Virus record (IMG/VR): IMGVR_UViG_3300031354_000003
Location: 1-50,106 of that record
From: a virus
Lineage: Duplodnaviria; Caudoviricetes
Length of the DNA stretch: 50,106 bases
Direction: 5' to 3' (one strand)
Shown here piece by piece: positions 1-50,106 of the stretch (positions are counted from its first letter, which is position 1; each line of letters begins with the position of its first letter). Under the pieces are notes generated by a model that worked only from the letters and a program-made list of their open reading frames with translations, was not told the origin of the DNA and ran no database searches. A program made the position numbers and the translations under genes.

Positions 1-252
1 CCTGAGGTCGGCCCCCCTGAGATTGGCCCCCGTGAGATTGGCCCGCGTGAGGTCGGCCCCTGTGAGGTCGGCCCCCGTGAGGTCGGCCCCCGTGAGGTCG
101 GCCCCCGCTAGGATAGCCCCCGCTAGGATAGCCCACGTGAGGTCGGCCCCCGTGAGGTCGGCCCCTGTGAGATTGGCCCTTCGCAACGACTGGGCGCGTT
201 GGCAGTAGACCACGCGATCAGTAAACGGGTTGATCTTTACCGTTATATTCAT
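1..252 (-). CDS. Pentapeptide repeat protein, N-terminal part (continues across the window join into 50106..49906)
   Basis: ATG at 252 overlaps the stop of the upstream gene (ATGA). Reads [39 protein letters not shown]..., i.e. A(D/N)Lxx repeats. Not in the ORF track because it runs off the edge. Confidence 0.9.
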
Positions 253-515
253 CGTCCGGCGTCCTGGTCGACGTAAAGCATGACGACGATCTCCCCGTTC
301 CTGTCCGCGGTGACATAGTAATCAAACGGCGGCTGGTCAGCTGTGTTCTGGGGTCCCCGGATGCCAAGGATGTCGCTGCACGTGCACCCGGCGACCCCGC
401 ACAATTCGTCCTGGACCCGGGCGATACGACGCTTCCCGAGGGCGTTAGGGCCGTTCGGGGCGACTGTGATTTGGCACTCGGTACCGTGGAAGTTGTTTGT
501 CAGTGTTAGTCTCAT
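249..515 (-). CDS. Hypothetical early protein (Cys-containing, LCGxxGCxC)
   Basis: ATG 515 follows RBS GAAAGGAAAAAGC, directly downstream of the promoter copy at 546-574. Confidence 0.7.
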
Positions 516-545
516 GCTTTTTCCTTTCGTCCAGCTTCTCCTAAT

Positions 546-574
546 AAGATAACACCTGTAGATGGTGGCGTCAA
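546..574 (-). promoter_or_regulatory. Repeated early promoter, copy 1 (TTGACG-17-TATCTT)
   Basis: Spacer CCACCATCTACAGGTGT is a variant of the shared palindrome. Confidence 0.75.
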
Positions 575-759
575 TCGTCAAGATTGAGTATCTTCTTGTT
601 TCCTTTGCCGTCGTCCATCAAGACGTGGTCTATCGGTGGCATCCCAAGGATAGCAGCGGCGGACTCATAGGCTCCGGCGGCTGTCAGCTTTTCGGCAACC
701 TGAATCCGGGTCTCGGGATTCAGATTTAGAACTTCGGCGAAAACTTTTTGAAAGTCCAT
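571..759 (-). CDS. Hypothetical protein
   Basis: 62 aa ORF with AGGAGAG RBS, in a tightly packed minus-strand run. Confidence 0.6.
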   Translation of the reverse strand: MDFQKVFAEVLNLNPETRIQVAEKLTAAGAYESAAAILGMPPIDHVLMDDGKGNKKILNLDD

Positions 760-769
760 CTATCTCTCC

Positions 770-1084
770 TTACACCGGCTCATTCCACACTCGGAGACCG
801 CCGGATGAGGTCCAGGACATGCTTTTGTGGCCGCAAGAACAGAGCACTTCTTTTATTTTTTCTTCCCGACTGATGTAGACGCCGTCGCACAAGTCTGAAG
901 CTGAGGCCCCGTACATGTGCCACAAAGGTCGGTCAGACGATACATCTTTAATGGTCCACACAAGAGACTCTTTGATGTGTGACCACGCGCCGTCTTTGCA
1001 AAGCAGCTCCCGGGATACCGTCAGCTTAACATTACCCCCAAGAAGCTCGATAAGTTCTCGCAGCATAACTGTTGTGATTTTCAT
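770..1084 (-). CDS. Hypothetical protein
   Basis: 104 aa, GGAGGTG RBS. Confidence 0.6.
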   Translation of the reverse strand: MKITTVMLRELIELLGGNVKLTVSRELLCKDGAWSHIKESLVWTIKDVSSDRPLWHMYGASASDLCDGVYISREEKIKEVLCSCGHKSMSWTSSGGLRVWNEPV

Positions 1085-1087
1085 GCT

Positions 1088-1303
1088 TCACCTCCTACTG
1101 ACTTTTAGTGTCTCGAGAGTGCCTAGGACCGTGGGTACCATAAGAGGACCACCGATCGGGCTCTCAAAATCATCTACCCACACCGCCTGTTGCACTGCCC
1201 ATTTTTCACACCGGGCGCAACGTACATACCACCCACTCTGCAGCGTCGGCCATCCATCCGGTTCGACGGCGAAATGCCACTCATGACTGCAGCCGAGGTT
1301 CAT
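1088..1303 (-). CDS. Hypothetical protein (CxHxW...CxxC)
   Basis: 71 aa, ATGA-coupled to the upstream gene. Confidence 0.55.
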   Translation of the reverse strand: MNLGCSHEWHFAVEPDGWPTLQSGWYVRCARCEKWAVQQAVWVDDFESPIGGPLMVPTVLGTLETLKVSRR

Positions 1304-1536
1304 GGCTTGCCCTTCTTAGTCTCGCACCCGAAAAACGTCTCCCGGCCGCCCTCGGACATGATCTCACCGGAGGTCTCATGGGCCAGTATTTCGGACGATA
1401 CCTCGTCTATGAGCGCCCTGGCGAGACCGTGGTGCCCTTTGTCCAACAAAACCTTGGCCATAGTCAGCCGGTATTGAAGAGACTTGCGGTTTATGACTGC
1501 AACCAACTCCTCGGCTTCTTTTCTCGAGCATCCCAT
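1300..1536 (-). CDS. Hypothetical protein
   Basis: 78 aa, AAGGAAG RBS. Confidence 0.55.
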   Translation of the reverse strand: MGCSRKEAEELVAVINRKSLQYRLTMAKVLLDKGHHGLARALIDEVSSEILAHETSGEIMSEGGRETFFGCETKKGKP

Positions 1537-1539
1537 GAT

Positions 1540-1845
1540 TTATTCTTCCTTGTAGTAACATCCGCCGCGCTCTTCCGCGACCTCCTTAGCCTCTTCCTCC
1601 GAAGCGTACCGTTCGCTCAACCTCGACAAGGTTATAATCTCTACCCGCCATGGGAGTGCAATCTTCCGCGCCCGTCTGACGGATCGCTGGGGGAGCTTGT
1701 GCCTGAAGGTATACTCGCCGGTCTCCGGGTCTTTAATCGCTACAAGGCCCGTCCCCTCGTGGTAACGCATTTCATACTCCCTCGGAATGGTCTGTCCCGG
1801 CAAAGTAAAAGCCGGCACCCGCATTTTTATGTCGATGTATCCCAT
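1540..1845 (-). CDS. Hypothetical protein, paralog of 5634..6003
   Basis: Shares DPETGxYTxxHxL...RRAxKxAxPWRV with the 5634..6003 gene; AGGAGG RBS. Confidence 0.7.
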   Translation of the reverse strand: MGYIDIKMRVPAFTLPGQTIPREYEMRYHEGTGLVAIKDPETGEYTFRHKLPQRSVRRARKIALPWRVEIITLSRLSERYASEEEAKEVAEERGGCYYKEE

Positions 1846-1856
1846 CCCCAGGCCTC

Positions 1857-2132
1857 CTACTTAAATGCCAGAAACAGTTCATCGGATTCCGAGATACGTT
1901 CCACATAAAGGCTCCCGTACCCCGGCGGATAACCCCGCATGTCCTCCTCAAGCACCCTGGCGGCTTCCTCGTATTTCAGCATCAGCGCAAATACTCGGTG
2001 AGGGTCCTCGGAGTACGATTTCTCGAAGACCACGCAAGCGTACTGCCTGAGCAAAGCCGCCCGGGCGACGTTTGTGATGAATGGATTCAGAATTCGGTCT
2101 CGAAGCTCCTCTGTTCGTGACATGGTTACCAC
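1857..2132 (-). CDS. Hypothetical protein
   Basis: 91 aa, packed in the operon. Confidence 0.55.
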   Translation of the reverse strand: MVTMSRTEELRDRILNPFITNVARAALLRQYACVVFEKSYSEDPHRVFALMLKYEEAARVLEEDMRGYPPGYGSLYVERISESDELFLAFK

Positions 2133-2392
2133 CTCGAATTCTGGAAGTAAGAGAATTCCCCGCGTTCGAAGGCCTCGATGGTCCGGAGCCGCAGGATTTC
2201 CACAGACATCTTAAGCGATGTCCGCTCAGCATCGGATAGCATCTGCAAACTGTCTACGGCCGCCTGTTTCCGGTTGCATTCGAGCTGGGCCATCTCTTGC
2301 TCGGCCTCGAGCTTCTGGGTGCCGGTCATCAAGTGGGTGTCGTTAAGGGCCCTGTGAAGCGCGCCGCCGTGTTTTGGTTTGAATGTCGTCAT
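2126..2392 (-). CDS. Hypothetical early protein
   Basis: First gene after promoter copy 2; leader GGAGCTGACGAAAGGGAAACACAATG. Confidence 0.65.
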   Translation of the reverse strand: MTTFKPKHGGALHRALNDTHLMTGTQKLEAEQEMAQLECNRKQAAVDSLQMLSDAERTSLKMSVEILRLRTIEAFERGEFSYFQNSRW

Positions 2393-2422
2393 TGTGTTTC
2401 CCTTTCGTCAGCTCCTAATACT

Positions 2423-2451
2423 AAGTTAACACCTGCGGGTGTTGGGGTCAA
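2423..2451 (-). promoter_or_regulatory. Repeated early promoter, copy 2 (TTGACC-17-TAACTT)
   Basis: Spacer contains ACACCCGCAGGTGT; followed by the shared leader. Confidence 0.75.
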
Positions 2452-2495
2452 GGGCGCCGGGTGCTTTTTACGTAAATAATCCAAGCACCCGGTTC

Positions 2496-2867
2496 TCAAA
2501 AGATGTGCCCGAGTAGGACTTGTTTTCGCTCTTCTTCGGTCAGCTTGGCGCGGATGCCACATTGCAGGCCGCCTACCCACGAGCAGTAGTCCGAAGTCCA
2601 TCTCCAAATCTTGTATCCTCGTCGCCGCATGCGTTTCCACTGCCGGGCTCCGGAGGCCTTGGGGTTGTAGTTCTCGTGGATGTAGTCTGCCACTTTATAC
2701 AGCGTGTCGAGCATGGCCTGCCTGTCGGCTTTGTTTGACCCGTCAATGATGAAGTAGATGCACCCCTGAGCCCCGGTTACGCGCACACGGCCGGCCGCCA
2801 GGGATTTCGCGTAGTTCGTGACATCGGTTATCGCTTCCAGAGTGTTGCTATCAATTTGGTTTGTCAT
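2496..2867 (-). CDS. Hypothetical early protein
   Basis: 123 aa; leader GGAGCTGACGAAAGGGAAATCCAATG. Confidence 0.65.
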   Translation of the reverse strand: MTNQIDSNTLEAITDVTNYAKSLAAGRVRVTGAQGCIYFIIDGSNKADRQAMLDTLYKVADYIHENYNPKASGARQWKRMRRRGYKIWRWTSDYCSWVGGLQCGIRAKLTEEERKQVLLGHIF

Positions 2868-2897
2868 TGGATTTCCCTTTCGTCAGCTCCTGATAAT

Positions 2898-2926
2898 AAG
2901 ATAACACCTATAGGTGGTGCCTGCAA
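2898..2926 (-). promoter_or_regulatory. Repeated early promoter, copy 3 (TTGCAG-17-TATCTT)
   Basis: Spacer GCACCACCTATAGGTGT holds the perfect palindrome CACCTATAGGTG; extended -10 TG. Confidence 0.8.
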
Positions 2927-2952
2927 CCCTAAAATCACACTTCCATATTGCT

Positions 2953-3675
2953 TTAGACCAGATTTATACCACCGGAGTAACTCGACACGTCGGGCCACAC
3001 GAAGAGCCTTTCAACCCTTTCACGCCGTCTGTTCCTGTCGAGTATCGTCTCGTGAGTCACCTTCTTGACGCAAACAAAGTCATCCGGAGCCGTGTACTCG
3101 CTTACGAACAGCATGTGCCCATCCTTCACTCTGTCCCTACACCACGACCAAAATCTTTCGTGGTCAAAGCCACCTTTATATCCTGTTGTGCCGCGGTAAG
3201 GTGGGTCGCAATAGATCAGGCTGCCCGGTGGGATAGCCATGTCCAGATAGCTTCCGCGCGTGAATCTAACGCCTATCAACTTTTTGGCCTGCTTGACTAA
3301 AACCCTACTCCCACGAGCGGCGTAGTTATTCCCCGCACTGTTGGACGCGTAACCACCCCACCACTTTCCGCCAAAACTGCACAGGAACCCAACGAAGCCC
3401 ACGAGTTCATTGCTATAGTCTTCCTGGCTATTCTTCACGCGGTAGTACATATCCCGGCTCACCTCGGTCGGGGGAATCCAGCCTTCCTGTAACGCCTCGA
3501 GCATGGCAATCAAGTGCCGATGCACATCGTTCCCCACCCGGGGTCCATCTACTTTATCAATCATATTGGCCCCGCCTACAAAAGGTTCCACCCACCATTG
3601 ACCAAGCTTCCTGTGGCTGAGCATAGTTGGAAGTAGATGCTTTGCTATCTTGTTTTTGCTGCCGAGGTACTGCAT
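2953..3675 (-). CDS. DNA adenine methyltransferase (Dam/D12 class), orphan
   Basis: N-terminal YLGSK, motif I EPFVGGAN, GND, catalytic YCDPPY and VSEY. Start chosen at ATG 3675 after GGAG. Confidence 0.92.
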   Translation of the reverse strand: MQYLGSKNKIAKHLLPTMLSHRKLGQWWVEPFVGGANMIDKVDGPRVGNDVHRHLIAMLEALQEGWIPPTEVSRDMYYRVKNSQEDYSNELVGFVGFLCSFGGKWWGGYASNSAGNNYAARGSRVLVKQAKKLIGVRFTRGSYLDMAIPPGSLIYCDPPYRGTTGYKGGFDHERFWSWCRDRVKDGHMLFVSEYTAPDDFVCVKKVTHETILDRNRRRERVERLFVWPDVSSYSGGINLV

Positions 3676-3697
3676 TTCGTCGTCTCCTATCCCAAAT

Positions 3698-3726
3698 AAG
3701 ATAACACCTATAGGTGGTGCCTGCAA
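3698..3726 (-). promoter_or_regulatory. Repeated early promoter, copy 4 (TTGCAG-17-TATCTT)
   Basis: Core identical to copy 3. Confidence 0.8.
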
Positions 3727-3822
3727 CCCTAAAACCGCACTTACATGTTGCTTTTTCACCCAGTGCACTTGGGGGCCGGAATCCAGGTCGAAAAGTACAA
3801 AATTGTCGCAGCCGTAGCCCTT

Positions 3823-4127
3823 GGACCGACCCCGGACCGACCCCCGGACCGACCCCCCGTCGGTCAGAGATTTACTTGGGATTCCGGGTATTTATTCTGT
3901 ACTTATTTTAAGGGACCGACTAAAACCCTAAAAGTTTATTCCGGACCCCTATTACACAAATAGTGGAATTACTACAGTATTTATAGAACTAGCAAAAAAC
4001 AGTAAAAAATATCCAGTCCAACACGACTTTAGGTCGGTCCGTCGGTCCATATCGTGCAAGCTCCCGGAATCAAAGGCATCGTCATGACCGACCCCCCCTC
4101 GGGCTGGGGTCGGTCCATGGTCGGTCC
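3823..4127. repeat. Putative replication origin: symmetric GGACCGAC iteron array around an AT-rich core
   Basis: GGACCGAC at 3823, 3834, 3846, 3913; GTCGGTCC at 4033, 4041, 4109, 4120; AT-rich 3920-4020; non-coding. Confidence 0.65.
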
Positions 4128-4226
4128 AATCGGGCACCCGATACAAATGGCACAACGCCAGGCACAGAATGGCGCAACTTGTGCCTCCGAAAATCGCAAA
4201 AACGCGACTTATCGGGCGACGAAATA

Positions 4227-4259
4227 GTGACATTTTGTCAAAGTTTGACATTTTGTCAC
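4227..4259. repeat. Tandem palindromic site (TGACA-TTT-TGTCA x2)
   Basis: GTGACATTTTGTCAAAGTTTGACATTTTGTCAC in non-coding DNA. Confidence 0.5.
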
Positions 4260-4532
4260 ATATCGTGCTCCGACACATCTACGCAAAAAGGTAACGCCAC
4301 ACTTGAAAAATCCGGCCGCCTTGTAAAAGGCATATGTATGACGGTATTCCAGAAAAAATTACATCAGACTTTGATATATCTATATGTCCTGTTTTCGAGA
4401 CACTTTAGTAGAAGCTGCTGATTTTACTTAGGATTCTGGGGTATGAGGGGTGGGTTTTTGGGCCCTAAATTCGTAAACCTAGTTATTCATTTTTTTTTCC
4501 TTTCCATTTGGGTTTTGTTATCCTCTATTAAT

Positions 4533-4561
4533 ATGGTAACATTTATGGGTGGTGGCCGCAA
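4533..4561 (-). promoter_or_regulatory. Repeated promoter, copy 5 (TTGCGG-17-TACCAT), pointing at the putative origin
   Basis: Spacer CCACCACCCATAAATGT. The adjacent plus-strand CGGAAAACGACATC is shared with copies 6 and 7. Confidence 0.65.
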
Positions 4562-4574
4562 TCGGAAAACGACA

Positions 4575-4676
4575 TCAGCTTATATTTTTCTTGGCTCCGA
4601 GTTGAACGCTACCTTCCACGAGTTGGTCTTCGTAGTACATCGAGTACTGGGTCGGCGATTCTTTTGTCCCTGGCAT
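4575..4676 (-). CDS. Small hypothetical protein (33 aa, MPGTKESPTQ...)
   Basis: GAGGGGGACAAAATG RBS; below the ORF-track cutoff. Confidence 0.4.
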   Translation of the reverse strand: MPGTKESPTQYSMYYEDQLVEGSVQLGAKKNIS

Positions 4677-4696
4677 TTTGTCCCCCTCGGTTCCGG

Positions 4697-5152
4697 TTAC
4701 CGGATTGCGGTTACTTCAATCCAGTGGCGTTGTTTTTCTTGTTTCTTAATTTCCGCGAGCATCCGGTAGAATAAGTCAATATCCCTGATGACGTACACCG
4801 GGTCACGCTCGGGCCCGTCGCGCCAGTGCTTCCCGTCTTTACTAAGCCCGACGTCACGGTACCCAAGCAGTCCTGAGATGCCAGCGGATGACATCCGGTC
4901 AGCCCCATGCTCTGACACGAGTACGAGCCCTTTTTTATTCGTCCCGCCCCGGAGGGCCCATCGCACTACGATGAAGTCGGCATCCGGGTTTTCCGCGAGT
5001 ATCCTTCTGAAGTCGACATCCGGAAACCCGGACCTAAAATTGTACGCTTGTTCTATCACTTTGATTTCTCCTTGTTTTTTGACTGCCGGGTTACCGGATT
5101 CTGGCAAACGATGATGCACCCTCTTTTGGTCCCATTTACCAATCTCCACCAT
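4697..5152 (-). CDS. Hypothetical protein
   Basis: 151 aa, overlapping the operon neighbour. Confidence 0.55.
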   Translation of the reverse strand: MVEIGKWDQKRVHHRLPESGNPAVKKQGEIKVIEQAYNFRSGFPDVDFRRILAENPDADFIVVRWALRGGTNKKGLVLVSEHGADRMSSAGISGLLGYRDVGLSKDGKHWRDGPERDPVYVIRDIDLFYRMLAEIKKQEKQRHWIEVTAIR

Positions 5153-5381
5153 CGTTAGGAATATTTATAGTCAGCACATCATATTCAGGGTCTACACCCT
5201 CACCCCTGAACCCAGCGCCCATCGCTGCGTCTCCGTTTTCGTCTGTCTGCATTATGTGCAGATTTCCCCCCGCAGAGTACAGCCATAATGTTTCAGGCCA
5301 GTCCTCGGCCAATCTTTTGAGCCGTCTCACTGCGCTCGCTTCTTTTTTAGTTAGAGGCCATCGTACTTTTGATCCACTCAT
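5136..5381 (-). CDS. Hypothetical protein (C-terminal IPNDGGDW)
   Basis: 81 aa, ATGA-coupled; WLYSAGGNL...DGGDW is a pattern I recall from phage hypotheticals. Confidence 0.65.
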   Translation of the reverse strand: MSGSKVRWPLTKKEASAVRRLKRLAEDWPETLWLYSAGGNLHIMQTDENGDAAMGAGFRGEGVDPEYDVLTINIPNDGGDW

Positions 5382-5611
5382 TGCTTCACATCCTTTTCGG
5401 ATCTGAATTTAAGTAAAGCCCTATTACCGTTCTCGAGAAGACCTATGCAGATGGATATACCTCGCACCGTATCTTCGACGGTATGCTTTTCGATAATTTT
5501 TACGCCGTCAACAGTTTCGTTCTCTTCATCGTATTTTTTATACGTCGGTATTTTTACCTTGTCCGCTCCGAATATATTACCCCGAAAACGCTCACTAAGT
5601 TTTCCCATCAC
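5378..5611 (-). CDS. Hypothetical protein
   Basis: 77 aa, GGAGG RBS. Confidence 0.55.
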   Translation of the reverse strand: MMGKLSERFRGNIFGADKVKIPTYKKYDEENETVDGVKIIEKHTVEDTVRGISICIGLLENGNRALLKFRSEKDVKQ

Positions 5612-5633
5612 TTTACCTCCGTGAGTGTCTTTT

Positions 5634-6003
5634 TCACCGGTCTCCTCCTTCCTCGTACCAGCGTCCGGCGCTCCCGAACCCGGACGCGTAAGCTTGGGCG
5701 TCTCTTTCTGTAAAGAAGCGCTGTTTGATCACCCCTTCCGGCTCGATGCGGACGCGCCACGGCATCGCGAGCTTTACCGCTCGGCGGATGGCCGCCGGGC
5801 AGAGATCGTGGTCGTAGGTGTAGTTCCCGGTCTCCGGGTCCTGGACCCCGACAGTTACTTTCAGCATTTTTTTTCGTGCTTCTTTTCTGGCCGTCCCGGT
5901 CTGGGTTGTCGACAACGCTTTCTACCACGGACACCTCGTGCTTCCGGACCCCCTCGCCATCGAAGGCTTTTGCCCGGATTTCTACTATCGTGCACTTTGT
6001 CAT
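5634..6003 (-). pseudogene. Frameshifted paralog of 1540..1845 (A8 tract at 5867-5874)
   Basis: The N-terminal half (IVEIRAKAF) and C-terminal half (DPETGNYTYDHDL...PWRV) lie in different frames; A7 would fuse them into 122 aa. Confidence 0.65.
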
Positions 6004-6024
6004 TTTGGTTCCTTTTCTTTCCTT

Positions 6025-6219
6025 TTACGCCTCGACGATCTCATAATCGAGGCCTTCACGCAGCTGGTCGGCTATCTCGTCTATGGTTCGGCCGATTGCG
6101 ATCTCGTTTCCGCACGCGGCCACTGCCTGCGCCATTTGGATAACCGAATCCTCAACTGTAGAGGACTCAAAAGTGATCGGCATTCCAAGGTTGTCGTTGA
6201 TGTTTTTTATTTTTGCCAT
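6025..6219 (-). CDS. Hypothetical protein
   Basis: 64 aa, purine-rich RBS. Confidence 0.6.
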   Translation of the reverse strand: MAKIKNINDNLGMPITFESSTVEDSVIQMAQAVAACGNEIAIGRTIDEIADQLREGLDYEIVEA

Positions 6220-6242
6220 TTTGGTTTTCTTTCTTCCGGATT

Positions 6243-6515
6243 TCAGTCGATACCGTTAACGGCCCAGTCTTTGTTCTGCGCGACCCCAGCCATGAGCTGG
6301 TTGACTTCGTTACCGTCGAGTTGGGTTGCTCTGCTGACGTTCTCAAGCCACCAAGACGCGGGCGCGTTGTTGATCCGGTCTCTTGTCCCACGGACCAATT
6401 TCGAGGCCGGTGTGTCGAGGTTTTCGATGTCAGCGGTGAACAGGCCTTTCAGGATGCGGTTAAAAGCGGCCTTCTTCTCTTCTGCGATTTCGATTTGTTT
6501 CGGGGTGCCTTTCAT
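6243..6515 (-). CDS. Hypothetical early protein
   Basis: MKGTPKQIEIAE...ASWWLE; directly after promoter copy 6. Confidence 0.7.
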   Translation of the reverse strand: MKGTPKQIEIAEEKKAAFNRILKGLFTADIENLDTPASKLVRGTRDRINNAPASWWLENVSRATQLDGNEVNQLMAGVAQNKDWAVNGID

Positions 6516-6550
6516 TTTGTCTTCCTTTCTTTTTGTCAGCTCCTAATAAT

Positions 6551-6579
6551 AAGATAACACCTATAGGTGGTGCCTGCAA
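6551..6579 (-). promoter_or_regulatory. Repeated early promoter, copy 6 (TTGCAG-17-TATCTT)
   Basis: About 65 bp identical to copy 7. Confidence 0.8.
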
Positions 6580-6603
6580 CCGGAAAACGACATCGATTTG
6601 TTT

Positions 6604-6921
6604 TTATCGCGGTTCCATCGTTTCCGGGTCCGCATCTACTAACCCTGGGTCCCACCCCATGCTGAGGACGAGCATCCCGAGGTGCCTTTTATAGTCTTCA
6701 AGGTAACTTTTTTTAATCCTGCAGTACACATACCTGTAGTAGACTCGTACTGCTTTAACCCACGCGCTGTAGTCGCCGGCATCGTTTGCGTTGTAGGTGT
6801 CGCACAAGAGCTCAGCTTCTTTTTTTCTCCCGGAGCAATGCACTGAGCGTCCGTTGACAGTGTCGCAGACCTGCCATGGTCTCGAAGGGCTGCTGGATTT
6901 ATTCACCTCGTATCTTGCCAT
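6604..6921 (-). CDS. Hypothetical early protein
   Basis: 105 aa; leader GGAGCTGACGAAAGGAAGACAAAATG; flanked by promoter direct repeats. Confidence 0.7.
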   Translation of the reverse strand: MARYEVNKSSSPSRPWQVCDTVNGRSVHCSGRKKEAELLCDTYNANDAGDYSAWVKAVRVYYRYVYCRIKKSYLEDYKRHLGMLVLSMGWDPGLVDADPETMEPR

Positions 6922-6951
6922 TTTGTCTTCCTTTCGTCAGCTCCTAATAAT

Positions 6952-6980
6952 AAGATAACACCTATAGGTGGTGCCTGCAA
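6952..6980 (-). promoter_or_regulatory. Repeated early promoter, copy 7 (TTGCAG-17-TATCTT)
   Basis: Spacer palindrome CACCTATAGGTG. Confidence 0.8.
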
Positions 6981-7007
6981 CCGGAAAACGACATCGATTT
7001 GCTTTTA

Positions 7008-7036
7008 TTGACGTTTTTTCCGGGTGGGATTACATT
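7008..7036 (+). promoter_or_regulatory. Rightward promoter of the packaging operon (TTGACG-17-TACATT)
   Basis: Near-consensus sigma70 boxes, back to back with copy 7. Confidence 0.6.
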
Positions 7037-7042
7037 AATACT

Positions 7043-7609
7043 GTGGTAGACGTATCAAAACAGAAGAGTGACATACGGATTACCGGAGTCCGGTACGCTG
7101 CGGATGCTATACCGTCGCTAGCGCCCGGCATGAGTCAGTTTTTGCTGACATCCGGGAGTTTTTCGACGGTCGACTTGTTGGCCCACTTGCTGTCTTTGAC
7201 GGGTCCTGCCTATTTGGATTGTGCTTCTTGGTGCGGGTCTTACGGCACTATGCGTGCGGTTTACGAGTTTCTATCCGACGAGCGTCTGCTCGGATTCCGG
7301 ATGCTGATGGACGGAGGCTTTGAAAATGTCCGTAGTGGTTTTTGCGAGTGGGTTGCGAAAAACGTTGGGGATGTCATTGTTTTAGCGCCAAACCATGCAA
7401 AGTTTTGTGCTTTGTACAACAGGAGCTGGTCACTGGTAATCGAGACATCGGCTAACCTGACCAAGAGCCAGCGGTGCGAACAGTATCGTGTGACAGATGA
7501 CCCGGATTTTTGCTTCTGGTGTGTGCAGTACTTCGATAAGCTCTTTGAGCTCCGGGACAAGAAGGGCGGTATCCTGCGACGCGCAGACTTGGAGCCGTTC
7601 TATGGTTGA
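7043..7609 (+). CDS. Phospholipase D-superfamily (HxK) nuclease-like protein
   Basis: NHAKFCAL...IETSANLT...EQ is a single HxK...SxN motif; start uncertain (GTG 7043). Confidence 0.7.
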   Translation: MVDVSKQKSDIRITGVRYAADAIPSLAPGMSQFLLTSGSFSTVDLLAHLLSLTGPAYLDCASWCGSYGTMRAVYEFLSDERLLGFRMLMDGGFENVRSGFCEWVAKNVGDVIVLAPNHAKFCALYNRSWSLVIETSANLTKSQRCEQYRVTDDPDFCFWCVQYFDKLFELRDKKGGILRRADLEPFYG

Positions 7610-8054
7610 CAGGTCAGATATTTTTAAGGGCCGCGTTGGGAATACCCAGCCGGTGCCCGGTGCCGATAGCCCTACGGCAACTGAGATACGAGACAGACGG
7701 GAGCTTGAGCTCAACAAGCTGCAAGCTGAAATCGAGAAGCTTCAGCTCGAGAATAACTCCGCGTATCCGGCTCTCGATAAGCCGCCCGACGTCATCTCGG
7801 ATTCAGAGGCACTTGAAATCCTGAGGCGCGAGCGGGGCCGGGTGCTGGAAGCCTTGCAAGCGGCCACTACCGGGGGCAGCTGGTCGAAGTGCGTTTCCTC
7901 GTTAGAGAAAGTTCAAAGGCTGATATTCGGGTTGCAGGGCGTCCTGAATTCGGGGGATGCTATCGCCCGGCCGTTTGTCTTTATGTCTCTCGAGGACGCC
8001 GAATCTTTCGCAGCCCGATATTTAGGGTCATGTCCAGCCGATTTCCCGGGATAG
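7602..8054 (+). CDS. terS: Putative terminase small subunit
   Basis: Immediately upstream of and overlapping TerL; helical/coiled-coil; GGAG RBS. Assigned by position only. Confidence 0.5.
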   Translation: MVDRSDIFKGRVGNTQPVPGADSPTATEIRDRRELELNKLQAEIEKLQLENNSAYPALDKPPDVISDSEALEILRRERGRVLEALQAATTGGSWSKCVSSLEKVQRLIFGLQGVLNSGDAIARPFVFMSLEDAESFAARYLGSCPADFPG

Positions 8055-9628
8055 CAGACCTCAAAGAGATGCCTCCCGAGGACGTCGCGGTTTTCGCGGA
8101 GTTGTTGCGGCAGTCATTCACGATGTTCGTTTCGTACGCCTTCTGGCTTCGGCGACGGGCCCGGTATCGATGGACTCCGATCCACAAGATAATCGCGGCG
8201 ACCTTGCATCGCGTCGACCTGGGGCTCGAAAACCGGGTTATTCTCAACGCGCCGCCGAGGATGGGCAAATCGGAGTCTATCACGATTCTATGGGTAGCGT
8301 GGCATTTCATCCGGCGCCCAGCGTGCCGATGGATGGAGATCTCGTACTCGGACACGCTCATCGCGTCCCAATCGCTCGCCATCCGCCAAACACTCAAGCT
8401 CCCGGAGTTCCGATACCTGTTCCCGGCGGTCGAGTTCTCACCTGACCAGGAGGCCAAAGGACTTTGGTGGACTACCGAGGGCGGTTCCCTCCGGGTCGCG
8501 AGCTCCGGGGGCCAGATTACAGGTTTTGAAGCCGGGGACCTGGATGACCTGGACGACAAAGGTCGCTACACGTTTTCCGGCGGCATCATTATCAGCGACC
8601 CCGTAAAGCCGGACGATTACAAATCGGCCGTGATTATGTCGGCCTTCAATGAGCGGTATGTCCATACCATCTCGAACCGTGTCAATAGCCCCCGGACTCC
8701 GATTATCGTCGAGGCTCAGCGTATCTCAAACTCGGATCTGTCGGGGTTCTTGCTGAGCGGCGGCGGTGGGTGTAAGTGGTTGCACGTCCGGATTCCGGCC
8801 AAGATAGACCCGGACGACCAGGAAAAAGCTGACCGTCGATATACAAAAGACTGGCGATTTGGGCGGCTGGTGAAATTGAACCTGCCGGATGGCTACATTT
8901 GGCCGGAGAAGTACGATGAGACCCGGGACCTAGAGCTCCTGGAAGCGGCTCCCGAAATCCGGGCATCCCAGCAAATGCAAAACCCGTCGGACACCGGCGG
9001 GAAAATACTGCAGACATTCTGGCTCAGGCGGTTTGAATCCTTTGACGTGGACACCTGGCCGCATCCTCGCGTCAAGAGAGACGGAGAGGTCATCAAGCTC
9101 AAGCGTCTCGACATCTTCGCTGACACGGCGAGCAAGACTCAGACCCAACATGACTACACGGTGTTGCAGCTGTGGGGCCTCGGGGAAGATGGTAACATCT
9201 ACCTGCTTGATCAGCTTCGCGGGCGCTGGGAGATGCCGGAACTCATCCGCCTGTCTGAGGGGTTTCTCAACCGGTACGCGGACCGCAAGCCGCGGCATTA
9301 TGGATGGCGGACGGTGCATGTCGAGGACGCGTCAAGCGGCACGGGCCTCGTTCAGTTCCTCCGCCGGATTTGGGGAGCCCACAGGATAGACGGCGTCAAG
9401 CGGTCGCGGGACAAGGTATCCCGGGCCTTCGATGCGGTCATCCCGCTATCGACAGGCAGAATCTGGGTCCCGGAAAACGCTCACTGGGTCCCGAAGTTTA
9501 TCGACGAAATGAACGAGTTCACCGGCGACGATTCGCATGACCACGATGACCAGTTGGACCCGATGTTTGACGCGGTCTCCGTGCTACTGGATGGCGGGGG
9601 CGGGAAGAGTATATTTGACTTGGTTTAA
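8030..9628 (+). CDS. terL: Terminase large subunit
   Basis: Walker A LNAPPRMGKS, ISYS, variant Walker B IIISDP, nuclease DTASK...DYT, VEDASSG and HDDQLD. Confidence 0.95.
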   Translation: MSSRFPGIADLKEMPPEDVAVFAELLRQSFTMFVSYAFWLRRRARYRWTPIHKIIAATLHRVDLGLENRVILNAPPRMGKSESITILWVAWHFIRRPACRWMEISYSDTLIASQSLAIRQTLKLPEFRYLFPAVEFSPDQEAKGLWWTTEGGSLRVASSGGQITGFEAGDLDDLDDKGRYTFSGGIIISDPVKPDDYKSAVIMSAFNERYVHTISNRVNSPRTPIIVEAQRISNSDLSGFLLSGGGGCKWLHVRIPAKIDPDDQEKADRRYTKDWRFGRLVKLNLPDGYIWPEKYDETRDLELLEAAPEIRASQQMQNPSDTGGKILQTFWLRRFESFDVDTWPHPRVKRDGEVIKLKRLDIFADTASKTQTQHDYTVLQLWGLGEDGNIYLLDQLRGRWEMPELIRLSEGFLNRYADRKPRHYGWRTVHVEDASSGTGLVQFLRRIWGAHRIDGVKRSRDKVSRAFDAVIPLSTGRIWVPENAHWVPKFIDEMNEFTGDDSHDHDDQLDPMFDAVSVLLDGGGGKSIFDLV

Positions 9629-9636
9629 CATTGCCG

Positions 9637-9867
9637 TCAGAAGAATTTGATTTGTATCCTTAGGCCCAGCGCTTCGGCGACTCGTATAGCTGTGCGAAGC
9701 GGCCACTCTCCGAGTTTCAGGAGTTCTTCTGCGTCTATAATCGTAACGCCCAACTTTTCAGCCACCGTTTTTTCGTCGTATCTACGCCGTAAGATTTTGT
9801 AGAGAGCAGCTCTCTGGATTTGTTGGCTGAGAGACTCTTCAGTTTTTGATTTGTTGTAGGAGTGCAT
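9637..9867 (-). CDS. XRE-like helix-turn-helix protein
   Basis: VAEKLGVT...LRTAIRVAEALGLRIQI pattern; GAAAGGAAAACC RBS. Confidence 0.65.
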   Translation of the reverse strand: MHSYNKSKTEESLSQQIQRAALYKILRRRYDEKTVAEKLGVTIIDAEELLKLGEWPLRTAIRVAEALGLRIQIKFF

Positions 9868-9887
9868 ATTGGTTTTCCTTTCTTCGT

Positions 9888-10256
9888 TTAACGGCGCCAT
9901 CCATACCGGTCGATGTACCCCGAGCACAGGTTGCCGATGTCTTCGTCGCCGGCTCCCAGGTCTCGGTATCTGGCCAGTGCAGAGTAGAGCTCTTCCTTCT
10001 TTCCGCGCACGGCACCCTGGTCGCCGGAGTCCATCGCCAGGGCTGTTTCATGCATTATTCTGAGCACCGTGGACCGCTGGTCGTCGAGAGTTGGTTTTCT
10101 TGATTGGATGGCCTCAAAATCATCCGCTTTGACGAAACCGGGGAAAGCCCCGTTCAGCATCTCGACCAGCTGATGGCGTTCGGCCTCGATTCCGGCCAGG
10201 GTTTTCGAGGTCGCCAGAACCGGACCCCAGGTTCCTCTTTTCACGAGTTTCCACAT
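9888..10256 (-). CDS. Hypothetical protein
   Basis: 122 aa, AAGGAG RBS. Confidence 0.6.
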   Translation of the reverse strand: MWKLVKRGTWGPVLATSKTLAGIEAERHQLVEMLNGAFPGFVKADDFEAIQSRKPTLDDQRSTVLRIMHETALAMDSGDQGAVRGKKEELYSALARYRDLGAGDEDIGNLCSGYIDRYGWRR

Positions 10257-10268
10257 GTCAGTCTCCTT

Positions 10269-10625
10269 TTAATTTCTCGCCGTCATCAGCTCCTTGGCCT
10301 CGGCGACGTTGATTGTCCGGCCCCTGTGACGCCGGATTCTGGCCTTTATCTCCTTAGGGTCCTGTTCGGTGTACTCGGCTACCGCTTCGACAAAGGCTGC
10401 CACGGGGCGCGTCCCTCGGGAGCTGTTGCATTTCAGGCAGCAGGTCACCAGGTTTCCGGCCTCGTTGGTCCCGCCCTTGCTGTACGGCTTGATGTGGTCC
10501 AAGGTCAGTTTGGTCTCTTGCTCGACGGACGCCTGGCAGTAGATACAGGCCATGCCGTCGCGGAGGTAGATGGCCAGGCGTTTTTCGTCCCGAATCCAAT
10601 GCATTCCTTGCGTCCGTTTTTTCAT
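10269..10625 (-). CDS. HNH endonuclease (Zn-binding McrA-like)
   Basis: RDGMACIYC...TLDHIKPYSKGGTN...NLVTCCLKCNSSRG; AGGAGG RBS. Confidence 0.9.
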   Translation of the reverse strand: MKKRTQGMHWIRDEKRLAIYLRDGMACIYCQASVEQETKLTLDHIKPYSKGGTNEAGNLVTCCLKCNSSRGTRPVAAFVEAVAEYTEQDPKEIKARIRRHRGRTINVAEAKELMTARN

Positions 10626-10653
10626 CTTTGGCCTCCTGTCAGCTCCTAATAAT

Positions 10654-10682
10654 AAGATAACACCTATAGGTGGTGACGTCAA
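10654..10682 (-). promoter_or_regulatory. Repeated early promoter, copy 8 (TTGACG-17-TATCTT)
   Basis: Same palindrome and TAGGAGCTGAC leader; drives the HNH cassette. Confidence 0.8.
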
Positions 10683-10710
10683 CCGGGAAACGACATTCTG
10701 CGGGTTAAAC

Positions 10711-10740
10711 TTGACTTTTTTCGGGCCGACCTGCGACAAT
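10711..10740 (+). promoter_or_regulatory. Rightward promoter of the fibre/head operon (TTGACT-18-GACAAT)
   Basis: Back to back with copy 8, mirroring the 7008 arrangement. Confidence 0.45.
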
Positions 10741-10749
10741 CCAAGTGGC

Positions 10750-12486
10750 ATGTCGAATATTAAACAGTTTATCAGCGTAAATATCAACGGGATTCCGCGA
10801 CTTGAGACGTTAATCGGAGGCCGGGTTTGGCCAACGCATGCGCACAGCTCGCACTCCGGGCTCTCGGCGGACGACCACACGCAATACATGCTAAATACTG
10901 CGGGCATCGCCAGGCAGTTCACGGGCGACGTCTATTTTCAGCAGGATCTCCGGGGCACCGGCCGCCTGCGGCTGGATGACAACTTCCGCGCCGGCCAGGG
11001 GACTTGGACCCAGGACGGCATCGACGTGTCCGTGGGGGCCTCAGAATGGGCTGCGCTGTATGCGGCATTCGGCGGCCATGTTTCGATAATCGGAGCCCTG
11101 AATACGCTCAGCAGCGGACTGTTTGGTCTCGAGGAAGACCAAGTTCTATTTGGGGACACCGACGGGACTGTCGCGCAGTCGAGCAGCTTGAAATACGATC
11201 CGGATATAACTCAACTCGTGCTCGATGTCGCCTTTCCAGGGGCTACGGCGCTGGGTGCCGGTGTTATCGCACCGACTGTAGGGGTAGGCCAGGGGTTTTA
11301 TCTGCACACAAACGCCAGGATTGACAGCCCCACGAGGTCCGGGAGCACGTGGGCGGCATCCGGGGTCAAGCTCGCTGACGACTCGGACGAGTGGGACGAT
11401 ATGGAATCACTTGGCGGCGGGGAGGTTTCCCTGTTCGCCTTGATTTCGGCCGCGGCAGCCTCGGGCGCAGTGACCGGTCTCGAGGAGGACCAAGTTCTTT
11501 TGGGTGGATTCTCGGGTGGCATCGAACAGTCAAGCAGCTTGCAGTTTGATGATGTCGATTTGACGATATCCGAGGACCCGGACGTCGACCCGACGCACGT
11601 CATGACGATAAATTGGCACCAGATTTTTGGCGGTGATAACGTGACGCTTGATGGCGAGGTAGACAAAATATTCGCCCTCGGTACCAATTTGGAGCTGAAT
11701 GGGTCGCCAAATTATTTGGCTGTCTTGGGATCCGGGACTGTAGATGCCGATAGGTCTCTTATCGCGGGAAGCGTGCTCGATATAGGGCAGGGTACCGGGC
11801 ACACCGGCGCCCAGGCGGATGCGTTGCTTTGCCTGGGTACGAACCTCACGGTCGATGCCGACTTCGGGTCCGTAATCGGTACTGTTATAGACATCGATTC
11901 GGGCAACTTTGTCTCGGCACTCGGCCAGCATATCGACATTTCCCATGACTACGCCACGGCTCGCGGAAACTATGTGTCTACTATCTGGGAGGGCGCCAGG
12001 CATTACGCCCTGGACCAATACGATTCGGACCCTGGGTCCGCGATGGGCGTGGATGGCCTTGTGCTCGTCGGGGACCAATCCGGTGGGGGCCCGTGCGTTT
12101 TGCACACCACATTTTCGGATACCGCGGACTACTCGTTTTCGATACCCGACAGCCGGGCTGTTTTGATTGAGTTTGACGTCATGACGTCTTCTGTCGGCAC
12201 GGACGCCAGTAAAAACGGGCTGTATGCTCGTACGGGTACTGCGCTCCTTTGGCGCAACGGCGGCTTTTTCGGGTGGGAGAATGACTCGACTGTGGTCGTA
12301 GACCGCGGCGGCTCTGACGGCGATTCTTGGACAACTTCGGTAGCATTCACACACAACCCGGCTGACCCGGATGGTGCTGTTCGGGTTACGGTGACTGTCA
12401 CCGGAACCTGTACCACGGATTTGATTCATGAGCTCGTCATCAAATCGGCAATCGTAATGCAAACAGCGTATTACAAATCGAGTTAA
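10750..12486 (+). CDS. Fibre-like virion protein (possible head/neck fibre)
   Basis: HSGLSADDHTQY fibre motif, internal duplication (GLEEDQVLxG...QSSSLxxD twice) and Gly-rich beta-roll-like repeats. Confidence 0.6.
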   Translation: MSNIKQFISVNINGIPRLETLIGGRVWPTHAHSSHSGLSADDHTQYMLNTAGIARQFTGDVYFQQDLRGTGRLRLDDNFRAGQGTWTQDGIDVSVGASEWAALYAAFGGHVSIIGALNTLSSGLFGLEEDQVLFGDTDGTVAQSSSLKYDPDITQLVLDVAFPGATALGAGVIAPTVGVGQGFYLHTNARIDSPTRSGSTWAASGVKLADDSDEWDDMESLGGGEVSLFALISAAAASGAVTGLEEDQVLLGGFSGGIEQSSSLQFDDVDLTISEDPDVDPTHVMTINWHQIFGGDNVTLDGEVDKIFALGTNLELNGSPNYLAVLGSGTVDADRSLIAGSVLDIGQGTGHTGAQADALLCLGTNLTVDADFGSVIGTVIDIDSGNFVSALGQHIDISHDYATARGNYVSTIWEGARHYALDQYDSDPGSAMGVDGLVLVGDQSGGGPCVLHTTFSDTADYSFSIPDSRAVLIEFDVMTSSVGTDASKNGLYARTGTALLWRNGGFFGWENDSTVVVDRGGSDGDSWTTSVAFTHNPADPDGAVRVTVTVTGTCTTDLIHELVIKSAIVMQTAYYKSS

Positions 12487-12487
12487 A

Positions 12488-13207
12488 ATGATAATCCGGA
12501 ACCCGAAGATATGGTGTATAAATCTTGATCGGTCGGCTGACCGTTGGGCGCATGTGCAAAAGACTTTCGGGCCGAGCATAATCCGGGTTCCGGCTACCGA
12601 TGGTATGCAGTGGTCGGATGGTACCTACGACGCTGAGGGCAGGCCAAACTGGGACAGGTATCCGCTAGATATCGACCCGACATTCTGTTACTTCAAAATG
12701 TTTCCGACTACGTACGCCTGTAACCTATCCCACCATCAGGCTTTAGTCAGTTTTCTAAGAACGGCCGACGACTGGGGAGTCATTATCGAAGACGATACGG
12801 AGCCGGTGGGCGACTTAACTGAGATTGAAGTACCGGACGATTGTGACTTTTTCTACCTGATCGGCGCGCAGCACCCCGGAAGCCGGCTGTCATTGTACCC
12901 TGACGGGCAAGTTCGCGGGTTCCGGACGCTGGCTGCCTATGTCCTATCACGGTCAGCGGCGTTGTTGGCCTTGCAGGCGATGATGCCGACGCAATACTAC
13001 CAAGCGGACCATCAAGTTCCGCTCAGGTGCTTTGAGTCGGCGGCGCGTGGCAGCTGGGAGCGTCCCAATTGGCCTGAGCTGCGGTACCGCATCAAGGCAT
13101 ACGGGCAGCCGGAATCCATCGTACAGCATAGCGAGCACGCGAAAGTATCGACATTTACTCGGGATGGTCGGAAACCGTGGATCCCGGATTGTATGAATAT
13201 CGTTTAG
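12488..13207 (+). CDS. Glycosyltransferase family 25
   Basis: CINLDRSADRW, ACNLSH, IIEDD, AYVLSRSAA and ADH motifs. Confidence 0.85.
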   Translation: MIIRNPKIWCINLDRSADRWAHVQKTFGPSIIRVPATDGMQWSDGTYDAEGRPNWDRYPLDIDPTFCYFKMFPTTYACNLSHHQALVSFLRTADDWGVIIEDDTEPVGDLTEIEVPDDCDFFYLIGAQHPGSRLSLYPDGQVRGFRTLAAYVLSRSAALLALQAMMPTQYYQADHQVPLRCFESAARGSWERPNWPELRYRIKAYGQPESIVQHSEHAKVSTFTRDGRKPWIPDCMNIV

Positions 13208-13217
13208 AGGAGGCCTT

Positions 13218-13628
13218 GTGAAAAAAGAAGTACCGACAATGACCATCGGCACCCTGCTGATGCTTCGGGAGATTTGGAAAAAATGCGCCGGGAAGGGAAA
13301 CCTACCGGTAAACGCCGGCACGGCGGAGAATTTGTTCCGGGTTGAGCGGGCGTTGAAGCCGGTTGCCGAGCTCCAAGAGGACCCGGACGTGAAAGTTTTC
13401 CTCAGCCGCCCGGATAAGGACGACCCGGATTTCAACGCAGAAGCCCGGGAGGCTGGCGAGAAGAAATGGAAAGCCTTGCTTGAACAATGGGTGCCGTTCC
13501 AGGCTCGCAAGTACGATATGGCCCGGATTCCGGACACCCTGATGACGAGCCCTCCGGCTCCCGGGGAGCCGAGCCTTGACGCACTGTTTACGCAGATGCT
13601 TATCATGATTGGGCAGATTGGGGGCTGA
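13218..13628 (+). CDS. Hypothetical protein (possible fibre chaperone)
   Basis: GAGGAGG RBS with GTG start; helical; function by position only. Confidence 0.55.
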   Translation: MKKEVPTMTIGTLLMLREIWKKCAGKGNLPVNAGTAENLFRVERALKPVAELQEDPDVKVFLSRPDKDDPDFNAEAREAGEKKWKALLEQWVPFQARKYDMARIPDTLMTSPPAPGEPSLDALFTQMLIMIGQIGG

Positions 13629-13629
13629 T

Positions 13630-15012
13630 ATGCCGGGTCCCGGATACCTCAACGACTCTTTGACCAATTTTGTGTCAAATCTTGGGACGGACCGCGACAA
13701 GGCGATGCACTCGTTTTTCGCCCGCTTGCTGCTGAGCCAAGAATCCTTGTCGACGATTTACCGGTTTGGAGGCATCGGTGGGAAAATCGTCGACTGCGTG
13801 GCCGAGGATGCCGGGCGCAAATGGCGGGAGGTCGTAATCCCGGGCGAGGACACGCAGCCGTTCAATGACCTCGAAGACGACCTTGATATCAACGAGGCTT
13901 TTGTCGACGGGATGCGGTGGGCCAGGCTTTACGGCGGGGCTGCGGGATTGATTGAAATCCCGGGCGATGACCCATCGTTGGAGTTGAACCCGGATTCCGT
14001 GAGCCCGAACAAGCCGGTATCCGGTCTCATAATCCGCGACCGACATACGTTGGCTGTTGATGTCGAATATCGGTCCGGCGGCCACCAGGACTACACCGAC
14101 CTGACCGACGGTCAGCATTGGCATCCGTCGCGGGTGCTTGTATTCTTCGGCCGGAAACTGCCGTACCACGAGCGAATCCGAGAGCAGGGTTGGGGGGCGT
14201 CCATCTTTGAACGCGTCTACCGGGCCCTGCTGAACGAGGAAACGATTGCGGCGGAGATAGCGTCACTCGTCCATGAGGCTTACGTTGACCATATTGGGGT
14301 CGAGAACCTGGACATGTACCTCGATGGCGGCGAGAAGCAAGCCAAGTTTGAGCGTCGGTACCAGCTGTACAAGATGCTCAAGGCTACGAATAACGTCGCT
14401 TTGCACGACCAAGACAACGAAGAATACTACAATTCCGGGTCCTCGACGGCGATTGCAAACCTCGCCCCGGTACTCGAGCGCCACGCAAATCGGATAGCGT
14501 CTATCGTTGACATACCGATGACCCGGCTTTACGGCGCCTTGGCATCCGGGCTCAATACCTCATCGCAGGTCAACGCCCTGGATTACGAGGCGATGGTCGC
14601 CGGGGAGCAGCGGAGTCGCTTTGACAAGCCGCTGAGATACTTCGACAAGCTCCTTTGCCGCTCGGTTTACGGGCGCGTGCCGGATGGGTTCCGGTCGAAC
14701 TGGGTTGCCCTCGGCGAGGTGTCCCAAAAAGAGAAGATGGAGACCTTCAAACTTTTTGCGGAGTCCGTCGGCCTGCTCTTGGACAAAGGTGTCATTATCG
14801 CTGGGCACGCGGCCGACTATCTTGCCGGGCAGGGCAATAGCCCGCTGACCGTCGAACAAGACTTCGCCGACTATCTGCTCGAGCGCGATGGCGCCGACGG
14901 CTCAGACCCCCGGGTTCCGCTGCCGGAAACCGGAAACCAGGACCCAGGAAACCAAGGTGATCCCGATGGCGCTGAACTACGAAAAACTGGAAGCGGCGTT
15001 CCGACGGAATAA
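13630..15012 (+). CDS. Portal protein (DUF1073-type)
   Basis: DSLTNFVSNLGTDRDK, KIVDCVAED..R.W, WARLYGG, HPSRV and IPMTRLYG..SGLN. Confidence 0.92.
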   Translation: MPGPGYLNDSLTNFVSNLGTDRDKAMHSFFARLLLSQESLSTIYRFGGIGGKIVDCVAEDAGRKWREVVIPGEDTQPFNDLEDDLDINEAFVDGMRWARLYGGAAGLIEIPGDDPSLELNPDSVSPNKPVSGLIIRDRHTLAVDVEYRSGGHQDYTDLTDGQHWHPSRVLVFFGRKLPYHERIREQGWGASIFERVYRALLNEETIAAEIASLVHEAYVDHIGVENLDMYLDGGEKQAKFERRYQLYKMLKATNNVALHDQDNEEYYNSGSSTAIANLAPVLERHANRIASIVDIPMTRLYGALASGLNTSSQVNALDYEAMVAGEQRSRFDKPLRYFDKLLCRSVYGRVPDGFRSNWVALGEVSQKEKMETFKLFAESVGLLLDKGVIIAGHAADYLAGQGNSPLTVEQDFADYLLERDGADGSDPRVPLPETGNQDPGNQGDPDGAELRKTGSGVPTE

Positions 15013-15772
15013 GCGGCCGAGGGGCGTATCCGTGCCCGCGGTGGCCGACATGCGGGTAGAGGCCTTGCTTGTCGGCCACCAGCTTGACCTGTGGCAGCGG
15101 GCAGCGGAAGCCGTGTTTCGCGAGATTCAGGTGACGGACTCCGGGTTTATGGATTTCGCGCAGCGGGACATCCAGTCGCTGTGTGCCCGGATGTACAACC
15201 GGTACTCCGGGCTGACGGCGCTGTCTGAGCGACTGAAAGCCAATTACGAGAAAAATAATGAGAGCCACAAGCGTCTTTTCCTCCGTGCGATGAACCAAGC
15301 TATCGGGACATCGGTCGCCGACCTTCTGTCGGACGGTCAATCGGCGGCCGAGGTTCAGCTTGGAGTCGACCGGTCCGTCGGCCTGATTACAACGCTTTCC
15401 CAAGAAATGTCGGCCAGACTCGGTAAAGAAATCATGAAGGGTATCTCCGAGGGCCGGGACGACTTCTCTCTCCGGAAGTACATCCTCGAGGAGGCTTCCG
15501 GGTACCCGGAGTGGCGGGCAAAGCTCATTGCTCGCGACCAGACAGGAAAGCTGTTTTCCGGGCTGTCGAAAGTCAGACAGCAGGACGTCGGGATCACCCA
15601 GTACAGGTGGCGGACTGTCGGCGACGGAGCGGTAAGACCGACGCACGCCGCGCTGTCAAACACGTTACAGGAATGGTCAAGCCCGCCGGACGTCGGGCAC
15701 CCGGGGGAAGACATCCAGTGTCGTTGTGTCGCGGACCCGGTCCTCGAGACTGCCCGGCTGTTTGCCGCCTAA
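14966..15772 (+). CDS. Minor head morphogenesis protein (MuF/SPP1 gp7)
   Basis: RAKLIARDQTGK, YRWRTVGDGAVRPTH and HPGEDIQCRC. Confidence 0.92.
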   Translation: MALNYEKLEAAFRRNKRPRGVSVPAVADMRVEALLVGHQLDLWQRAAEAVFREIQVTDSGFMDFAQRDIQSLCARMYNRYSGLTALSERLKANYEKNNESHKRLFLRAMNQAIGTSVADLLSDGQSAAEVQLGVDRSVGLITTLSQEMSARLGKEIMKGISEGRDDFSLRKYILEEASGYPEWRAKLIARDQTGKLFSGLSKVRQQDVGITQYRWRTVGDGAVRPTHAALSNTLQEWSSPPDVGHPGEDIQCRCVADPVLETARLFAA

Positions 15773-15826
15773 AATTTAACCGGGTCTCACCTTGATTTTT
15801 ATACCCAGTCCGTAAATAGTGGAACC

Positions 15827-16861
15827 ATGACCGTCGTAACGACACCCGAAGGATATTTGATTGTTGGCGCGACACTGTTTCGCGACGGAATCTACAACTA
15901 CGGGGCCTATGAGCTACGACGGATGGGCGTGCCCATCGAGGACCGGGTGCCGGATAACGCTATTTATCGCGTATATCGGGACCCGAAAGACATCTTTGAT
16001 GAAGAGTCGTTGAAGACGTTTGAATTGATACCTCTTACGGTCAGACACCCGAAGGGCGGGGTGTCCGCAGAAACTATCCACCGGGATTTCCGCGGCATCG
16101 TCGAGGCGCCGGTTGTTCGAGATGGTGGCAATGCCCGGGCCCAGGTCAGAATCATGCACAAGGACGGCATCGCGGCCTATAAAGCTGGGATGAGACAGCT
16201 GTCGATGGGGTACTCTTCTGTCTTGGACCTCCGGCCCGGGCGGACGCCATCCGGGGATCCGTACGACATCAGACAAACCAAAAACGTAGGTAACCACGCG
16301 GCCATGGTTCCGGCCGGGCGCGCGGGGACCGCAACTTTAGGAGACATACAAATGGCGGATAAAAGCACAGACGTCGTTGATGCGGTCGAGCACGGCAAAG
16401 TCAAGCAACAGCTTGAGGATGCACGGGCCGAAAACGACCGGCTCAAGAAAGAAAATGACCGGCTGGCTGGCAAAGTCGAGGGGCTTAAGGGGTCTCAGCT
16501 CAGTGACGAAGACATCCAGAAGCGGGTCGACGAGGGCGTCAAGCAGGCGCTCGAAGATATGAAAACCCGGGAGACCGTTCTCGAGAGAACCCTCAAGATG
16601 GCCCCCGGATTCAAGGTCCAGGATTCTGACACCGTGCGTAACATCATGGTCGCCGGTATCAACGCCCAGCGGCCGGACCTCAAAATCGAGGACGTGATGA
16701 GCGACGACCGGGTCGCCGGAATCTTCGACGGCATCCAGGTTCGCGAGACCCCTCGTGTTTCCAGTATTTCCGGCGTCCGTATCGGGGCACGCAGAACGCT
16801 TCAAACGCACGCCCAAGACCAGGCACCGACGTTCAGTCGACTGAAATCGTTGGTCCGATAA
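15827..16861 (+). CDS. Prohead protease/scaffold (DUF2213)
   Basis: TPEGYL, PLTVRHP, QLSMGY and NHAAMVPAGRAG, with a coiled-coil C-terminal region. Confidence 0.88.
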   Translation: MTVVTTPEGYLIVGATLFRDGIYNYGAYELRRMGVPIEDRVPDNAIYRVYRDPKDIFDEESLKTFELIPLTVRHPKGGVSAETIHRDFRGIVEAPVVRDGGNARAQVRIMHKDGIAAYKAGMRQLSMGYSSVLDLRPGRTPSGDPYDIRQTKNVGNHAAMVPAGRAGTATLGDIQMADKSTDVVDAVEHGKVKQQLEDARAENDRLKKENDRLAGKVEGLKGSQLSDEDIQKRVDEGVKQALEDMKTRETVLERTLKMAPGFKVQDSDTVRNIMVAGINAQRPDLKIEDVMSDDRVAGIFDGIQVRETPRVSSISGVRIGARRTLQTHAQDQAPTFSRLKSLVR

Positions 16862-16873
16862 AGGAGGCCGAAT

Positions 16874-17398
16874 ATGGCTTACGGAGCATTTCAAACTTCT
16901 GTCACACGCATGGCAACCATGGCGGTAGGCGCTGTACTCGAGCCGCAGTCCGCGTTTATCGACGACAAGAAGGTTGTTGAGACGACGGCCGGTATCGGTG
17001 TCGGTGTCATCGTCTCCCGGGGAACCAATCCCCAAACCCAGGTTGTTGTCGGCGTGAGCACGGTCCCCCTTGGGATTACGTGCCGCTCGGGCGACGTATC
17101 CGGCGCTGTTGGCAGCGAAGCGACCAACCTGCCGGTTTACAAGGTCACGGAAGCGTGTCCGGTCCTCCGCAGCGGGCAGATGCCGGTTTACCTGGCGGCG
17201 GGTACCGGGAGCGGGTCCGCAGGAAGCACTGCGCTGTCAGTGACGGACGCAACCGGTGTCCTGCAACTGGGCGCCGCGTCGCAAGCCGGGGAATCGGACG
17301 TTACAGGGGTCACCCTGGAAACCACAATGACGGGTGCTGGGATTGCCCTGGTGACCGTCGACGCCGACTCGTTCGGTTGCACGGCCTATTCGGCGTAA
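16874..17398 (+). CDS. Capsid decoration/cement protein
   Basis: Gly/Ala/Thr-rich; between protease and capsid genes. Confidence 0.7.
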   Translation: MAYGAFQTSVTRMATMAVGAVLEPQSAFIDDKKVVETTAGIGVGVIVSRGTNPQTQVVVGVSTVPLGITCRSGDVSGAVGSEATNLPVYKVTEACPVLRSGQMPVYLAAGTGSGSAGSTALSVTDATGVLQLGAASQAGESDVTGVTLETTMTGAGIALVTVDADSFGCTAYSA

Positions 17399-17410
17399 GG
17401 AGAAGGGGCA

Positions 17411-18460
17411 ATGATTTTCAAGAAAACACTCACGGACGCCCAGCGTCAAGAGCTCGAGGATGCAAAAGCCTGGCTCGAAGACCAAAGGCAGTCAATCGAC
17501 AGAGATCTCCGTGTGGCGAGCGCCGGGATTACGGACGCCGTATTTGCGGACGCCATCCCCGCGGGGCTGATGGAAAAATCGCTCGAATACGCGGTATCCC
17601 AGGGCATCATCGAGGCTACGACCAGGGTTATCTGGCGCGAAGTGTTCCCGATCGACCGGGACATGCCACGTGGCGCCCGGACGAAAGTTTACACGATCTA
17701 CAGTGGCGCGGGTATGTCAGCGTGGTATCGGTACGACGGGAAGCACCCCAACGTGGCGATTGGGGCCAAGCAGGTTTCAATCACCTTCAAAACGCGGACG
17801 ATTTCGTTCACCCTCGATGCGCTCGAGATGCTGGCCGCCGACTACGCGGGTGTCTCTGTCGAAGCGATGAAGGCCGCTCGGGTTTTCCAGGCATTCGATA
17901 ACGACCTTGAGGACCTGTTCTTCATCGGCGAGACGGCCTCCGGATACGCGGGCCTCATCGACCATCCGAATATCACCCAGGGCGACCTTACTACCGGGGA
18001 TTGGGACTCATACCCGACGACCACCGGGCAGAATATGGTCGACGACGTCAAGGGGATCATCACTGCGATGATTACCGCAAACAAGTCGAGCCAAAAGTTC
18101 CGCGGTCTGATGATTTATGCGATGTGCTCGCCGGAGATCTACAGGCTCGGGACGACGACCATCGCCAACACGGTCACCAATCAAACCGTCGAGCAGGTGC
18201 TTCAACAGACGGACCCGCGGTTCGGCGGCTTTATCGAGAGCCCGATTCATGGTGAGACGGACGGCGGCGCCGGCGACTACATCACGTTCGGGGCTTTCCA
18301 GGACCGCGACAGCATCTGTGTCCCGCTGTCGATGGACGCCGAGCGCCAGGCTCCGGACAACCGCGGCATGTCGGCCGAGCAACCCTTCGCGACGACCTTT
18401 GCGCCGTTGCACGTCAAGGAGCCCCTGCACTTCTACCAGGCGGAGGCCGCGCACAGCTAA
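17411..18460 (+). CDS. Major capsid protein (DUF2184-like)
   Basis: 349 aa; FFIGE...GLIDHPNI; position. Confidence 0.85.
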   Translation: MIFKKTLTDAQRQELEDAKAWLEDQRQSIDRDLRVASAGITDAVFADAIPAGLMEKSLEYAVSQGIIEATTRVIWREVFPIDRDMPRGARTKVYTIYSGAGMSAWYRYDGKHPNVAIGAKQVSITFKTRTISFTLDALEMLAADYAGVSVEAMKAARVFQAFDNDLEDLFFIGETASGYAGLIDHPNITQGDLTTGDWDSYPTTTGQNMVDDVKGIITAMITANKSSQKFRGLMIYAMCSPEIYRLGTTTIANTVTNQTVEQVLQQTDPRFGGFIESPIHGETDGGAGDYITFGAFQDRDSICVPLSMDAERQAPDNRGMSAEQPFATTFAPLHVKEPLHFYQAEAAHS

Positions 18461-18486
18461 AGGCTGCCGAGAAAGGTTTTTGAAAG

Positions 18487-18705
18487 ATGGACATCTTGGT
18501 GAATAACAACTCAAATCGCATCCTCGAAGTCAGGCGGGGGCTGGACCACGCTATCGTCCTGCTCCCCGGAGTCCCGAATCGCGTCGACAAGAAACTTTGG
18601 TCGGCTGCGAAGAAGACCCGCTTCGTCAAGAAACGGCTTGGCTCCGTTCTGACCGAAGGCCCGGACCACGCGACCCCGGACACCGAAACCGGTGTCGAAC
18701 TGTAG
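18487..18705 (+). CDS. Small virion-associated hypothetical protein
   Basis: LLPGVPNRVD motif; follows the capsid gene. Confidence 0.6.
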   Translation: MDILVNNNSNRILEVRRGLDHAIVLLPGVPNRVDKKLWSAAKKTRFVKKRLGSVLTEGPDHATPDTETGVEL

Positions 18706-18708
18706 ACC

Positions 18709-19098
18709 GTGATTACGGCCACCCAGCTCAAGGCCCGGTTCCCGGGCGCCTTTGACTCCCTATCTGACGCTGTGGTTAATGCGTGCATCGCTGAGGCCGC
18801 GGCTACGATACTCGAGGCCACGTGGGGCTCTGACTACGATACCGGCCTCCTGTATCTGACCGCCCACCTCTTGGAGCGAACTGTGCCAAAAGCCGGGAGC
18901 CCTCTCGGCCCGGCCGCGGTATCCGGTCAGCTCAAGCGATGGAAAGCTGGGGACCTTGGGGTTGAGTTTGCTCAGTACGCAACCGGCGGCTCGGGGTTGG
19001 AATCCGATTACCGGTCGACGGCGTACGGCTGCCGGTATCTGGAACTTCGTAGAATCCACCAAGGCGGGCCGCGGGTGCCACATGACTTTTTCACTTGA
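18709..19098 (+). CDS. Head-tail adaptor (DUF4054-like)
   Basis: KARFP, YLTAHLL and STAYGCRYLELRR. Confidence 0.85.
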   Translation: MITATQLKARFPGAFDSLSDAVVNACIAEAAATILEATWGSDYDTGLLYLTAHLLERTVPKAGSPLGPAAVSGQLKRWKAGDLGVEFAQYATGGSGLESDYRSTAYGCRYLELRRIHQGGPRVPHDFFT

Positions 19099-19570
19099 TA
19101 TTTCAACAAAGCACGACTTCAAAAAGGTCGACGACCTGTTGAGGCGGATGAAGGGCTCCCACGTCAAGGTTGGCGTCCTTCGCGGCACCGGGGAACATCC
19201 GAGCGCGGATGGCGGCCAGACTATTGCGGCGATTGCAGCGTGGAATGAGTTTGGAACGGAGACTATACCGGCCCGCCCATTTTTGAGGACCACACTCCGG
19301 GAGAATGGGTACTACAGGCAGGCCTTGCTTGACGCGCTGAAAGCGGGCCTAGTGCATCAAGCAAACATAGGCAGAGCTTTGCAGCTGGTCGGCATTCGTG
19401 CGGCGGCCGACATCCGGAATACAATTGACACAAACGACTTCCCGCCTAACACCCCGGCGACAATCCGCCGGAAATCGACGGACGCGGACAAGGGCAATAA
19501 AGATAAACCGTTGATCGATACCGGTCTCCTTCGGCAGTCCATCCAAAGTGAGCTGGAGCGCTCTACATGA
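19082..19570 (+). CDS. Neck/tail completion protein
   Basis: VKVGV, NEFGTETIPARPFLR and KPLIDTGLLRQSI. Confidence 0.85.
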   Translation: MTFSLDISTKHDFKKVDDLLRRMKGSHVKVGVLRGTGEHPSADGGQTIAAIAAWNEFGTETIPARPFLRTTLRENGYYRQALLDALKAGLVHQANIGRALQLVGIRAAADIRNTIDTNDFPPNTPATIRRKSTDADKGNKDKPLIDTGLLRQSIQSELERST

Positions 19571-19890
19571 GCATGCTTTCCTGGATGCCCACGGTGGCGG
19601 CGTCCTACACGCGGCCGACCGGCGCTTATGTGGACGGCGTGTGGGTTCCGGCGACCGTCACCCCGGTTACGATTTCGATTGTCGAGCCGCAGCGGGACCC
19701 GGGAGAGGAGGGGCAGTATCCGGTTGAAGGGGACCGGGTCTATGCGCACCTTAAAACCTGGACTTCTGCGCGGTTGCAGGTCGATGACGTCCTATCATAT
19801 GGCGGTATCGACTATCGGGTCGTCAAACTCGGCTCTTGGTACACGCAGGCCGGATTTGGAGAGGTTTTCATCAGGGAGATTCAGCCGTGA
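19567..19890 (+). CDS. Head closure protein
   Basis: GAYVDGVWV...YRVV; position. Confidence 0.7.
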   Translation: MSMLSWMPTVAASYTRPTGAYVDGVWVPATVTPVTISIVEPQRDPGEEGQYPVEGDRVYAHLKTWTSARLQVDDVLSYGGIDYRVVKLGSWYTQAGFGEVFIREIQP

Positions 19891-19917
19891 AGGATACGGC
19901 TTTGAAAGGACAGTCAC

Positions 19918-20358
19918 ATGGCTGACAGGACATATGTTGGGTTTCATTGTTTCGTCGAGGATTCTTTTGGGAAGGGTATCCATGCTCTCAGTACCGACAC
20001 AGTCAAGATTGCGTTGAGCAACGTCGCGCCGAATGCGGCGACGGATGCCGTACTCACGGACATCACGGAGATAGCTGCCGGTAATGGGTACACGGCTGGC
20101 GGGGATGCTGTCACGGTTACGTCGGCTACCCAGACAGGCGGTGTTTTCACCATGGTGATTACATCGGACATCGTTCAAGAGGCATCCGGCGGGAGTATCG
20201 GACCCTTCCGTTACCCGGTGGCCTACAACGATACCGCCACGGGCAAAAACCTCATTGGGTATTGGGACATCGGGACCGCGGTCACGCTGGAAACCGGAGA
20301 GCATAACACGCTCGAACTCGCTGGGGAGACGTTGATATCCCTGGCTCAGACGCCGTAA
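19918..20358 (+). CDS. Virion structural protein (fibre-associated family)
   Basis: DTVKIAL...EIAAGNGYTAGG...GPFRY..YNDT...LIGYWD. Confidence 0.7.
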   Translation: MADRTYVGFHCFVEDSFGKGIHALSTDTVKIALSNVAPNAATDAVLTDITEIAAGNGYTAGGDAVTVTSATQTGGVFTMVITSDIVQEASGGSIGPFRYPVAYNDTATGKNLIGYWDIGTAVTLETGEHNTLELAGETLISLAQTP

Positions 20359-20377
20359 GTCCCAAGGAGGCCGCGAT

Positions 20378-20773
20378 ATGATATTTTGCACCCAAATACG
20401 ACGGACGACGGAAAAGAGCAGACTGGCGCCCGTAGTGGTCTCGGTTGACGATGTCCTGGCGCAGTTTGCCGGGCCCCCGACGACCGGGTCGCCGTGCGAC
20501 GTGTTCCAACTTCGGGTACGCGTGCAAGCGGATTCCGATCAGGACGGGGTTCCGGATGACGGCTCCGAGGTGTGGGGCTTCTGGGAGATGGAAAAAATAT
20601 TCTACGCCAGCACATCACAGCGAGCGGTCGTTGACGCCAGGCTCAGAGGCGCCGGAAACCTGATGGCCGGAATCCGGACATTTTTCAAGGCTAGGGTCCG
20701 GGAACATAACGAATCGATGTCTCCTGGGGACACTCAGGAGACCTATACCGACATAGATACGGACGCCGCCTAG
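20378..20773 (+). CDS. Hypothetical structural protein
   Basis: AAGGAGG RBS, 131 aa. Confidence 0.6.
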   Translation: MIFCTQIRRTTEKSRLAPVVVSVDDVLAQFAGPPTTGSPCDVFQLRVRVQADSDQDGVPDDGSEVWGFWEMEKIFYASTSQRAVVDARLRGAGNLMAGIRTFFKARVREHNESMSPGDTQETYTDIDTDAA

Positions 20774-20781
20774 GGGCATCA

Positions 20782-22551
20782 ATGGCGGGGTTTCGCATAC
20801 AGTGCACGACAACGACGCCGGGCGAGACTGTCACCCTTCCGACAGTCTCCGGGTACACTTACGACGCCATCGTATACTGGGGTGACGGTAACCAGAGTAC
20901 GATAACCGCCTATAACGACCCAGATATAACTCACCTTTACGCTTCGACGGGGGACCATGTATTAGAGATCATGGGCAGCTTTCCCGCGTGGTCCGTCAAC
21001 AATACGCATTCGAGCAAACTCCAATGGACGGGTATCGTGTACTGGGGGGACTCCGCTGACTTCGATGGATGGCAATACTTGTACGGCGGGTGGAATGGGT
21101 GCTCTAATTTAGCCTCTCTCGGCACCGGAAAAATTATTAGCGACGGATTGTCTAGCTTATACAGGACGTTCCGATTGACGGGCATAGCATCCATCCAGTC
21201 AGATATTTTTGATAACTGCGTAAACGCCACGAACGCTTATTCTGTTTTAAACTCATGCCCAAATCTTGGATCGATTCCCGACGGGCTTTTAAAGCCGCTT
21301 ATCGGCTGCGATTATTTTGCCTACGCATTCACCAATTGCACGTTGGCTAGGATTAACCCGTGGGTGTTTTATGACGACGGTGACCAGGGGGCTAGATTCC
21401 TAAATAAGAGCCCAAACTTTGACAGCATCTTCAGCGGCACCGGAACAAGCTTGTCGGATAACACCATCCCGGATTTATGGACCTGCGATTACGGGTCCGG
21501 GACTCCGTCCCACGCAGCGTGGATAACCGGGCACAGCGCCAGTACTTTGACGAACTATAATTTCATCCCCGTTTCGTGGGGCGGCACCGCTTTCAGCCCG
21601 TCGATTAAACCATTGACCGGTTCCTACGTTTACGACGGGCTGGACGTCGGTCAATCGAGAGACTTCCTCAGCAAGCTGTCGACCGGGTCCTATGTCTACG
21701 ATGGGCTGGACGTCGGGCAGTCGAGAGACTTCCTCAGCAAGCTGTTGACCGGTTCCTACGTTTACGACGGTCTGGATGTCGGTCAATCGAGAGACTTCAT
21801 CAGCAAGCTGCTGACTGGTTCCTATGTTTACGATGGGTTGGATGTAGGTCAATCGAGAGATTTTATCAGCAAGCTGCTGACCGGTTCCTACGTCTACGAC
21901 GGCCTGGATGTCGGGCAGTCAAGAGACTTCATCAGCAAGCTGCTGGCCGGTTCCTATGTCTACGACGGGTTGGATGTCAACATCATAACGCCAACGCGGG
22001 GTCTCGGGCCGGGAAACTATTTGTACTCCGGCCTGGCTCTCGGAGTCACGTCGCCCTACCATCCTATGACGGCTATCGTGTCCTGGATTCAAGGTATTGT
22101 CGGCTCTGGCATCCCGGTAATACTTGCGGACCAAAATGCGCCGGTGCCGACGGGAGCCTATCTGTCGGTGAGATTTGTGACGCAGACCAGCACCCCGGAC
22201 AAGATTGCTGACCGCAGGCGGTCCGGGTCCGTTATTCGATACCATATGGAAAGCACGGACATCTTGGGCGTTGACGTCAAAGCGTTTGTGGCATCCGGGG
22301 CGACCTTACTCCGTCAGATAGAGCTCGGAGCTAGCGACCCGCACTCCCGAGGCGTCCCGGCGCTGATTGACTGCGGGCCTATTTATGGCCCCGCGTTTTT
22401 CAACGACACGCACTACCGGCCGATGTACCACTGCGAGTTCCGATTCCGGGTGCCGGCATCCTTGGACACCGTCGGATCGCGAGTACAGACACTGGGGCTG
22501 GGTGGGGATGTCGACAGCCTGGAACCGGCGGTTGAAGAAACTTTTGAGTAG
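20782..22551 (+). CDS. Fibre-like protein (PKD/BspA-like head + 22-aa repeats) fused to a tail terminator domain
   Basis: VYWGDG...ITHLY, LRR-like stretch, repeats, then WIQG...VILADQNAPVP..YLSV directly upstream of the sheath. Confidence 0.7.
   Translation: MAGFRIQCTTTTPGETVTLPTVSGYTYDAIVYWGDGNQSTITAYNDPDITHLYASTGDHVLEIMGSFPAWSVNNTHSSKLQWTGIVYWGDSADFDGWQYLYGGWNGCSNLASLGTGKIISDGLSSLYRTFRLTGIASIQSDIFDNCVNATNAYSVLNSCPNLGSIPDGLLKPLIGCDYFAYAFTNCTLARINPWVFYDDGDQGARFLNKSPNFDSIFSGTGTSLSDNTIPDLWTCDYGSGTPSHAAWITGHSASTLTNYNFIPVSWGGTAFSPSIKPLTGSYVYDGLDVGQSRDFLSKLSTGSYVYDGLDVGQSRDFLSKLLTGSYVYDGLDVGQSRDFISKLLTGSYVYDGLDVGQSRDFISKLLTGSYVYDGLDVGQSRDFISKLLAGSYVYDGLDVNIITPTRGLGPGNYLYSGLALGVTSPYHPMTAIVSWIQGIVGSGIPVILADQNAPVPTGAYLSVRFVTQTSTPDKIADRRRSGSVIRYHMESTDILGVDVKAFVASGATLLRQIELGASDPHSRGVPALIDCGPIYGPAFFNDTHYRPMYHCEFRFRVPASLDTVGSRVQTLGLGGDVDSLEPAVEETFE
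21616..21978 (+). repeat. 66-bp coding tandem repeat (5 full + 1 partial), TGSYVYDGLDVGQSRDF(L/I)SKL(S/L)
   Basis: Units start at 21616, 21682, 21748, 21814, 21880 and 21946; differences are mostly synonymous. Confidence 0.95.
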
Positions 22552-22557
22552 CGAAAC

Positions 22558-22586
22558 ATGACAGTATACATGAAACATGATACCAT
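22558..22586 (+). promoter_or_regulatory. Candidate promoter for the tail operon (ATGACA-17-TACCAT)
   Basis: AT-rich gap before the sheath; overlaps the direct repeat GAAACATGA x2. Confidence 0.4.
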
Positions 22587-22607
22587 TTTAGGCAGAAGGG
22601 AGAACAT

Positions 22608-24059
22608 ATGATTCCCGACATTTTTTACAACGTAAACGTCAACCTGAATGTGACGTATCCGGCGGTGCCGTCGTACGGAACCGGAATGTCATTTGTCGAC
22701 CATGCGGATATCCCGATTTACGACCGGGTGCGGGTGGTTGATTTTGATGGTGTCAGCGACCTCACTGCGGGTGGCGCTGCCCATACCATGGCCACCGCTT
22801 TTTACGGACAGGAGGAAAAAGCCGAAAGGCTTTACCTCGTGCGGAATCCGCGAACCGCTATCCCGCCGGCGTTTATCTGCGGCACTTACACGACCACGCC
22901 AGCGACGTGGGCGGCTCTCGGCACCGGGACGACGTTCACCGTTACTGACAGCAGTTCAAACAGCACCGTCGTGACCCTCGGCGACCTTTCCGGCGTAACG
23001 GCGTTTTCCCAGGTGCTCACCGTCTTGAATGCCGGTCTCGCGGCTCTCGTAACCCCGGATGTTGTTGGGCTCGATGACGCTACTTTCGGCCTCGACATCA
23101 ACGGCGACCTCGTGCTGACGATGCCCGCCGGGCAGGATGATACAGACCCGACAATCGCTATCACCCCGAGCGCCGTCAACACGACCCCCACGTATCACAT
23201 GGGAGTCCAGGCCGCCGGCGACGGGACCTCGGTATCGGGTAACGCGGTAGAGACTCTGTTGGAGTCCTACACGGCGGCAAAGCTGCTGTATCGCGGATAC
23301 AACCTGAGCACCGAGCTCCGCGGTGGGACGGACGATGACATCGATAACGAGATGATCGCGTTGGCCGCCCAGGTCCAGACCGAGCGCGCGCAAACTACTT
23401 TCGTCGACCAATCCTCGGATGCCATCAACCCGGCTGTTGCGACGGACCTGCACAGCCGCCTCAAGGCTCTCGGATACGACCAATCTACGGTCATCTACAC
23501 CACACAAAGCGATTACCCGGACCTCTGCGCTGACGGAGCCTGGCTCCCGGCCGACGCGGGGAGCCGATCATTCGGTCATACAAAGCTCACCGGGTGCCTG
23601 GCGTCCGGTGACGAGGGGGCCGAAAACGACCTCTCCACGAGTGATCGAACGGCGCTTGAGGACAAGGGCTGCAACTACGTTGTGCTCACCACAGCCGGCA
23701 ACCTGTTCGTCCATCGCGGGAACACGGTAACCGGCATTAATAAGCGCTTGATTCGATTTGTCCATTGGTTCGAGGCAGCCATCCAGGCTGACCTCGAGGC
23801 GCTGGATATGAGCGAAGACGTCCTTGGGTTTGATGCGCCGACCTTGGGCGCGATCAACGGAATCCTGGAAACCCGGCTGCGAGAAGGCGTCGAGGATCGC
23901 AAGGCGCTCATCAGTTATGAAATCACCTTGCCGACGGTAGATGATTTCACGGCATCGGACATCGCATCCGGCGATATGTCGATTTCGAAAGCATTCCGCG
24001 CCGTCGGCCGGATTGAAGCCCAAACGTTCCGCCTGGTCGGAAATATTGGCCTGAAATAG
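22608..24059 (+). CDS. Tail sheath protein (DUF3383-like)
   Basis: 483 aa, AFYGQ, KGCNYV, WFEAAIQ; followed by tube and baseplate J genes. Confidence 0.8.
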   Translation: MIPDIFYNVNVNLNVTYPAVPSYGTGMSFVDHADIPIYDRVRVVDFDGVSDLTAGGAAHTMATAFYGQEEKAERLYLVRNPRTAIPPAFICGTYTTTPATWAALGTGTTFTVTDSSSNSTVVTLGDLSGVTAFSQVLTVLNAGLAALVTPDVVGLDDATFGLDINGDLVLTMPAGQDDTDPTIAITPSAVNTTPTYHMGVQAAGDGTSVSGNAVETLLESYTAAKLLYRGYNLSTELRGGTDDDIDNEMIALAAQVQTERAQTTFVDQSSDAINPAVATDLHSRLKALGYDQSTVIYTTQSDYPDLCADGAWLPADAGSRSFGHTKLTGCLASGDEGAENDLSTSDRTALEDKGCNYVVLTTAGNLFVHRGNTVTGINKRLIRFVHWFEAAIQADLEALDMSEDVLGFDAPTLGAINGILETRLREGVEDRKALISYEITLPTVDDFTASDIASGDMSISKAFRAVGRIEAQTFRLVGNIGLK

Positions 24060-24070
24060 GAGGCTGAAAG

Positions 24071-24514
24071 ATGAAACAGAAATGGCGTGGTTCCGACCTC
24101 ACAGCACAGCTGCTGTTCAGCACTGGGCCTGCCCCGCTCCGCAACCTGGCGGACGTCGACGATGCCTTGGTGGTGACGTTTAAAAACCCACGAGCGATGG
24201 AGCCTAAAAACGACCTTAACGGGGTCGGCGGCGTGCATGTGATCAACGAGGAGAGCAACATCTCAATTCAGCTCCGTTTTGAGGCCGGCGCAACGGCATC
24301 TATTGCCATTCTTAACGGCATGCTGGCACTGAAATCTCAAGCGCGGACATTTACTGCCCAAAACCAGGGGTCGAATTTCATGCGGGTTGTGGCCGAAAAC
24401 GTCGTGGTTGAGGATTCCGGTCCTTGGGGCGGCGGCAAGAACCCTTCTCAGACCCAGTTCACACTGTCCGCAATCCGCGGTACGATTACGTACGGTGGGC
24501 AGCGGGACATTTAG
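24071..24514 (+). CDS. Tail tube protein
   Basis: 147 aa directly after the sheath. Confidence 0.7.
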   Translation: MKQKWRGSDLTAQLLFSTGPAPLRNLADVDDALVVTFKNPRAMEPKNDLNGVGGVHVINEESNISIQLRFEAGATASIAILNGMLALKSQARTFTAQNQGSNFMRVVAENVVVEDSGPWGGGKNPSQTQFTLSAIRGTITYGGQRDI

Positions 24515-24523
24515 AGGTGACAG

Positions 24524-25039
24524 ATGGGAGCTTACTCCCGAACGATAAAAGGCATTGACGGTATCGAGCGGACATACACGTTTAAACCGCTTGATGTCGA
24601 GGCGGCCATTGACCTCGAGGATGAGCTGTGGCGTACGGTCGCCGAGTTCATCAGCGCGACGGGGCCGGAAGCCGCGTCCGTATTTGGGGACGCCTCTGAC
24701 AGCGACTCGCTTCGGGCAGGCATGTCAGCGCTCTCAAGCGTCCCGACAGCCGTCTTCCGGGCGCTACCCAAGGAACGACTTCGACAGATGTCCAAGAAGT
24801 TGCTCGCCGGGTGTCAAATCAACGCACCGGATGGCAGCTTGTTCACGCTCAGCGACGGTTGGTCGGATGAGTATATGGTTGGTCGGTGGCCGGAGCGTAT
24901 AAGCGCGTTGGTCGAGGCGATTGACGTATCGTTCCCCGGGTATTTTTCCAAGGCTCAGACGTTCGTAAAAGATTTCGTCAAAAGTCGTCTGAGCCAAATT
25001 TTCTCGAGGGCGAAGACCACCGCGTCTCAAACGGAATGA
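24524..25039 (+). CDS. Tail assembly chaperone
   Basis: Between tube and tape measure genes. Confidence 0.7.
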   Translation: MGAYSRTIKGIDGIERTYTFKPLDVEAAIDLEDELWRTVAEFISATGPEAASVFGDASDSDSLRAGMSALSSVPTAVFRALPKERLRQMSKKLLAGCQINAPDGSLFTLSDGWSDEYMVGRWPERISALVEAIDVSFPGYFSKAQTFVKDFVKSRLSQIFSRAKTTASQTE

Positions 25040-25209
25040 TTCGGGTGGTCGCCGTGGCACGCTTCTGCAACACGGACCCGGTTGCCGTGCTCCGATGGCC
25101 GAACCCCGCGTTCTTAGACGTCCAAGAAGTGATGGAGATGACTGGCGAGGCCGAGGAACGGCGAGAAGCTTGGGTCCGGCAGAGGGAGTCCAATGGCGAC
25201 GGTTATTGA
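25036..25209 (+). CDS. Second tail chaperone ORF (G-T type; -1 frame)
   Basis: MIRVVAVARFCNTDPVAVLRWP...; its frame is open from about 24925. Confidence 0.55.
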   Translation: MIRVVAVARFCNTDPVAVLRWPNPAFLDVQEVMEMTGEAEERREAWVRQRESNGDGY

Positions 25210-26932
25210 GGAATTCGTCGCTCGGCTCGGCTGGGATGTCGACGACCGGGACCTGAGGCGCTTCAAGAAGAGCGTCGGCGGGCTCAAGCAGACATTTTCG
25301 AACGTCGGTCGCCACGTCCGGAACGTGCTGTTCGGAGCCGGCGGCCTGGCCTACGGGTTTAACCGCCTTATGGGCTCCTTCCGGATGTTCGAGGACGCGG
25401 AGGCGGCGTTCACTCCGATGGTCGGCGGCGCTGAGCGGGCGGCGATGATGGTCGAACGCCTTAACCAAGCTGCGGCCACAACCCCCTACCAGTTCGGACA
25501 GCTGTCGGATGTCGCCTCGCAGTTGCTCGTTACGATGGGTGGGGACATCGACAAGACTATTGAGCGTATGCTTATGCTCGGCGACACAGCGCGCGGGCAG
25601 TCTGACAAATTGCGGAGCATAACCCTCGGGTATAACAAGGCGTTACTCAAGCAGCGCGTCGATATGGAGTCGCTGAACATCATTGTGGAAGCCGGTGTCC
25701 CGATTATTGACGAGCTGGCCGCGGCGACCGGGAGATCGACCAAGGAGATCATCAAGATGGTCTCCCAGGGCAAAGTCAAAACGACCGACCTGACAGAGGC
25801 CTTCCGTCGGCTCACGGCCGAAGGCGGCATGTTTTACAAAGGGATGGAGACTGCCAGTGTGACGCTCAGCGGTCGAATCTCAACGTTCTGGGACCACATC
25901 AAGATTGCAGCGGCTGGTCTCGGGAAAGCCTTCGCCCCGGCGTTGAAAGCTGCGGTCATTGAGTTGACCGACTTGGCTAAAGCCACGGGGCGATGGGCGA
26001 AAGCCAACGAAAGCCTTATAAAGTCAAAGTTCGAGTCGTTTTTGAAAAGCGTTCGCGGGTTGATGAAAGACATCCGGGATTTCGGGCGCCGGGTTTATCA
26101 AACCGTTGAACGTATGGGCGGCCTTACGAATGTTTTTAAGCTGCTCGCCATAGCCGTGGCTGCTGTCAAGCTGGCCCCGTTTATCGCGTCACTGAGCGAC
26201 ATCATAAAAGTAGCCCCCTCAGCCGGTATCGCACTGAAAGCTTTGGCGGCGTCCGCGGCGCCGTTGCTGGGCGTTGGGTTGGCCGTAGGCATCATAGCAC
26301 TGGCAATTGATGACATTGTCACGACCCTGAAGGGTGGGGACTCCGCCGGTTTCCGGCTGGACGAGTACTTAGGTATAAGCCGGGCGGCTCAGGAACTGAC
26401 TGAGTTGCAGACAGCCCTCCTGGGTCTAAAACCCGGCAGCCTTATGCAGATGGTTGTTGACATGACAGGCGGCGACTGGACTGAATTGATCCTGAAGCCA
26501 TTCCGCACTCTCGGAGACATAATCCACAATTATGTTGTCGTCCCACTTTTCAGAGTAGCAACCACCTTTCCGGACATGATTTACTACGGGCTCCGAAAAG
26601 TATACGCGATATTCAGCAAAATGCTAAAGTCAGTAGGTGTCGACATAGGTCAACTCCCAACTACGCCTTTGAGCGACCAGCTTAACCTCGTCCCGGATAA
26701 GGTCGACATATACCGAAATGTCAGGAGACAGCGCCCGGCGGCCAATGTCCTCAAGCCGAGACCGGTATCTGAGGCTGCTCGACGCCAGGAAGCCCCATGG
26801 CTGCCTGGCATGACGCTGACAACGACGGTCAACGCGGTCACCAATGCCGACCCCTCGAGGATTGCAGAGCAGTCTTCGAAGGCCAGCCAGCGGATGCTTG
26901 AACGAGCCCTCCGAAGTTCTGGGGGTGAGTGA
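25193..26932 (+). CDS. Tape measure protein
   Basis: IEEFVARLGWDVD, AATTPY, AGVPI and TLSGRIST..D tape-measure motifs. Confidence 0.92.
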   Translation: MATVIEEFVARLGWDVDDRDLRRFKKSVGGLKQTFSNVGRHVRNVLFGAGGLAYGFNRLMGSFRMFEDAEAAFTPMVGGAERAAMMVERLNQAAATTPYQFGQLSDVASQLLVTMGGDIDKTIERMLMLGDTARGQSDKLRSITLGYNKALLKQRVDMESLNIIVEAGVPIIDELAAATGRSTKEIIKMVSQGKVKTTDLTEAFRRLTAEGGMFYKGMETASVTLSGRISTFWDHIKIAAAGLGKAFAPALKAAVIELTDLAKATGRWAKANESLIKSKFESFLKSVRGLMKDIRDFGRRVYQTVERMGGLTNVFKLLAIAVAAVKLAPFIASLSDIIKVAPSAGIALKALAASAAPLLGVGLAVGIIALAIDDIVTTLKGGDSAGFRLDEYLGISRAAQELTELQTALLGLKPGSLMQMVVDMTGGDWTELILKPFRTLGDIIHNYVVVPLFRVATTFPDMIYYGLRKVYAIFSKMLKSVGVDIGQLPTTPLSDQLNLVPDKVDIYRNVRRQRPAANVLKPRPVSEAARRQEAPWLPGMTLTTTVNAVTNADPSRIAEQSSKASQRMLERALRSSGGE

Positions 26933-27528
26933 TGGCAAGGCCTTGTCTCTTTGGCGATATGTACTTGGATACGGTCACCCGTAGGAATCATTCAGCCCCC
27001 TTGGCGATGACATCCGACCCAATAGAGGACGGGTCCCTGATAGCTGAGCACGTCGCCCCGCAAATCGAGACCCTGACACTTGACGTATCGCTTACCGATG
27101 ACGCTTTTGCGTACTACGGGCCGGATGACGCGGCGATAAAAGCCGCCAATAAGGTGACCTCAAAGGACGATAAAAAGCAATACCTGAAATCGATGAAGGA
27201 CAAAAAAGAAATCATCGATATTGTTTTCGACGACGAAGTTTTTTTTAACTTTGTGCTGCTTGACATACTGGCAGATGAAACCGTCGAGAATTTCTACACC
27301 TACGACGCGACTCTTATCTGCCAGAAAGCCGTGACGTATGAAACCTTGAATCGCAAGGTTCCGCTTTCCAAAATCCGGAAAAAGAAAGTCCAAGCGAAGA
27401 CGGAGCCTGCGATCAAGCAGTCGGAAACTGAGGACGGCGGGGAGGTGGCTATTGAGAAACCGGCATCCGATGCCGAGACAAAAAGCACTTTGGCAGGGGC
27501 TATCGATGCGCTGAGAGGCTTCCTATGA
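26929..27528 (+). CDS. Baseplate/tail tube initiator (Dit-like)
   Basis: TSDPIEDGSLIAEH motif after the tape measure. Confidence 0.7.
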   Translation: MMARPCLFGDMYLDTVTRRNHSAPLAMTSDPIEDGSLIAEHVAPQIETLTLDVSLTDDAFAYYGPDDAAIKAANKVTSKDDKKQYLKSMKDKKEIIDIVFDDEVFFNFVLLDILADETVENFYTYDATLICQKAVTYETLNRKVPLSKIRKKKVQAKTEPAIKQSETEDGGEVAIEKPASDAETKSTLAGAIDALRGFL

Positions 27529-27851
27529 GCGTCGGATTCCTGCCGATAGATGCACAGAAGCCGTCCCAACGGAAGCGAATCACGGTTGATGGCCACAAAC
27601 TCGAGTACCACGTCCGCTGGCAGCAAACGCCCGGAAGGTGGTTCATCAGCTTGGATTGCGATGCCGTTGGCCTGCATTCAAAAGGGCTGGGGCTCGTGAC
27701 TGGTATGGACTTCTTGGCGAACCGAACCCAGGAACAACTTGGCATCCTCATGCTCTTGGATCTCCAAGGGGACCAGGACCCTGACTTCGACGGGCTTGGG
27801 GTCCGGTGGAAGCTGGCTTACGCGCCGAGGGCGGACGTTGAAACCTTCTGA
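27525..27851 (+). CDS. Baseplate protein
   Basis: RW...WFISL...GLVTGMDFL...LG..WKLAY. Confidence 0.7.
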   Translation: MSVGFLPIDAQKPSQRKRITVDGHKLEYHVRWQQTPGRWFISLDCDAVGLHSKGLGLVTGMDFLANRTQEQLGILMLLDLQGDQDPDFDGLGVRWKLAYAPRADVETF

Positions 27852-28683
27852 GAGATATGTCTTCGCGGAGTTCGTTGCGAAAGACGAGGTTGCGGTTGTT
27901 GTGCCCACTGGCGCACGGATTGACTTCGAGGTGCAGACGGTTTCAAGCCACAGAAAAGATACGGCACACCTTACGGTCTACAATCTGAAACCGGAGTCCC
28001 GCGCCAAAATCGGCCGGGATGCTATCGAGATGAACTTGTACGCAGGGTACATCGACCCGCCACCGTTGTTGTTCCACGGCATTATTACGGACACGCCGAC
28101 ATACCGGGACGAAGCCTTTACCGGGTGGCTAGTCGAGGTGTTTGCAGAGGACACCAAGAGTTCCGCTCAGACGGAGGTAATCACCCGGTCCTACGACTCC
28201 GGCACGCTGCTGACCCAGGTTTTTAAAGACCTCGCGGCGGCTGGGGGGCTCGGCTCCGATGTCACCGCGGTGACCGGAAGGCTCACACACCCGCTTCCGC
28301 TGACCGGCCCTCCGGCAAAAATGCTCAGGGCCGCCACAAAGCTCTATGGGTACCGGTACCAGATTAAAAACGGCACGGCAATCGTGGTCGGTGAAAACGA
28401 CCCGATTTCGACGGTCAGCGTCCCGGTCATATCCGGCGAGACAGGGATGAAGGGGGTGCCAACGTCACGCTTGGAACGCAAGAAGGTGAAGGTGACCGCG
28501 GTGTCCCGGCTCAATTCGAACTTGCGCGCTGGGTCATTGTGCTCTATCGAGACTACGGCGACGATCGGCGGGAGGAAAGCTCCAATACCTCCGAAGGGTA
28601 TCTACTTGATAGAGTCAGCTGACTTCGTTTGTGACCCGAATACCTTTCGGACAACAGTGACAGGGGTGCCCTATGAGACCTGA
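27838..28683 (+). CDS. Baseplate hub protein
   Basis: IDFEV, VYNL, LYAGY, LFHG and TGMKGVP; start uncertain (TTG 27838). Confidence 0.75.
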   Translation: MKPSERYVFAEFVAKDEVAVVVPTGARIDFEVQTVSSHRKDTAHLTVYNLKPESRAKIGRDAIEMNLYAGYIDPPPLLFHGIITDTPTYRDEAFTGWLVEVFAEDTKSSAQTEVITRSYDSGTLLTQVFKDLAAAGGLGSDVTAVTGRLTHPLPLTGPPAKMLRAATKLYGYRYQIKNGTAIVVGENDPISTVSVPVISGETGMKGVPTSRLERKKVKVTAVSRLNSNLRAGSLCSIETTATIGGRKAPIPPKGIYLIESADFVCDPNTFRTTVTGVPYET

Positions 28684-29302
28684 GGACGTTCTGCTCGACC
28701 TGTTTGACACCCAGCTATCTGAGATTGGTATGTGGCCTCTACCCGCGACCATCGACACTTTCCACGAGGGATCCGGCTCCCAGGTTGACAGCGCCGACAT
28801 CCAGCTCGAGGTCTCCGTGCGCGGTGTCAGGCCAGCTCTCCTTCGGCGTGTGCCATTAACTTGGATGAGCTGGGGGGACTGGGACATTGTCATAAAGCCG
28901 GCCGCCGGAGACCAGGTGCTAGTCGCTTTTGTCGGGCGCGACATCCAACTATGGTCTGAGGGCATTGATTCGGCCACCGAAACAACGGCGCCGTCGACGG
29001 TGAGTGCGGTCATCTTGGGCAAAATCGCGCGTAAATCGTCGTTCACATCCGGCACAGAAAGCGGCATAACTTTACGAAAACACGATAATAGCGTATCCTT
29101 GACCCTGGACGACCAAGGGCTACATGCCACAGGAGATTTAGATGTGACCGGAAATATAGAGGCAACGGGGGGCATTCAGGCCGGTGGCAATATCACCGCG
29201 GGGATGGCGAACCCGCCCACGTCGGTTTCCGTGTTAAGTCACACGCATTCAGGCGGAACTGGCCCAGGCGGGCTTACAGGAACGCCGACACCCGGAAGCT
29301 GA
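28673..29302 (+). CDS. Baseplate central spike (gp138/gpV-like)
   Basis: GDQVLVAF..RDI..W; C-terminal HTH metal-binding motif (SHTHSG). Confidence 0.85.
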   Translation: MRPEDVLLDLFDTQLSEIGMWPLPATIDTFHEGSGSQVDSADIQLEVSVRGVRPALLRRVPLTWMSWGDWDIVIKPAAGDQVLVAFVGRDIQLWSEGIDSATETTAPSTVSAVILGKIARKSSFTSGTESGITLRKHDNSVSLTLDDQGLHATGDLDVTGNIEATGGIQAGGNITAGMANPPTSVSVLSHTHSGGTGPGGLTGTPTPGS

Positions 29303-29306
29303 TACC

Positions 29307-29663
29307 ATGTCTATTGATTTCAAGCTGGACAAGTACCTCGACCTCGATTTGAGCGCCGGGGACTTGTCGTTTGTCGAGGACGTCGAAGAGGTGGAGCAGC
29401 TGATGGCACAAGAGACGCTGAAAAACTACGATGAAGACGTTTACAAGCCGGAGACCGGAATCAAATGGTTCGGGCGGCCATCTATGTATGATTTTCTCCA
29501 AGACGACAAGTACCGGGAAATGCAGGTCCGAAAGGCTTACACCGACATCCCGGAGGTAACGTCCATCCCCCTTTTGACTTTAAGCCGCGACGAGACGGGG
29601 CTGGTGTCCATAGAGTTCTACGCCAATACGATTTACAACGAACCTGTGATAGGGAACAGCTGA
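29307..29663 (+). CDS. Baseplate wedge/sheath initiator (gp25-like)
   Basis: 118 aa between spike and J; GIKW motif. Confidence 0.65.
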   Translation: MSIDFKLDKYLDLDLSAGDLSFVEDVEEVEQLMAQETLKNYDEDVYKPETGIKWFGRPSMYDFLQDDKYREMQVRKAYTDIPEVTSIPLLTLSRDETGLVSIEFYANTIYNEPVIGNS

Positions 29664-29664
29664 T

Positions 29665-30876
29665 ATGGCTTACATCGACGAGACAGGGATGTCTGTACCA
29701 ACCCAGGCCGAAGTGGTGGCTACCGCTGTCCAGCGGCTGCAAGAACTGCTCGAGGGGCGCTTGCGGAAGGACGCCACCGGACCCGCCCACCGGATTTGCG
29801 GGAACATGCTTGGAGAGGCTAAAAGCGAAGTGCTCGCCGCGTTGCAGGATGCCGTGAGCGCGCTCATGCCGGATCGGTCGTACGGGGAATACCTGACCGA
29901 GCTCATGCGGTTGAACGGTATCGACCGAAATGAAAGCGCATACTCGACGGTCCCGATAACAGTCACGGCCAAGAGTTCCGGCGTGCCGCTGGTGTCGGCG
30001 GGGACTTTTATCATCGGAACGGAAGCTGGGGATAATTATGTCATCACGGAAGACATGGTAATCGCCCCATCTGCGACGGACACTTTTTCGGCCCGCAGCG
30101 TCGACAAAGGGGCCTTCGAAGCGGATGCCGGCGACATCACCCGGATAGTCGAGCCGAAATACGGCGTGGCCTCGGTCACCAATCTTGTGGCAGTGACCCC
30201 CGGCCGAGCGACCGAGTCGGACCCGGCAGCCAGGTCTCGACGGTGGCGGACGGCAAAGGGCGTCGGGATGCACCACCCTTCCAAAATACGCTCGGCGCTG
30301 GAAGACCTTGACGGGGTTACGGACGCCTATGTTTTTGTCAACAGTGGCACAACCTATGCGGCCGACGGGACGCCTCCCGGGTCGATACGAGCTGTCGTAT
30401 GGGGCGGCACAGCCCAGGCCATCGCGGACTCTTTGTTTGGGACCTACAGCGGCATCGGCGCCGTGGCTGCGGGCATTGGCACGTTCGGGGCCCAGTCGGT
30501 TGCGGTATCTGCAGAAGGGCAATCGAGTACCATTTACTATGACGTAGGTACCGACATCCCGATCTACATCAATGTGCTCACGCGGAAAACGGTAGGCCGG
30601 TACCCCAGCAACGGGGACGCGCTCATCAAGAGTTACATCCTGGAATTTTTTAACGGTGACCTGGAAATCGAAGGGGAAACAATCGAAAAATTCGGCCCGG
30701 GTGAGACAGTTTCCGCCGCCCGGATTTACACCCCGGCAAACGTGGTTCCCGGGCACACGATACAAGCTATCTATATCAGTCGGTCGGCCAATCCGTCGTC
30801 AACCGGCGACATCGCTATGGACGTGGACGAGAGAGCCGTTTGCACCGAAGGCCTAATCACGGTGCTAGGTGTATGA
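29665..30876 (+). CDS. Baseplate J-like wedge protein
   Basis: GEYL, GRATESD..R.R, LDGVTDA, PPGSIRAVVWGG and AAGIGTFG. Confidence 0.9.
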   Translation: MAYIDETGMSVPTQAEVVATAVQRLQELLEGRLRKDATGPAHRICGNMLGEAKSEVLAALQDAVSALMPDRSYGEYLTELMRLNGIDRNESAYSTVPITVTAKSSGVPLVSAGTFIIGTEAGDNYVITEDMVIAPSATDTFSARSVDKGAFEADAGDITRIVEPKYGVASVTNLVAVTPGRATESDPAARSRRWRTAKGVGMHHPSKIRSALEDLDGVTDAYVFVNSGTTYAADGTPPGSIRAVVWGGTAQAIADSLFGTYSGIGAVAAGIGTFGAQSVAVSAEGQSSTIYYDVGTDIPIYINVLTRKTVGRYPSNGDALIKSYILEFFNGDLEIEGETIEKFGPGETVSAARIYTPANVVPGHTIQAIYISRSANPSSTGDIAMDVDERAVCTEGLITVLGV

Positions 30877-31463
30877 TGCGAATTGTTCTGGACCCCGGGC
30901 ATCTACACCTTGTCAATGGCGAGTATTTGATTCCCGGCAAGCGGTCCCCAAGGGTGCCGCCAGGCGTTTACGAGGGCGAGTTTAACCGGCGGGTGGCCGT
31001 GCAAGTCTATCGGATGCTGCAGCAATCCGGGTACTCGGTTTTCTTGACGGTGCCGCGGGACGCCCGGGAGAATGTGACGCTTGCGGACCGGGTCGCTATG
31101 GCCGACGACCTGGAAGCCGATGCTTTCATCTCAATCCACGCAAACGCGTCCGACGTGCCCGGGTGGAGCCGTGCGAACGGCGCTGTGATATTCACCGGCA
31201 GTCACACCCGGGACCCGTTGGCTCGTGGTATCGCAGACGGCTTCCAGACGTTCACGTCGATACGCCTGCGACGCGGGGCCGGGGTGGTTGCGAGTCCGAA
31301 GGCATTTTACGTTATCAGAAAACAACGCGACAAGCGACCGGCGGTGCTGGTTGAGTGTGGCTTCATGACCAACCGAAACGACGCCGAGTACATGGCGTCT
31401 GAAGTCGGACAGAAACAGATAGCGCAAGCCATTGTGTCCGGGGTGTATTCATGGGCAAGCTGA
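30873..31463 (+). CDS. N-acetylmuramoyl-L-alanine amidase (Amidase_3), probable endolysin
   Basis: IVLDPGH, E, L.DR, FISIHANA and PAVLVECGFMTN. Confidence 0.93.
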   Translation: MMRIVLDPGHLHLVNGEYLIPGKRSPRVPPGVYEGEFNRRVAVQVYRMLQQSGYSVFLTVPRDARENVTLADRVAMADDLEADAFISIHANASDVPGWSRANGAVIFTGSHTRDPLARGIADGFQTFTSIRLRRGAGVVASPKAFYVIRKQRDKRPAVLVECGFMTNRNDAEYMASEVGQKQIAQAIVSGVYSWAS

Positions 31464-32062
31464 AAGAAGACTTGCTCACACGCATCTTAGAGGCATCCAG
31501 CGATGGCCCGAATTGGCAAGCCTTCGTGACGTGGATCGCCGATGAGTTTGAAGAAGTGATTGAAGCCATCGTGTACTGGCTGCTTGTTGGGACGAACAAG
31601 GACATCGCAGAGGGCATTTGGTTGGGCCGGATAGGCAGACTGGTAGGCGCTGACAGGCCGCCGAACGAGGAGCTCTACCGGGTCTTCCGGGTGCGCGGCG
31701 ATTCAGACCCAAAAATTGACAACCTCCACGGGTTCGGGACACCTTCGAATCCAAACATCGGCGGTTTTCTGTCGGGTATTTGGGGTGTGCCTGCTGACGG
31801 TCTGGCCGGGGATGCCTTGTACCTCGATTTCATCGACGCGAAGATAGCCGCAACGAACGCGGACGCCAGCGTGCCGGGGATTGCTCGGTACCTACAGAAT
31901 GCCTTTGGGCTTGATTGCACGGTATCGGCGTCAAACAGAGTTGTATCCGTTACGATAGGCGACCCATTCGACTATCAAGTCCGCCGATACGTTGGGTATT
32001 TCGCCCCTGTTGTCGCGGGAGTGGAATTCAGAATGACAAACTGGCCGGGAGTTTCCGAATGA
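31451..32062 (+). CDS. Baseplate wedge protein (DUF2612/gpI-like)
   Basis: AEGIWLGRIGRLVG.DR, AKIAA.N and PVVAGV. Confidence 0.75.
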   Translation: MGKLKEDLLTRILEASSDGPNWQAFVTWIADEFEEVIEAIVYWLLVGTNKDIAEGIWLGRIGRLVGADRPPNEELYRVFRVRGDSDPKIDNLHGFGTPSNPNIGGFLSGIWGVPADGLAGDALYLDFIDAKIAATNADASVPGIARYLQNAFGLDCTVSASNRVVSVTIGDPFDYQVRRYVGYFAPVVAGVEFRMTNWPGVSE

Positions 32063-33471
32063 AAAGATTTTCAAGATTGATCAAGTGGGCGTTCAGCGGA
32101 GACCGGTCACCGGCTCGCATCGACGCGGAAAAACTGGCCGGTTGGTTGGAAGGCGAAGCTCCTCTATACACCGAGTGGAACGAAGCTGAATATAGCCGGG
32201 ACCAGCTGATAAACGACACTGCACTCAGGGCAGACCTGAAAGGCCCGATGCCGCCCAACGTAACGCGTCAACGGCTGTGCGCCGGGCTGATGGATGCCAG
32301 CGACCATTGGTATCGTCCGGATTACGGGCACCAGTTTTACGAGCACGCGGCCGCTATCGTCGGCAGTTGCTTGGGGTGGGAATGGCAGACGTCGGAAACC
32401 ATCTATGACAAGCCGGTGATATTCATTGTCGACAGCAACAGCCAGGTTCGAAAGATTTCAAATCTGTGGAACGCCGGGGAGACCATGACGGTATCCTCTG
32501 CGCTCGGGTTGACGTTTCCGTACACCTCTTCGCACATTTTTGACATCTGCAGTGATGCGTCCTATCTCTACGTGCTGTGGGAGCGCAGTTCGACCGGGCA
32601 GCCCTACGTGTCCCGGTACTCGTTAACCAGCTCGCTCGGGCTCGTTCTAACTCCCGACCTATCGACGGCGGTCGATAACAGTGTTGGCGTTTGGACGTCA
32701 TTGGAAGACAGCGGATCACGCATCATTTGCGCGGACGACGACAATCTCGGGATCATGTTGGAGTATACTAACGGGCCTGTCATCTATATCATGGCTAAGG
32801 ACGGGACAACGCAGGACGAGGGCCAAGGGAATCTGGTCGGGCTGGGCGGTGGTGGGAACTATGAGCTGTTGTCACTTTATACGGATGAGACGCGGGTATA
32901 CTGGCTGAACAGAGAGAGGCCCGGGTCCGACGACCTTACATATCTCAACTCGGCTCTTATCTCCGATCCAACAACGTCCGACCTCACGCGCAAACTGATA
33001 GCGACAACCGCGGCCACGTCGCCCAACCTCGCGCCAAGGTCTATCCTCGTACTCCCGGGGGCCCTTGCGCTGACCGACAACACAGGGCGCATTTGGCAGT
33101 ACATCCCGAGCACCGACGCTGTCGACAGCTTGTTGACAATCGACAACCGCGGCACGTGGCCGTACACGGTATCCGATTACTACGGAACGGCTCTCGGGAC
33201 GGACGGCACGTCTTTGTGGCTCCAAAAGCCGGAGGCCGCGGCAGGTCCTGCTGAGTCCATGTCACTGCACAAGATCCCCCTTGGCGTGCTCGGGCTGTAT
33301 AGCAGTAACCCGACGGATTTTGCGACGATTTACGGCAGCCGGATTGATGTCGGAGTCCCGAACATGACCGCCGGGTACTCGTCCGGGAAGTTTCTTTCAG
33401 ACGGCCGGTCGATGTTCTTTGTTTCGCGGGGTGGGTTCGTGCTTCGAATCGCAAACCCGCAAGGGAGGTAA
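32059..33471 (+). CDS. Tail fibre / receptor-binding protein
   Basis: N-terminal KWA...GW..GE.P....WN fibre anchor; beta-rich C-terminus. Confidence 0.7.
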   Translation: MKRFSRLIKWAFSGDRSPARIDAEKLAGWLEGEAPLYTEWNEAEYSRDQLINDTALRADLKGPMPPNVTRQRLCAGLMDASDHWYRPDYGHQFYEHAAAIVGSCLGWEWQTSETIYDKPVIFIVDSNSQVRKISNLWNAGETMTVSSALGLTFPYTSSHIFDICSDASYLYVLWERSSTGQPYVSRYSLTSSLGLVLTPDLSTAVDNSVGVWTSLEDSGSRIICADDDNLGIMLEYTNGPVIYIMAKDGTTQDEGQGNLVGLGGGGNYELLSLYTDETRVYWLNRERPGSDDLTYLNSALISDPTTSDLTRKLIATTAATSPNLAPRSILVLPGALALTDNTGRIWQYIPSTDAVDSLLTIDNRGTWPYTVSDYYGTALGTDGTSLWLQKPEAAAGPAESMSLHKIPLGVLGLYSSNPTDFATIYGSRIDVGVPNMTAGYSSGKFLSDGRSMFFVSRGGFVLRIANPQGR

Positions 33472-33474
33472 GCT

Positions 33475-33636
33475 ATGTTGATTCCGCACGGTGACGGAAA
33501 ATGGTCTTGGAACGACGGGCCTATTTGTGACTCACAAGATGAAGCGCTCAAGACGGCCTCGATACCGGTCTCAGACGAGACCGTGACAACATGCATTGTC
33601 GATATGCAAGAGCCTATGGAGTTGGACGATGAATAA
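33475..33636 (+). CDS. Small hypothetical protein (53 aa)
   Basis: GGGAGG RBS; below the ORF-track cutoff. Confidence 0.45.
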   Translation: MLIPHGDGKWSWNDGPICDSQDEALKTASIPVSDETVTTCIVDMQEPMELDDE

Positions 33637-33811
33637 AAAATGGTATACGTCAAAACTGATTTGGGGCGGTATAGCAATGGCCGTCGCCGGCGTCTATAGA
33701 GCCCTCACTGGCGGCGATGATTCCCTTGACACGGACGCTTTGATGCAGGCCGTCGAGGGCGTCTCTGTGATTGTTTTACGGCTCCTGACGACAAAGCAGC
33801 TCACGAAATAG
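33629..33811 (+). CDS. Putative holin
   Basis: KKWYTSKLIW start, two hydrophobic segments, LRLLTTK basic tail. Confidence 0.6.
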   Translation: MNKKWYTSKLIWGGIAMAVAGVYRALTGGDDSLDTDALMQAVEGVSVIVLRLLTTKQLTK

Positions 33812-33822
33812 AGAGCCTTGGT

Positions 33823-34113
33823 ATGTTCAGCACCGATAAAGACAGAACGACGCGCGACGAAGTTGAAACGATTGTCGAACTGACCACGGCAAAACTTGAG
33901 CTCCGGATGGAGAAATCCCTGAATGAATTGAGGCGGGAGATACAGCAAAACTTCCCGGCGGCCATCGCCCGGGAGGTTGAGAAATGCAGGGCTGAGCACA
34001 AGTCGCACAGTCTCGCTGCCGTCAAACGGACGCGGTGGGGTGTCCAGACTTTTATGTCGATCATCGCCATCGGCATCTCATTCGGAACATTCCTGGTCGT
34101 GTGGCTGCGCTAA
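33823..34113 (+). CDS. Coiled-coil protein with C-terminal transmembrane helix (lysis-associated?)
   Basis: Charged helix followed by FMSIIAIGISFGTFLVVWL. Confidence 0.55.
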   Translation: MFSTDKDRTTRDEVETIVELTTAKLELRMEKSLNELRREIQQNFPAAIAREVEKCRAEHKSHSLAAVKRTRWGVQTFMSIIAIGISFGTFLVVWLR

Positions 34114-34125
34114 GCACACCCGCCA

Positions 34126-34302
34126 TCAACTAAGCATTTTCGGAAGGGGTGTCGACAAGCTGGATTCCGGGCCGACTGCGGATTCTATGATTTTTTTTTT
34201 CGCGTAGGCTTTTTGCCACCCAGGCATCCTTTCAAGGATCCCCTCGGCGGTTTGAACTGCTTTGTCGTCTAAAAAGTTGGTCTTCTCATCCTGGGGTGTC
34301 AT
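34126..34302 (-). CDS. Small hypothetical protein (58 aa)
   Basis: AGGGGAC RBS; last ORF of the leftward arm. Confidence 0.35.
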   Translation of the reverse strand: MTPQDEKTNFLDDKAVQTAEGILERMPGWQKAYAKKKIIESAVGPESSLSTPLPKMLS

Positions 34303-34311
34303 TGTTGTCCC

Positions 34312-34569
34312 CTAGCTCTGCTCGAATGGCGCCTTAGACGGTTCCGGTAGAGACTTCCCAGTCTCGACGTAGTACTGGATAACGTCTATCTTTACAAGCT
34401 GCAGCCTTACGATGGCTTCGTCAATCGTGTCCCCAGTAGCGCTACAAGAACTGTACCCGAAGTCAGGTAGAAATGCGTAAAAATAGCCATCGGTACCATC
34501 CTCGGAGATGAAGAAAATTTGGATGGGGTATTGGACGCTAAACAGCGCCTGTAATTCTTTGTTTTCCAT
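34312..34569 (-). CDS. hicB: HicB-family antitoxin-like protein (orphan, no DNA-binding domain)
   Basis: YPI...EDG..G.F.A.LPDF...CSATGDTIDEA........I......GK.LPEPS. Confidence 0.8.
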   Translation of the reverse strand: MENKELQALFSVQYPIQIFFISEDGTDGYFYAFLPDFGYSSCSATGDTIDEAIVRLQLVKIDVIQYYVETGKSLPEPSKAPFEQS

Positions 34570-34584
34570 AGGTTTTCCTTTCGT

Positions 34585-34890
34585 CTATTCGTCGTAAGAC
34601 TTGCACCAGCAAAGCCGACACCGACCCTGTGAGTCGTCTTTCGGATGTAAAGCGGGCTCGACACCGCAAATCGAGCATGATGGCTGCCCGATGTAGTGCT
34701 CCCGGCACCAAATGCCGGATGGCGTCCATCGGAGCTTATAGGACTTGCAGCGGTGGTACGAGCACTCAAACCGTTGGATTTCCTTTTTTGAATCTTTTGT
34801 CCGGTCGTCGTTTCCATCGACGGCCGGGATTACGATGTACGGCACCTCTTGGGCCTCGTACCACTTCTGCTCGCGCTCTTTAAGCGACAT
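34585..34890 (-). CDS. Cys-rich hypothetical protein
   Basis: Several CxxC motifs; GAGGAG RBS. Confidence 0.55.
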   Translation of the reverse strand: MSLKEREQKWYEAQEVPYIVIPAVDGNDDRTKDSKKEIQRFECSYHRCKSYKLRWTPSGIWCREHYIGQPSCSICGVEPALHPKDDSQGRCRLCWCKSYDE

Positions 34891-36211
34891 CTCGCAGCTC
34901 CTCTTGCAAAGCAAGCATTGCGTCCAGAAATGCTTGCTGCGTATTCGTTTTGTCTTCCAACGACCGGGCCATGGCGACATCGATAGACGCTTTAGCCAGC
35001 AGCCGGTGAACGGTGACTTTGTCGCCGACGACTCCCTGCCGCCACACGCGACGAATTGCCTGGTAGTAGTCGTCCTGGTTGTCGGTCAGCGAGAACCAAA
35101 TGATGTCTGTCCCGCCGCGCTGTAGGTTTAACCCGTGCCCGGCCGCCGCGGGCTGAAGGATGAGTACCGGGAGCTTTCTCGCGTTCCACAGCGCAAATAG
35201 TTTCGACGACTTTTTAGAAGATGTCCCGCCTCGGACAATCGGTGCGTCGAGCATAGCGGACAGGTAGTCACCCTCAGACCGAAAATAACAAAACACGAGA
35301 GCCGGTCGGCCCTTGAGGTCGTCCAACAGCTTCCGGAGTGCGACGAGCTTCGCGTCGTGCACTATCTTCCCGTTCGCGTCGATACCGCTGGCCAGGCGTC
35401 GCGCTTGCATTCGGTCGGTACTCGAGTTGATACGGGAAGTCAAATCTATTTTGAGCACTGCGTTCTTCGCGTCTTCTTTCGCGGCATCAGGGAGCGCGAC
35501 TCGGATGTCATGGACTTCCAACGGCGGCAGCCGGAGGTGTATCTTCGCGTCAAGACGGATGCAAAACGGGGCGGCTTTCTCATAAATTATTTTTTCGGCG
35601 TTGTACCGCGGGACCCATTTATTGGTTCCGTATACCGGTTGAAAGAAGTGAAACTTGAAGCGATTCAGATACCGTCCGAACGTCTCTCCTCTGTCGACGA
35701 TGTACATTTGCGGGAACAGGTCGAGTAGTGTCAGTGGCGTCGGGGACCCGGTCAGCAGGTACCGCCTTTGAAAGTGATGTAAATGCTTTTTGATGAGCTT
35801 CGTTCGCTGGCTGCCCCACGATTTAAACTTCGAGGATTCGTCGATGATGAGCATTGCAAACTTATCGATGTACCCTCGAGCCTCCATCCACGGCAACGAT
35901 TCATTGTTCGTAACGTAGATGTCGGCCGGCTTCCGGTACGCCCGCTCTTTGTTCGCCCCTTGGATTACGGAGTACGAGATTCCGTTGAATTGGTCCCATC
36001 CCCCAATCTCCTCAGGCCATACCTGCGTCGCAATTTGCTTTGTGGCCGTGATGAGCGTTGGTGGCAGGCACCCGATACGCTTGAGCTCGTGGATGAGCAT
36101 GAGCATGATGGCTGTCTTCCCGAGTCCCGGGTCGGCGAGCAACGCCATAAACGGGTGGTCTAGCATCCGACGTGCAGATTGGAGTTGGTATGCGTGGGGA
36201 CGAAATAACAT
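34880..36211 (-). CDS. SNF2-like DEAD/DEAH helicase
   Basis: PHAYQ, DPGLGKT, IIDESSKFK, LTGSP, GHGLNLQ and RVWRQG. Confidence 0.93.
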   Translation of the reverse strand: MLFRPHAYQLQSARRMLDHPFMALLADPGLGKTAIMLMLIHELKRIGCLPPTLITATKQIATQVWPEEIGGWDQFNGISYSVIQGANKERAYRKPADIYVTNNESLPWMEARGYIDKFAMLIIDESSKFKSWGSQRTKLIKKHLHHFQRRYLLTGSPTPLTLLDLFPQMYIVDRGETFGRYLNRFKFHFFQPVYGTNKWVPRYNAEKIIYEKAAPFCIRLDAKIHLRLPPLEVHDIRVALPDAAKEDAKNAVLKIDLTSRINSSTDRMQARRLASGIDANGKIVHDAKLVALRKLLDDLKGRPALVFCYFRSEGDYLSAMLDAPIVRGGTSSKKSSKLFALWNARKLPVLILQPAAAGHGLNLQRGGTDIIWFSLTDNQDDYYQAIRRVWRQGVVGDKVTVHRLLAKASIDVAMARSLEDKTNTQQAFLDAMLALQEELRDVA

Positions 36212-36220
36212 GATCGGGTT

Positions 36221-36523
36221 TTATTTCTTCGACTCCCGGAACGCTCTCAGCCCTTCTCTTACTTGATAGTAGAGCGCTGTGGCGTCATCGAGATGAAACT
36301 GCAGTTGCAGCAGCTCTCGTTTCTTCTCGGATATTTCTACTCTTAGGGCATTAACTAGGTTCAGCTTTGTGGCTGCTATAGTGTTCCACGCCTCGGATTC
36401 TGTACGAAAATAGGTGTCTGGATAAACGGTTTTTCCGCACCGTGTTTTAGCCAGCGGTTTGAATTCACGACACTCAAGTTCAACCGGCCGATCATCTTGC
36501 ATGGCGCCTCGATAAACTTTCAT
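36221..36523 (-). CDS. Hypothetical protein
   Basis: 100 aa, GAGGGGG RBS. Confidence 0.55.
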   Translation of the reverse strand: MKVYRGAMQDDRPVELECREFKPLAKTRCGKTVYPDTYFRTESEAWNTIAATKLNLVNALRVEISEKKRELLQLQFHLDDATALYYQVREGLRAFRESKK

Positions 36524-36536
36524 CGGTTTTACCCCC

Positions 36537-36851
36537 TCATTTCGCGTATTTTACGAACACAACTTCCAATGCGTCCATGAACTCGTCTATCTCTTCGTCA
36601 CTTTGCAGCAACACCGCGTGGAACCCGTTTTCTCGCAACATTGCCCGGGTTGCCGCCTGCTCGGCGAGATGCTTTTTTGAGTGCCGGACCCCGGGAGCCT
36701 TTGTCTCGACGCGGACTTCAAAGCCGAGCGGAATCATGACACCGACATCCGGCCACCCTCGCGATGTTGGATGCTGGATTGGATGGCACCCCCAGCCATT
36801 TGCGTGACATCGGTTGCGGAGCCTTTCCTTCCGTTTTCCTTCAGGCGTCAT
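36537..36851 (-). CDS. VRR-NUC domain nuclease (resolvase-like)
   Basis: GWPD...VETKAPG...Q PD-(D/E)xK motif next to SNF2. Confidence 0.85.
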   Translation of the reverse strand: MTPEGKRKERLRNRCHANGWGCHPIQHPTSRGWPDVGVMIPLGFEVRVETKAPGVRHSKKHLAEQAATRAMLRENGFHAVLLQSDEEIDEFMDALEVVFVKYAK

Positions 36852-37041
36852 AGTCTTTGTCCGGGTTTTTGTCTGCCGGTATCAGGCGGTCTGGGCACGT
36901 CGATGCATCGGTATCAAAAGGCCGGATGACTGCGTCGATTGGGGTGTAGAACATGCGGTCGTCGCGCAACTTACATCTCGCATGCATCCAGCTATACCAA
37001 GCGCAGCCGCCGCATATCGGTTTATTGGTTTTCTTGGTCAT
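36841..37041 (-). CDS. Small Cys-rich hypothetical protein
   Basis: CxxC...C...C; overlapping operon. Confidence 0.5.
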   Translation of the reverse strand: MTKKTNKPICGGCAWYSWMHARCKLRDDRMFYTPIDAVIRPFDTDASTCPDRLIPADKNPDKDYDA

Positions 37042-37246
37042 TCAGAACGATCTCCATATCTTTTAGCAACGATCTGACGGACCTACGGTTTTTCCACAGC
37101 GACCACACCAAGTAGGGCGCCCCACAGTTTATGGACGCCGCGATTTTCTTCGCGCGGGAGTCGCCAGAAAAGTCATCCAGCACTGCTTCTTTTGCTGTCT
37201 CGTACAGCCTCCCATTTTTAGCCCTATACCGCTCTACTTTTTCCAT
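37022..37246 (-). CDS. Hypothetical protein
   Basis: 74 aa, GAAAAGGAAAAC RBS. Confidence 0.55.
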   Translation of the reverse strand: MEKVERYRAKNGRLYETAKEAVLDDFSGDSRAKKIAASINCGAPYLVWSLWKNRRSVRSLLKDMEIVLNDQENQ

Positions 37247-37443
37247 CGCTTGTTTTCCTTTTCGTAGTCTAGAATTAAGTCCTCTGTCCGGGTATATGTC
37301 TCATACAGCCCGGCCCACAGCACCCTGCAATGCCTCGCAGCCGTAGCGACTACCACGCCTTCGCAGGCCGGATTCTTTCGCCACCGGACACTGGCACCTG
37401 GGCGAAATCCGCAGAAGCCAGATGGCAGCTCGCATCGTCTCAC
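37234..37443 (-). CDS. Hypothetical SH3-like protein
   Basis: FRPGASVRW...GVVV...RVLW pattern. Confidence 0.45.
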   Translation of the reverse strand: MRRCELPSGFCGFRPGASVRWRKNPACEGVVVATAARHCRVLWAGLYETYTRTEDLILDYEKENKRWKK

Positions 37444-37556
37444 TTAAGCACCCAGGTTATCAGACCAAAGAGCCCAACCAAAAAAGCAAACACCAGAAGG
37501 CCGAGCGGCCCGAAAAGAACCAACACACCAAATGCTGCTGCAACCCAGAATATCAT
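37440..37556 (-). CDS. Small membrane peptide (38 aa)
   Basis: MIFWVAAAFGVLVLFGPLGLLVFAFLVGLFGLITWVLK; GAGGAAG RBS. Confidence 0.5.
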   Translation of the reverse strand: MIFWVAAAFGVLVLFGPLGLLVFAFLVGLFGLITWVLK

Positions 37557-37927
37557 TACAGCTTCCTCATCTTTCCGCAGTTGCAAACCCGGAGCCCATG
37601 ACCGTACACGTGCACTTCGACGCCGTACTGCGTGTAGCACGGCTTGTCGTTTTGAGGGTATGCGGGCTCAAACATCGGCTCCGTCGGCCGGTGCTCTTCA
37701 ATACACGTCAAGGCCCACAGTGCCGCGCCAGACCCTGGGCGCCCTTTAGTAACCCTGCGGACGCGCCCTTCGGCTTCCAATCGATGCAGGATATGACACC
37801 CCCAGGATGCGGCGACTCTCGGCTTGATACCGAATACATCTACCGCAAGGTCTTTTGCCGTCGCCTTGCCTTTTTCTTTCAGATAGTCTATCGCAGCTTC
37901 GTAGTCATGTTGTCTTGACATGCCCAT
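37556..37927 (-). CDS. Winged-helix DNA-binding protein
   Basis: IDYLKEKGKATAKDLA...ILHRLEAEGRVRR...W. Confidence 0.65.
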   Translation of the reverse strand: MGMSRQHDYEAAIDYLKEKGKATAKDLAVDVFGIKPRVAASWGCHILHRLEAEGRVRRVTKGRPGSGAALWALTCIEEHRPTEPMFEPAYPQNDKPCYTQYGVEVHVYGHGLRVCNCGKMRKL

Positions 37928-38322
37928 TGTTCGCCCCCTTTAATGGCTCGTACATCGTACCGGTATTCCCAGTTAGCAATCCCGGTTTCATATTTCACTT
38001 TGACCTGGTCTCCGGCCGTCGCGATGACGGCCCCCCGGCCGAATATTGTTTCGACTTTCTGGTGTAGCTCTATCATCTGTGTCACCTCGCCGAATTCCTT
38101 TCCGCGTTTCAGCGCTTCTAAATCCGGTTTTCTCGCGCCGTTGACATCGGTTTCCGAAATCCGCATGACAGGCGAAATCCAAAGTACTTTCATTTGACCT
38201 TCCGTCTTTTTTGCCTTGTCGATGTGGATACAGAATTCCTGGCGTGCCGTCCGTATGGCGCTGCTGAGGCGCAGGGCTTTTTCCCTGTCCGTTTCCGTTC
38301 GCACTTTTATGGCCGATTCCAT
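37888..38322 (-). CDS. Hypothetical protein
   Basis: 144 aa in the operon. Confidence 0.5.
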   Translation of the reverse strand: MESAIKVRTETDREKALRLSSAIRTARQEFCIHIDKAKKTEGQMKVLWISPVMRISETDVNGARKPDLEALKRGKEFGEVTQMIELHQKVETIFGRGAVIATAGDQVKVKYETGIANWEYRYDVRAIKGGEQWACQDNMTTKLR

Positions 38323-38579
38323 CAGTCTTCACCTTCTTTTTCATCTTTCACCACCCGAAACCTACTCGTCGGCGAGTGGGCCGCACGAGGATCTCTGGGT
38401 GGAGGGTCGAGCGGAGATTCATAATGTCCGGCCGCCATTTGGTCGTAAATCCCAAGTATTGTGTCTTTTGCGGTGACTTCCTTTGGTTTTGGATTCCCAA
38501 ATCCTTTAGGTTGCAGCGGTCGTTTCTTATTCGACAACGGATCCCAGGCAGTCTTTTCCCATTTGACTTTACTCATCAT
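38322..38579 (-). CDS. Hypothetical protein
   Basis: MMSKVKWEK...; ATGA-coupled to the SLT stop. Confidence 0.5.
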   Translation of the reverse strand: MMSKVKWEKTAWDPLSNKKRPLQPKGFGNPKPKEVTAKDTILGIYDQMAAGHYESPLDPPPRDPRAAHSPTSRFRVVKDEKEGED

Positions 38580-39001
38580 TTGAACCTCGCTTTCAATCTC
38601 TCGACCTTCCGGAGCCTGGCCGATGTCTTCCGGCGAGCTCGCGGTGTTCCACGGCAGTCGCCGGACATGTAACGGTACAGTCCGCGCTTCATCGACCCGC
38701 AAAATCGGCGGTTCATATCGATCAGGAACGCGCCGCACTCGACGCCGAGCGGCTGGATACCGGCGGCCTTGCACGCTTTCTTCGAGCGCCCGTGAACCTG
38801 GAACATACCAACCTCCCCGAGCTTCCCGACACGATCCGTCCGCATCGAAGACTCTTGATAGGCCATGACTGCGAGCAGTACCGGATCGACATCGTACTGG
38901 GCGCCGTAGCGGTCGAAGTCTTTTGCGATTTCCACGGCGTGCTTGGTCGCCGGGTTCGCGATCCACCCGGACAGCAGAAACAAAACGATTTTGAGTGTCA
39001 T
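38576..39001 (-). CDS. Lytic transglycosylase (SLT domain) with hydrophobic N-terminus
   Basis: YDVDPVLLAVMAYQESS...GEVGMFQV...Y..G. Confidence 0.85.
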   Translation of the reverse strand: MTLKIVLFLLSGWIANPATKHAVEIAKDFDRYGAQYDVDPVLLAVMAYQESSMRTDRVGKLGEVGMFQVHGRSKKACKAAGIQPLGVECGAFLIDMNRRFCGSMKRGLYRYMSGDCRGTPRARRKTSARLRKVERLKARFK

Positions 39002-39078
39002 CGGATACCTTTCAACTTCCAAAGCGTCCATTCAACCGCAAGCACGGCGGCCAGTAGAACGAGTGCCGTTTCAATCAT
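38998..39078 (-). CDS. 26-aa single-transmembrane peptide
   Basis: MIETALVLLAAVLAVEWTLWKLKGIR; ATGA overlaps at both ends. Confidence 0.55.
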   Translation of the reverse strand: MIETALVLLAAVLAVEWTLWKLKGIR

Positions 39079-39647
39079 TCAAGTATCCCCGCTAACAGAG
39101 GGAACTTGATTTGGTACGACTCTTTTTTCGGCTCCGCCTTCGGGATACATTGCTCAGGCATCGGCTCGATTCTGACCTCGCCATCGTGAAACAGGTCAAA
39201 GTCATCACGGTCGTCGAAATTAAGGAGGTAGTCCGGGTCGCACTCATGGGTAAATCCACTGGGCGTCACCCACACACCACAGCACTCACGGTAGTCTTGC
39301 TCGGTCGGCTGCCAGCTTTTGTCTTGCATCTCGTCGGTAAACCCACTGTGATTGAATACCTTTATTTTTGCTTTATCTTTGGCGTCTCCCCAGTCGATTT
39401 CATAGCCCCAGTACTGGCTGTCGATGGTGTCAGTAGCGGGTGCCGAACCGTTGTCGAACTTGTCAAGCTCATACAAGGCATACTTTGCGTTGTTCGAAGT
39501 GTAGCGGTTATAGGCCCCGTCTTCGAGGTACCCGCGGATAGCGTCGATAGCCATCTCTTTAGTACCACAGGACCCGCTTGGGCCCATCCACTCCAACCCT
39601 CTCAGTCCAGACAGACGATTTATCAACTGTTCAAAGGTTTCATACAT
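39075..39647 (-). CDS. Hypothetical protein
   Basis: 190 aa, first gene after promoter copy 9; GGAAGGTG RBS. Confidence 0.65.
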   Translation of the reverse strand: MYETFEQLINRLSGLRGLEWMGPSGSCGTKEMAIDAIRGYLEDGAYNRYTSNNAKYALYELDKFDNGSAPATDTIDSQYWGYEIDWGDAKDKAKIKVFNHSGFTDEMQDKSWQPTEQDYRECCGVWVTPSGFTHECDPDYLLNFDDRDDFDLFHDGEVRIEPMPEQCIPKAEPKKESYQIKFPLLAGILE

Positions 39648-39671
39648 GATTTCACCTTCCTTCCATTTATT

Positions 39672-39700
39672 AGTGTACCATCTATGGGTGGTAGGGTAAA
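39672..39700 (-). promoter_or_regulatory. Repeated promoter, copy 9 (TTTACC-17-TACACT)
   Basis: Spacer CTACCACCCATAGATGG is a variant of the shared palindrome. Confidence 0.6.
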
Positions 39701-39710
39701 CATATTTCGC

Positions 39711-40133
39711 TCACCCTCGTGATTTTTCTTGTGTTGCCGGTTGCTCTTCCTCAAACTCGCTGCAGAATCTGGGCTTCCGCGGGTTGAAGATGATAAGCGG
39801 GCTCGGCTGGCCGTACACCGTGGCCTTTCTTGCGGCGCATCGGTGCACGGCCCCCGTGAAAGCGTCGAACCTCAGATGCTTGCAATCGCAGCATCTTATC
39901 GCAAGGTTCTTTAAAAATCGAATAGCCATAGCTCCAACCTGTACGGCCTCATCGAGCATATTTTGCCCGCTGTCGTTCTCGTACACGTGGTTCAATGTAG
40001 CTCGCGTGAGCTCTCCGGATTCCTCCGCGACTATTGCGCCGGCATGTATGAGGTCTGTCGGCCACGTAGGATGCTTTTCCTCAGCCCTGGCAAGCTCTTC
40101 CAGTATCTTGTCTACTACCTCATCAGTATTCAT
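39711..40133 (-). CDS. MazG-like nucleotide pyrophosphohydrolase with Cys-rich C-terminus
   Basis: RAEEKHP...IVAEESGE...EAVQVGAMAIRF. Confidence 0.7.
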   Translation of the reverse strand: MNTDEVVDKILEELARAEEKHPTWPTDLIHAGAIVAEESGELTRATLNHVYENDSGQNMLDEAVQVGAMAIRFLKNLAIRCCDCKHLRFDAFTGAVHRCAARKATVYGQPSPLIIFNPRKPRFCSEFEEEQPATQEKSRG

Positions 40134-40157
40134 GTTTTTCTGCCCTTTCTGTACCGG

Positions 40158-42191
40158 CTATTCCTTCCGGTAAAATTTTCCAACCCAGCCCTCGGAGGCC
40201 AGTGGGATTCCTTTCGCCCACGGCAATACCTTTTCCATCTCCCAGGCCATGCGTTTCAAGACGATTTCTGCAAAACGCTCGAGCACGTGGGCGACCAGTT
40301 CGTCATGGACATGCATCACAAGCTCGCCGTACTTCGTTTCCTTGAGCCATCGATGGATTCGAAGAAGTGCGGTCATCAGGATGTCGCGGCTGAACGCCTG
40401 GACGCCGTTTTCCGTGACGGCGCTACCCTTCGTAAAAATTTCATCGACCCACACCTGTTTCCGGTATCCGGAATACGCAATGCGTTCGTAGGTCCCGTTG
40501 CGGCCATAGGCTTCTTCAAGCCGGATGCTTGGGTAGTACAACGTCCGCCCGGACGGAAGGGTGACGGCCATCGTATCGTGAGGGCCGAGCTTTGTCAGGC
40601 TGAAAAAGACCTTGCCCTTAAAATTCTGGTCTTTCCGCGTCCTCAATAAGTCCTTTACGAGCTGGTCGATCTTCCACCACATCTTCGGCACTTTCGGAAA
40701 CAGCCTCCGGAAAGCGGCCACCGATTTCTCAGCGAGTTCTAGCGGGACCTCGATGCCCTTTTCGTACAGGGATTCCTGGAACCGGGGCGCTTGCATCCCG
40801 AACCCGCAGCCCAAGAAAGTCGCTTTCCCGATGCCTCGCTCTGTGCTGGTTATCTCAGAAACCGGCTTGTTGAAGATGACGGACGCCGTTATCTTGTATT
40901 GGTCTACCCCTGCCGCAAAACGTTCGAGCGCAGTAGTCTCACCCGCCAACCACATGGTCCCGCGTGCTTCTATCTGCGCTAGGTCATTCGATACGAGCAC
41001 GTGTCCTGGGAGCGCGGCAACCGAGCACCGAACCATGCTGTCCAAGACGTCCTTCAGCTCATGCCCGTCGATGTCTTTCCCGCGTTTGAAAGGCTCTATC
41101 ATCGGGCCTACCGTGTCCGCGTCAAGCTTCGGGCGAACGGCATTCTGAAGCTGAACCCCTTTTGCGCTGGCTCGCCCTGTATGGCTGCCGTAATAATAGA
41201 AAGCGTTGTAAACCCGGTCTCCGGTTGCCAGTCGTGGGATTGCTTTGTATTTGGCCTGAGCGTTACCGCCCCCTAACTGCCGGAGCTCGAGCACCCGCAA
41301 CACGTGCTTCGGCGCGCGTTCGTTGTGTTTCAGACAATATTTGATTTCCCCTGCAGTGAGGTCTTTGATGACAATATGCCGACGGATCCAGGCGAGCAGC
41401 TTGTCACGATGATTTTGAGTCGGTACCTTTCCATCGGTCAGCCGCTGAACTTCTTTCGCTATTTCGGATTTAAATATGTCCGACCGCCGGGATGCCTCGT
41501 CGACCAGCTCCCTGTCTACCGGGACACCGGTCAGGTTGATTTCCTGGTCGGCGAGCCACAGGGCTCTTTCAGACGGCGTCAAGGGGAACATCAACCGCAT
41601 GGCGGCGCGCATCGCCCGGACGTCGCCAACATTGTACCTAACCATCTCTTGGTAGGTCTCGGCGTCAAAGTTCCAAGGGGTTCCTTTCCGGGAATTCATC
41701 CACTGCGGCCGAGGGGCATAAAGCTTTTTCAACGCGGTGTTGTCCGCCTTACCCGGGAGCCCGAGAAACAGGCACACGTCGTCTAGGCCAGCTGACAGGC
41801 AGTTATATCGCGCTGTCGCGGACGAGCACACCCATTGTTCGATCGGGGTCCTTGGCCACCCGTACCACTTCGTAAGCAAGTCAAGCCAGAAAGTCCGGTC
41901 GAAGGTTGCGTTGTGCGCGCAAAGCGGCTCACCCTCAAGCACACGCTCCCTGAGGTCCGGCGGGCATGAGAAGTCAACCCGGCCTCCGATGTCCTTCCGC
42001 AAGGCAACCCGGACGGCCAGGCTTTCGTGCCCGGTCCACGGAGCCCACCGGTGGATGCCGCCGTCGTCAAAGGCATAGCAGGCGCTCAGGGGCTGCGTAC
42101 TTTCGTGGCGCACGTAGTTGACCGTGCCGACGCTCACTTGATTTGGCGACAGCTTTGCGAAAGACCGGGCTTCGAAGTCAATGAAAATCAT
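40158..42191 (-). CDS. polA: DNA polymerase family A (APSE-like) with 3'-5' exonuclease
   Basis: IDFEARS, AHNATFDR, YNVGDV, HTGR, QLQN, motif A DLAQIEAR, motif B RGIGKATFLGCGFG and motif C HVHDE. Confidence 0.96.
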   Translation of the reverse strand: MIFIDFEARSFAKLSPNQVSVGTVNYVRHESTQPLSACYAFDDGGIHRWAPWTGHESLAVRVALRKDIGGRVDFSCPPDLRERVLEGEPLCAHNATFDRTFWLDLLTKWYGWPRTPIEQWVCSSATARYNCLSAGLDDVCLFLGLPGKADNTALKKLYAPRPQWMNSRKGTPWNFDAETYQEMVRYNVGDVRAMRAAMRLMFPLTPSERALWLADQEINLTGVPVDRELVDEASRRSDIFKSEIAKEVQRLTDGKVPTQNHRDKLLAWIRRHIVIKDLTAGEIKYCLKHNERAPKHVLRVLELRQLGGGNAQAKYKAIPRLATGDRVYNAFYYYGSHTGRASAKGVQLQNAVRPKLDADTVGPMIEPFKRGKDIDGHELKDVLDSMVRCSVAALPGHVLVSNDLAQIEARGTMWLAGETTALERFAAGVDQYKITASVIFNKPVSEITSTERGIGKATFLGCGFGMQAPRFQESLYEKGIEVPLELAEKSVAAFRRLFPKVPKMWWKIDQLVKDLLRTRKDQNFKGKVFFSLTKLGPHDTMAVTLPSGRTLYYPSIRLEEAYGRNGTYERIAYSGYRKQVWVDEIFTKGSAVTENGVQAFSRDILMTALLRIHRWLKETKYGELVMHVHDELVAHVLERFAEIVLKRMAWEMEKVLPWAKGIPLASEGWVGKFYRKE

Positions 42192-42198
42192 GGCAGGG

Positions 42199-42462
42199 TC
42201 ACCACTGTATAAAACTGTGGATACAGTGGGGGCACCATGTCACCAACCCTTTGGATTCCTCTGTCGAAAACCCGGTGACCCATCCTTGCATGCCGAAGGA
42301 CTTTTGGAACTCCGTCGGCTCGTGGTACACCGCGCTGTAGATTTGCAGCCCACAGTTACCGCAGATGCCATCTCGGGGAGCGACGTGCGGGTATCCTTTT
42401 GACGCGCAGTATTCTTCTTGGTTTTGAATTGACTCTTCAACGTCGTACTTTTTCATGGCCAT
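42199..42462 (-). CDS. Cys-rich hypothetical protein
   Basis: Q.EYC....PHVAP.DGICxxC...VT.CPHC. Confidence 0.65.
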   Translation of the reverse strand: MAMKKYDVEESIQNQEEYCASKGYPHVAPRDGICGNCGLQIYSAVYHEPTEFQKSFGMQGWVTGFSTEESKGLVTWCPHCIHSFIQW

Positions 42463-42474
42463 AACACCCCTAAG

Positions 42475-42738
42475 TCAGTTCACCGGAACCAAAATCAAGG
42501 ACCTCGGCATCCTGAGCATTTCATCCCATTCCTCTTCGTCCACACATTCATCCTCCGCCGATGAGTCCGTCGAAAACACATCCCCATACCAGGGCTCCCG
42601 GGCTATGTACACCGCGTTTCCGTCGACGCAATACAATGGAGAGTAGCTATTGCCCTCAGAGTCGCTTTGGACGATGACCTCCATTTCATCCGGATAATTC
42701 TTCAATGTTTCTCGCAGTTCTTTTACCTTCATTGCCAT
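42475..42738 (-). CDS. Hypothetical protein
   Basis: MKVKEL.E.L...P.EMEV...DSEGNSYSP; AAGGAGG RBS. Confidence 0.65.
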   Translation of the reverse strand: MAMKVKELRETLKNYPDEMEVIVQSDSEGNSYSPLYCVDGNAVYIAREPWYGDVFSTDSSAEDECVDEEEWDEMLRMPRSLILVPVN

Positions 42739-42805
42739 ATCAGGCCTCCTTCCCTCAAGGACGCCCGCCTCCCGAAAGAGACGGACGCGTTGAAGGCGGG
42801 AAACT

Positions 42806-43492
42806 TTAGAACGGGATGCCGTTCGGGTCGTCGGCATCGGCCCCGGAATCCGGGACAGGCATATCCTCGGCGCCCGGGACGGCGGGCACGTCATACGCGG
42901 TGTCGTCGTTGGCCCCGAGTCGCGGGCCGTCGGCCACGAATTGGATCCACTTGAGGCCGATTGACAGCGCATTTTTTCGGTTTTTGTAGATGTCTACGAG
43001 GGCCCGGCAGTAGCACCCATCGTAGAATATCGACGGGTCGGCCGGTTGCCCGGTGCCTGAAACACATTGCGCACGAAACCGGGAGTCGGTGTGCGACTGA
43101 CCCTTCGACGGGTGCTTGGATGCCGTCGCACTTTGGGTCCATTCTTCAAACCCGTCGTAGGGCTCGCCTTCCTTGTCCTCGATCACGCCTCGCGCGAAAG
43201 GATTGGCCTCCCCGCCCCTCGCTTTCAGGTTGATGGAGTTTGCCGCGGCAACCTTTGCGAGCGCATCGCCGATAACACTCCGCATGTCGACAAAAGCCGG
43301 GGCGTCGGGTTTCTCACCGTTGAAAAGCATTTTAATCCGGTAACGATACTTCCCATCGTCTTGGTAGTCCGTTGGCTCGACCAAAACCGGAAACCGGAGC
43401 CGAAATACCGGTGTGATGATTATTGCTTTTTTCCCGCTGACTTCCTCAGCCCTTCCGGTCTTCAGCATCCCTTCCAATTTCATGATGTCCAT
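42806..43492 (-). CDS. ssb: Single-stranded DNA-binding protein (DUF2815 / T7 gp2.5-like)
   Basis: RLRFPVLVEP, FYDGCYCRA, GL..IQFVADG.RLG and acidic tail ending IPF. Confidence 0.88.
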   Translation of the reverse strand: MDIMKLEGMLKTGRAEEVSGKKAIIITPVFRLRFPVLVEPTDYQDDGKYRYRIKMLFNGEKPDAPAFVDMRSVIGDALAKVAAANSINLKARGGEANPFARGVIEDKEGEPYDGFEEWTQSATASKHPSKGQSHTDSRFRAQCVSGTGQPADPSIFYDGCYCRALVDIYKNRKNALSIGLKWIQFVADGPRLGANDDTAYDVPAVPGAEDMPVPDSGADADDPNGIPF

Positions 43493-43501
43493 TTCAATCT
43501 C

Positions 43502-44710
43502 CTATTCTACCGGCTCAACCAAAGCCGGAACTTCAAAGTCATCGTCCGAACTCCGGACTCTGACGGTTTTCTTCTTGTGCGTTATCAAATGCTCGACGGA
43601 CACCGATTTCCGTTTTGCGAGCTTCCGGGCGTCGGTGACCGTGATTGGCTTCGGATTCTGACGAACATAGTCATCCGGCTCCCCGCCGAGCGCGTCAGAG
43701 AGACCCTGCGGCACTTCCTCAGCATGCTCCCACGTCGAGTTTCCGTCGACGGTTTCCAGCCGCCATCCCGGCACCCGGACTCCTCTCGTCAGCATCGCAT
43801 CGACATCCTCTTCAACCTTTTTGATTGTACCGCGGATGTTGTCTGCGAAGTCGAGCACCCAAAGTGGATATTCGGATACCGGGAGAGATGGGTCCGTGTC
43901 CGACACCGAGGCCATAATCGTATGGTGCAACAGCTCCGGGCACAAACCCTTCCGGCGACCCGGGCACCAAAAGCAGTGTTTGCCGGGATTGTACTCTTTC
44001 ACCCTAATCTCGCTGCCCCACGCAGTGATACCGCACGAAGCGTTATCTATAGCAGTGACTGCCCGCTCTTCAAAGCCATCAAGGTACCCGAAATCCGGCT
44101 CCCAGAACGTCAAGCCAGCCCCATTCCCTCGCGGCTGGTATATCCCGAAGGTAATGCATTTTAACTTTGGGTACGCCTGCCGGACGCCAAGAGCGTAGCA
44201 GCTGAGTTGGGTGTTCTCATGCACTTCAACCGGCTGCCCTTCCCCCCATTTCAGGTCGATGATGTAAGCAGCGTCCTCATTAAGCAGCAGAACGTCAATC
44301 GTTCCGCCTTCAGTCTTGTATCCGCCATACGAGATTTCAACCTTCTGCTCTGTCTTCAGCTCGTAGCCCCCAAAGGCTTTCGTAAACCAAACATCGTCCG
44401 CGACCATGTTCAAAAGCTTCTTCTCTTCCTCCGGGATGGCCGGAAACTGTGACGCAACGAGCGTTTTCATCTTGCCTGAGACCTCCTCGGCGTCCTTTGA
44501 GGGTGCCATCAAAAGCGTCTCGAGATATGCGTGTGCCGTCGTGCCATCAATCGTGTACTGCGGGGTCGGCCCCACGAGCTTCTGCGAGTAGCGGAGCCTG
44601 GTCTCCGGCGGCCGACGCTCGTCCGTCAGCGTTTGCAGCCAGGCGGCCATCGGGCATTTGAGCCACTGTGACGACCCGGACGGCGAGAAATGGAGTTGGA
44701 ACGCCATCAT
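43502..44710 (-). CDS. Cas4-like PD-(D/E)xK exonuclease (DUF2800)
   Basis: SPSGSSQWLKCP, GTTAH, GTID, IDLKWG, QLSCYALG and HCFWCP...CP. Confidence 0.9.
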   Translation of the reverse strand: MMAFQLHFSPSGSSQWLKCPMAAWLQTLTDERRPPETRLRYSQKLVGPTPQYTIDGTTAHAYLETLLMAPSKDAEEVSGKMKTLVASQFPAIPEEEKKLLNMVADDVWFTKAFGGYELKTEQKVEISYGGYKTEGGTIDVLLLNEDAAYIIDLKWGEGQPVEVHENTQLSCYALGVRQAYPKLKCITFGIYQPRGNGAGLTFWEPDFGYLDGFEERAVTAIDNASCGITAWGSEIRVKEYNPGKHCFWCPGRRKGLCPELLHHTIMASVSDTDPSLPVSEYPLWVLDFADNIRGTIKKVEEDVDAMLTRGVRVPGWRLETVDGNSTWEHAEEVPQGLSDALGGEPDDYVRQNPKPITVTDARKLAKRKSVSVEHLITHKKKTVRVRSSDDDFEVPALVEPVE

Positions 44711-45660
44711 TCACCCACCAATAGGATTTCGACTTCCTCGAGCAAAGCCGTCAGGTCTTCATCTTTCACGTCGCGCGAGTTCCGTAACCCGTGCTTCTTC
44801 GCGAACGAAGCGAGTTGTTCCGGCGACCTGTTCTTGAGCGCCAGTATCGCCCGCTCGAACTGCTGCCTGACTTTCGCCGGGTCGGCGGGCACCGGCTTGA
44901 CTGTCTCCGGCTCCGGGATGAAAGCGCCAAAAGGTTGCTCTTCTTTGACTTCCTCCTCTAGTGGGAGCTGTCGCTGCGTGAACGGGTCTTCCGACGGTGC
45001 CGGCTCCTCGGCGACCGGCTCCTCGGCGACCGGCTCCTCGGCGACCGGCTCCTCGGCTGCAGGCTCCTCGGCTGCAGGCTCCTCGGCTGCAGGCTCCTCG
45101 GCGACCGGGTATTTTGGGCCTCCGACGGCGCGGAAAGCAGCGCATTTTGTGCTGTCCGCGGACAAGGCCCGCATATGAGCCTCACAGTACCATCCGTCAT
45201 CGTTGACGGCCGCCGACAGGCACTGAGCGCACTCCCCGGGCTTTTCGTCAAGGCCTGCCCTCGACGGCCGTGGCTTCCCGCGCGGCTTCCGGCACGCCTT
45301 TATCCCGGCCTCCTCGGGTGCCGGCTGCTCGGGTGCCGGCTGCTCGGGTGCCGGTTGCTCGGGTGCCGGTCGCTCGGGTGCCGGTCGCTCGGGTGCCGGT
45401 CGCTCGGGTGCCGGTTGCTCGGGTGCCGGTTGCTCGGGTGCCGGTTGCTCGGGTGCCGGTTGCTCGGGTGCCGGTTGCTCGGGTGCCGTTGAAGACGACG
45501 CTCTCCGCGGCCCGCGGCCCAGTCTCACACATGCAAGCCTATCGTCCTCGCCGTCTTGCGCTTTTGCGACCCGATAACTGGTCAAAGCAGCCCCAACGTT
45601 CGTGATCAATTCTTTGTCCGACTCCGTGTCGGCCGTTATCCAGATTTCAATTGTCGCCAC
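44707..45660 (-). CDS. Hypothetical replication-module protein with Pro/Glu repeat linkers
   Basis: GTG start with AGGAG RBS; upstream of DUF2800 as in APSE-like modules. Confidence 0.7.
44999..45107 (-). repeat. 15-bp coding repeat x7, P(V/A)AEE
   Basis: CTCCTCGGCGACCGG / CTCCTCGGCTGCAGG units. Confidence 0.9.
45313..45488 (-). repeat. 15-bp coding repeat x~11.5, APE(Q/R)P
   Basis: CTCGGGTGCCGG(T/C)(T/C)G units. Confidence 0.9.
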
Positions 45661-45674
45661 TTTCTATCTCCTTC

Positions 45675-46094
45675 TCAGTTGTCAAACCAGAATACAAATC
45701 TGGTGTCTTTTACCCACCGGACATCGGGTTCGTCGAAGTAATTGCCCTCGCAGTAGCACCCCAAAACGTGGTGGTGCAGGTCTTTTTTATCCCAAGGGAT
45801 CGCTCCGTCGTAGCGTCCGTTGTCATACCACTCCCTGAGCTCCTCGATTTCGTTGGAATCGAGCCAGCTGTGTGAGTGGCCGTCAGTCCCCCAGTCCACG
45901 GAAGACTGCCCTACGATGTAAGAGATGTCTTCCGGCAGCCCTTTTGGCCACGATATCGGATTCGTTTCTGTATAATTCCGGACACCGGCCATCTTTGCAA
46001 ACAGCTCGTAGTCTCGGGCTACCGTAGGGTGGCCGTAAAGCTCCCAGCCGTTCTCAGTCAAAACTTCAATGTACAGATGAATATCGCAACCCAT
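45675..46094 (-). CDS. Conserved phage hypothetical protein (MGCDIH...RxYxLF...RFVFWFDN)
   Basis: Motif pattern I recognise from phage hypotheticals; AAGGAG RBS. Confidence 0.75.
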   Translation of the reverse strand: MGCDIHLYIEVLTENGWELYGHPTVARDYELFAKMAGVRNYTETNPISWPKGLPEDISYIVGQSSVDWGTDGHSHSWLDSNEIEELREWYDNGRYDGAIPWDKKDLHHHVLGCYCEGNYFDEPDVRWVKDTRFVFWFDN

Positions 46095-46134
46095 TAAGTC
46101 AGCTCCTTTCAGTTCTTCATCAGCCCTCCGACTG

Positions 46135-46163
46135 AATCTAAGCGCTTTGTACTAAACACGCAA
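46135..46163 (-). promoter_or_regulatory. Promoter of the leftward replication operon (TTGCGT-17-TAGATT)
   Basis: In the divergent gap; the leader contains GGAGCTGAC like the early leaders. Confidence 0.6.
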
Positions 46164-46210
46164 GCGAAAATCAACTCCGCAGCGAAAATAATCTTTGCCC
46201 GCGTTTGTTA

Positions 46211-46239
46211 TTGCGGCATCCGACGAAATGATTTATACA
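46211..46239 (+). promoter_or_regulatory. Candidate rightward promoter (TTGCGG-17-TATACA)
   Basis: Divergent partner upstream of the HTH/primase genes. Confidence 0.45.
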
Positions 46240-46280
46240 AATCAATGGCGCCGAATTGTCGGAGTCGGAAAGGTCAGATC

Positions 46281-46490
46281 ATGATGGAGACATCCTACTA
46301 TACAACAGACGAAGCCGCTATCGTCCTGGCAGTGTCAAAGTATACCTTATACCAATGGAGTCGTTTCGGCGGTGGGCCCGGCGGGCTGAAACCTATCAAG
46401 CCGCAGTGGGATCTGCTGTGGCCGAAAACCGAGGTCGACCGGCTGGCGGCCGATAGGAAGGATGTCGAGAGAGCGCGAACGGGGGCATAG
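46281..46490 (+). CDS. Excisionase/MerR-like HTH DNA-binding protein
   Basis: YTTDEAAIVLAVSKYTLYQW...GP...LW...EVD. Confidence 0.8.
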   Translation: MMETSYYTTDEAAIVLAVSKYTLYQWSRFGGGPGGLKPIKPQWDLLWPKTEVDRLAADRKDVERARTGA

Positions 46491-46491
46491 C

Positions 46492-48585
46492 ATGTCTGAC
46501 ATACTGACTCCTTCGAATCCGTTCGACCCGGCCGTCGACGCCTCACTGCCGAAAGCGGCCGATGGGGACGCTTACAACTACGCGTCGATGGGATACCGGG
46601 TTTTTCGGTGCGTCGGCAAAAAACCATCCCGCGGGCTCAGATGGAAAAGTTACGCATCCGCGGATACCGCGGTCGTGTCGCAAGAGTTTCAGGGCAAAAA
46701 GTCAAAAAGCAATATAGCAATCGTAGTCCCCAGGGATATGGTCGTCATTGACATCGATGACGAGGCCGTCTGGAAGACCGTAAAAGATGAGCTGAAGTTC
46801 AAAATAGGCAAAGACGTGCCATGTGCGCGGACGGGCGGCGGCGGCCGACATCTATGGTTTCGGCTGCCGTCGACAAAGACTCACGGAAACCAGCGGGGGA
46901 ACCTCCCACCTGGAATAGACGTCCGAGGCGGCGGCCTTGGGTACCTAATCGCCCCGCCGTCCATACACCCGGATACCGGCAAGTACTACGAGTGGCTGCC
47001 AGGTCGCGAGCTGCGGCCACGGGAGACCATCCCGAAGATTCCCGGCATCCTATTTAAGCTCATCACAGGCAAGCTAATCGTCCCGTCAATGCCCTCAGCA
47101 TCCCTTGTGCAGGCGAAAGAGAGCACGATAAAGGCTCTCAAGGGCGCGTCCGAGGGAGATCGCAACGAAGCCCTCAACCGGCAGCTGTTTGTCCTTGCAC
47201 GGAAGTGGGCGGGCGGCGGCCGAGACATCGAGGAGCTGCGGAACGAGTTCCAATCGGTCGGCGAGGAAATGGGCCTCGCCAAGGGAGAAGTCGCCGCAAC
47301 CATCGCATCGGCACTCAAATCGGGAGCCGATAGACCGATCTCCCAAATCTCGCTGGACTCTGAGGACAAGATACCAGCGACCCCGGAAAACATCGGAAGG
47401 ATGCTACACGGCGCGGAAATGCATGGTGTGCTGGGTTACAACGTCCGGAAAGCGACCACCGAAATCCTGGCAGCTCCGCCATGGTCAGTCGACCCAGAAG
47501 ATAAATATCCCCGCAGCTTTGAGGACACCGATGCCTGGGAGCTGGCAAAATGGCTGAATAGACTCGGGTGCGCCGGCGCCCGGCAAGCTATCTGCGGGGC
47601 GGCCGCGGCCGCGGAATCCAAGAGTAACAAAGTCGACCATGTCGTCAAATACCTCGAGAGCCTACCAGCATGGGACAACACCGCGCGAATCGACAATTGG
47701 CTGGTAGACTACTGCGGTGCCGAGCCAATCGAGCTCAACCGGCAGTACGCGGCCAAGACGCTCATCGGAGCCGTAGCCCGGGCGATGGACCCCGGGTGCA
47801 AGATGGACACCTGTCTCGTAATGTGCGGTAGGCAGGGGGCCAGGAAATCGTCCGTCGTCGCCGAGATCGCCGGCGGCGCGCACGGAGGGTACCACGACGC
47901 CGCGCTGGACTTCAAAGATGACGTCCGGCTCCGGAAGGCCATCCACAACGGCCAGTGGTTGCACGAAATCAAAGAGATTGACCAATTCTCAAAGGTCAGC
48001 CAGGGGTACTTCAAGGACATCCTCGACACCCGGATTGATTCGTTCATCCCGAAGTATGGCCGCTTCATCGTCGACCTACCGCGCCGCTCTATTTTCATCG
48101 CCACGACAAATGTAGCCTCCATCCTCCGGGACCCGACCGGTAGCCGTCGGTACTGGCCTGTCATGGTCAAAGACATCTACTATCTCGAGGTGCGCAGAAT
48201 CCGGGACCAACTGTGGGCCGAGGCGAAATATCGGTACGAGCGCGGAGAAGCTTGGTGGCTCGAGGAGAAAATGGACGAGGCCCGGGCCCAGAATGCATCC
48301 GAGTTTGAAATCGAGCTCGTGGGGATGGAATCCATACTCCGGTATGTCCGAGACCAGCGCCCGGAGTATCTCACGTTCGACGACGTTACAAATTTCATCC
48401 CTCGAAACGGGCTGCTCGGAACCCCGCAGCAGCACTTCGGCGCGATGATGAAGGAACTCGGCTGGGAGCGTGAGCGGGTTTACTCCTACGGCCGCCGGAT
48501 TTCGGCGTACAAGCCACCGAAAGAATTCTACGAAAAATTAGAGCCGGTCAGCGCAGAAGAGCGCGGGATTGCTTTAGAATACTGA
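46492..48585 (+). CDS. Bifunctional Prim-Pol primase + VirE/VapE SF3 helicase
   Basis: NIAI, VIDID, RTGGGGRHLWF, IDVRG...APPSIH; PGCKMD, GRQGARKS, EIKE, TTN and DPTGSRRYW. Confidence 0.93.
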   Translation: MSDILTPSNPFDPAVDASLPKAADGDAYNYASMGYRVFRCVGKKPSRGLRWKSYASADTAVVSQEFQGKKSKSNIAIVVPRDMVVIDIDDEAVWKTVKDELKFKIGKDVPCARTGGGGRHLWFRLPSTKTHGNQRGNLPPGIDVRGGGLGYLIAPPSIHPDTGKYYEWLPGRELRPRETIPKIPGILFKLITGKLIVPSMPSASLVQAKESTIKALKGASEGDRNEALNRQLFVLARKWAGGGRDIEELRNEFQSVGEEMGLAKGEVAATIASALKSGADRPISQISLDSEDKIPATPENIGRMLHGAEMHGVLGYNVRKATTEILAAPPWSVDPEDKYPRSFEDTDAWELAKWLNRLGCAGARQAICGAAAAAESKSNKVDHVVKYLESLPAWDNTARIDNWLVDYCGAEPIELNRQYAAKTLIGAVARAMDPGCKMDTCLVMCGRQGARKSSVVAEIAGGAHGGYHDAALDFKDDVRLRKAIHNGQWLHEIKEIDQFSKVSQGYFKDILDTRIDSFIPKYGRFIVDLPRRSIFIATTNVASILRDPTGSRRYWPVMVKDIYYLEVRRIRDQLWAEAKYRYERGEAWWLEEKMDEARAQNASEFEIELVGMESILRYVRDQRPEYLTFDDVTNFIPRNGLLGTPQQHFGAMMKELGWERERVYSYGRRISAYKPPKEFYEKLEPVSAEERGIALEY

Positions 48586-48650
48586 AAGAAATGGCCCCTG
48601 GGGATGCCGGTAATACATTCCCAGGGGCCAAAAACTGTGAAACACAAGTT
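48584..48650 (-). ncRNA. Candidate small RNA 2 (~65 nt)
   Basis: TTGACA(48685-48680)-17-TAGAAA promoter, then hairpin and U-rich tail; no ORF. Confidence 0.35.
48592..48630. terminator. GC-rich hairpin, probable bidirectional intrinsic terminator
   Basis: TGGCCCCTGGGGATG/CATTCCCAGGGGCCA; followed by TTTCTTT on the minus strand. Confidence 0.75.
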
Positions 48651-48687
48651 GTTTTCTTTCTATGCGATTTTCGGGTGGCTGTCAAGA

Positions 48688-48763
48688 TAAAGGGTGCCCC
48701 CTGAGACAGGAGTTAAGTATCTCAGGGGGCGTCAAAAAGGTCTGACGAAAAGGAAGGTCTGAC
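48688..48763 (-). ncRNA. Candidate small RNA 1 (~75 nt), antisense to the early-gene leader/RBS
   Basis: TTGACA-17-TATACT promoter at 48798-48770; contains CUUCCUUUUCGUCAG; ends in hairpin 48696-48730. Confidence 0.55.
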
Positions 48764-48769
48764 TGCTTG

Positions 48770-48798
48770 AGTATAGGATGCCGGGGTCCGGGTGTCAA
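48770..48798 (-). promoter_or_regulatory. Near-consensus sigma70 promoter (TTGACA-17-TATACT)
   Basis: The best match to consensus I found in the window; no RBS/ORF downstream before the hairpin. Confidence 0.8.
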
Positions 48799-49415
48799 GT
48801 TTTTGTCGCGGGCTGCCGATGCATCTCCGGGTCTTCAAGCATCTCCAAAATAGCAACCCGGAGGTCGGCCGCGGTTGCGCAGATTCTTTTTGACTGCAGG
48901 TATGCCAAATTGTATCCGTGCGGGTATATATCAAGTCGGGCCCGCCTCCCGGAATGCGGAGCGTCAAGCGCTAACTCATAGTAAACGCTGTAAGGACCCT
49001 CGTTTCGGTCGATATAGATACGGCTTCCAAGAGCCTCTTTAACCTCGTCAAGCAGCCGATTCAGCGGGGCCTCTCTGCTTTGTAGGTCGTCCGCCTTGAC
49101 GAAGCCACGTCTGTAGGCGTCAAGGAATTCATTCTCCTTCAATTTGTCCGTAGGCTCCGATGTGTCGAGGGTTTCACCTGCGTCAACAGGTGCGAACGCC
49201 TGGTAAGAGTATGCGGAGCTCCAACCCCCTAAATCGGAGTCCCATTTTATTACCAGTTTTGGCTTGCCGTCTACAGTCTCTAAAGTACGCCGCCGGTTTG
49301 CGTATTTGCTACCAAACTGCCAGAGTTGACTGTCACCAGATCTGTCTATAAAGATTCCGCCGAATGACTTCGGGTCGTCGGTCTCATTCAGCAGCTTCAG
49401 CGTCACTTTTTTCAC
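48795..49415 (-). CDS. Hypothetical protein, paralog of 49412..49636
   Basis: GTG start with AGGAGG RBS; VTLKLLNETDDPKSFGG...QLW.FG...ANR...WDSDL..WSS. Confidence 0.7.
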   Translation of the reverse strand: MKKVTLKLLNETDDPKSFGGIFIDRSGDSQLWQFGSKYANRRRTLETVDGKPKLVIKWDSDLGGWSSAYSYQAFAPVDAGETLDTSEPTDKLKENEFLDAYRRGFVKADDLQSREAPLNRLLDEVKEALGSRIYIDRNEGPYSVYYELALDAPHSGRRARLDIYPHGYNLAYLQSKRICATAADLRVAILEMLEDPEMHRQPATKT

Positions 49416-49636
49416 CGTCCGGCCTCCTTTCTGCCATCGCCAGAAGGGACGGGTGCCATGCTGCCCCATACAGAGCTCCACCTTTCCAAGTCAGAATCCC
49501 ACGCCGAATGCGACCTGTTCGCAAATCTCCCCCCGAACCTCCAAAGTTGGTTGTTACCTACCGTACCGATATGGACTCCGCCGAACGCTTTTGGGTCGTC
49601 GGTCTCGTTGAGAAGCTTCAGTGTCACATCTTTCAT
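49412..49636 (-). CDS. Hypothetical protein (short paralog, 74 aa)
   Basis: MKDVTLKLLNETDDPKAFGG...; GAGGAGG RBS. Confidence 0.65.
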   Translation of the reverse strand: MKDVTLKLLNETDDPKAFGGVHIGTVGNNQLWRFGGRFANRSHSAWDSDLERWSSVWGSMAPVPSGDGRKEAGR

Positions 49637-49902
49637 CGTCCGGCCTCCTCGTACCCCGGGCACCCTGGCAACAGCGCCCAGATCTCGTAATTCTTCAGGC
49701 TGCTGCGGCCGATAAGGTGGCACAGCCCCCCACGGCCACAACGCGCCCCCCAGTTTTGACCCCCCTGGTGCGGGATGCGGAGGAGTCGCATACCGGGGTG
49801 CGACTCCCGCAGTCTGACGACATTGCAAATCTGGTGCCACGTCGGTCGATAGAGACCAAACTTCCGGAGCTCGCCGGATGCTGTCATGTGTTCGTCGGTC
49901 AT
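49633..49902 (-). CDS. Hypothetical protein
   Basis: 89 aa, GAAAGGAA RBS. Confidence 0.55.
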   Translation of the reverse strand: MTDEHMTASGELRKFGLYRPTWHQICNVVRLRESHPGMRLLRIPHQGGQNWGARCGRGGLCHLIGRSSLKNYEIWALLPGCPGYEEAGR

Positions 49903-49905
49903 TTT

Positions 49906-50106
49906 TCAGTGATTCCTTTCGGCCCCCGTGAGGTCGGCCCCTGTGAGATTGGCCCCCGTGAGGTCGGCCCCCCTGAGATTGGTCCCCGTGAGGTCGGCCC
50001 CTGTGAGGTCGGCCCCCCTGAGATTGGCCCCTGTGAGGTCGGCCCCCGTGAGGTCGGCCCCTGTGAGATTGGCCCGCGTGAGGTCGGCCCCCGTGAGGTT
50101 GGCCCC
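49906..50106 (-). CDS. Pentapeptide repeat protein, C-terminal part
   Basis: [15 protein letters not shown] ... GAERNH*; in frame with 252..1. Confidence 0.9.

Follow-up and report, generated by a model that had tools for sequence, protein, structure and literature searches.

The best sigma-70 match in the genome of an uncultured salt-marsh phage lies at the edge of a gap between two convergent genes, points into that gap, and has no recognisable gene to drive. What could such a site be for? An earlier note on this DNA proposed that it makes a small RNA that covers the ribosome-binding sites (RBSs) of many early genes, and the analysis below follows that proposal through the promoter, the predicted RNA, and its pairing partners.

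The phage, its map and the gap

The window, meaning the whole stretch of DNA analysed here, is the 50,106-bp record of the phage, which is rated 100% complete in IMG/VR. Its sole close relative, G001, is 49,526 bp long and collinear, with 89.0% identity across 41,729 aligned positions. Both ends of the record fall inside a single pentapeptide-repeat gene that is uninterrupted in G001, so the map is circular or circularly permuted. Searches for Phage_integrase, Resolvase, and HTH_3 gave no match in this complete record, which thus gives no sign of lysogeny, and the phage is apparently lytic. The carrier-state switch or superinfection immunity suggested in the earlier note finds no foothold in a genome of this content. 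No tRNA or tmRNA was found.

The gap spans 209 nt (48586-48794), where the leftward (minus-strand) early arm comes to its end. On one side it follows immediately on the stop of the last minus-strand gene, a 206/228-aa ORF (48795-49415/49481), and on the other it is bounded by the primase-helicase gene (plus strand, 46462/46492-48585; Prim-Pol and VapE domains), whose stop codon is at 48583-48585. Rough gene calls give 13 gaps of at least 100 nt, this one included, that together amount to 4.4% of the genome. Seven promoter cassettes lie before the minus-strand genes that start at 10625, 6921, 6515, 3675, 2867, 2392, and 515, each with an operator palindrome between its -35 and -10 boxes. The operator reads CACC-N4-GGTG in six of the seven, and the 515 cassette holds a wider-spaced variant. 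Transcription from the 515 cassette would cross the pentapeptide gene and three further ORFs, reach the stop at 48795, and then enter the gap. An Rfam search, one of the checks proposed earlier, matched no family: Rfam 15 gave 0 matches over the whole window at gathering scores, and at E <= 10 the stretch 48450-48950 gave three chance-level matches, the best at 20.3 bits against a cut-off of 44. The candidate RNA belongs to no described RNA family.

A promoter-like site facing into the gap

The site lies on the minus strand at 48798-48770, where the earlier note had placed it, and consists of two hexamers:

48793..48798, minus strand: -35 hexamer TTGACA, overlapping the TGA stop of the 206/228-aa ORF; unchanged in G001
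48770..48775, minus strand: -10 hexamer TATACT, 17 nt after the -35; unchanged in G001

The CACC-N4-GGTG operator is absent here and no credible ORF follows in the gap, both as previously described. A transcript would start at about 48764/48763. With 11 of 12 positions matched, TTGACA-17-TATACT is the best sigma-70 match in the genome, and it is the sole 11/12 match with an A at position 2 and a T at position 6 of the -10; the only other site that scores 11/12 shows TTTAAT and falls within a gene on the opposite strand. The site thus has what defines a sigma-70-type promoter, namely hexamers near TTGACA/TATAAT, a spacing within 16-18 nt, and A2/T6 in the -10, and it comes closer to the consensus than do the cassette promoters of the phage itself, which read TTGCAG...TATCTT with TG upstream. 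In G001 both hexamers are intact, with three changes in the spacer and start region.

How much weight can a sequence match of this kind bear? In simulated genomes (first-order, n = 200), sites of at least 11/12 occurred at a mean of 0.255, and 23% of the genomes held at least one, so the match taken alone is weak evidence. Its position is more telling, as a chance site at a gap edge pointing inward is expected an estimated ~0.01 times. We put the odds of transcription from this promoter at slightly better than even.

Tract, hairpins and RNA ends

Read as RNA, the sequence downstream of the promoter is AGUCAGACCUUCCUUUUCGUCAGACCUUUUUGAC. Its predicted parts, in the order of transcription, are:

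48742..48764, minus strand: CU-rich 5' tract AGUCAGACCUUCCUUUUCGUCAG, unpaired in the predicted fold and complementary to leaders
48731..48745, minus strand: mini-hairpin GUCAGA/UUUGAC of 6 bp, from the fold; not conserved in G001
48696..48730, minus strand: hairpin H1, 13 bp and a 9-nt loop, with no proper U-tract behind it
48631..48695, minus strand: H1-H2 spacer of 65 nt, AT-richer, about 69% identical to G001
48582..48630, minus strand: hairpin H2 (48630-48592, 11+4 bp) and its tail AUUUCUUUC, U-tailed

The 79-nt RNA has a predicted fold of -30.1 kcal/mol (z = -5.6; 0/200 shuffles) in which nt 1-18 are free. The tract AGUCAGACCUUCCUUUUC is unpaired in this fold, and its core CCUUCCUUUUCGUC, similar to an anti-Shine-Dalgarno tail, has its complement GACGAAAGGAAG in the leaders. 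In the fold of the window sequence, the mini-hairpin ties up the GUCAG end of the tract; it also holds the second copy of the direct repeat GUCAGACCUU.

The earlier note had described an RNA of ~75 nt followed by a hairpin of 11+ bp. The hairpin is indeed present at 48730-48696 and is larger than stated, with 13 bp and a 9-nt loop. The length of the RNA is less certain, in that H1 is followed by ACCCUUUAUCUU rather than by a U-tract, as its G001 counterpart is by AACCUUUACCUU, and a better terminator, H2, would give about 180 nt. H2 and H1 are the two longest stems on the plus-strand list (15 and 14 pairs; the next has 13). Both have the GC-rich stem-loop of an intrinsic terminator and both are present in G001, where H2 has a perfect stem and the tail AUUUUUUG. 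Only H2 has a U-tract directly after the stem, which makes it the stronger candidate and the likely intrinsic terminator for minus-strand RNA; its tail overlaps the primase stop codon (48583-48585). A consensus terminator scan listed neither hairpin, as its stem and loop rules exclude both. The RNA would therefore end after H1 (~75 nt) or, more likely on sequence grounds, after H2 (~180 nt). The spacer between the two hairpins has conserved islands, CUUGACAG and CUUGUGUUUCAC.

A closer look at H1 shows that its sequence is replaced outright in G001, while the geometry is again 13 bp with a 9-nt loop (MAFFT misaligns this rewritten hairpin). Because four of its pairs are G.U, the G001 hairpin is stable on the minus-strand RNA (-21.5 kcal/mol) and weak on the other strand (-14.1 kcal/mol); the corresponding values in the window are -25.4 and -24.0 kcal/mol. 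This conservation points to a function in minus-strand RNA, but it does not separate a small RNA from the 3' end of the operon mRNA. The operon mRNA explains the strand-specific conservation of H1 equally well, and the gap does lie directly after the stop of the last minus-strand gene, opposite the primase gene. H1 and H2 may accordingly be no more than tandem terminators or 3'-end stabilisers, with the tract as 3' UTR and a promoter that is silent or unimportant. The tract would then perhaps be a C-rich, G-poor Rho entry site, and its match to the leaders a generic pyrimidine-purine affinity. That 23% of simulated genomes carry an 11/12 promoter match agrees with this, whereas the inward orientation of the genome's best match at a gap edge is unlikely by chance, and both hexamers are intact in G001. 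We regard this as a possible but tentative account, and the pairing results below bear on it further.

A small RNA could also be real and have another job. The promoter is convergent with the primase-helicase gene (Prim-Pol and VapE), and the plus strand has no evident terminator, as A-runs come after H2 and H1 on that strand. Primase transcripts therefore probably run through the locus, and their complementarity to an RNA made from it would be perfect. The RNA could then be a cis-antisense partner of read-through primase transcripts, acting like lambda OOP through dsRNA cleavage or transcriptional interference, or it could regulate host mRNAs through its anti-Shine-Dalgarno-like tract. Phage small RNAs of both the cis-antisense and the host-directed type are known (PMC12197685; bioRxiv 10.1101/2024.10.31.621285). 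However, an RNA end at about 48584-48590 overlaps at most the primase stop codon and not coding sequence, and the complementarity to the leaders would have to be a coincidence (p < 0.01 before look-elsewhere correction). Such a role is unlikely.

The locus could instead work as DNA, as a replication origin or a protein-binding site beside the primase-helicase gene, in which case the direct repeats AGGTCYGAC (17 nt apart) and TGTCAAG (twice) and the AT-richer spacer would be its sites. In some satellites, origins lie just 3' of primase or rep genes, and this locus is immediately 3' of the primase-helicase gene, with a GC content of 43-50% compared to 56% for the genome. Moreover, GTCAGACCTT is present in two copies at the locus and in none elsewhere in the genome at <=1 mismatch, and the repeat core is kept in G001. 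Two copies of a 10-mer are nevertheless at chance level (2.79 expected; at least two in 80/100 shuffles), the G.U-dependent, one-strand conservation of H1 favours an RNA element, and the GC skew follows gene direction, turning near 7 kb and 34 kb and not at the locus. A DNA element is very unlikely on this evidence.

Predicted pairing with early leaders

If a small RNA is made, the leaders of three early genes are its predicted targets (energies in kcal/mol):

2393..2417, minus strand: leader of gene 2126-2392; ddG -22.3, rank 1 of 87
2868..2892, minus strand: leader of gene 2496-2867; ddG -21.2, rank 2 of 87
6922..6946, minus strand: leader of gene 6604-6921, AGGAGCUGACGAAAGGAAGACAAA before the AUG; ddG -20.8, rank 3 of 87

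The pairing with the 6921 leader described in the earlier note, 14 bp with one bulge, was confirmed: apart from a single bulged U, CUUCCUUUUCGUCAG (48756-48742) is the complement of CUGACGAAAGGAAG (6940-6927). We scored such pairings as the energy gained on dimer formation by the 79-nt RNA, with intramolecular structure allowed. Among 87 start regions, the 2392, 2867, and 6921 leaders take ranks 1-3, and the next best reaches -18.7. The same three are ranks 1-3 among 331 Shine-Dalgarno-preceded starts, and when the G001 RNA is set against 320 G001 sites, cassette-type leaders take ranks 1, 2, 4, 9, and 12. These rankings (1-3 in two site sets and 1, 2, and 4 in G001) argue against a tract that is merely 3' UTR.

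Shuffling the 34-nt 5' part of the RNA never reproduced the pairing with the three leaders (0/150; observed mean -22.1, shuffles -10.9, sd 3.1), which also speaks against a generic affinity, although the three leaders count as one event because they are near-copies of each other. When any target is allowed, 9/150 shuffled tracts find some start region (n = 87) equal to the observed best, as a plain 3' UTR might. The complementarity to the leaders is real, specific to a subset, and statistically suggestive, with p < 0.01 for the named family and about 0.06 for any target.

Other tests give a similar picture. When 33,388 24-nt genome windows were each taken as a pseudo-antisense RNA and ranked by distinct locus, the tract came 14th against the 6921 leader and 9th against the 2392 leader. 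Seven better loci in each list are the leader family's own opposite strand, which leaves a few unrelated coding windows that do as well; for the 6921 leader, six windows from outside the family match or beat the tract in duplex energy. In the duplex scan, where the self match at the locus scores -62.6 kcal/mol, many of the top matches are ordinary RBSs, as the terminator account would have it, and CU-rich tracts in general match purine-rich RBSs. The RBSs at 6003 (-18.7) and 38322 (-17.1) are close competitors, within 2-4 kcal/mol of the three leaders. The ranking of the leaders is lost with the RNA that ends at H2, another point for that account: in this 185-nt form they score -18.1 to -19.6 and are overtaken by 38322 (-21.0) and 6003 (-20.0).

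Beyond the three leaders, the case for a regulon thins out. The earlier note held that one small RNA acts on many genes with a shared leader, but the other cassette leaders take ranks 12, 13, 25, and 60 among the 87 start regions, and ranks 10, 21, 42, and 195 of 331, which removes four of the seven. The 2392 and 2867 leaders had been said to pair nearly as well as the 6921 leader, and in fact they rank first and second; the same had been said of the 515 and 34569 leaders, which reach only -11.3 and -7.2 (ranks 13 and 41 of 87). Action on the whole regulon fails on these numbers, since the four remaining cassette leaders pair as ordinary RBSs do, and so does the 34569 leader. The naming of the 34569 gene as HicB also falls away, resting on a sub-threshold Pfam match (E = 0.023; 15.3 bits against a cut-off of 27). 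A perfect 11-nt complement, TTCCTTTTCGT at 37255-37265, does occur as described, in the RBS of a 74-aa gene (37022-37246), but the pairing is weak at -11.2 kcal/mol. Likewise, the HNH leader does contain GACAGGAG, to which the hairpin sequence CUCCUGUC had been described as complementary, but half of CUCCUGUC lies within the H1 stem, and the sequence is missing from G001. There the HNH leader is kept and no matching hairpin sequence accompanies it, a situation that the earlier note had itself named as refuting.

Nor can specificity be placed in the CGUCAG extension of the tract, as had been suggested. It reads CGUCGG in G001 (a wobble), and two of the four GACGAAAGG leaders there have AUGACG, not CUGACG, with no compensation and with ddG lowered to -17.0 and -18.5. 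Between the window and this one relative, no compensatory changes in small RNA and leader were found, so the covariation looked for in the earlier plan does not appear; the core GACGAAAGG / CCUUUUCGUC is invariant and hence uninformative on this point. A tract and leaders that do not covary also suit the terminator account.

The target proteins (88, 123, and 105 aa) match no PHROG family, and those of 123 and 105 aa match no Pfam family. Taken together, we put the probability that the gap encodes a small RNA acting in trans on the three leaders at about 0.3. The earlier note was largely correct in what it observed. As an explanation, its proposal is plausible where three genes are concerned, claims too much for the regulon as a whole, and lacks support as regards immunity.

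The same stretch can also be read on the plus strand, where GAAAAGGAAGG (48746-48756) would be the RBS of a 28-codon ORF, from TTG at 48767 to TAG at 48853, translated from read-through primase mRNA. The sequence is nearly identical to a true leader and RBS, CTGACGAAAAGGAAG, the TTG is 10 nt past the RBS-like stretch with the frame open to 48853, and G001 keeps the frame with one synonymous and one Gly>Val change. Against this, the ORF starts with TTG, has no promoter of its own, and is too short for a homology test, while an ATG at 48778 is lost in G001. The ORF also runs antisense to the C-terminal part of the 206-aa gene, and the conservation of that part suffices to explain why the frame is kept. 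We find this reading hardly credible. An inverted relic of a promoter cassette on the plus strand was considered as well and rejected; by eye, the similarity is confined to a leader-like stretch of 15-20 nt, and it is absent in the G001 H1.

Relatives and conservation

IMG/VR was queried with the primase, the 206-aa protein, DNA polymerase A, the cassette pattern, and two small RNA patterns. These queries returned one close relative, G001, and the remaining primase matches were 31-40% identical. The primase, searched against JGI metagenomes, brought up the contig already known as G001 and some distant matches, while GTDB genomes held no match to the 21-nt tract or to the primase, and blastn against GenBank phages gave only pentapeptide-repeat matches. 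Public sequencing runs listed as containing the stretch included no RNA run, and the four that were compared with it are DNA contigs. DNA contigs of other salt-marsh runs show the G001-type replacement (X3; joint 48648>48727, 74 other letters), and a contig across the locus from another run (X5) is a third variant with 68 differences and six gaps. The locus is carried by two genomes and one contig variant (X5).

G001 keeps the tract GUCAGACCUUCCUUUUCGUC and its core CCUUCCUUUUCGUC, the sole change in the tract being A>G at 48743 (T>C on the plus strand). Local conservation was tried as evidence for the locus and rejected. The identical run at 48787-48854 is ordinary, as at least 40 runs of at least 74 nt occur genome-wide, and the window and G001 share 94 identical runs of at least 50 nt. 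Promoter and tract are conserved no better than many coding stretches.

Comparison with known systems

Small RNAs in 3' UTRs that have their own promoter and share the terminator of the mRNA are known from bacteria, with DapZ and MicL as examples, both chromosomal and Hfq-dependent in enterobacteria. The candidate resembles them in having its promoter at the end of the upstream ORF, a free 5' seed, and terminators common to the operon. A small-RNA-like layout, with a near-consensus promoter that lacks the operator, a free CU-rich 5' tract, and 3' hairpins, is supported by the sequence, and it most resembles that of an own-promoter small RNA embedded at an operon 3' end and sharing its terminators.

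Among phage RNAs, c4 is cut out of its own operon's leader. The c4 RNA of P1/P7 pairs around the RBS of another phage transcript and blocks its translation (PMC12197685), and the candidate is likewise predicted to be a phage RNA at an RBS. However, c4 has one target, the antirepressor operon, and sets immunity in a temperate phage, whereas the candidate would have three short early leaders as targets in a phage that, unlike those of c4, has no detectable integrase, resolvase, or HTH_3 repressor. An antirepressor or lysogeny-module target, such as c4 and sar have, is not apparent, given that the searches found no temperate-lifestyle genes and that the target proteins have no PHROG family.

The same source describes P22 sar and lambda OOP as short cis-antisense RNAs with their own constitutive-type promoters and a hairpin end, each down-regulating a phage gene, with OOP convergent with the 3' end of its target gene (PMC12197685). 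The candidate locus is convergent with the primase gene in the same manner. However, sar and OOP overlap their targets and are fully complementary to them, whereas the candidate offers 14 bp and a bulge to proposed targets at a map distance of 40-46 kb, which shrinks to about 2-7 kb when measured across the circular junction. Nor is there an OOP-type overlap with the coding 3' end of the convergent gene, as the H2 tail ends at about 48582-48591 and the primase stop is at 48583-48585.

A further parallel comes from T4, where RegA binds many translation initiation regions (TIRs) and RegB cuts GGAG in Shine-Dalgarno sequences. The two share a logic in which one factor acts at many early initiation regions and ends the early phase (PMC3014915). 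While RegA and RegB are proteins, the candidate agent is an RNA, and only three leaders stand above ordinary RBSs. Is there any sign of such breadth here? Minus-strand (early/replication) start regions pair better with the tract than plus-strand (late) ones, with medians of -8.0 (n = 33) and -4.85 (n = 34) and a one-sided Mann-Whitney p = 0.0037 with the three leaders excluded, in an exploratory comparison based on rough gene calls; the difference may simply reflect A-richer early leaders. In a virulent phage, one constitutive RNA resembling the 3' tail of 16S rRNA could be the RNA counterpart of RegA/RegB, titrating purine-rich early and replication RBSs of the GACGAAAGGAA type. It would act first on the three standardised leaders, spare late sites of the GGAGG type, and add a translation-level timer to the operator-controlled promoters. 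We consider this broader scheme quite improbable.

Viewed against these systems, the candidate of three targets would combine a c4-like action, extended to several leaders, with the logic of RegA/RegB, in a phage that is apparently lytic. A full-text literature search found no paper, by title or abstract opening, on a phage small RNA against the shared leader of the phage's own early genes, a result that is not proof of absence in print.

Proposed mechanism and significance

In the reading that we prefer, the gap between the primase-helicase gene (plus strand) and the last leftward early-operon gene (minus strand) would encode a minus-strand small RNA, made from a near-consensus, operator-free sigma-70-type promoter whose -35 overlaps the stop of the upstream gene. 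Sharing the terminators of the operon, the RNA would be about 75 nt long if it ends after H1 and about 180 nt if, as the sequence makes more likely, it runs to H2. Its first ~18-23 nt, predicted to be unpaired and CU-rich like an anti-Shine-Dalgarno tail, would pair with about +6 to +20 of the ~26-nt leaders of the genes starting at 2392, 2867, and 6921. With the Shine-Dalgarno sequence covered, translation of these three early genes would be dampened or shut off as the RNA accumulates, and a weaker spill-over onto other purine-rich early or replication RBSs may occur. The analysis itself establishes the promoter-like site, the structure, its conservation on the RNA strand, and the ranking of the complementarity; transcription, the RNA ends, pairing in vivo, and repression are all steps that we infer. 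The candidate is well formed, and its statistical support is modest.

Small RNAs with which phages control their own programme are known mainly from temperate models, as antisense RNAs with one target (c4, sar, and OOP). If the proposed mechanism is true, a lytic salt-marsh phage would direct one trans-acting RNA against several near-identical leaders, a simple RNA-based off-switch for a set of early genes. Because each of these genes carries a standard promoter-operator-leader cassette, the pairing rules of such a switch would be directly testable with reporters.

Promoter cassettes and reuse of the leader module

Seven near-identical promoter cassettes lie on the minus strand of the window, and counterparts are found in G001, the sole close relative of the phage. 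Each combines a -35 element (TTGCAG or TTGACC), a spacer holding a putative operator palindrome (CACC-N4-GGTG in six of the seven, with a wider-spaced variant ahead of the gene starting at 515), an extended -10 element and the leader AGGAGCUGAC, and the gene after the cassette is either small and of unknown function or codes for a DNA methyltransferase or an HNH endonuclease. A search of the window with HTH_3 gave 0 matches and no candidate for the palindrome-binding protein. The leader and Shine-Dalgarno sequences also occur outside the cassettes, as listed below.

Promoter cassettes and further ribosome-binding sites (RBSs)
10672, 6970, 6569, 3716, 2916, 2441 and about 545, minus strand: the seven promoter cassettes
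G001 11242, 14773, 17374, 18412, 20072 and 31523: counterparts of the cassettes
34575-34585, minus strand: 11-mer GACGAAAGGAA, RBS of the 34569 gene
37255-37265, minus strand: 4-A variant ACGAAAAGGAA, RBS of gene 37022-37246
46097-46136, minus strand: GAAAGGAGCUGACUUAAUG, RBS of gene 45675-46094

The 34569 gene uses the 11-mer again without an operator cassette, and the AGGAGCUGAC leader motif recurs, likewise with no operator, in the RBS of gene 45675-46094. In a coarse genome scan, this last site is also the top non-self duplex match, at a predicted -30.3 kcal/mol, of the CU-rich 5′ tract of the candidate small RNA. Judged from the 11-mer and its 4-A variant, the phage seems to favour this extended Shine-Dalgarno module. 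The 85-aa protein encoded at 34315-34569 (minus strand) had been labelled HicB in the earlier note, a name we do not retain, since its match to HicB_lk_antitox is sub-threshold only (E = 0.023; 15.3 bits, below the cut-off of 27).

Two neighbouring minus-strand genes, 49412-49636 and 48795-49415, encode proteins whose first 20 residues are nearly alike (MK[KD]VTLKLLNETDDPK[SA]FGG) and which diverge past these N-terminal ∼20 residues; neither product has a Pfam or PHROG family. A hairpin scan also returned short GC-rich repeats, tandem or inverted, at 3823-3855, 4086-4115 and 45371-45395, with the units GGTCGGTCC and GGTGCCGGTCGCTCGG.

Genome form and lifestyle

Both ends of the record fall within a single pentapeptide-repeat gene with a 15-nt period (49906-50106 joined to 1-∼200). 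The same gene is uninterrupted in G001 (20448-21118), and the window is therefore a genome of circular or permuted form, which was split at the tandem repeat during assembly. Internal repeats of ∼66-70 nt are seen at 21600-21980, within the large plus-strand gene 20782-22551, and match the position of the G001 record ends (1-461 and 49149-49526), so the G001 assembly was likewise broken at a repeat.

A family-A DNA polymerase and a Prim-Pol/VapE primase make up the replication module, together with an SNF2 helicase and a PD-(D/E)XK/DUF2800 nuclease. Phage_integrase, Resolvase and HTH_3 each had 0 matches in the whole window, a record rated 100% complete. On its gene content, the phage is probably virulent.
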